In this document: positions 1 through 20,766 of the stretch, in pieces
Numbering within the stretch: position 1 is the first letter of the stretch
How the letters are laid out: each line of letters opens with the position of its first letter
Source of the DNA: a virus
Lineage: Duplodnaviria; Heunggongvirae; Uroviricota; Caudoviricetes
Reading direction: 5' to 3' (one strand)
IMG/VR virus record: IMGVR_UViG_2600254997_000022
DNA length: 20,766 bases
The notes under the pieces: model-generated
What the model saw: the letters and a program-made list of their open reading frames with translations, nothing else
What the model was told of the DNA's origin: nothing
The model's database searches: none
Position numbers and translations under genes: made by a program

Positions 1-7804: not shown

Positions 7805-9114
7805 CCCTTAAGTTTTGCCTGATAGTAACTTTCCGGCAGATAGCCATGTGCGGTCACATAATCCTTAACCAGTGAAGGATCCTGCAACAGCATTTTGGTA
7901 TCAGTTTCTTCGTCCTTTGATTTGGTTACAGGAATACCGAGCCCGGCAATCTGTCGTTTCTGCATTCGAATAATTACGTCCTGCGCTTTATTCAACTCTC
8001 GCAAAAATGCCTCATTGCTGGTTGCTGACTTAATGCCATTTTGAGATTGCATAAGGGCAGCCCTTTCCCCTTCGGTTGGGTTAGAGCCAAAAGTCCCTTT
8101 GAGGCTAGGCAGAATAACCTTTAGGTTGTATTCATCAGCTTTGGCGCGTAGGCTTCGTGTGTCTTCTGCTACATCAGGAAGGAATCCAAACCCCAGCGTC
8201 AGGGGGTTATAGTTCTGCGAGCGGGTAACGGCCGAAGGATGTTTCCCTACAATTCCCGCCAGTTCATGACCCACTTCAAGCGCAGAGTTCAAGGAGTCGA
8301 TGTTACCTGCAACAGTATTAATTTTATCGTTCATCTTCTCCACTTTCGCCTGCTGTACTTTGCTCAGTTCAGCATTGAGCTTGTCTCTCTCGATGTCATT
8401 TTGAGCACGTCCAAGTCGTGCTTTCAGAACCATTTCTCTCGTGCGTAGTTGGTTATCGGATAGGACTTTGAACTGCTCCATATCGAGACGCCGATTACCC
8501 AGTTCCGCATTAACCTGAGCATTATATGCAGATGTATCTGCGTTCTGCTGTGCAATGCTCTGCCCTTGCTGCTTCTCTTGAACACTAAAGTAACTATTTG
8601 GATCAGCATGGAGGTGGATGAGGTCAGTGATTCTGTTGAATTCCTGTGGGTCATTCTGCCAAGACTGATAAACCTCTTCAGCAGGAAGACCAAATCGCTG
8701 TAATACTGGATTTGCCTGCTGAATGGCCTTCTGCATGGTCAGTGGATCTCCAGTTTGTGACGCAAGACGCAGATTCATGGCAGCGTCAGCGGTCTGTCGA
8801 TTTTGCTCAGCATCAATGAATCCCATCTGTTTTTGAGAATCAGCCATAAACTGGGGATACTGGGCCATTAACTTCTGCACGCCAACACGATCATTATTAG
8901 CTACCGCACTACCCAACCGTGCCTGATATTCTTTTAGCTGCTGGGAAATTTGCGCCTGCTGATTAATCTCAGCAACGCCTCTTAGCCCCTGTAGCGCCAT
9001 TAAACCTACGTTTGGCTGCTGCTGATACTGCACAGGCTGAGGAACGGAAGAACGAGGAGCATTATCATTTTGCGGTGCCATGCTAGGCAGCCCGCCAAGT
9101 TGCCATGTCGCCAT
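7795..9114 (-). CDS. Gln/Ala-rich coiled-coil protein, 439 aa; ejection/internal-virion-like
   Basis: Start overlaps the upstream stop (TAATG) and its stop overlaps the next start, so it is translationally coupled. Q/A-rich, low-complexity composition. Assignment is by composition and gene order only. Confidence 0.55.
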   Translation of the reverse strand: MATWQLGGLPSMAPQNDNAPRSSVPQPVQYQQQPNVGLMALQGLRGVAEINQQAQISQQLKEYQARLGSAVANNDRVGVQKLMAQYPQFMADSQKQMGFIDAEQNRQTADAAMNLRLASQTGDPLTMQKAIQQANPVLQRFGLPAEEVYQSWQNDPQEFNRITDLIHLHADPNSYFSVQEKQQGQSIAQQNADTSAYNAQVNAELGNRRLDMEQFKVLSDNQLRTREMVLKARLGRAQNDIERDKLNAELSKVQQAKVEKMNDKINTVAGNIDSLNSALEVGHELAGIVGKHPSAVTRSQNYNPLTLGFGFLPDVAEDTRSLRAKADEYNLKVILPSLKGTFGSNPTEGERAALMQSQNGIKSATSNEAFLRELNKAQDVIIRMQKRQIAGLGIPVTKSKDEETDTKMLLQDPSLVKDYVTAHGYLPESYYQAKLKGWQ

Positions 9115-9791
9115 TAGAATCCAAGCCCCCCAACAAGACCAATAAGCCCACCACCAATAGCCCCGGCGACATTACCTATACCCGGAACAACGGAACCAAG
9201 TTGCGCACCCGCTAAAGCGCCTGATGCCGCCCCACCAATACCACGCGCAAGACTGGATGGCTGCTGCGCCTGACCTGCACGAATAGCGCCAAGCCCCTGC
9301 AAGAGTTGTCCGGTATTATTGGCGTAGTTTTGCCCTGCTGTTGCCTGCCCTGATGCCGCATTCATCCCGACATTTAGCAGGTTTCCATAATTTTGCATTT
9401 GCCCACTGAGCCAATTGTTATAAAGCATGGGCGCAATGGAAGATAACTGGTTACTGGTAGCTGTTGAGCCAAGCCCCCCGGTAGCTTCTGCTGAGACAAG
9501 GTTCTGATAACGGGCCTGATCTGCCTGTGTTTTATATAAACCAGAACCAAAGAAATCATTCGCGGCTTTATTCTGCCCTTCCAGAGTCATCAGTCCTTGT
9601 AGTTGTTGTAAAGCAGGCAATCCGACTTCTGCATACGGCTTGAGATTATTCATCACCGTATTCCACTGCTCGCGCTGCAAATCAATTGCCTGCTGCTGGG
9701 CCTTCGCCTGAGCTTTAGAGGCACCACCATCACCGCCTTTTTCGTATACGGCACGATTGAGATATTTATGAGCTATATGGGTAATTAACAT
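9114..9791 (-). CDS. 225-aa protein with Gly-zipper C-terminus; ejection/internal-virion-like
   Basis: Start overlaps the upstream stop (ATGTTAA). C-terminus GIGGAASGALAGAQLGSVVPGIGNVAGAIGGGLIGLVGGLGF is a glycine-zipper/membrane-like segment. Confidence 0.55.
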   Translation of the reverse strand: MLITHIAHKYLNRAVYEKGGDGGASKAQAKAQQQAIDLQREQWNTVMNNLKPYAEVGLPALQQLQGLMTLEGQNKAANDFFGSGLYKTQADQARYQNLVSAEATGGLGSTATSNQLSSIAPMLYNNWLSGQMQNYGNLLNVGMNAASGQATAGQNYANNTGQLLQGLGAIRAGQAQQPSSLARGIGGAASGALAGAQLGSVVPGIGNVAGAIGGGLIGLVGGLGF

Positions 9792-10246
9792 TCGCTGAAT
9801 TCCTTATATTGTTGCCGAGTTAACTGATAAAGCATTACGCCGACGGGTTTACCACATCTGATATAAGCATCATCAAGGTGACCAACACGGGTAGCGCCAA
9901 GCAAACGGATAATTGCCCGTCCGTATTTGGTGGTGTCAGGAACCATGGTAATGCTGTTAAGGAATGGTGAGTTTTCGAGAAGCCATTTGCAGAATAATCG
10001 ATGCCCTTGCAGTGCATATTCACCACGGAATCCGGGGTCGTACACCGCATGGCATTCAACAATGTTATGCCAGAAGTTACGCACTTCATGAACGCCAGCC
10101 AGCACCAATCCTTCGTAGATACCGAGATATACCGCATCAGGCTTGATGTAGTACGTGTGCCCCGGCTCAACAATATTTTCGGTATTGCCAGGCTCGTTAA
10201 GAAAGGCCTGTAATCGCACAGGGTTATCAATAAATTTTAGTTCCAT
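9785..10246 (-). CDS. hypothetical protein, 153 aa
   Basis: First large ORF of the coupled operon; starts 16 bp downstream of the small upstream ORF. No domain recognised. Confidence 0.55.
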   Translation of the reverse strand: MELKFIDNPVRLQAFLNEPGNTENIVEPGHTYYIKPDAVYLGIYEGLVLAGVHEVRNFWHNIVECHAVYDPGFRGEYALQGHRLFCKWLLENSPFLNSITMVPDTTKYGRAIIRLLGATRVGHLDDAYIRCGKPVGVMLYQLTRQQYKEFSEC

Positions 10247-10262
10247 GCGATGCCATCCATTT

Positions 10263-10424
10263 TCACATACAGCCTGCCAGCGCCTTATCTATTAACCCTC
10301 GTGCAATTTCATGCAGAGTTGGCGCTACTCCAATTCCTGATTTTTTACGCTGCTCTTCCTGAATTTTCTTTATCGCTTCCATTTGCTTCTCACTTATCAA
10401 TACCGGCTTTACTGAAATAGCCAT
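10263..10424 (-). CDS. small protein, 53 aa, possible ribbon-helix-helix DNA-binding fold
   Basis: Below the ORF-track size cutoff; found by manual translation: MAISVKPVLISEKQMEAIKKIQEEQRKKSGIGVAPTLHEIARGLIDKALAGCM. GGGGG RBS 5 nt upstream. A strand-helix-turn-helix pattern is plausible but unverified. Confidence 0.35.
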   Translation of the reverse strand: MAISVKPVLISEKQMEAIKKIQEEQRKKSGIGVAPTLHEIARGLIDKALAGCM

Positions 10425-10437
10425 AACGCCCCCTTAG

Positions 10438-10463
10438 AACTGTATAAAACAACAGTTATTATA
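10438..10463 (-). promoter_or_regulatory. LexA-box-like operator AACTGTATAAAACAACAGTT adjacent to a perfect TATAAT -10
   Basis: CTGT-N8-ACAG at 10438-10457. On the minus strand TATAAT (10463..10458) directly precedes the box, which is followed by the RBS and the ATG at 10424. Confidence 0.5.
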
Positions 10464-10517
10464 GTTTCATAAATCGCAACATTCATCATCGTAATTGCAA
10501 AATATGAAACATATAGC

Positions 10518-10552
10518 ACAAAAAAATGCCACCGCTCAGTAGCTGGTGGCAT
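10518..10552 (-). terminator. strong intrinsic terminator between the replication module and the downstream operon
   Basis: 8-bp stem ATGCCACC/GGTGGCAT with an 11-nt loop, followed on the minus strand by a run of six T. Confidence 0.55.
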
Positions 10553-10872
10553 CGTTCTGTGTGTCAGGTTTTGACAGGTTTTTTATGGACTCTAAAAACT
10601 ATATTTATGGTGTCGCATTACTCTTCACGGCAGGCGCTTTTCAGTTCTGCCCTTGCTTCTGGCTCCATTGGTAATTTGATTCGCGATCAGCTATGCGGAT
10701 GGTTTGCTGAACAGGCATAACAACTTCTCAAGGGCTGTTTTCTGAACTACGAAAATTTCGTAGTGCTCACTTTCAAAAACGTCACGCCCTTGTACACAGG
10801 ATTTTACGAAAGTCTCGTAAAACACTCTCTGATGCCAGCCAGGTGTTGTGCGCATCAATTCAGTCACATTGT

Positions 10873-10974
10873 GTTGGTTCAAAATACCGTGTTGTTGGTT
10901 CAGTGTTGGTTCAATAAAAAGAATAAAATCCTTATAAAACAATACCCTTTATAAATTGAACCAACTGAACCAAC
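10873..10974. repeat. iteron array B: GTTGGTTCA at 10873, 10894, 10905 and tandem TGAACCAAC at 10957, 10966
   Basis: Begins 26 bp after the primase stop. Inverted, ~75% identical copy of module 1045-1165, including the shared spacer AATTT(A/G)TAAAG(G/A)GTATTGTTTT. Confidence 0.75.
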
Positions 10975-10999
10975 ACCTTTTCTACGCACATGAAGAAGC

Positions 11000-13759
11000 T
11001 CATTCTTCAGATGAGTTGTAATCTCCTGGCTGGTAATTGAGTACATAAACGTTTATTTGTCGTCCCTGAATACGTGGTGATTTTCTTTGGTATCCACGAC
11101 CGCTGTTTGGTGGGGTTAGCATCCCGGCTTTTTTCAACACTTCAGCAAACTGTTTTGCGTTGAAACCACATGCGATCTCCTTTTCAAATGTGGCCGGGAA
11201 TGTGTAGAAAATCATTGGGCTTTCGTCATGTTCTCCACGCTGACGGTATCCGGCTAAATCTTTGATGGGCAAATCTGCCGGGCTGTATGGAAATGGTGCA
11301 AAACGGCTAAGCCCATAGGCATTAAGAAATGCCTCCGTTTGTTCAATAATCTGCTGATGTTCTTTGTTACCTGTGCCGAACTCGCGCAACCATGCGTTAT
11401 AGCTGTGCTGTATCGCATCACGGCATGTCTGAGCATCCCAGCCTGTTACAACCTCGCCTAACAGCAATGCGGCCTCCAGAATGGCAAATCGCGCGGCTAC
11501 ACGGTGAACCTGCTCACCATAATCGGATGGGATCAGACTTCTCCATCTGCTTTCGCGGTCACGAACAGTTTTAATTGCCTGTTGCTGGTGGTCTGCCAGC
11601 CATTTAATCCACTCACGCCCGGCTGCGCCGTGGTGATGCTGGTAAGCGTCTTTCAGTGCGTCTGCGTGCTGTTTTCCGTTCTGGTAATCGTGAAAGCGTA
11701 CTGCTTTACTCAACGGAATATTCAGCAGTCGCACCAGTTGCCCGGCTTTGGTTTTTCGCCCGGAAGTAGCGATAAATGTTTCTAAATCCATTTCTCCGGT
11801 GCTGATTGCCACTGTACGCCAGCGTTTTAGATCCCGGTTTCCACCATCTTTAGCGCCTTGCAGTTTCCCTACACCGTTAAATAACGCATAGGCAGACTGT
11901 GAAACACTGACAGGATCAGCGCCCTGACCAACTTCATCAAGCGGCATTAGTCCGTCATTGTGGGCGGCAGCTTCATTTGCCAGCCCCAGCGCGGTTCCGT
12001 ACCACGTCAGCCGCAGTAAATCAGGGTTGCCGTATAAGCTGCTCGCCACGTTTGCCGTGGTGGTCTTACCTGCGCTCGACTGCTCATAGAAATGAATGCC
12101 GAACCCGTCAGCGCCCACCAGCCCAATCAATGGCGCTGCCAGTGCTGCGCCGATCCCGGTCATCATTGAATAGTTACCAAAGGCCAGACGCGCCACGTTA
12201 TCACGCCAGCTTTTCGCGCTCCCTGAGACGGTATATCCGGCTGCGGCTGAGCTTCTCCCGCTGAACAGCACAGGATTTTCAGGTGTTCCGATGATTTCCC
12301 CATCAGGCATGATGTACGCTCCGCATTGCCAGCCAGTGGCATGAGCAACACGCCACAATTCACGAGAGCCACTGCGTTGTAGCCAGTCTGCCAGTATTGC
12401 TCTGAGGCTGCTTTTGGTCGTGACATTTACCCCACCAGCTTTAAGTGTGCGCCATCCTTCACGTTCACCAATATCAGCCAGTGGAATGGCAGCGGTTGTC
12501 GGCGTTTCAGAACCAAACGACAGCCAGCGAAGAATGAGATACTGGTCTTTATCGTCTCTGCCAGTACCGATAACGCTTAACGGAGAACATAACCAGCTTT
12601 CGTTATTGATGATTTCTCCACTCTGGCTGTCAGCTCTCGGAGATACCCAATAAATACCATCCTCGCGGCTTTCTATTCTTGGTTTCAGTGGGTCGGTATC
12701 CATAACCTTAAAATCGCTTCCCTCAATGGTCTGTGGCTCCTGTTTCACGCCATTACCCTGTGGTTGGTACATTGACTTATTGAACGCTTCTGTGGCGCAT
12801 TTAATGCCGTGTTTTTGGTGGTAATCATTCCAGTCTGCTTTGTGATCTGTCGGGGGTAATGCCACCCATCCAGAAACAGATAAAGCTGCTTTTTCTGCTG
12901 CTCTTCTCCCCGTGTTTTGTCTTCCTTCGCTGTGGTCGTTATCCGCAGCAATGATGATTTGTGCTGAAGGAAATTTATCCCGCAGTACCTGGGCGACATA
13001 TAACAGGTTCCCGGCATCAATCGCCGCCACTGTCAGCGCCTCTGGGCGAATTAAATGGGCAGATAATGCCGTTGCCAGCCCTTCTGCGATTAAGATGCTC
13101 TGTGTTGTTTCTGGTGCGTTTATGGCGTGATATGCCCCTCGCTTTGCTGAACCTGTCAGGAGTCTTTTTTCACCATGTGAGGTAATAGTCTGTGCTGCTG
13201 TGACTGCGCCGGATTTATCCACCAGCGCCAGCAACAGAGATCCATCGGGCAACACGGGGAATGTAAAATCACCTACCCCTTTCGCAACCAGATAATCAGA
13301 TTTGCCGTTTACAGCCTTTCTGCGCATGTCATCAAACTGACGGGAAAACGTATCCCGTCTTTGTTGTTCGTCCTTCTCTGCCCTTTTCAGGCGCTCCTGT
13401 TCGCGTCGCTGGCGCTTGGTTTCCAGTTGTTCCCGTTTCTGGCTGGTGGCTTCTGGTGTTTCCGTTGTCCGGTAATCAATACCCAGAACATCAGCGGCAA
13501 GAAGCGCCGCCTCTGTTGTGTCGCAGTTATTTACGCGTTTAATTAAATCCAGCCCATCACCAGCGCCGCACTGATTACAGATGAAGCTACCGCGCCCGTT
13601 GTCATCGAACCGGAATCGATCTTTTCCCCCACATGCAGGGCAGGGAGCATGACGGCGCGGAGAGTCAGGGACATTTATGTTCAGGCAGCCCAGCACATGA
13701 GGCCAGTTGTTTTCAGACGCACTGATAACCTGACGGATAAGATCAATGTTTCGCATCAC
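11000..13759 (-). CDS. primase-helicase (zinc-ribbon + TOPRIM + P-loop NTPase), 919 aa
   Basis: Zinc ribbon CPACGG..FICNQCG near the N-terminus, TOPRIM-like LIAEGLATA...AADNDH, Walker A SSAGKTT. The first codon at 13759 is GTG; the ATG at 13756 is the likelier start. Confidence 0.85.
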   Translation of the reverse strand: MMRNIDLIRQVISASENNWPHVLGCLNINVPDSPRRHAPCPACGGKDRFRFDDNGRGSFICNQCGAGDGLDLIKRVNNCDTTEAALLAADVLGIDYRTTETPEATSQKREQLETKRQRREQERLKRAEKDEQQRRDTFSRQFDDMRRKAVNGKSDYLVAKGVGDFTFPVLPDGSLLLALVDKSGAVTAAQTITSHGEKRLLTGSAKRGAYHAINAPETTQSILIAEGLATALSAHLIRPEALTVAAIDAGNLLYVAQVLRDKFPSAQIIIAADNDHSEGRQNTGRRAAEKAALSVSGWVALPPTDHKADWNDYHQKHGIKCATEAFNKSMYQPQGNGVKQEPQTIEGSDFKVMDTDPLKPRIESREDGIYWVSPRADSQSGEIINNESWLCSPLSVIGTGRDDKDQYLILRWLSFGSETPTTAAIPLADIGEREGWRTLKAGGVNVTTKSSLRAILADWLQRSGSRELWRVAHATGWQCGAYIMPDGEIIGTPENPVLFSGRSSAAAGYTVSGSAKSWRDNVARLAFGNYSMMTGIGAALAAPLIGLVGADGFGIHFYEQSSAGKTTTANVASSLYGNPDLLRLTWYGTALGLANEAAAHNDGLMPLDEVGQGADPVSVSQSAYALFNGVGKLQGAKDGGNRDLKRWRTVAISTGEMDLETFIATSGRKTKAGQLVRLLNIPLSKAVRFHDYQNGKQHADALKDAYQHHHGAAGREWIKWLADHQQQAIKTVRDRESRWRSLIPSDYGEQVHRVAARFAILEAALLLGEVVTGWDAQTCRDAIQHSYNAWLREFGTGNKEHQQIIEQTEAFLNAYGLSRFAPFPYSPADLPIKDLAGYRQRGEHDESPMIFYTFPATFEKEIACGFNAKQFAEVLKKAGMLTPPNSGRGYQRKSPRIQGRQINVYVLNYQPGDYNSSEE

Positions 13760-14114
13760 CGTACCCCACGTGGTCTATAGCGTTTGCGATATGGCTAACC
13801 AGCATCTGCCACTTGGTTATTCCGTAATCAGTCAGCATGCCATCATTGTTTAGCCACATATCAAATTCAGCGGTTGTCGCAAGTTTCCACTGATCGCCGT
13901 GGACAGTTCTCATTGCTGGGTACATGAATGCGCAAATCAGATCACAAACATCTGACGGCTTCAGAGATGTAGTAATGGTGCGTCCCTCTGGCGTCTGAAT
14001 TGCCATTTTCTCTTCACCAGTAGAATGAAGGTTATGAATCCACACAGCACCAGCAATCTTTGCCACCTGCTCTCCGATTGCGGAGCTAAGCGCCATTTCT
14101 GCATTTTCACGCAT
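13743..14114 (-). CDS. hypothetical protein, 123 aa
   Basis: Overlaps both neighbours by 8-17 nt (translational coupling); protein-like composition. Confidence 0.55.
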   Translation of the reverse strand: MRENAEMALSSAIGEQVAKIAGAVWIHNLHSTGEEKMAIQTPEGRTITTSLKPSDVCDLICAFMYPAMRTVHGDQWKLATTAEFDMWLNNDGMLTDYGITKWQMLVSHIANAIDHVGYGDAKH

Positions 14115-14448
14115 GAGAACCTCCCGCTACAGTTGCGCCCATGTCATTAACCATGCTTTGCCATATCTCACGCCCGACGTCAGTCAATCCGTCCTTATTG
14201 ACGCAACGCTCAAGAAGCTCGATCCCCACGGTTTCCCACTGCGGGTAGAACACTTTCATGGCTGCCAGTGTGTAGCTATCGATCAGGCTGCGAACGCCTT
14301 TTACTCCATTGACGATTTCCACACGTACGGCCTTGCCGTCCGCATCAACCATGAAATAGTCCCCGTCGCTGGTGGAGGTAATGTGGTTATACAGTGCCGA
14401 CGCATACTTATTTGCCAGCGCATTCAGTCGGAAATTTTTAGTAATCAT
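14107..14448 (-). CDS. hypothetical protein, 113 aa
   Basis: Coupled to the downstream ORF by an 8-nt overlap; no domain recognised. Confidence 0.55.
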   Translation of the reverse strand: MITKNFRLNALANKYASALYNHITSTSDGDYFMVDADGKAVRVEIVNGVKGVRSLIDSYTLAAMKVFYPQWETVGIELLERCVNKDGLTDVGREIWQSMVNDMGATVAGGSHA

Positions 14449-14458
14449 GGCTCCATCC

Positions 14459-15061
14459 TCAGTGCGTCACTGGTTCCGCTGGCATGCCGTTTTCATTCAG
14501 TTCAGCTATAAAGCTGTTGTGAAGTTCAGCAAGCGTTTCACGACCAAATGGAGTCAGTGCTCCTTGTTCCACATCCATCATGGCTCTGTAGAAAATGATG
14601 GCGCGTTCTGTGCCAGACTCGATGCCAAAACGTTCTATCATCGCGCCCTCAATGTTGTTTGCCATAGCGAGACGCTCTGCTACTGGATACAGCGGCATGG
14701 CGACGATGCCGTTGGAATAAACAGCCACTTCGGAAGGATTGCCAGTATCATCAATGATGCTGACAGTGCCGTTTTCCTCTCTCATTTCCAGCATGAATAC
14801 TGTTGCGATCAGCCATCTCCACATAATGACGTTATGCTGTGATGTGTAATCGAAATATCCCTGGTTGCCGCCATCGGCAATAGCGAGATGTATTGACATA
14901 CCTTCATCTGGTTTATCGTCATAATCCCCGGCATCCAGACGATTTACGGCATCAATATATGAGACGGCCTCAACGCGTTCTGTCATGCCATCGTTGCTGC
15001 GGTACATGATGTTTACGCCGTCAGGCGTTGCTTCTGCATGGAACGTTAAGAAATTATTCAT
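14459..15061 (-). CDS. acidic hypothetical protein, 200 aa (ORF extends to 15166)
   Basis: The ATG at 15061 overlaps the upstream stop (15054-15056) and is preceded by GAGG; the longer ORF would overlap the upstream gene by 113 nt. Confidence 0.55.
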   Translation of the reverse strand: MNNFLTFHAEATPDGVNIMYRSNDGMTERVEAVSYIDAVNRLDAGDYDDKPDEGMSIHLAIADGGNQGYFDYTSQHNVIMWRWLIATVFMLEMREENGTVSIIDDTGNPSEVAVYSNGIVAMPLYPVAERLAMANNIEGAMIERFGIESGTERAIIFYRAMMDVEQGALTPFGRETLAELHNSFIAELNENGMPAEPVTH

Positions 15062-15275
15062 GTTTCGCCTCGCCTGAATGATTCTGTAACTCATATTTGC
15101 CCAACAATTCGTCCGCTTCCTGAATAGCTTCTGGTACGCCATTGAGCAGTGACATAACCGCGCCAATCATTAACTTGTCTCTGTTGCTGGGGCTGGCCCC
15201 TTCAAGCCAGAACCCTAAAACAGTCTGAACCTGTTCGATGCGACATTGCGCTTCGATGAGCTGGATGTTGGTCAT
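15054..15275 (-). CDS. hypothetical protein, 73 aa
   Basis: ATGA overlap with the upstream stop; GGAGAG RBS. Confidence 0.55.
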   Translation of the reverse strand: MTNIQLIEAQCRIEQVQTVLGFWLEGASPSNRDKLMIGAVMSLLNGVPEAIQEADELLGKYELQNHSGEAKHE

Positions 15276-15535
15276 TTCGCACTCTCCGCATCGATTAAAC
15301 TGATATCTATCAGAGAGGTAACTTTTTGTAGCCAGCTAGTGATTACTGTCGCCTGTTCCCCTCCCACCGATGGAAGAATCTCATTCATCACATGAACCAG
15401 ACCTGTGCGCGCTCTGGTAAGCCGTTCAGTCGTGCGATCTGCAAGAGTGAATGTGTCTGGATATGGCTCTTCACGGCTCAGCAATGATTCAATTTCCAGC
15501 TCACACGGATGACGATAAATTAAGTTGATATTCAT
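15272..15535 (-). CDS. hypothetical protein, 87 aa
   Basis: ATGA overlap with the upstream stop; GGGGGTG RBS. Confidence 0.55.
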   Translation of the reverse strand: MNINLIYRHPCELEIESLLSREEPYPDTFTLADRTTERLTRARTGLVHVMNEILPSVGGEQATVITSWLQKVTSLIDISLIDAESAK

Positions 15536-15726
15536 TTTTCACCCCCAAGAATTACCAGCTCTGCACGGGCATCGTTAACCAAAGATGAGCACGCTTTAAT
15601 CGCATCCACGACATCAACAGCGTCCATTTCTTCAGCCGAAAGATTGACAGCAACCAGGACAGCCGCTGCTTGCTCGATTAATTGAAGTGCGGACGTAAGT
15701 CGATGGGCATTAATTGAGTTATTCAT
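15532..15726 (-). CDS. hypothetical protein, 64 aa (ORF extends to 15783)
   Basis: The internal ATG at 15726 overlaps the upstream stop and is preceded by GGGGG. Confidence 0.5.
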   Translation of the reverse strand: MNNSINAHRLTSALQLIEQAAAVLVAVNLSAEEMDAVDVVDAIKACSSLVNDARAELVILGGEK

Positions 15727-15937
15727 TGGTTGCCCCCGTTTTTCCTGGCATTTCGCCACCTTCCAGCAGGAAATGAACGTCACGAACGGCGAGATCCAAT
15801 ATCGCGAGTAACGCCTTCAGTCTTTCGTCTCGTGAGGGAGAGTTGCTCACCAGAATGTCGTTAATCACTTCTGTCAGTGTGATGATCTGGCTTGTGCGTT
15901 CGAGGGGATCCATATGCACATCGTAGGTTTTAATCAT
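15719..15937 (-). CDS. hypothetical protein, 72 aa
   Basis: ATG at 15937..15935 is preceded by GGAGGTG and lies 3 nt after the upstream stop. The 5' extension of this ORF to 16351 is not protein-like. Confidence 0.5.
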   Translation of the reverse strand: MIKTYDVHMDPLERTSQIITLTEVINDILVSNSPSRDERLKALLAILDLAVRDVHFLLEGGEMPGKTGATNE

Positions 15938-16124
15938 GTGCCACCTCCATGCGGATACGACCAGCAAAAAAGCAGACGTGATCGCGCACCAGAGAACGGC
16001 GAGCATCGCGTTCAGACTCGGCAGCAATATGATGAATTTTGGCGGTAATTGTCGGGTAATCGCGGCGAACTGCGGCGATAATCCAGATAAATTGCGGTTT
16101 TTGGGTAGTGGTAGTAGCCAGCAT
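15930..16124 (-). CDS. hypothetical protein, 64 aa; first gene of the small-ORF operon
   Basis: AAGGAGG RBS 7 nt upstream of the ATG; preceded by a ~160-nt structured leader. Confidence 0.5.
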   Translation of the reverse strand: MLATTTTQKPQFIWIIAAVRRDYPTITAKIHHIAAESERDARRSLVRDHVCFFAGRIRMEVAHD

Positions 16125-16281
16125 GTGGCAGCCTCCTTGTACTGGGAATTCTTCCCACCACCGGAGCTGCGAAACTCGCTGGTGGTGGACTGAACAGAGT
16201 TCGCAGTACCGGCGTACAAGGAAACCGGCCAGCCTTTCGGCTGCCCTGTCCAGCCCACCATAATTTTACAAGCGACGCGGA

Positions 16282-16788
16282 TTATAACCACATCACCGAA
16301 AAAAGTGTGAGTCTGGCTAACGGCACAGAAAAAGACGCTCGGCGCGTCCATGTGTCGCCTCGTACATTTCCGGGCTTGCGAAACCCGGCACCCGTTTTAT
16401 GAGGTGCCTTATAACCATAAACCGTGTTGCCGCATAACGGCAAGCTCTTTTTTATGGACTCCGAAAACTCACTATTGGAAGAACCAGAAGCACAGTACAT
16501 CGCGCTCATTTCGTTAACGTCACGCGCGTAGACGAATGTTTTTGTGGAGTCACTACACGAGCAGAACAGGTGATCTACGACCAGAAATTCTCTGGCGCAG
16601 CCGCTGACCTTCTCAACGCTAACACCATCGACCGTAATTTCTGACATAGTTAAGGCATCCGCTCCTACCACCAGCAAATGATAAACTTTGCTTGTATCTG
16701 CTATATTAATGTCTGACTTTGCTGTCATATTGCTGGATTTTGGCGACATACCAGCCAGTGAAAATATCTTCTTCTGGGCGGTTAGCAT
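16282..16788 (-). CDS. hypothetical Cys-rich protein, 168 aa (C-terminal part doubtful)
   Basis: GGAGG RBS, and the start overlaps the upstream stop (ATGCTAA). The 3' third runs through hairpin-rich sequence with atypical composition. Confidence 0.4.
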
Positions 16789-16964
16789 TTGTTAACCTCC
16801 GTGAACTCCTTCATGAAACGTGCCAGCGGTTGTACGCATGGCGATTGATACCCGTCGCGATAAAACGTCACTCGGTTGTGAGACACGCTTTCGACAGTAA
16901 CGAGTGCTCCGTGGGCATCTTTGTAGCGTTTTTGGGGTTGTGGTGTTCCTGTCGGTTTAAACAT
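16782..16964 (-). CDS. hypothetical protein, 60 aa (ORF extends to 17051)
   Basis: Internal ATG at 16964 is preceded by GGAGG and overlaps the antirepressor stop. Confidence 0.45.
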   Translation of the reverse strand: MFKPTGTPQPQKRYKDAHGALVTVESVSHNRVTFYRDGYQSPCVQPLARFMKEFTEVNKC

Positions 16965-17790
16965 GGACCGCCTCCAGACGCTTGGCGAGCCAGCGTTGCG
17001 ACAGGCGGGTGAGTTCTCCTTTGCGCTGCTCATATTCCATGCCCATATCAATTAACGTGATATTGGTGCTTTCGAGATATGAGAGGTGCTCAAGCTGTTC
17101 TGCGTTCATATGGTCGCGAGGTTCGCCAGAATAGCCATTTATCCGCGCCCACTGCTTGGCAGTTAGCCCACCAAGAACGATACGAGAAATCATATTGCTC
17201 TCGTTTGTGTAGTGGTGTTGCTGCGTCGTTTTCCCCTGCTCGGCACGGGCCATATTCAGCGCATCGCACATTGGCTTAAAGTTGTTTGCGGCACTGATAC
17301 GGGCTTTTAGCTGGCGACGATAGCGGGCGGCGATTTCAGGCACGGTACGCTGTAATTCTTCCTCGCACTGGATGAAATAACGGCGGATAGCGCGACCCTG
17401 ATCATTGCGTTCGATCATTGCCAGTTCTTTCGCCATTCCGACACTTAACAGATAGTCTTTGCCGGGTCTGCCAGACTGCTTAATCTTGCTGTAAGCCGCG
17501 CCATTCGGGCTTTTCCCCAAATTTGGGGAAATTGTTTTATGGACTGAGTAATCGTGCCCAATGGTGAAGTCATATTCAGAGATGCGATCAGTGATCCATG
17601 TAGAGAAGTCTTTTCCCACGCCCAACGCTTTGTGTAACGCTTTTGCGCTAACAATATTGGTTTCACGCCCACCGATATGACCAGGAATAACCGGGACAAT
17701 TGCGGCAAATTCATTACCGTTAATTGTGCCCAGAGAGGCGTTCAGATGAGGGGCAGCCTCAGAAATTAATCTGCTTTTTTCGATGTTCAT
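16957..17790 (-). CDS. phage antirepressor (AntA/Bro-N-like N-terminal domain), 277 aa
   Basis: GGAGA RBS. Motifs ..LGVGKDFSTWITDRISEYDF..GHDY.. and ..AIRRYFIQCEEEL.. match my recollection of AntA-type antirepressor domains. Confidence 0.7.
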   Translation of the reverse strand: MNIEKSRLISEAAPHLNASLGTINGNEFAAIVPVIPGHIGGRETNIVSAKALHKALGVGKDFSTWITDRISEYDFTIGHDYSVHKTISPNLGKSPNGAAYSKIKQSGRPGKDYLLSVGMAKELAMIERNDQGRAIRRYFIQCEEELQRTVPEIAARYRRQLKARISAANNFKPMCDALNMARAEQGKTTQQHHYTNESNMISRIVLGGLTAKQWARINGYSGEPRDHMNAEQLEHLSYLESTNITLIDMGMEYEQRKGELTRLSQRWLAKRLEAVHV

Positions 17791-17802
17791 TTTCAGTCTC
17801 CG

Positions 17803-18234
17803 TTAGGCGGCGTTAAACGCGTCCGGGTAGAGTTTCAGAATGTCGGCAATTTCCTGCTGAGAAAGTCCGTTGTGATCATTTATGTTCGCAAGATGGTTAA
17901 CATGAGTGATCACTTTCAGAACATCACCACGGCAGGAGAAACGGTAGCGAAGGTGTGTTCCGATACCATCAGGATTCTTTTCGTCGATACGCTCCAGAGT
18001 GATTCCAAGCTGGCGTTCTAACTCTGTTGCATAGTTACGACCAGATGACAGACGGCAGTAGCGAAGAATGTCATTTTCTGTCCATCCCTCTATACCAGTA
18101 CGCAGCATATAGACTCTGGCACGATGCTTTTTCGGTGTGCGCTTTGGTGCTTGAAGGGATTTTGTAAGGGGCGTAACATCAGATACGCGAATATCTGAAT
18201 TAGCCGCCTGTAATGGGCGGTTTTTCTTTTCCAT
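17803..18234 (-). CDS. hypothetical protein, 143 aa; translationally coupled to alpA
   Basis: Its ATG overlaps the alpA stop (TGATG). Basic N-terminus; no domain recognised. Confidence 0.6.
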   Translation of the reverse strand: MEKKNRPLQAANSDIRVSDVTPLTKSLQAPKRTPKKHRARVYMLRTGIEGWTENDILRYCRLSSGRNYATELERQLGITLERIDEKNPDGIGTHLRYRFSCRGDVLKVITHVNHLANINDHNGLSQQEIADILKLYPDAFNAA

Positions 18235-18437
18235 CAGGCCACCTTCCCGCGGCGTTCTGCCAGCCAGTTGTGAATCTCAACCGCATCAAACGCAGTTATT
18301 TTTTCTCCCAGCTTTACCGGACGTGGTAGTGAACCGTTTCTTACTTTACGGTCGATGGTGGATACACTAACGCCCAGCAATTCAGCCAGGCGAAAGCGTC
18401 TGATATAGCCTTTTGTAGGGATAGTGTCGATGTTCAT
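18234..18437 (-). CDS. alpA: AlpA-family (CP4-57-type) HTH regulator, 67 aa
   Basis: RFRLAELLGVSVSTIDRKVRNGSLPRPVKLGEKITAFDAVEIHNWL matches the AlpA pattern; sits in the usual position inward of a P4-type integrase. Confidence 0.8.
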   Translation of the reverse strand: MNIDTIPTKGYIRRFRLAELLGVSVSTIDRKVRNGSLPRPVKLGEKITAFDAVEIHNWLAERRGKVA

Positions 18438-18500
18438 GATTCCCGTAACCTCTTAGCGATAGTTGTTGCTTCGTTACGAGAAATCTAGCTGTATAGATAT

Positions 18501-18532
18501 ACAATGAAAAGGTACTGTAATTTTGCAGTACC
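18501..18532 (-). terminator. putative intrinsic terminator after the 316-aa cargo ORF
   Basis: Inverted repeat GGTACTG-N8-CAGTACC followed on the minus strand by TTTTCATTG, 12 bp after the stop at 18544. Confidence 0.4.
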
Positions 18533-18543
18533 TCTATAGTAAG

Positions 18544-19494
18544 TTAACTATCCACTTTGCCATTTGCCGCAGATCGTAGATGTTTAAGAATTACATCTTC
18601 ATTAGTTATCATAAGTGGTGGAACTTCGTCTAAATGACGAACAAGACAGTCACGCCACTTCTCAGGGCTTATTTCTTTCCTTTCTCCCCTGCATTCATTT
18701 GGATACTTACTAAGTATATAAATTGCAGATTTTAATAGTTTCTCCCTATTGACTGCGTACCGTTCGGCACGTTTATTAACTTTTAGCGTATTTATATCAT
18801 TGGATAACTTGTTTGCGGATGGTTTGTGCATGGGTCTGTCATAAATATATTTTCCTCCATTTATAAGAAGATTGTATTCATAGTCAGTTATATACATTTT
18901 GTTTCGGCTTATTTCATACCAGCCGTCAATATAAAAAGCTCCGATTTCATAATTATTCGATTTGCTAAACTCGTCACATCTCGGAGGCATCAGTTCGCAT
19001 ACAGAGATCTCCCAATCATCCCATTCTGATAGCTCCCGCTCATCGTTATCTATGAACGCAGGCGGAATTGCTAATAGACCGCTCCATCTTTCGATATCTC
19101 TTTCATCCTTCCCAACATTATATCGCTCTATAACTGAGAAATGTTCTGATTTGTATGAAAACCTCATAAAATACATATAGTTATCGCTATTTTTATAATC
19201 AGGTGATGATAAGCCATATGATTCGAGATTATCTGCCTTATTGCTCAGATCAAGGAGATAATTCTCATGTGCTGCTTTTGTATCTATATGAAAAATACTA
19301 TCTGTTTCAACTTTAAGTAATTCTGGCTCGGCATCTTCATTTTTTGGGTAATGGTAAAACAATTCAATAGGTGGAATTTTTATACATATTTCTAAAACCC
19401 CAATTGCTGCATAGTGTATTAAATCGGATACTTCACATCCGGCCAGTTTGGCTGCTTTATCCAAAGAATAATATTTATGCGCAGGTAATTTCAT
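18544..19494 (-). CDS. AT-rich hypothetical protein with N-terminal HTH-like segment, 316 aa (cargo gene next to the integrase)
   Basis: Starts 19 bp after the integrase stop, with GAGAGGA 10 nt upstream. N-terminus YSLDKAAKLAGCEVSDLIHYAAIG is HTH-like; the remaining ~270 aa have no recognisable motif. Appears clearly lower in GC than its neighbours (estimated by eye, about 38%). Confidence 0.7.
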   Translation of the reverse strand: MKLPAHKYYSLDKAAKLAGCEVSDLIHYAAIGVLEICIKIPPIELFYHYPKNEDAEPELLKVETDSIFHIDTKAAHENYLLDLSNKADNLESYGLSSPDYKNSDNYMYFMRFSYKSEHFSVIERYNVGKDERDIERWSGLLAIPPAFIDNDERELSEWDDWEISVCELMPPRCDEFSKSNNYEIGAFYIDGWYEISRNKMYITDYEYNLLINGGKYIYDRPMHKPSANKLSNDINTLKVNKRAERYAVNREKLLKSAIYILSKYPNECRGERKEISPEKWRDCLVRHLDEVPPLMITNEDVILKHLRSAANGKVDS

Positions 19495-19512
19495 TATGAA
19501 TATTTCCTCTCA

Positions 19513-20766
19513 TCATGCTCTGATTGGCGTTACGTTGTAGTCTTTTCCGCTTTCCAGTGCCACCAGCAGATCTGCCCACTGTGCCAGTGCTGCTTTACGC
19601 TCATCAAAATACTGATGACGGTTATAAATCCCCTCTACGCCCTTAATGCGATGATTGAGGCATCGTTCCGCCACGACAGGATCAACACCCAATGCTGCTA
19701 AATGAGTACGTGCGGTGCGTCGGAAGTCGTGAATCGTGAAATTAGGCACATCCGGCATTTCGGCGCGAACCTTAGCCAGTGCTACGGGTAAAGTGCTTTC
19801 CTGAATATGTGGGATCATTCTGTTTTGCATCTTCCTGGCCGGAAGCACCCATGCGCTATTACATGAAAAGGTGTGTAGCTCTCTCAACCATTCAACGGCT
19901 GGGGAAGGTAGAGGTATATCAATAGGGTCTCCGTTTTTGCTGCGTTCTTCCGGCAAATGCCATACCGCACCATCTAAATCAAACTCTTCCCATCGTGCGG
20001 CGCATAACTCCATCTTACGAACGCATAGTGCCAGCAATAGTTTAAATGTCAGTTCGTTTTGGCGGCTGAATCCTTTTGCGGTGCGCATAGCCTCGAATAG
20101 CCTGATAAGCTCATCGCGAGTTAGCCAACGGTCGCGGGAAACCTCTTTACCACCAGCATCAGATACTTCAAACGCTGAACAAGGGTTTATCTCCAGAGCG
20201 TGGCGTTTTATCCCATAGTCAAAGATACGGCGTGTCCAGCGTAATACATCTGTTGCTATCGTTGGTGCTCCTCGGTCAACGATACCTTTCAACATGTCGT
20301 CAATGTGGCGTGGCTTAACGTCCTCTACCTTCATATGCCCAATGCAGGGGTTAATATCCTTATCAATTCTCCGGCGAAGGATATCGGGATGTTTCCATCT
20401 CGGAAGTATCTGGCGCTCGAAGTATTCGGAGGCCAGATCTGAAACACGCATGGCGTTTTTCTCAGCCTCCATTTTTGCCAGTGCTTCAGCTTTTCGTTCC
20501 TGTTTCTCTGCTGCTACGTCATAGCCAAGAGCAACTCTGGCTGACAGCTCTTTCGCTGTTTCTCTGGCTTTTGATAGTGACAGTTCGGAGTAAGAGCCTA
20601 TAACCATAGCCCGCTGCTTTCCTGCGAGCTTATAGCGGAATCGCCAGAACGGGACTGTGTAGTTTTTGGGGTAGCAAATATAAAGGCCGTTGCCGTCTGC
20701 CTTGCCATCAAATCTGTCTCCCGCCTTTATCCATGCGCGGATCTGCATATCTGTGAGTTTTGGCAT
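19513..20766 (-). CDS. int: tyrosine site-specific integrase, P4 family, 417 aa
   Basis: C-terminal catalytic region with HDFRRTARTH and NRHQY (catalytic Tyr). N-terminus MPKLTDMQIRAW...DGNGLY resembles P4-type integrase N-termini. The start codon is at the window edge. Confidence 0.9.
   Translation of the reverse strand: MPKLTDMQIRAWIKAGDRFDGKADGNGLYICYPKNYTVPFWRFRYKLAGKQRAMVIGSYSELSLSKARETAKELSARVALGYDVAAEKQERKAEALAKMEAEKNAMRVSDLASEYFERQILPRWKHPDILRRRIDKDINPCIGHMKVEDVKPRHIDDMLKGIVDRGAPTIATDVLRWTRRIFDYGIKRHALEINPCSAFEVSDAGGKEVSRDRWLTRDELIRLFEAMRTAKGFSRQNELTFKLLLALCVRKMELCAARWEEFDLDGAVWHLPEERSKNGDPIDIPLPSPAVEWLRELHTFSCNSAWVLPARKMQNRMIPHIQESTLPVALAKVRAEMPDVPNFTIHDFRRTARTHLAALGVDPVVAERCLNHRIKGVEGIYNRHQYFDERKAALAQWADLLVALESGKDYNVTPIRA

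Follow-up and report, generated by a model that had tools for sequence, protein, structure and literature searches.

A predicted LexA operator heading the Late zone of a Gram-negative phage-inducible chromosomal island

The island and its Late zone

The window analysed here, that is, the whole stretch of 20,766 nucleotides in IMG/VR record IMGVR_UViG_2600254997_000022, is a complete Gram-negative phage-inducible chromosomal island (PICI), located between yicC and dinD. Islands of this kind have been divided into four zones, Integration, Bro, Replication and Late, the last of which acts as a sink for late genes captured from helper prophages (Tommasini, Mageeney and Williams 2023). In the window, the zones follow one another on the minus strand: integrase and AlpA; AntA and Ash together with RNAs; the primase; iterons; and finally a terminator, a promoter and ejection genes. 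The Integration zone comprises an inward-facing integrase (19513-20766) and AlpA (18234-18437), both identified by Pfam, and the Bro zone is marked by AntA and Ash proteins (Pfam) and by two RNAs matched in Rfam, C4 antisense RNA (16178-16265) and isrK RNA (16328-16407), encoded on the minus strand in or beside the Ash gene. Together, C4 and isrK match the arrangement of P4 CI/seqA-type immunity RNAs known from the Bro zones of PICIs. A TOPRIM/DUF927 primase (11000-13759; Pfam) represents the Replication zone, and directly past its gene the iteron GTGTTGGTTCAA occurs five times (10871-10976), as three direct copies, one of them with two mismatches, and two inverted, overlapping copies; we consider this array the probable replication origin, its function being judged from the repeats. 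An alternative label, that of a P4-like satellite with integrase, AlpA, Ash, an alpha-like primase and C4 RNA, was dropped, as the four-zone PICI scheme fits exactly. At least part of the region is carried by about 898 of 5,426 complete E. coli genomes, one further strain harbours the same island at thrW with a different integrase, and relatives are present in IMG/VR contigs, where they figure largely as prophage-type predictions and thus give no indication of packaging. At the dinD-proximal end of the island, past the Late zone, the minus strand encodes a member of the PerC family (721-1008) and the plus strand a second member of the AlpA family (1658-1843), an arrangement found likewise in strain 214-4.

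The Late zone opens on the minus strand with the gene for a 53-aa predicted ribbon-helix-helix (RHH) protein (10263-10424). It is followed on the same strand by genes for a P22 gp14-like protein (DUF2824; 9785-10246; Pfam PF11039, E = 4.8e-60), a P22 gp7-like DNA ejection protein (9114-9791; PF25688, E = 1.9e-72) and a P22 gp20-like ejection/translocase protein (Inj_translocase; 7795-9114; PF16928, E = 1.8e-22). These three homologues stand in the order of the P22 block 14-7-20-16, and the fourth place, that of gp16, is taken by a protein with a lytic-transglycosylase (SLT) domain, which we assign by position. Its gene (3763-7804, minus strand) is broken into pieces at 7190-7804, 4460-5818 and 3763-4716: an IS3-family insertion (5973-7187), which has orfA/orfB and an ALIL frameshift pseudoknot, interrupts it, and downstream of the insertion the gene falls into two overlapping ORFs. 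The same gene is intact in strain 214-4 (L002), where it encodes 906 aa. All genes of the operon are tightly packed, with gaps of at most 16 nt or with overlaps. The ejection operon that the initial annotation had placed here is thus borne out by Pfam, through the gp14, gp7 and gp20 homologues and the SLT protein at the gp16 position; what that annotation had missed is the context, as the promoter in front of it starts the Late zone of a Gram-negative PICI. DNA identity of about 90% to phages Kapi1, Louie and 720R6 starts only within the gp14 gene, indicating that the promoter and the small gene belong to the satellite rather than to the captured block.

The 53-aa protein defines a narrow family within the Enterobacterales. 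An AlphaFold2 model computed from an alignment of 13 sequences (pLDDT 78) has an extended N-terminus followed by two helices, which we scored as the beta-alpha-alpha arrangement of RHH proteins. Profile and similarity searches gave no further support for the earlier description of the gene product as RHH-like: none of the 13 family members matched a Pfam profile even at E <= 10, the protein had no sequence match in the PDB and no membership in a curated RHH profile, and Foldseek returned no significant matches to the model. The assignment to the RHH class is accordingly a predicted one, derived from the modelled fold.

The Late-zone promoter and its predicted operator

Upstream of the 53-aa gene, the primase/replication transcript is closed by an intrinsic terminator (10517-10561, minus strand) of -26.2 kcal/mol (z = -7.2), which is followed by U7 and was not equalled in folding by any of 200 shuffled sequences. 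It coincides with the strong terminator that had been placed at 10518-10552 and thought to insulate the operon from the primase. Terminators at the equivalent place, between the primase unit and the Late-zone promoter, are found in many relatives.

The promoter itself, read directly from the minus strand, contains a perfect -10 hexamer, TATAAT (10463-10458). AA comes next, and with this gap of only 2 nt the hexamer is followed by the palindrome CTGTTGTTTTATACAG (10455-10440), composed of CTGT-TGTTTTAT-ACAG. The predicted 20-bp LexA (SOS) box AACTGTTGTTTTATACAGTT (10457-10438, minus strand) therefore begins right at the end of the hexamer; it covers approximately -6 to +14 of the predicted promoter and thus overlaps the transcription start, which is predicted at about 10451-10453. 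Past the palindrome lie TTCT, the Shine-Dalgarno sequence AAGGGGG (10435-10429) and the ATG of the 53-aa ORF at 10424. Up to this ATG, the initial annotation had read the elements in the same way, as a perfect -10 followed by CTGT-N8-ACAG, a ribosome-binding site and the start of the small gene. The box ends 13 nt before the ATG, similar to the distances of 13-21 nt tabulated for several Salmonella SOS genes. At the position of the -35 element we find only a weak candidate, ATGAAT (10486-10481), with 3 of 6 matches at a spacing of 17 nt, and because of this poor -35 a simple consensus scan made no promoter call at 10463-10458.

Two further dyads surround the -35 position on the minus strand. 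Box A, GTTTCATATTTTGCAA (10510-10495), is an operator-like dyad centred near -52, and a second copy, Box B, TTGCGATTTATGAAAC (10479-10464), is centred at about -21, where it fills the -35/-10 spacer and abuts the -10. Together, the two boxes (10464-10510) form an inverted repeat. A search of the island and of EcCICFT073, the model Gram-negative PICI, for further copies, the alpA region included, found none, so that in both islands the boxes occur at the Late-zone promoter only.

Scoring the palindrome with a LexA weight matrix had been proposed by the initial annotation as a check, and we carried this out with a Lewis-type heterology-index matrix derived from 31 LexA boxes known from E. coli. 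For five of them (recA, both lexA boxes, umuDC and dinD), sequence from K-12 and related strains confirmed the box at the expected promoter, and when applied to 18 kb of K-12 sequence around recA, lexA and umuDC, the matrix returned the known boxes, one other site and nothing else. The window brings its own positive control, since dinD starts at its edge: the chromosomal dinD SOS box AACTGTATATAAACACAGTT (dinD strand; 70-89, core 72-87) obtained the best LexA score in the window, with a heterology index of 2.49. As a side observation, it differs in one base from the K-12-type box in L002. The operator at 10457-10438 scored 5.06, next to recA (5.12) and the two lexA boxes (4.69 and 4.72), and falls within the range of 1.3-10.2 spanned by the 31 reference sites on the same matrix. 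It ranks second among the 41,494 20-mers of the window, surpassed only by the dinD box. From the exact null distribution, a score this good has a probability of 3.1e-8 per 20-mer, corresponding to 0.0013 expected sites per window; the simpler pattern CTGT-N8-ACAG occurs twice in the window, compared to 0.19 expected occurrences. Measured against the gammaproteobacterial LexA consensus TACTG(TA)5CAGTA (as quoted in PMC6590174), the operator matches at all eight CTGT/ACAG positions with exact spacing.

By its sequence, the 20-bp box is thus indistinguishable from chromosomal SOS boxes. With those of recA, lexA, uvrB and dinD it has in common the CTGT-N8-ACAG core, the range of the heterology index and the overlap with the -10/+1 region. 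Unlike them, however, it lies on a mobile satellite, in front of phage-derived virion genes rather than repair genes, and its promoter also holds two further conserved dyads.

Relatives of the promoter and the model island EcCICFT073

For a comparison across relatives, we gathered 148 loci encoding relatives of the 53-aa protein from genomes, IMG/VR and metagenomes; with the window and two annotated E. coli islands added, and one locus with too little upstream sequence removed, the analysis set comprised 150 loci. The 53-aa-family gene usually comes after a primase gene. The cargo behind it varies, and nearly always includes a DNA-delivery protein: P22-type ejection proteins, transglycosylase internal virion proteins, tape-measure proteins or baseplate hub proteins, occasionally also a TerS-like gene. 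Across loci L003-L150, this preference for DNA-delivery cargo amounts to a bias beyond generic late-gene capture. The promoter architecture is kept across 16 genera and consists of Box A (TTTCA-N5-TGCAA, in which TTTC and G are invariant columns), Box B 30 bp further downstream and abutting the -10, TATAAT, and NN-CTGTAT. TATAAT or a variant with one deviating base is present in nearly all relatives.

The operator itself is less uniform. A canonical CTG-N10-CAG with a heterology index of 4.8-9.9 is found in 60 of the 150 loci (31 distinct sequences), namely in Escherichia/Citrobacter-type elements, in some Pantoea and Lonsdalea, and in Photorhabdus. Another 64 loci (41 distinct sequences), from Klebsiella, Raoultella, Serratia and some Pantoea, carry the variant CTGTATAAATATCAGG, a CTG-N9-CAG whose CAG lies within the ribosome-binding site; its heterology index of 11.8-17 suggests that it should not bind LexA. 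The remaining 26 loci have a half-site or nothing at this place. LexA control throughout the family is ruled out by these two groups, and the N9 spacing of so many Klebsiella-type relatives implies that any such control is lineage-specific. Even in the N9 relatives, CTGTAT is kept beside the -10, so that some constraint other than LexA binding must also act on this sequence.

The 47 E. coli-type loci, which comprise 19 distinct sequences, show no variation in the 16 columns of the core or in the six columns of the -10, compared to 10 variable columns out of 43 upstream, a pattern that points to purifying selection on the 16-bp core and the -10 in these loci. A second spacer haplotype, CTGTATCGTTATACAG (spacer ATCGTTAT), retains both the CTGT and the ACAG arm. 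The LexA box is present in 45 of the 46 loci with P22-type cargo, an association that probably reflects shared ancestry.

EcCICFT073 has the same four-zone layout, and its Late zone likewise begins with Box A, Box B, TATAAT, a LexA box and a small gene in front of captured late genes. Its promoter reads Box A TTTCATAATTTGCAA, TTGCTCAAAATGCAA, TATAAT, CAT and then AACTGGATGAACATCCAGTT, with the Box A/B region at L152 13349-13393 and a start-to-start distance between the boxes of 30 bp, as in the window. The box AACTGGATGAACATCCAGTT is a perfect CTG-N10-CAG palindrome with a heterology index of 5.7. The two islands differ, however, in almost everything else: EcCICFT073 has another type of primase, its Late zone opens with an unrelated gene for a 68-aa protein, behind which capsid genes take the place of ejection cargo, its Box B lies 6 bp farther from the -10, and its box has another sequence, set in a longer palindrome with a T-run. 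No homology between the 53-aa protein and the small protein of EcCICFT073 was detected by hhalign (probability 0.7%). The boxes of the window and of EcCICFT073 have essentially only the LexA-critical positions in common, and this, in our view, is the strongest argument that LexA, and not a lineage-specific protein, is the ligand.

The EcCICFT073 box is also maintained among its own relatives. In 80 IMG/VR relatives (49 distinct upstream sequences), CTG-N10-CAG is kept in 79, and changes occur only at tolerated positions. A pattern scan of IMG/VR gave a consistent picture: among the matches listed, 27 of 28 EcCICFT073-type members have a LexA-like site after TATAAT, chance matches to Box A...TATAAT have none (heterology index >= 15.6), and no further promoter type appears beside the two known classes and these chance matches. 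The box of the EcCICFT073 type (L152 13395-13440 and L153-L232) lies within a palindrome of about 30 bp (ATCATAACTGGATG..CATCCAGTTATGAT) with some 14 bp per arm, whose flanks change in a compensatory way and which is followed by T5-7; because of these properties, the site may in that lineage also act as a hairpin or terminator.

Proposed LexA gating of the Late zone and competing explanations

Taken together, we interpret the palindrome at 10455-10440 as the operator of a LexA-repressed, SOS-derepressed promoter that opens the Late zone of the PICI, a reading to which we assign a probability of roughly 0.7 on the strength of the sequence comparisons. The SOS response of the host would then probably be sensed directly by E. 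coli PICI satellites. As long as the cell is undamaged, a LexA dimer bound to the box would block RNA polymerase; upon DNA damage, RecA-stimulated self-cleavage of LexA would open the promoter. The same damage signal induces lambdoid and P22-like helper prophages, so that the satellite would make its captured ejection proteins just as the helper is being induced. Box A and Box B may add a second layer of control by another protein, for which the RHH product as an autoregulator, a PICI factor or a helper factor are candidates, and with such a layer SOS may be necessary but insufficient for full expression. In view of the poor -35 and the two conserved dyads, LexA cleavage alone may indeed yield little transcription.

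It is conceivable that the palindrome serves only an element-encoded protein, most likely the 53-aa protein repressing its own synthesis, and that its likeness to LexA sites is a coincidence. RHH proteins such as Arc, CopG, ParD and omega typically autoregulate, and the operon starts with a predicted DNA-binding protein of this class. Arc is a small RHH protein behind a compact promoter with dyad operators, and the arrangement described here resembles that of the small RHH autoregulators Arc and Mnt of P22 immI in having an RHH first gene of about 53 aa, a compact promoter and dyad operators; the 53-aa protein is, however, without sequence similarity to them, and the likeness rests on the predicted fold. 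The retention of CTGTAT beside the -10 in N9 relatives, which do not have the LexA spacing, would also fit a ligand of this kind. However, coincidence is hard to reconcile with a site whose fit to the LexA matrix equals that of recA, at a chance probability of 3e-8, or with EcCICFT073, where the small protein is unrelated and yet a LexA box of different sequence occupies the same spot. Moreover, Box A and Box B appear to be better candidates than the palindrome for an element- or promoter-specific binder. Since lineages whose small proteins are unrelated have these boxes in common, a protein other than the small one may bind them. Binding by an element-encoded protein only is thus an improbable explanation of the palindrome.

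A different objection grants that LexA can bind and denies that this has any regulatory effect, the promoter remaining silent unless activated by AlpA, a helper factor or the protein bound at Box A and Box B. The weak -35, for which the consensus scan made no call, and the conserved dyads at about -21 and -52 would suit an activated promoter, the cycle of Gram-negative PICIs depends on the helper via AlpA and not on SOS, and many lineages have lost the LexA box and kept the promoter. Against this stand the invariance of the box in E. coli lineages and its independent retention in the EcCICFT073 lineage, which indicate that the box is under selection, and selection requires an effect on expression; LexA binding devoid of consequence therefore seems unlikely to us. 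That the palindrome acts as RNA, by forming a 5' hairpin or attenuator or by terminating read-through transcripts, is suggested by the EcCICFT073 lineage, with its arms of about 14 bp, compensatory flank changes and T5-7. In the window, however, the arms measure just 6 bp around a loop of 8 nt, there is no T-run, and the 5' UTR of the 53-aa gene has no significant RNA structure, folding no better than shuffled sequences (-3.5 kcal/mol, z = 0.18). A 5' UTR hairpin is thereby ruled out for the window, and a role of the palindrome as RNA is very hard to credit.

If LexA does act on this promoter, the question arises how such control would relate to the induction of the island as a whole. In the current view, Gram-negative PICIs are switched on by a helper-induced AlpA activator and SOS has no role in island regulation; for EcCICFT073, alpA expression has been reported to be helper-phage-dependent and not SOS-dependent. 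PICI induction overall is accordingly not SOS-driven, and LexA would gate the Late zone only. The initial annotation had considered DNA-damage control of such an operon unusual, but there is a precedent: in the SaPIs of Staphylococcus aureus, operon I, a packaging and interference operon, was shown experimentally to be under LexA control (Ubeda 2007, as cited in a later paper). The likeness extends to several features, in that a phage satellite places a post-replication operon with helper-related genes for morphogenesis or interference behind an operator for the LexA of its host, with the induction of the island itself being helper-dependent. The SaPIs differ in their Gram-positive host, in their other LexA motif and in their cargo, which consists of terS, cpm and pti genes and not of captured P22-type ejection genes, as well as in the nature of the evidence, LexA control being experimental in the SaPIs and predicted here. 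LexA operators on mobile elements and late-gene capture by Gram-negative PICIs are both known from published work. In the literature searched, whose coverage is incomplete, there is no report of a LexA box or of SOS control at the Late-zone promoter of a Gram-negative PICI, and transcription of the Late zone in these islands is not addressed.

Extending the LexA reading beyond the window, we tentatively propose that host LexA might gate the Late zone of E. coli PICIs in general, EcCICFT073 included, independently of the AlpA switch and in convergence with SaPI operon I. In this broader proposal, which we put forward with less than even confidence, the Klebsiella-type N9 alleles would be natural losses, Box A and Box B would bind a second regulator, and SOS-timed ejection, tape-measure and internal virion proteins would equip or sabotage helper virions. 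The same Late-zone layout recurs in two unrelated E. coli PICI lineages, one of them the model system. If LexA gating holds, satellites would, like SaPIs, sense the inducing signal of their helpers directly and independently of the helper itself, and the view of these islands as ignoring SOS would have to be revised. It would also bear on how SOS-triggering antibiotics affect satellite-mediated interference and gene transfer.

Apart from the operator and the dinD box, a second LexA-like site of the island, CATTGTATATCTATACAGCT, is located at 18487-18506 on the minus strand, 50 nt upstream of the alpA start and just past a hairpin with T4. Its heterology index is 6.4, a score expected 0.006 times per window, and it is common to 116 E. 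coli genomes. The idea that it represents another conserved LexA box, one acting at the alpA promoter, was dropped because L002, the closest island, has other sequence there. In EcCICFT073, too, the region between int and alpA contains a LexA-like site (L152:7289).

Follow-up and report, generated by a model that had tools for sequence, protein, structure and literature searches.

A probable SaPI/PICI-type replication origin directly downstream of the primase gene of an EcCIMP1-like island in E. coli

In an EcCIMP1-like phage-inducible chromosomal island (PICI), an array of 9-bp iterons directly follows the gene of a primase-helicase (Pri-Rep). This array probably serves as the origin of replication, either whole or as the gene-proximal half of an origin in two parts. 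The window analyzed, namely, the whole stretch of 20,766 nucleotides in the IMG/VR record IMGVR_UViG_2600254997_000022, comprised an island located between yicC and dinD of E. coli. This assignment is based on how the array (referred to as array A) is built and how well it is conserved, on its constant location behind the gene, on co-variation between the iteron and a loop of the protein, and on the homologies of the protein itself. Judged from the sequence, the array would be an origin of the SaPI/PICI type, a known design and not a new kind, and it provides a concrete candidate origin for EcCIMP1-type islands, which are widespread in E. coli. A second, inverted array (array B) was found on the other side of a variable cargo segment; it had been missed by the initial annotation, which described a single array. 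The features of the window are listed in Table 1.

Table 1. Positions of the two iteron arrays, the pri-rep gene, and adjacent features in the window.
Feature	Position	Strand	Basis or remark
perC-family gene, directly outside array B	721..1008	-	
Array B, tandem set, three head-to-tail iterons	1045..1071	+	36 bp from the perC start codon
Array B, spacer, 43 bp, 77% A+T	1072..1114	.	Iteron-proximal 21 nt within the 39-nt stretch shared with array A
Array B, spaced set, three inverted iterons, spacing of 21 and 21 bp	1115..1165	-	
Cargo segment between arrays B and A	1166..10872	.	Pfam; annotation of L001 and EcCIMP1
Array A, distal set, three iterons, opposite orientation	10873..10913	+	Iterons 98-99% conserved, gaps 51-88%
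Array A, spacer, 43 bp, presumed melting site	10914..10956	.	Contains the conserved sub-motif TTGTTTTATAAGG
Array A, proximal set, two head-to-tail GTTGGTTCA	10957..10974	-	96% conserved, 39 relatives
Linker of 25 nt, stop codon to array A	10975..10999	-	Carries a partial palindrome
Pri-Rep gene, 919 aa: zinc ribbon, Toprim primase, DUF927 helicase, C-terminal winged helix (predicted)	11000..13759	-	Pfam, PDB sequence matches
Predicted C-terminal winged-helix domain, about residues 845-909	11033..11227	-	AlphaFold2 model, Foldseek
Coding region of the wing loop Y890-I897 (YQRKSPRI)	11069-11092	-	Co-varies with the iteron sequence

Array A and the Pri-Rep protein

Array A (10873-10974) consisted of five exact copies of the 9-bp unit GTTGGTTCA in two orientations, starting at 10873, 10894, and 10905 on the + strand and at 10957 and 10966 on the - strand. 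The five copies of this sequence or its complement, already counted in the initial annotation, were confirmed as exact and far above chance: 11 exact copies were found in the 20.7-kb window, against 0.14 ± 0.35 expected from dinucleotide-preserving shuffles, by which a chance origin was ruled out, and all 11 were confined to two clusters. The reported distance of 26 bp from the primase stop was also correct: 25 nt intervened between the stop codon (11000-11002) and the array, the first iteron base being the 26th. In the direction of the primase gene, the array began with two copies arranged head to tail at 9-bp spacing, after which came the spacer and then three inverted copies with spacings of 11 and 21 bp. 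The A+T content of the spacer was 84%, against 52% in the window. Copy numbers of the proximal set differed elsewhere: three in EcCIMP1 and seven in locus L061.

The array A region was matched in about 470 of 5426 complete E. coli genomes. In 39 relatives from different genera with the same iteron class (class 1), the iterons were 96-99% identical to those of the window, against 57-61% identity across the linker, the spacer, and the last part of pri-rep, and 26% in the downstream flank. Three smaller elements were observed in and around the array. The sub-motif TTGTTTTATAAGG was ~80-90% conserved in these 39 relatives, while the remaining spacer varied; it could be where melting or priming preferentially occurs, a site for a host factor, or an element resembling a -10 box. 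A palindrome of the CACATGTG/CTCACATGTGAG type, partial in the window, was located between the stop codon and the first iteron and was common to several iteron classes (L012, L018, L041, and others). A CTGGCTGG(C/T) box, found 30-40 bp past array A (about 10830-10842 in the window), was conserved in compact and split loci, and the cargo started just after it; this box was a full Chi site in L034 and L060, and L003 had a Chi site in the spacer of array B.

Pfam matches in Pri-Rep were PF08273, PF13362, and PF06048 (DUF927; E value of 3.5e-47). Since Pfam found only the zinc ribbon, Toprim, and DUF927, membership in the WH1-WH2 Rep initiator family was rejected. Residues 8-362 showed 33% identity to the primase part of P4 alpha (E value of 5e-42), and no similarity to P4 alpha was found outside these residues. 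Among PDB sequences, the DUF927 part matched a staphylococcal "pathogenicity island protein" (8tch; 1e-11) and Cch of SCCmec (5dgk). In an AlphaFold2 model of the last 300 residues, with pLDDT values of 85-96 across the last 120, the C-terminus was composed of a helical bundle followed by a strand-helix-helix-hairpin arrangement, namely, a predicted winged helix. The best Foldseek matches were Cch (5dgk; E value of 7e-5 over 232 columns) and TcpK (5vfx), a winged-helix protein whose structure was solved on oriT DNA. Cch is described as a DUF927 relative of the SaPIbov1 Rep helicase (PMC7581432).

A scan of one genome per species yielded 77 loci encoding relatives of Pri-Rep, with identities of 51-99% in Enterobacterales and about 30% outside; in each locus, the array was called from the 8-mer with the most copies within 350 nt downstream of the stop codon, and 63 loci were evaluable. 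An array of the same design started 23-47 nt after the pri-rep stop in 58 of these 63 loci, from many Enterobacterales genera: 1-7 copies (mostly 2-3), a spacer of ~50 bp, and 3-4 inverted copies spaced by about 11 and 21 bp. In three of the five exceptions, the gene was truncated or rearranged or the contig was very short; the other two were divergent homologues (51% and 29%) without an array. The same design was present next to a 30%-identical homologue from Desulfohalobiaceae, and the genes for 33-43%-identical, full-length homologues in records of 7-10.5 kb (small circular or linear) were followed by inverted sets of iterons (CTTATCCCA and CTGGTAACA). Among the window genes tested, the primase was present in all of the array loci, while antA, orf113, and perC were each missing from many, and the integrases of these loci were of different types. 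This recurrence, together with a helicase of the SaPI-Rep/Cch type, supports by comparison the candidate origin that was initially proposed.

The iteron sequence of array A was specific to the Rep allele, and ten iteron classes paired one-to-one with ten C-terminal motifs in 59 loci (Table 2). Outside the tail, class-2 and class-7 proteins were 0.73-0.81 identical to the window protein, which falls inside the range of class 1 itself (0.62-0.99), whereas their tails and iterons differed from those of class 1; therefore, the co-variation goes beyond overall divergence. Between classes 1 and 2, the sole consistent difference in the last 125 residues was a loop: RKSPRI versus GRV-RE. In the model, this loop was positioned between the second helix and the terminal β-strand, which corresponds to the wing. 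The C-terminal domain, regarded from the outset as the likely binder of the array, is thereby favored on comparative grounds, the iterons co-varying with a six-residue wing loop even at a remaining identity of ~80%. On the other hand, the tail-coding region is 25 bp from array A, and the co-variation could partly reflect linkage in one recombination cassette; a reading based on linkage alone is weakened because array B, kilobases away, always matches too. The ten iterons and ten wing loops constitute a natural specificity series, in which two members differ by few residues and few bases. This series could show how a winged helix of the SaPI-Rep type reads DNA, and help to build orthogonal replicons.

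Table 2. Iteron classes and the wing-loop/tail motifs of the corresponding Pri-Rep proteins.
Iteron	Wing-loop/tail motif
GTTGGTTCA	QRKSPR(I/V)
GTTGTCTCA	QGRV-RE
TCGGTTCA	QRKTPRI
GTCGGTTCA	TRK(T/S)LRI
ACGGGTTA	K(R/K)KAL(K/R)..GGKQH
CTTATCCCA	WQIRTPRLKH
GGTCGGTT, GTCGGGTA, GTGGGTTA, CAGGGGCA	Four further classes, each with its own distinct tail

Comparison with known origins

SaPI origins contain 6-12 short iterons immediately downstream of rep around an AT-rich center, with at least two iterons on each side in opposite directions, which are recognized by the C-terminal winged helix of Rep; Rep is thought to load as two hexamers, melting the center of the origin (PMC9371898; PMC7581432). The origins of Gram-negative PICIs have the same design, and a pri-rep-ori fragment of EcCICFT073 maintains a plasmid (PMC6092414). 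Every sequence-level feature of this family was found in array A. As in SaPIbov1 and SaPI1, the iterons were located directly 3' of the initiator gene, and two opposed sets flanked an AT-rich center. Pri-Rep also resembled SaPI Rep in its predicted self-loading helicase of the DUF927 type, its C-terminal winged helix, and the specificity of the iterons for the Rep allele; the fusion to a primase is sometimes found in SaPIs. The differences from SaPIs were the length of the iterons (9 bp, against 5-6 bp in SaPIs), the Gram-negative host, the Toprim primase of the P4-alpha type, and the second inverted array kilobases away, for which no SaPI description was found.

EcCICFT073 and EcCIRM13514 shared with the window int, alpA, pri-rep, ori, accessory genes, and perC, as well as an iteron/AT-rich origin after pri-rep, and EcCIRM13514 occupies the same yicC-dinD site. 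However, their Pri-Rep proteins were unrelated in sequence to that of the window, their iterons were CTGTCTACC (EcCICFT073) and TGTTCACC (EcCIRM13514), and their iteron clusters were contiguous (about 230-250 bp), whereas those of the window were split by cargo. When the Pri-Rep of EcCICFT073 was compared with that of the window, no homology was found, and a relationship to this tested protein was rejected; because the two are not homologous, the experiment on EcCICFT073 supports the design only, and not the window protein. EcCIMP1 had almost the same gene order as the window, with antA, DUF4222, ash, a TOPRIM-DUF927 primase, DUF2824 and ejection proteins, a second alpA, and perC, and both arrays were present (3+3 and 3+3 copies); it differed in the integrase, in the attachment site (tRNA-Thr/proA-yagU, against yicC-dinD in the window), and in having no IS3 insertion. 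Neither an origin nor iterons are mentioned in the EcCIMP1 paper (PMC11773190). Our literature search, largely outside subscription journals, found no split or duplicated iteron arrays in PICIs, and no origin for a Gram-negative Pri-Rep of the DUF927 type. Cch (5dgk), the protein structurally closest to the last 230 residues of the model, is also a DUF927 helicase, but has no fused Toprim primase. In the available part of PMC7581432, no iteron origin is reported for Cch, and the SCCmec iterons described belong to Cch2.

The initial annotation had drawn on the P4 alpha protein and its iteron-containing ori as an analogy. This stood for the N-terminal third of the protein, a homologous zinc-ribbon/Toprim primase, and for the layout: P4 also has an iteron cluster 3' of the gene and a second one kilobases away, and its unit is built from two adjacent copies, a spacer of ~35-43 bp with ~70-84% A+T, and inverted copies. 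It did not stand for the helicase and DNA-binding domains, which were not homologous, or for the site itself, since the gene-proximal array of P4, located 46 bp 3' of alpha (4291-4590), is crr and not the start site, and ori, with the same iterons, is 4.7 kb away (9086-9809). Furthermore, crr is composed of two direct 120-bp repeats, and the P4 iteron is TGTTCACC, against GTTGGTTCA in the window. Membership in the P4 alpha family was rejected: the primase third alone was homologous, and neither the helicase/C-terminal part nor the type 1 iteron TGTTCACC was found. Because of this limited homology, the SaPI/PICI origin is a better analogue than the ori of P4. A classical iteron plasmid origin (RepA/pi/TrfA) was also rejected, since direct repeats of 17-22 bp in one orientation, beside DnaA boxes and an AT-rich region, are expected there, and the units in the window were 9 bp long and in two orientations. 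No DnaA box (with one mismatch or less) was found within 1 kb of either array, and their number in the window corresponded to chance.

By analogy with work on SaPIs and PICIs, from which binding, melting, loading, and priming are inferred, induction by a helper phage would lead to the binding of the 9-bp iterons by Pri-Rep via the wing of its C-terminal winged helix. Assembled as hexamers on the two opposed iteron sets, Pri-Rep would melt the AT-rich spacer that separates these sets. Self-loading of the DUF927 helicase would follow, and the host polymerase would start synthesis from primers made by the fused Toprim primase.

The second array and alternative functions

Array B (1045-1165) contained six exact copies of GTTGGTTCA, three in tandem and three spaced and inverted, and was an inverted copy of array A at a distance of 9.8 kb in the window. 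The stretch shared by the two arrays (39 nt, 95% identity as the reverse complement) included two iterons plus 21 nt of spacer sequence. Array B is characteristic of the family and not peculiar to the window. The two arrays were adjoining in about 30 relatives (35-45 bp), and their distances in other relatives were 0.57, 1.1, 2.2, 4.8, 5.9, 6.8, 7.2, 8.4, 8.8, and 9.0 kb; the distance was 1.8 kb in the circular record L083 and 8.4 kb in EcCIMP1. The iteron class of array B was always that of array A, including in loci outside class 1. In 11 loci with the full 10 kb of downstream flank, array B was not found, and it may be further away or absent there. When the island ends (att repeats) were sought in loci with array A only, in order to see whether array B is dispensable, only a few matches were obtained with exact repeats and with the att core GAGCAGATTCAA from the literature.

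In the window, array B was situated in a divergent region between perC and small genes on the + strand. Two copies of a direct repeat, GTAAGACA, were observed on the inner side of array B in L012, L018, L020, L026, L059, and L060, beside a conserved gene of 132-153 aa (MSKSLSVTFRVPAEL...) transcribed inward. A Pfam search with the product of this gene gave no match; it is possibly a ribbon-helix-helix regulator with the GTAAGACA repeat as its operator.

Array B is presumably bound by the same Pri-Rep as array A, and could be a second origin, a partner of array A similar to crr in P4, a copy-control site, or an operator. We tentatively consider, on the model of ori and crr, both required in cis in the P4 replicon, that arrays A and B may form one two-part origin, with both halves bound by Pri-Rep and looped or fired together; this is possible rather than probable. 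If so, the cargo slot, with its helper-matched DNA-delivery proteins, toxins, and defense genes, would lie inside the origin, the tolerance of 0-10 kb of cargo would be due to the initiator, by which the two halves still find each other, and replication or copy control of the island would need array B in cis.

The most serious rival for array A, although unlikely in our estimation, is an accessory cis site similar to crr of P4, or a copy-control/handcuffing site, which would be bound by Pri-Rep while replication starts at array B, as in P4, or elsewhere. P4 has the same geometry (crr 3' of alpha and initiation at a distant ori) and is the only system with a primase domain homologous to that of Pri-Rep, and the spacer of array B in the window is AT-rich as well. 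On the other hand, an array directly 3' of rep is the origin in SaPIs and in the tested PICIs, and the helicase and DNA-binding parts found here are of that type. In addition, the spacer of array B was GC-rich in many compact relatives, whereas that of array A was AT-rich in every locus examined, and at least 11 loci showed no array B within 10 kb. A less likely reading is that the arrays are transcriptional operators, by which a regulator (possibly Pri-Rep) would control two units directed into the enclosed segment, plus perC. Consistent with this, both arrays face inward to convergent gene sets, a conserved TATAAG-like motif is present in the spacer of array A, and a conserved TATATAG-like box was found past the outer edge of array B, 20-30 bp before perC or other genes. 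However, a promoter scan revealed no sigma-70-like site in either array region, and an intrinsic terminator and a separate promoter are located between array A and the cargo operon: a terminator-like hairpin with a U-tract at 10543-10528 (- strand), about 330 nt downstream of array A, and TATAAT with a LexA-type box (ACTGT-N8-ACAGT) at 10439-10456, upstream of the small gene that opens the ejection-protein operon. Because these elements intervene, array A is not needed as the promoter of this operon. Moreover, the downstream genes varied among loci while the array stayed at the primase stop codon, and no other regulator was common to all loci.

It is very improbable that the inverted repeats act as a hairpin in RNA or single-stranded DNA that ends or stabilizes the pri-rep transcript. 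The transcript was predicted to fold into a long hairpin at -39.5 kcal/mol (z = -3.4), but the arms are asymmetric, with contiguous 9-bp repeats opposite copies spaced by 11 and 21 bp, and the stem has no U-tract, the canonical terminator being the one further on. No Rfam family was found in or near the array (matches with E < 1 were generic hairpins to miRNA models), the co-variation with the protein loop would be left unexplained, and array B follows no primase gene. We give the least weight of all to recombination or packaging (pac) sites that would bound an exchangeable or invertible cargo cassette, in spite of the fact that the arrays are inverted repeats bracketing a segment of variable length and content. 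Neither a recombinase nor a terminase traveled with the arrays, arrays separated by about 40 bp with nothing between them were common, and no inversion of the enclosed segment was observed, its orientation being the same in the window, L001, EcCIMP1, and L083. The co-variation also points to Pri-Rep.

The island, its cargo, and a circular relative

On the - strand, the island was arranged in the order of integrase, AlpA-like HTH, antA antirepressor, DUF4222, ash, small genes, primase, and array A, followed by a P22-type ejection-protein operon, a lipoprotein, small + strand genes, array B, and perC. The features that mark a PICI were found by synteny with EcCIMP1, namely, int, alpA, a unidirectional operon, a PICI attachment site, and the accessory gene perC, and on this basis the window was assigned to the EcCIMP1-like PICIs. 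The yicC-dinD site is a listed PICI attachment site. EcCIMP1 is excised and transduced upon induction of the P22-like phage Kapi1, and islands of its type were described as "type C" PICIs that are not confidently annotatable (PMC11773190).

The cargo between the arrays was compared in the window, L012, L018, L020, L026, L034, L054, L059, L060, and L061. In the window, it comprised DUF2824, gp7-like, and gp20-like genes, an SLT/gp16-like gene split by IS3, a lipoprotein gene, and small + strand genes including a second AlpA-like HTH. Other loci carried tape-measure proteins (L018 and L054), SLT proteins (L020 and L059), or a Dit-like protein, a baseplate hub, and a gpV-type spike (L034); Fic, the P4 "Beta protein", a MazF-like toxin, a Tlde1 domain, ProQ, and SSB were also found between the arrays. 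The position of perC was outside array B in E. coli and directly after array A in loci of the Pantoea/Erwinia type. From this gene content, the gap between the arrays behaves as a cargo slot of EcCIMP1-like islands, and split arrays with variable cargo between them point to where accessory genes enter satellites. The virion parts for DNA delivery would suit helpers of different types, and the satellites may themselves bring ejection or tail parts matched to their helpers. The IS3 copy (5919-7229) had 25-nt inverted ends, orfA/orfB, and an ALIL frameshift pseudoknot (6254-6370); the SLT/gp16-like gene that it splits in the window was intact (2721 nt) in strain 214-4 and EcCIMP1.

Two copies of ACTGT-N8-ACAGT were present in the window: the one upstream of the ejection-protein operon, and another at 71-88 before the chromosomal SOS gene dinD. 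Operon I of SaPIs is controlled by LexA. The cargo operon in the window may likewise be under SOS control, as suggested by the box.

A whole related island was found in L083 (NZ_CP148430.1), a circular record of 12,152 bp deposited as a plasmid, which contained int, antA, a 99.5%-identical primase, both arrays, and perC. No other replication gene was annotated in this record, and no typed plasmid replicon was present. These results suggest that L083 is an extrachromosomal form of the island in that strain; it could also be an excised, non-replicating form.

The Chi sequence GCTGGTGG occurred at 17 sites (e.g., 845, 1200, 10542, 11584, and 16178) on the two strands of the 20.7-kb window, where shuffles predicted 0.64. 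One of them was contained in the stem of the terminator-like hairpin (10528-10543), and a possible ORF of 25 codons was located between this hairpin and array A. The density of Chi was 0.8-1.0 per kb in four E. coli PICIs (the window, EcCIMP1, EcCICFT073, and EcCIRM13514), whereas neighboring DNA outside the PICIs had about 0.1-0.2 per kb and P4 had none. No report of Chi enrichment in PICIs was found in the literature searched. Dense Chi may shield the island from RecBCD when its DNA is linear or concatemeric.

Rfam matches above the gathering score were obtained for the C4 antisense RNA (16178-16265) and isrK (16328-16407), both on the - strand and beside icd/ash. Based on these matches, this stretch is assigned as an RNA immunity module of the P1/P7/P4 type inside the island, and a 210-aa ORF listed across it is probably not real.

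Follow-up and report, generated by a model that had tools for sequence, protein, structure and literature searches.

Eight small genes upstream of the primase of an EcCIMP1-like satellite: probable counterparts of the RNA-gated P4 replication operon

The left operon of P4 runs from the promoter PLE through seqA, the cI RNA, seqB, kil/eta, epsilon, orf151 and cnr to alpha. In the immI operon of P1 (c4 RNA, icd, ant) the C4 antisense RNA and its targets lie on one transcript, from which the RNA is processed. The downstream target covers the icd ribosome-binding site, and expression of the downstream gene requires the translation of icd. The equivalence of C4 and isrK to the CI RNA and seqA of P4 has already been published (PMC10111431, PMC3632133). 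EcCIMP1, the PICI of E. coli MP1, has been mobilised experimentally by the podovirus Kapi1 (Pick, Stadel and Raivio 2025, PMC11773190). The portions of that paper drawn on here demonstrate AlpA-dependent, helper-induced excision and transfer, and superinfection immunity against Kapi1 with no known defence system detectable. In those same portions the ORFs of the kind treated below are only 'hypothetical proteins', and neither the RNAs, the Icd/Kil equivalence nor a link to Cnr is described.

How does the present locus compare? The window, that is, the whole stretch of 20,766 nucleotides analysed (IMGVR_UViG_2600254997_000022), is an EcCIMP1-like PICI satellite inserted between yicC and dinD. 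Its layout is int, cargo, AlpA, AntA/AntB, DUF4222, RNAs, small ORFs and primase. The RefSeq accessions of O3–O8 and of the Icd-like protein are the same in MP1 and in the nearly identical EcPF14 island; these shared proteins and the layout bear out the original prediction that the element is a satellite. We consider it probable that its eight small genes, O1–O8, are the promoter-proximal genes of a replication ('left', alpha-type) operon, the structural counterpart of that of P4 and, like it, gated by RNA.

Promoter and RNA genes upstream of O1

Four features precede O1:
16414–16443, minus strand: PLE-like sigma-70 promoter (−35 TTGCCG, 16438–16443; 18-nt spacer; −10 TATGGT, 16414–16419)
16328–16407, minus strand: isrK / seqA-like leader RNA (Rfam RF01394 at 57.4 bits; gathering score 50)
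16178–16265, minus strand: antisense immunity RNA of the C4 / P4 CI type (Rfam RF01695 at 81.1 bits; gathering score 45)
16132–16173, minus strand: downstream, seqB-like target region (b2 UUCGCAG, 16167–16173; a2 GUACAAGGAGG, 16132–16142)

The promoter, which a simple consensus scan did not list, ends 6 nt ahead of the isrK 5' end. When the 60 nt upstream of isrK were aligned, the geometry TTGCC(G/T)...TATGGT/TATAGT was found in 9 of 11 elements, including P4, where we take the aligned position to be the PLE promoter. Within isrK the upstream target boxes, read by complementarity, lie at 16376–16382 (b1) and 16358–16365 (a1), and its 3' end has a predicted terminator-like site, an intrinsic-terminator hairpin (16333–16349) followed by a T run. 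Two 1-nt insertions are present in the isrK of the window, whose score is below that of its relatives; a related locus is also matched by the Rfam model c4-a1b1. The CI and seqA regions of P4 itself are found by the same two Rfam models.

The C4-type RNA carries a' in a loop (16214–16224, UUUCCUUGUAC) and b' in single-stranded form (16200–16206, CUGCGAA). The Shine-Dalgarno sequence of O1 lies inside the a2 box, the end of which is an invariant GGAGGCUGCC, 7–9 nt before the ATG. Across 11 elements, P4 and phiP27 included (alignment A4), 94.4% of the cells are paired between RNA and target, against 35–45% when the partner is slid by 1–3 columns. Compensatory changes occur in 13 of the 18 pairs, and none of 500 shuffles reached the observed values. 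Since the complementarity of RNA and target covaries from element to element, each island appears to have its own immunity specificity.

The original prediction overlooked the two RNA genes and the promoter (16178–16443), which we infer to control the operon, the regulatory steps being transferred from P4 and P1. The conserved promoter would drive isrK, with its a1/b1 targets and terminator, and then the C4/CI-type RNA. In the resting island the processed RNA would pair with the nascent transcript, blocking translation of O1 and causing premature termination, so that O1–O8 and the primase would stay silent. A helper phage would activate AlpA, and read-through transcription and translation from upstream would overcome the block. 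Thus de-silenced, O1–O8 and the primase would be translated as a coupled train.

The eight reading frames

The operon comprises the following genes:
15930–16124, minus strand: O1, 64 aa, Icd-like / P4 Kil-like; translation of the putatively gated operon starts here
15719–15937, minus strand: O2, 72 aa, small protein in the slot of P4 epsilon; a longer 'ash family' frame has its 3' end here
15532–15726, minus strand: O3, 64 aa, small protein without family match
15272–15535, minus strand: O4, 87 aa, kept more widely than the other small ORFs of the cassette
15054–15275, minus strand: O5, 73 aa, tandemly duplicated in one Cedecea island
14459–15061, minus strand: O6, 200 aa, beta-rich N-terminal extension and C-terminal Cnr-like (DUF5375-related) domain
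14107–14448, minus strand: O7, 113 aa, paralogue of O8
13743–14114, minus strand: O8, 123 aa, paralogue of O7
11000–13759, minus strand: primase-helicase, last gene of the operon (Zn ribbon, TOPRIM, DUF927; Pfam PF08273, PF13362, PF06048)

These had been described as eight consecutive, overlapping genes with good ribosome-binding sites. Eight consecutive ORFs do occupy 16124–13743. Overlaps of 8 nt, of the form ATGnnTAA or ATGnnTGA, join O1/O2, O2/O3, O5/O6 and O7/O8, and 4-nt ATGA overlaps join O3/O4 and O4/O5; O6 and O7, however, are separated by 10 nt. O8 overlaps the primase by 17 nt if counted from the GTG start and by 14 nt from the next ATG. The ribosome-binding sites hold up: purine-rich Shine-Dalgarno sequences precede all eight starts (AAGGAGG, GGAGGTGG, GGGGG, GGGGGTGA, GGAGAG, GGCGAGG, GAGGATGGAG, GGGAGG).

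Are the frames genes at all? Each has homologues of 40–85% amino acid identity in islands of Citrobacter, Serratia, Enterobacter, Kosakonia or Cedecea. In these cross-genus comparisons substitutions rank third > first > second codon position, with pN/pS or dN/dS of 0.1–0.65, which points to purifying selection on all eight frames. The original prediction had made conservation of the frames in related elements, and their dN/dS, the test of its claim that the genes are real; since the frames are conserved, as are the starts and overlaps, the claim stands. By these sequence criteria the eight ORFs are genuine genes and form a single operon in which starts and stops are coupled. That they are chance open frames, or decaying pseudogenes in a dead island, is extremely improbable. 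The window copy is indeed damaged elsewhere, an IS3-family element splitting its gp16-like gene, and the two insertions in isrK would fit decay, but the conservation analysis already contradicts such a reading; O6 and O7 have hundreds of protein clusters, and EcCIMP1, as described in the portions cited, can be mobilised with the same genes (PMC11773190). Among 5,426 complete E. coli genomes, 604 have the segment that holds these ORFs, and 253 of the 604 have 80% of it or more. The cassette is highly variable: the number of genes that separate the Icd-like gene from the primase ranges from 2 to about 7 in related islands (7 here), from which it follows that most members are dispensable for replication.

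The original prediction could assign a motif to none of the eight, and here it fails for two. O1 matches the Icd-like family NF033153 (E = 3.2e-20), with dN/dS of 0.13–0.28 against other genera, and O6 is related to P4 Cnr/DUF5375 in its C-terminal half. The P4 homologue of O1 has 65 aa (8168–8365) and is nested at the end of eta; we take this 65-codon ORF to be P4 kil, following the description by Mageeney et al. O1 is Icd-like and the counterpart of Kil; it would be the gatekeeper ORF and is a probable cell-division inhibitor. With O6 as a likely replication regulator, two of the eight can now be named; the rest are conserved proteins.

An Icd/Kil-like product that arrests or kills the cell could instead make the Icd-like gene, the small ORFs and the primase an abortive-infection or programmed-cell-death module, de-silenced by a protein of a superinfecting phage. 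This we regard as rather doubtful, although there is experimental precedent. In E. coli ECOR61, where cell death is triggered by the phage gene orf24, the death was suppressed by transposon insertions in the Icd-like gene and the next two small overlapping ORFs, and all six linked genes, including the primase, were required to rebuild the effect; in ECOR15 the same screen hit genes of a P4 prophage: AlpA, Icd-like, cnr-sized and primase (Silas et al., bioRxiv 10.1101/2023.04.06.535777). The ECOR61 layout (Icd-like, overlapping small ORFs, primase) is that of the window. On the other hand, the ECOR61 ORFs (about 61 and 63 aa) are putative homologues of O2 and O3 at most, the reconstituted effect was described as muted, and PADLOC finds no match; the phenotype may be the by-product of a de-repressed satellite lytic operon and not a selected defence.

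What of O2–O5? The O2 homologues of Citrobacter (L015) and Serratia (L017) are 42% identical to it and keep the ATG, the Shine-Dalgarno sequence and the 8-nt overlap; the pN/pS of O2 is 0.42–0.65. For O3 there are homologues in Cedecea (L013) and, at 40% identity, in Serratia (L017), with 27/20/41 differences by codon position. O4 is present in 8 of the 11 islands compared, at 48–59% identity and with an excess of third-position changes. O5 matches phrog_20558 (E = 3e-9), and its homologues have 43–48% identity and dN/dS of about 0.35. In the profile and structure searches that the original prediction had recommended, O2–O5 were left without relatives of known function, whereas O1 and O6 became nameable: none of the four matched Pfam (including Derepression, the epsilon family), NCBIfam, PADLOC or PDB entries. 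By tblastn O4 had no match in 50,697 phage records and O5 none in deposited phage genomes; O2 and O3 were absent from deposited phage genomes in a 2.9-kb DNA search. We regard O2–O5 as small mosaic accessory proteins in the epsilon slot of P4, whose targets may be helper or host proteins.

It is possible, if not the reading we favour, that some or all of O2–O8 are helper-manipulating or interference proteins; for O2–O5 this is compatible with the P4-type operon. They might derepress a helper prophage, as P4 epsilon does, redirect helper functions, or confer the Kapi1 immunity of EcCIMP1, for which no known defence system is detectable in the account cited (PMC11773190). The start of epsilon overlaps the kil stop by 8 nt, exactly the place of O2. 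The mosaic cassette differs between islands as arms-race genes do, and the absence of O4 and O5 from deposited phage genomes would agree. But O2–O5 resemble none of the entries searched, local profile searches against all P4 ORFs tie only O6 to a P4 protein, and ordinary temperate phages also have O6 and O7, in their early-left operons. For the immunity phenotype the conserved P22-like ejection-protein genes of the island are equally good candidates.

O2 might also be no separate gene but the C-terminal end of a long 'ash family' (P4 Eta-like) protein, which we think unlikely. PGAP annotates an ash family protein of 355 aa whose stop is that of O2, as in EcPF14, but flags the long frame as incomplete in MP1 and CRE1540, leaving O2 unannotated there. 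The O2 frame is open for 225–356 codons upstream in E. coli, Citrobacter and Serratia, crossing the Icd-like gene in the +1 frame, and synonymous recoding gives such an open frame with a chance of 0.17, 0.21 and 0.009, respectively; yet substitutions in the Icd-like segment track the Icd frame, not that of O2. The two 1-nt insertions interrupt the long frame upstream in the window, and the Pfam Phage_ASH match coincides exactly with the C4 RNA gene. O2 moreover keeps its own ATG, Shine-Dalgarno sequence and ATGnnTAA overlap at 42% protein identity. As with P4 kil within eta (PMC10111431), both products may exist as nested genes.

O6 to O8, the primase and a candidate origin

O6 matches phrog_1515 (E = 6e-47; dN/dS 0.11–0.27). 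Cnr (ORF106, Pfam DUF5375) regulates the replication copy number of P4. A profile of the O6 family (80 representatives) gives P4 Cnr 23.1 bits, while none of 2,000 shuffles exceeds 8.0, and aligns Cnr residues 35–101; the Cnr-like domain of O6 spans roughly residues 75–200. The two share the motif NIEG/ELEG...G.E.G...LS..G and a C-terminal histidine in the profile alignment, and both are encoded upstream of a primase. Three O6 homologues have a precomputed PF17345 match, and the distant family members P0392 and P0394 match it weakly (E = 0.015 and 0.0075); O6 itself falls below Pfam DUF5375 at any listed E-value, direct hhalign against the single Cnr sequence is weak (E = 0.028, probability < 2%), and the predicted structure is poor (pLDDT 55). 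O6 is also twice the length of Cnr, and O7 and O8 separate it from the primase.

O7 and O8 match each other by blastp (E = 2.6e-5 over 97 aa) and share invariant L55, W71, G92 and W96 (O7 numbering; alignment A3). Their homologues have 52–71% identity and pN/pS of 0.32–0.35. The confident O7 model (pLDDT 91, given for the O7/O8 paralogues) consists of a helix, a beta-hairpin and three helices, and matched nothing among solved or viral predicted structures. An even weaker link joins O7/O8 to the Cnr-like domain (hhalign P = 6e-4, probability 11%), and it comes mainly from the order of secondary structure; an O6–O7 fusion protein exists (P0294).

In related islands the primase is always abutted by O6, O7 or O8, and O8 directly precedes and overlaps the DUF927 primase in several genera. 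In P4 itself cnr is immediately upstream of alpha, as in 90% of P4-like elements (PMC8628076). Just downstream of the primase stop, in AT-rich DNA, there are repeats:
10871–10976, no strand assigned: candidate replication origin with five GTTGGTTCA repeats, three in direct and two in inverted orientation
By analogy only, these resemble the octamer iterons of P4 bound by alpha. Its domain makes O6 a likely replication regulator, with putative binding to the initiator. Probably together with O7 and O8, it would modulate the primase-initiator at the iteron origin. Since homologues of O6 and O7 lie in the early-left operons of phiP27 and phi467, far from any P4-type primase, a primase-specific role may not hold for the whole family.

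Comparison with EcCIMP1, P1 and P4

EcCIMP1 and the window belong to one island family, with the RefSeq proteins noted above in common and about 97–99% DNA identity over the segment. They differ in site, EcCIMP1 lying at tRNA-Thr beside proA, in integrase and in cargo gene, and in the IS within the gp16-like gene of the window copy. With P1 immI the window shares a C4-type antisense RNA, a downstream target over the ribosome-binding site of the Icd-like gene, and the Icd-like family to which O1 belongs. What is gated differs: P1 and phiP27-like Stx phages gate an antirepressor, whereas here it would be small proteins in a train together with the replication primase.

The likeness to P4 extends over the operon: the geometry of the promoter, the two RNA genes, target boxes of which the second sits on the Shine-Dalgarno sequence of a 64–65-aa Icd/Kil-like ORF, a next gene that begins 8 nt before the stop of that ORF, a Cnr-related protein upstream of a primase-helicase, and iterons near the primase. 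Differences are found in what the operon carries. Seven genes separate the Icd-like gene from the primase, against three in P4, with no homologue of epsilon or orf151 among them. The Cnr-like domain has an N-terminal extension of roughly 70 aa and is followed by two extra paralogues, and the Icd-like ORF is read in a different frame from the long Eta/Ash-like ORF, the two sharing one frame in P4. The element lacks sid, delta and psu and has P22-like ejection genes instead. Its primase is of the TOPRIM and DUF927 type, whereas alpha is of the D5_N / P4 family; sister islands of the window do use a P4-family primase.

The eight reading frames and the island that carries them

Are the eight small reading frames in front of the primase genuine genes, as the original prediction held, or frames left open by chance? 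These frames, here called O1 to O8, form a train that runs into the primase gene.

Table. Reading frames of the operon, with dN/dS or pN/pS
15930–16124, minus strand: O1, 64 aa, 0.13–0.28
15719–15937, minus strand: O2, 72 aa, 0.42–0.65
15532–15726, minus strand: O3, 64 aa, 0.58
15272–15535, minus strand: O4, 87 aa, 0.31–0.57
15054–15275, minus strand: O5, 73 aa, 0.34–0.60
14459–15061, minus strand: O6, 200 aa, 0.11–0.27
14107–14448, minus strand: O7, 113 aa, 0.11–0.17
13743–14114, minus strand: O8, 123 aa, 0.32–0.35
11000–13759, minus strand: primase, 919 aa

The O1–O8 segment is found in 604 of 5,426 complete E. coli genomes (about one in nine). For some of the ORFs these copies are too similar to be informative, and related islands from five other genera (Kosakonia, Enterobacter, Cedecea, Citrobacter and Serratia) were therefore brought in. 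Each of O1–O8 has a homologue there at 40–85% amino-acid identity, with substitutions most frequent at codon position 3, fewer at position 1 and fewest at position 2. Since the frames are retained in the related elements, the loss of frame that would speak against coding was not seen. Conserved frames, substitutions of the coding type and dN/dS or pN/pS of 0.11–0.65 bear out the prediction; judged by this conservation, the eight ORFs are real genes.

A purine-rich Shine–Dalgarno motif precedes each of the eight starts, in agreement with the good ribosome-binding sites first reported. The overlap of start with stop, claimed for the whole train, holds for every junction except O6/O7, where there is instead a gap of 10 nt. 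At four of the O1–O8 junctions the overlap is 8 nt (ATGnnTAA or ATGnnTGA) and at two it is ATGA, while O8 overlaps the primase by 17 nt counted from its GTG start, or by 14 nt from the next ATG.

Relatives of the segment are spread across the Enterobacterales. The names it receives from annotation pipelines are ‘hypothetical’, ‘ash family protein’ and even ‘nicotinic acetylcholine receptor subunit beta’. PGAP gives the last of these names, together with ‘ubiquinol-cytochrome C reductase’, to homologues of O4 and of a neighbouring small ORF (4961–5535 in the related locus L006, and several E. coli records), and in Klebsiella phage records O6 homologues are called ‘2-polyprenylphenol hydrolase’. 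Names of these three types look like propagated mis-annotations.

What kind of element carries these genes? Pfam matches and gene order give the layout of a PICI: integrase, AlpA and primase stand in canonical order, and capsid, terminase and lysis genes are absent.

Table. Genes around the operon, in order
19513–20766: tyrosine integrase
next: low-GC cargo ORF, AlpA-family regulator, AntA/AntB antirepressor, DUF4222 protein, small ORFs
primase domains: Zn-ribbon, TOPRIM, DUF927
then: P22-like gp14, gp7, gp20 and gp16 genes
then: PerC regulator

O3–O8 and the Icd-like protein have identical RefSeq accessions in E. coli MP1, where they map to the EcCIMP1 coordinates. Gene order and the proteins common to MP1 thus identify the window as an EcCIMP1-type PICI, and the satellite setting that had been supposed is upheld. 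In the available text of the EcCIMP1 paper (PMC11773190), EcCIMP1 is a PICI that is excised and transferred only with the podovirus Kapi1 and that requires its own AlpA; counterparts of the present ORFs appear in that text as hypothetical proteins only. The two copies differ in position, the window's lying between yicC and dinD and EcCIMP1 at tRNA-Thr. Helper-dependent transfer was shown for EcCIMP1 itself, whereas the window copy is interrupted by an IS and is known here from its sequence.

That insertion is an IS3-family element (5973–7187, plus strand; HTH_Tnp_1 and rve domains; ALIL frameshift pseudoknot at 6254–6370) lying in the gp16-like gene, with its own transposase ORF in two pieces (6296–6880 and 6738–7187). 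The P22-like ejection-protein genes, gp14 (DUF2824), gp7, gp20 (Inj_translocase) and gp16 (SLT domain), occupy 7190–10246 and 4460–5818. They are a conserved late module of the PICI family in E. coli, Citrobacter and Serratia (related loci L015–L017 and L007). They offer another candidate explanation of the superinfection immunity described for EcCIMP1. Between integrase and alpA, a stretch of 35% GC holds a 316-aa ORF (18544–19494, minus strand) that has no Pfam or PADLOC match. In related islands the slot is filled by DUF6387 or other genes, so that it looks like a place for variable cargo or a defence hotspot. The Rfam int-alpA RNA motif (RF02996) lies between int and alpA in six related islands (L005, L006, L011, L013, L014 and L017); Rfam at its gathering threshold does not report it for the window. 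Just downstream of the primase stop, AT-rich DNA contains five copies of GTTGGTTCA, three direct and two inverted (10871–10976), a candidate iteron origin of replication.

The RNA control region and the Icd-like gene

Directly upstream of O1, and on the operon strand, lie two RNA genes.

Table. Features of the control region
16328–16407, minus strand: isrK RNA (Rfam, 57.4 bits against a gathering threshold of 50)
16178–16265, minus strand: C4 antisense RNA (Rfam RF01695, 81.1 bits against a gathering threshold of 45, full-length model)
ending 6 nt before isrK: promoter TTGCCG–18 nt–TATGGT, found by alignment and conserved in 9 of 11 elements
16091–16348, minus strand: Pfam Phage_ASH match, within a 210-aa ORF (15719–16351), overlying the C4 gene and the end of isrK
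15930–16124, +1 frame: open second frame across the Icd-like gene (likewise 4600–5427 in L015 and 4697–5605 in L017)

The C4 and isrK models also match the CI RNA and the seqA region of satellite P4, an equivalence that has been published (PMC3632133; PMC10111431). The hairpin loop of the C4 RNA (a′, UUUCCUUGUAC) is complementary to the a2 box GUACAAGGAGG, which includes the O1 Shine–Dalgarno sequence and stops 7 nt short of the O1 ATG (16124); P4 has a matching arrangement. The complement of a single-stranded segment, b′ (CUGCGAA), is UUCGCAG, which lies 25 nt upstream of a2. Within isrK there is a second copy of both targets (a1 and b1), followed by a terminator-like hairpin at 16333–16349.

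Do loop and target change together? Read side by side in 11 elements, P4 and phiP27 included, the loop sequence is specific to the element and the targets match their own loop. In this alignment 94.4% of the cells are standard pairs, against 35–45% when the partner is slid by 1–3 columns; 13 of the 18 pairs have changes on both sides, and none of 500 shuffles came as high as the value observed. We found no earlier description of this covariation, quantified across PICIs, P4 and Stx-type phages, in those parts of the literature that were accessible. The promoter has the geometry of the P4 PLE promoter; a simple promoter scan did not pick it up. RNA genes, targets, promoter and the geometry for translational coupling are all seen in the sequence, as is covariation across the 11 elements.

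An isrK–C4 module also stands in front of an antirepressor in phiP27-like Stx phages: the Stx1a phage Stx1_14040 (2345–2650 in locus L047) and phiP27 itself (9500–9760 in locus L008). The b′ and b2 boxes of Stx1_14040 are exactly those of the window and its a′ loop is different, so partial cross-talk between the immunity RNAs of island and phage is conceivable. Specificity loops that vary between islands, and that are in part common to Stx phages, leave room for it.

O1 is the first ORF after the C4/CI RNA, whose target takes in the O1 ribosome-binding site. The O1 protein matches NF033153 (Icd-like, P4 Kil-like) over residues 12–59 at 71.9 bits (curated cut-off 25; E = 3.2e-20). P4 has a 65-codon homologue that follows a box of identical sequence, GGAGGCUGCC, and is nested in frame within the last part of the long eta ORF; by the description of Mageeney et al. 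(PMC10111431) it is P4 kil.

Is O2 the end of an eta-like protein? PGAP's merged call makes it so, as the end of a 355-aa ‘ash family protein’. A long Ash/Eta-like frame does cross both RNA genes, then the Icd-like gene (there as the +1 frame), and terminates as O2; in the nearly identical island EcPF14 it is intact (355 aa). The O2 frame is open far upstream, across the Icd-like gene, in E. coli, Citrobacter and Serratia, the chance of an open frame under synonymous recoding being 0.17, 0.21 and 0.009, respectively. In the window, however, two insertions of 1 nt within isrK, at 16376 and 16348, interrupt the long frame. O2 has, moreover, its own conserved start: at 42% identity the ATG, the Shine–Dalgarno sequence and the 8-nt overlap all persist. 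The Phage_ASH match, furthermore, sits exactly on the C4 RNA gene. Since match and RNA genes coincide, the label ‘ash family protein’, like the Pfam Phage_ASH family, is largely a translation across RNA genes. Satellite-detection schemes in which the Phage_ASH family serves as an epsilon marker are affected by this. The open O2 frame across the Icd-like gene may reflect overlapping or nested coding, as in P4 eta/kil; were the long frame translated, two proteins, an RNA repressor and the target of that repressor would all be encoded in one stretch of DNA.

Cnr-like and accessory proteins

According to the original prediction none of the ORFs had an assignable motif. That no longer stands, as O1 is named by NF033153 and O6 is linked by profile to P4 Cnr; two proteins can now be called Kil/Icd-like and Cnr-like. 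In scans of all eight proteins against Pfam, NCBIfam, PHROGs and PADLOC, O1 alone received a name. The PHROG families matched by O5, O6 and O7 have no known function, and PADLOC-DB 2.0 has no family for any of O1–O8 at E ≤ 0.01.

The link of O6 to Cnr came from a wider profile. The O6 family comprises about 550 clusters, every one annotated as hypothetical, and a profile search of 1.84 billion representatives returned 145 relatives. Two short, distant relatives match weakly to Pfam DUF5375, the family of P4 ORF106 (Cnr). P4 Cnr obtains 23.1 bits from a profile of the O6 C-terminal domain (80 representatives), while the highest score among 2,000 shuffles of the Cnr sequence is 8.0; O7 scores 6.1 bits against this profile. 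PF17345 (DUF5375) does not match O6, O7 or O8 even at E ≤ 10, with P4 ORF106 itself at 210.9 bits. Narrow O6 or O8 alignments compared by hhalign with the single P4 Cnr sequence gave nothing significant, as did O7/O8 profiles against all P4 ORFs. At the level of a family profile, then, homology of O6 to P4 Cnr is detectable, and the accessible literature yielded no earlier description of it.

What of O7 and O8? By blastp the two are paralogues (E = 2.6e-5), and a joint alignment could be made. The AlphaFold2 model of O7 (pLDDT 91.2, pTM 0.84) consists of a long helix, a beta-hairpin and three helices. The O6 model is poor (pLDDT 55), although the order of secondary-structure elements in its C-terminal half matches that of O7. 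The O7/O8 profile aligns with the O6 profile at P = 6e-4 (hhalign), and in a 336-aa protein of the representative library (P0294) an O6-like and an O7-like half are naturally fused. On these grounds O6, O7 and O8 are likely three diverged Cnr-like modules. PDB sequence searches with the O6 and O7/O8 profiles returned nothing meaningful. O7/O8 are a paralogue family whose model is confident and for which no structural relative is known, and they are candidates for follow-up; in the literature accessible to us we found no earlier description of this family.

In P4, Cnr binds the alpha protein. Cnr is the copy-number regulator of P4; its gene lies immediately before alpha, and 90% of P4-like satellites have it (PMC8628076). 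The last of O6, O7 and O8, whichever it is, directly adjoins the primase in related islands. From gene position, a Cnr-type binding of the primase-initiator that limits replication might be expected. O6 and O7 are found also in the early-left operons of temperate phages, for example phiP27 and phi467.

The cassette that separates the Icd-like gene from the primase is mosaic, with 2 to about 7 genes in related islands and 7 here, and its slots are taken elsewhere by alternative small ORFs. In a Cedecea davisae island (L013, 5111–5571) O5 is duplicated in tandem. O2–O5 match nothing in Pfam, NCBIfam, PADLOC or the PDB, and O4 and O5 have no tblastn match among 50,697 phage records. Used against viral contigs, O2 and O3 gave relatives of 92–100% identity only; their diverged homologues came from loci fetched through O6 and O8. 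O2, O3 and O5 all look helix-loop-helix; iterative jackhmmer on the local small-ORF set did not link them, and paralogy among them was rejected for want of evidence.

Such small genes are candidates for a helper-manipulating role. Their place is consistent with that of P4 epsilon, and the superinfection immunity of EcCIMP1 is unexplained in the available text of its description (PMC11773190). Sequence, however, lends this no support: none of O2–O5 matches the epsilon family (Pfam Derepression, PF25738) at E ≤ 0.1, P4 epsilon itself scoring 170 bits in the same library, and a relation to epsilon or orf151 was not detectable.

Close to this is an idea drawn from the work of Silas et al. on E. 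coli ECOR61, where a six-gene module, including an Icd-like gene, the pair of small overlapping ORFs that follow it and a primase linked to these, was required for cell death set off by a phage accessory gene. By analogy, the O1-type gene and the small ORFs behind it would be akin to that module. The Icd-like gene and O2–O5, possibly joined by O6–O8 (the three Cnr-like proteins) and the primase, would be a phage-sensing switch, a reading we regard as rather unlikely. A protein of a superinfecting or helper phage would lift the RNA-mediated block, and the products would arrest the cell or act on the helper. If so, a very common cassette would be both the determinant of EcCIMP1 superinfection immunity and a relative of the ECOR61 module. 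Both for the phenotypes of EcCIMP1 that are directed at its helper and for the cell-death module of ECOR61, O2–O5 are the candidates that remain.

Proposed regulation of the operon

How might a train of eight genes and a primase be held silent until a helper arrives? The anatomy of the P4 left operon and of P1 immI suggests, by analogy, a model of the resting state. A short transcript would be made from the constitutive promoter and processed, we infer, into the C4/CI-like RNA. This would pair with a1/b1 and a2/b2 of new transcripts, hiding the O1 ribosome-binding site; premature termination would follow and the whole train, primase included, would stay silent. Helper-induced AlpA would bring transcription and translation from upstream through the region and so relieve the repression. 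After read-through the overlapping starts and stops would couple translation as far as the primase. Processing, termination and de-repression are all modelled on P4 and P1. To view the operon as RNA-gated in the manner of P4 yields a testable regulatory model of PICI activation. We conclude that it is an expanded antisense-RNA-gated early operon of the P4/P1 type within a published PICI family, its control region and genes having the anatomy of the P4 left operon and the P1 immI operon.

Follow-up and report, generated by a model that had tools for sequence, protein, structure and literature searches.

A fast-evolving gene family between int and alpA in enterobacterial PICI-type satellites, with a candidate role in phage sensing

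The window analyzed here is the whole 20,766-nt stretch of IMG/VR record IMGVR_UViG_2600254997_000022. Between an integrase gene (int) and alpA it carries a gene encoding a 316-aa protein (18544..19494, minus strand), referred to below as X or the query. Comparative sequence analysis places X in a superfamily dedicated to the int-alpA modules of enterobacterial PICI-type satellites, where it forms a third component that is not universal. The positional fidelity of X between int and alpA argues for a role linked to the integration/induction module, as do the dominance of one superfamily in the slot, the fixed three-part architecture, the lack of a recognizable effector-like domain and the confinement of the family to this position in the contexts examined. 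We tentatively favor, as plausible though short of probable, the reading that X is a regulator dedicated to the int-alpA switch of these satellites and serves to sense phages.

The way in which helper phages activate alpA in Gram-negative PICIs was stated as unknown in 2018, as was the existence of any repressor or sensor in these satellites, and both have been open questions since (PMC6092414). The X family is a concrete candidate for this missing function, with hundreds of clusters, a position between int and alpA, and one fast-evolving domain. The family is new in being unnamed, unannotated and without a structural match in PDB or BFVD; integrase-contiguous genes in satellite integration zones, in a region known to vary, had already been described. 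Were X a defence gene or an excision cofactor instead, it would still represent a widespread new family lacking such matches, and would then explain the polymorphism of this interval in E. coli, Salmonella, Klebsiella and plant-associated Enterobacterales. The backbone of the island is that of EcCIMP1, already a tractable system.

The island and its int-X-alpA module

A blastn comparison with the E. coli MP1 genome (NZ_CP139039) aligned positions 925-5918 at 98.2% identity (5.0 kb) and positions 7230-18244 at 98.8% identity (11.0 kb), both within EcCIMP1. EcCIMP1 is an E. coli PICI that has been experimentally induced and transduced by the P22-like phage Kapi1 (PMC11773190). The features of the window are as follows.

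925..18244, minus strand: EcCIMP1-type PICI backbone (blastn to EcCIMP1 and Pfam), encoding p143 (a 143-aa protein), an AntA antirepressor, a Toprim/DUF927 primase, DUF2824, and P22 gp7/gp20/gp16-like ejection genes
5919-7229: IS3-family element that interrupts the backbone in its last-listed (ejection-gene) part
18234..18437, minus strand: alpA, AlpA-family regulator or excisionase-like gene (PF05930, E 2e-8), the last gene of the swapped module
18444..18478, minus strand: inverted repeat CGTAAC...GTTACG, bracketing the alpA Shine-Dalgarno sequence AAGAGG (18449-18454)
18508..18535, minus strand: hairpin with T-run, a probable intrinsic terminator (fold -14 kcal/mol, z = -3.0 against shuffles)
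18544..19494, minus strand: X, starting 18 nt past the int stop
19506..19510, minus strand: Shine-Dalgarno-like AGAGG, 11 nt ahead of the X ATG and 2 nt past the int stop
19513..20766, minus strand: int, tyrosine integrase (Pfam Arm-DNA-bind_3, Phage_int_M and Phage_integrase), the first gene of the swapped module, with an ORF that continues past the window end

Identity to EcCIMP1 extends as far as 18244, within the 3' end of alpA. The module of EcCIMP1 itself lacks X and combines a tRNA-Thr integrase gene with an alpA allele of its own. In another strain, the EcCIMP1-type island L018 encodes int and alpA products that are 29 and 36% identical, respectively, to those of the window. According to its authors, only a small ORF lies between int and alpA of EcCIMP1 (PMC11773190); RefSeq annotates no gene in this interval in MP1 or L018, and the gap in L018 measures 392 nt. 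The window int adjoins yicC in E. coli SFE8 and other genomes, which indicates its site specificity. Given that the 98-99% match to EcCIMP1 does not reach beyond 18244 and that int, X and alpA differ, the sequence comparison identifies the window as an EcCIMP1 variant in which these three genes were exchanged together for a yicC-inserting module.

The first-pass annotation had assigned the window to a P4-type island, an assignment that has to be withdrawn. The backbone is that of EcCIMP1, which was classed as a PICI by its authors, and no psu, delta, sid or P4 alpha-type primase gene was found by Pfam among the 16 larger window ORFs. The int, AlpA and Toprim/DUF927 primase genes are co-oriented on the minus strand, as in PICIs, no phage structural or lysis module is present, and only P22-type ejection genes and DUF2824 follow downstream. 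The 16 kb at 98-99% identity suggest indirectly that the island may be helper-inducible and transferable like EcCIMP1, from which its int-X-alpA module differs.

The arrangement of the module suggests how X would be expressed. A promoter scan of the minus strand from 18100 to 19800 detected no sigma-70-like site. Since the int-X interval contains neither a promoter-like site nor a terminator, the simplest reading is that X is co-transcribed with int. The start of alpA lies on the same strand, 106 nt past the X stop. The hairpin at 18508-18535 was not listed by a consensus terminator scan; in 10 of 12 related lineages the same hairpin recurs at an identical offset, its stem varying by U.G and swapped (compensatory) pairs, and more distant X relatives carry stronger hairpins in the same place (12-23 bp, perfect). 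This element is thus probably a terminator that insulates alpA from int-X transcription, in agreement with the terminator of its own that the first-pass annotation had proposed for X. It belongs to the cassette, as the border of one alternative cassette (L004-type) lies 66 nt past the X stop, beyond the hairpin. The idea that the palindrome after the stop serves as an operator for the conserved C-terminal domain of X was weakened by the U.G wobble pairs, which preserve the stem, and by the unrelated, longer perfect T-run hairpins of distant lineages, which are terminator-like.

The CGTAAC/GTTACG arms are kept in aligned yicC-type modules whatever the cassette, and so belong to the alpA side. 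A stem of unrelated sequence was found at the same position in five distant lineages (L034, L035, L036, L037 and L040). We infer that this stem may occlude the ribosome-binding site of alpA. Extra copies of TACAG were also noted near the hairpin that follows X.

The X protein and its family

The X ORF begins with ATG. By our own arithmetic, 316 open codons would arise by chance with a probability of about 1e-10, given that about 7% of random codons are stops at 36% GC. The GC content of X is 0.358 (GC3 0.287), compared with 0.494 for int (GC3 0.471), 0.500 for alpA and 0.481 for the entire window, which bears out the earlier remark that a low-GC gene lies between int and alpA. Comparison with one diverged E. 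coli allele revealed 52 synonymous and 43 non-synonymous differences, giving a dN/dS of 0.18; by region, the same comparison gave 0.13 for the N-terminus, 0.20 for the center and 0.13 for the C-terminus. This dN/dS identifies X, at the sequence level, as a functional protein-coding gene under purifying selection. In an alignment of 52 X-family sequences, 20 columns are invariant.

X has no match in Pfam, NCBIfam or PADLOC, and a Pfam search of the 52 family members returned no match of note. A profile of the family matched nothing among PDB sequences at E ≤ 10. The AF2 model of X, built from the 52 sequences, has a pLDDT of 80.7 and a pTM of 0.62 and divides the protein into three parts; a separate model of the C-terminal domain has a pLDDT of 84.9. 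The predicted architecture and the mean pairwise identities among the 52 sequences are as follows.

Residues 1-45: predicted Xis/MerR-like winged-helix module; mean identity 0.42
Residues 46-220: hypervariable, acidic, beta-rich domain (pI 4.5, net charge -18 over 175 residues); mean identity 0.24 for residues 46-110, 0.27 for residues 111-193 and 0.35 for residues 194-220
Residues 221-240: disordered linker; mean identity 0.18
Residues 241-313: conserved basic helical domain (pI 9.3); mean identity 0.74

The overall charge of the protein is -12. In comparisons across genera, residues 1-190 of X become unalignable, against an identity of 88-90% for int.

In structure comparisons, the N-terminal domain as predicted resembles the winged helices of Pukovnik Xis, RdfS and MerR. 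Neither the central domain nor the whole protein has a significant match among PDB or BFVD structures. The description of X as an HTH-like N-terminus followed by sequence without a recognizable motif therefore holds, in that no known motif was recognized apart from the predicted N-terminal fold. In this module, the putative recognition helix is non-basic and has an invariant Asp, and no HTH-family profile in Pfam (AlpA, HTH_17 or MerR) matched the query or the 52 members. X is not supported as a paralogue of AlpA (hhalign against the AlpA alignment, E 0.012, probability 3.6%). DNA binding is thus doubtful, given these features of the helix and the non-significant similarity to AlpA. A match of residues 1-44 to PHROG 13283 (E 0.019), a family without assigned function, was uninformative.

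A word-indexed search retrieved 61 relatives of X, all from Enterobacterales and all named 'hypothetical'. A profile search of 1.84 billion representatives, clustered at 50% identity, retrieved 639 clusters at E ≤ 1e-3, 168 of them at E ≤ 1e-10. Nearly all of these clusters encode proteins of 270-350 aa, and the sampled members have no functional name. The genomic contexts of members come from a genome-contig scan, which gave 5 loci, and for the rest from exact-protein look-ups. Every informative context examined, covering at least seven attachment sites, shows the order int, X, AlpA-family gene. Members at the yicC site come from E. coli, Salmonella, Pantoea, Kosakonia, Pectobacterium, Tatumella and Intestinirhabdus, and the order was also confirmed in Enterobacter. 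It is still kept in a Pantoea MAG in which int is only 26% identical. In six distant members the int-X-alpA module lies next to ycaO, yejM, a PQQ dehydrogenase gene, tnaAB and other loci; the contig of one further distant member was too short and was left out of the tally. The replication modules downstream of int-X-alpA differ, being of the DUF927, D5_N/DUF5906 or DUF3631 type. A tblastn search of 50,697 phage genomes found no copy of X, and none was found by tblastn on true plasmids, where the sole 'plasmid' match is a 4.9-Mb record that is evidently a chromosome. X is present on eleven IMG/VR contigs of 11-41 kb.

Cassette exchange in the int-alpA slot of E. coli

The window-type int was found in 335 of 5426 complete E. 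coli genomes. Five cassettes fill the slot in 292 E. coli genomes:

Query-allele cassette, 316 aa: 41 genomes
L003-type cassette, 321 aa: 77 genomes; X family, with a C-terminus 78% identical
L004-type cassette, 281 aa: 38 genomes; X superfamily (E 3.5e-51 with the broad profile)
L006-type cassette, 293 aa: 24 genomes; separate family
L005-type cassette, 216 aa: 112 genomes; unrelated to X

Members of the L006-type family are evenly conserved among themselves, and this family was rejected as a part of the X family, since only its N-terminal 44 residues match (hhalign E 2e-4, probability 46%). The L005-type protein was likewise rejected as a hidden member (hhalign E 0.91); its gene and the int stop overlap by 4 nt. 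GC contents of 0.36-0.43 mark all five cassettes as AT-rich.

The islands resemble one another up to a point 6 nt short of the int stop. Depending on the cassette, the similarity resumes at about codon 248 of X, 66 nt past the X stop, or where alpA begins. In a sample of yicC-type E. coli islands, none of the roughly 25 int-alpA places listed was empty. Allele shuffling is evident from synonymous divergence: int and X differ from their counterparts by dS of 0.61 and 0.016, respectively, in one strain, and by 0.047 and 0.34 in another. These sequence comparisons indicate that islands with a common int and alpA swap alternative alleles and cassettes by recombination.

The slot had been described as an integrase-proximal cargo slot and a hotspot for anti-phage genes. 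The former description stands, as the interval holds a replaceable low-GC cassette with sharp borders and at least five alternatives beside the same int. The latter does not find support: three of the five cassettes belong to one family, a fourth shares its N-terminal module, and no credible PADLOC match was obtained. With PADLOC-DB 2.0 (5027 models), the query had no match at E ≤ 1, and the 52 family members and the other cassettes gave isolated matches at E 0.002-0.04 that were not co-linear and were confined, in every case, to one or two proteins. One of these, a PDC-S31 match of the L003 allele (E 0.002), was dismissed as noise, being found in one of the 52 members and not co-linear. The slot is polymorphic, with five cassettes in E. 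coli islands that share the same int.

Candidate functions of X

Under the regulator reading that we tentatively favor, X would be made together with Int during quiescence of the satellite. Its conserved ends, the putative winged helix and the basic C-terminal helical domain, would dock to a conserved partner in the module, for which int-alpA-region DNA, Int and AlpA are candidates. The fast-evolving acidic center would recognize a variable partner, most likely a phage protein, and binding of this partner would alter whether the int-alpA switch fires. X would then be a helper-sensing gatekeeper, functionally similar to Stl; different alleles would have different phage specificities, and immunity may be an extra role. 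In Gram-positive PICIs, Stl is an int-proximal regulator that senses helper proteins through a divergent domain (PMC6092414), and some Stl proteins are described as also conferring immunity (PMC11846896). X resembles the Stl/Rpr proteins of SaPIs in its int-proximal regulator slot and in combining a putative N-terminal HTH-type module with a highly divergent part, which in Stl is the sensing part; the allelic diversity of Stl, moreover, matches different phage inducers. The likeness observed is one of architecture and position rather than of sequence or fold, and Gram-negative PICIs without X are still inducible. Whereas stl is transcribed divergently from the genes that it controls, X is not; it is co-oriented with alpA, and a terminator lies between the two.

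A broader version of the regulator reading, which we consider unlikely, is that many Gram-negative PICIs have in the X superfamily their missing helper sensor, analogous to Stl, with alleles that set the helper range. X, produced along with Int, would in that case hold the alpA switch off, or arm it, until the acidic domain binds a phage protein, and the allelic cassettes may also give immunity against non-helper phages. Several observations count against a regulatory role in general. X is not generally required for induction of alpA, because EcCIMP1 can still be induced by a helper and transferred although it lacks X, and L018 likewise has no annotated gene in its int-alpA gap. In about one-third of the E. 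coli islands that share this int and alpA, the slot is filled by the unrelated 216-aa L005-type protein, the HTH-like helix of X is not basic, and X is co-oriented with alpA, in contrast to the divergent stl/str arrangement. The low GC content, the cassette behavior and the expression beside int would suit a defence gene equally well.

That X is stand-alone anti-phage or helper-interference cargo in the 5' accessory region of a PICI, acting independently of int and alpA, is a real possibility that we nevertheless regard as somewhat unlikely. On this reading, the variable center would sense a phage protein and the conserved C-terminus would be an effector or would recruit a host factor. Immune systems have been reported from the 5' or 3' ends of PICIs (PMC11364771), and the X slot resembles the 5' region in its place on the int side and in its variable, horizontally exchanged content. 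The sharp borders and low GC content of all five cassettes (0.36-0.43), the polymorphism of the slot inside one species, the terminator of X and its probable expression with int in the quiescent state fit such a role, and the hypervariable domain suggests an arms race. EcCIMP1-type islands also confer superinfection immunity without a recognized defence system (PMC11773190), though the island concerned lacks X. Against this stand the lack of a credible match to the 5027 PADLOC models for the query, 51 relatives and the other cassettes, and the lack of a recognizable enzymatic or membrane effector domain in X. Defence genes normally move between contexts, whereas X-family genes lie between int and alpA in each context examined and were not found in the phage and plasmid collections, and the family dominates a slot that many unrelated systems might otherwise share. 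A site-specific recombination cofactor, that is, an architectural or directionality factor acting with Int and AlpA in the manner of iolg/icg, appears less probable still. The iolg/icg genes of Vibrio PICMI elements lie directly 3' of int and 5' of alpA and are co-oriented with both, an arrangement that X shares; they occur in most of these elements as 13 unrelated families of unknown function, and the copy in PICMI115 is needed for excision (PMC10803314). The movement of X with int and alpA as a single swapped module, the resemblance of its predicted N-terminal fold to excisionases (Pukovnik Xis and RdfS), the absence of empty slots in the yicC-type E. coli sample and the 4-nt overlap of the L005-type cassette with the int stop, as in iolg, would all be in line with a cofactor. 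The comparison with iolg/icg, however, is one of gene position only, between different bacterial families; the iolg prototype overlaps int by 4 nt, whereas X follows it after an 18-nt gap, and X belongs to one very large superfamily with a conserved C-terminus. A conserved Int and conserved att sites should not go with a hypervariable, freely exchanged partner, the slot holds unrelated proteins even where int and alpA are nearly identical, and the HTH-like helix of X lacks basic residues. Only Int and AlpA have been shown to be required for excision of EcCIMP1 (PMC11773190).

Two further explanations were weighed. X could be an establishment factor, such as an acidic DNA mimic with anti-restriction or anti-defence activity, that aids entry of the satellite into a new host. 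Its strongly acidic center would be compatible with mimicry, and a variable domain could track diverse host defence proteins; but comparisons of X with ArdA, Ocr, solved structures and viral structure predictions show no similarity, its total charge is only -12, its basic C-terminal domain and HTH-like module are foreign to known mimics, and a slot downstream of int is no obvious early-entry locus, all of which makes this explanation very improbable. Scarcely credible is that X is a decaying or silent ORF without function, carried along with foreign AT-rich DNA. The low GC content and the absence of annotation and known domains would be expected of such an ORF, but not the dN/dS (0.18 overall and 0.13-0.20 per domain), the retention of full-length homologues across many genera, the confidently predicted AF2 model or the 20 invariant columns.

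Two known loci offer further parallels to the regulator reading and to the slot. YfjH, encoded between intA and alpA in CP4-57 of E. coli K-12, is a protein of about 318 aa and unknown function. Its gene lies on the opposite strand, in contrast to the co-oriented arrangement of X, and homology between the two, suggested by the same slot and size, was rejected (BLASTP E 0.72). The imm region of lambdoid phages resembles the X slot as a polymorphic regulator cassette with sharp borders, conserved flanks and several alleles per species. It differs in that X is known from its sequence and not as a repressor with operators, and the X cassette contains about 85 nt of non-coding DNA.

P22-like genes and the exchange of the integration zone

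The 98–99% identity between the window and EcCIMP1, the E. coli MP1 PICI with a tRNA-Thr integrase, ends at 18244/18245, within the 3' end of alpA. The position of this boundary indicates that the entire int-X-alpA integration zone, X being the 316-aa gene between int and alpA, was exchanged as a single block. The exchange gave a satellite backbone that is otherwise identical a new insertion site, yicC in place of tRNA-Thr. EcCIMP1 does not extend over positions 1-924 at the left end, and small ORFs are located in this region.

Features of the left end and the insertion sequence
1-369, 407-736 and 721-1008 (-): small ORFs
5919-7229: IS3-family insertion sequence
5973-6299: orfA of the IS3-family element (HTH_Tnp_1)
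6296-7187: orfB of the IS3-family element (rve domains), split by a frameshift

Homologues of the P22 ejection proteins, namely gp7, a gp20-like translocase and an SLT-domain gp16-like protein, are encoded by the satellite together with DUF2824 (7190-10246). P22-type ejection homologues and DUF2824 have also been identified in EcCIMP1, with a role in packaging or morphogenesis proposed (PMC11773190). The lytic-transglycosylase/P22 gp16-like ejection gene is intact in EcCIMP1, whereas the copy in the window is disrupted by the IS3-family element.

Alternative cassettes between int and alpA

The most common cassette in the int-alpA slot encodes a 216-aa protein that is unrelated to X and contains no known domain, found in E. 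coli E1535 (locus L005, 1425-2075) and 111 further E. coli genomes. Its start shares 4 nt with the integrase stop, an overlapping arrangement like that reported for iolg in Vibrio PICMIs (PMC10803314). A second unnamed family of approximately 293 aa, represented by L006 1059-1940 and 54 homologues (alignment A3), can also fill the slot. Its members range across the Enterobacterales, including Morganella, Providencia and Yersinia, with a distant homologue in Neptunomonas. Conservation is even along the full length of this family in alignment A3, and only an N-terminal module of approximately 44 residues is common to this family and the X family.

Repeats and stems upstream of alpA

18480-18535, plus the equivalent intergenic stretches in L003, L009, L010, L016 and L032: extra TACAG copies
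18444-18478 (-): inverted repeat CGTAAC...GTTACG, bracketing the alpA Shine-Dalgarno

In most lineages, additional TACAG copies adjoin the hairpin that follows the X stop codon (18508-18535) or sit approximately 20–25 nt downstream, and TACAG/CTGTA also occurs inside the hairpin itself. These copies may represent a candidate protein-binding array or a portion of the alpA promoter.

The inverted repeat ends 6 nt upstream of the alpA ATG in the window, and its CGTAAC/GTTACG arms are kept in the aligned yicC-type modules regardless of the cassette. Five distant lineages (L034, L035, L036, L037 and L040) carry a 7–10 bp stem at the equivalent position, just upstream of the alpA start codon, with unrelated sequences. 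The same stem position with unrelated sequences suggests a conserved RNA structure at the alpA Shine-Dalgarno, which could leave alpA untranslated on read-through int-X transcripts.
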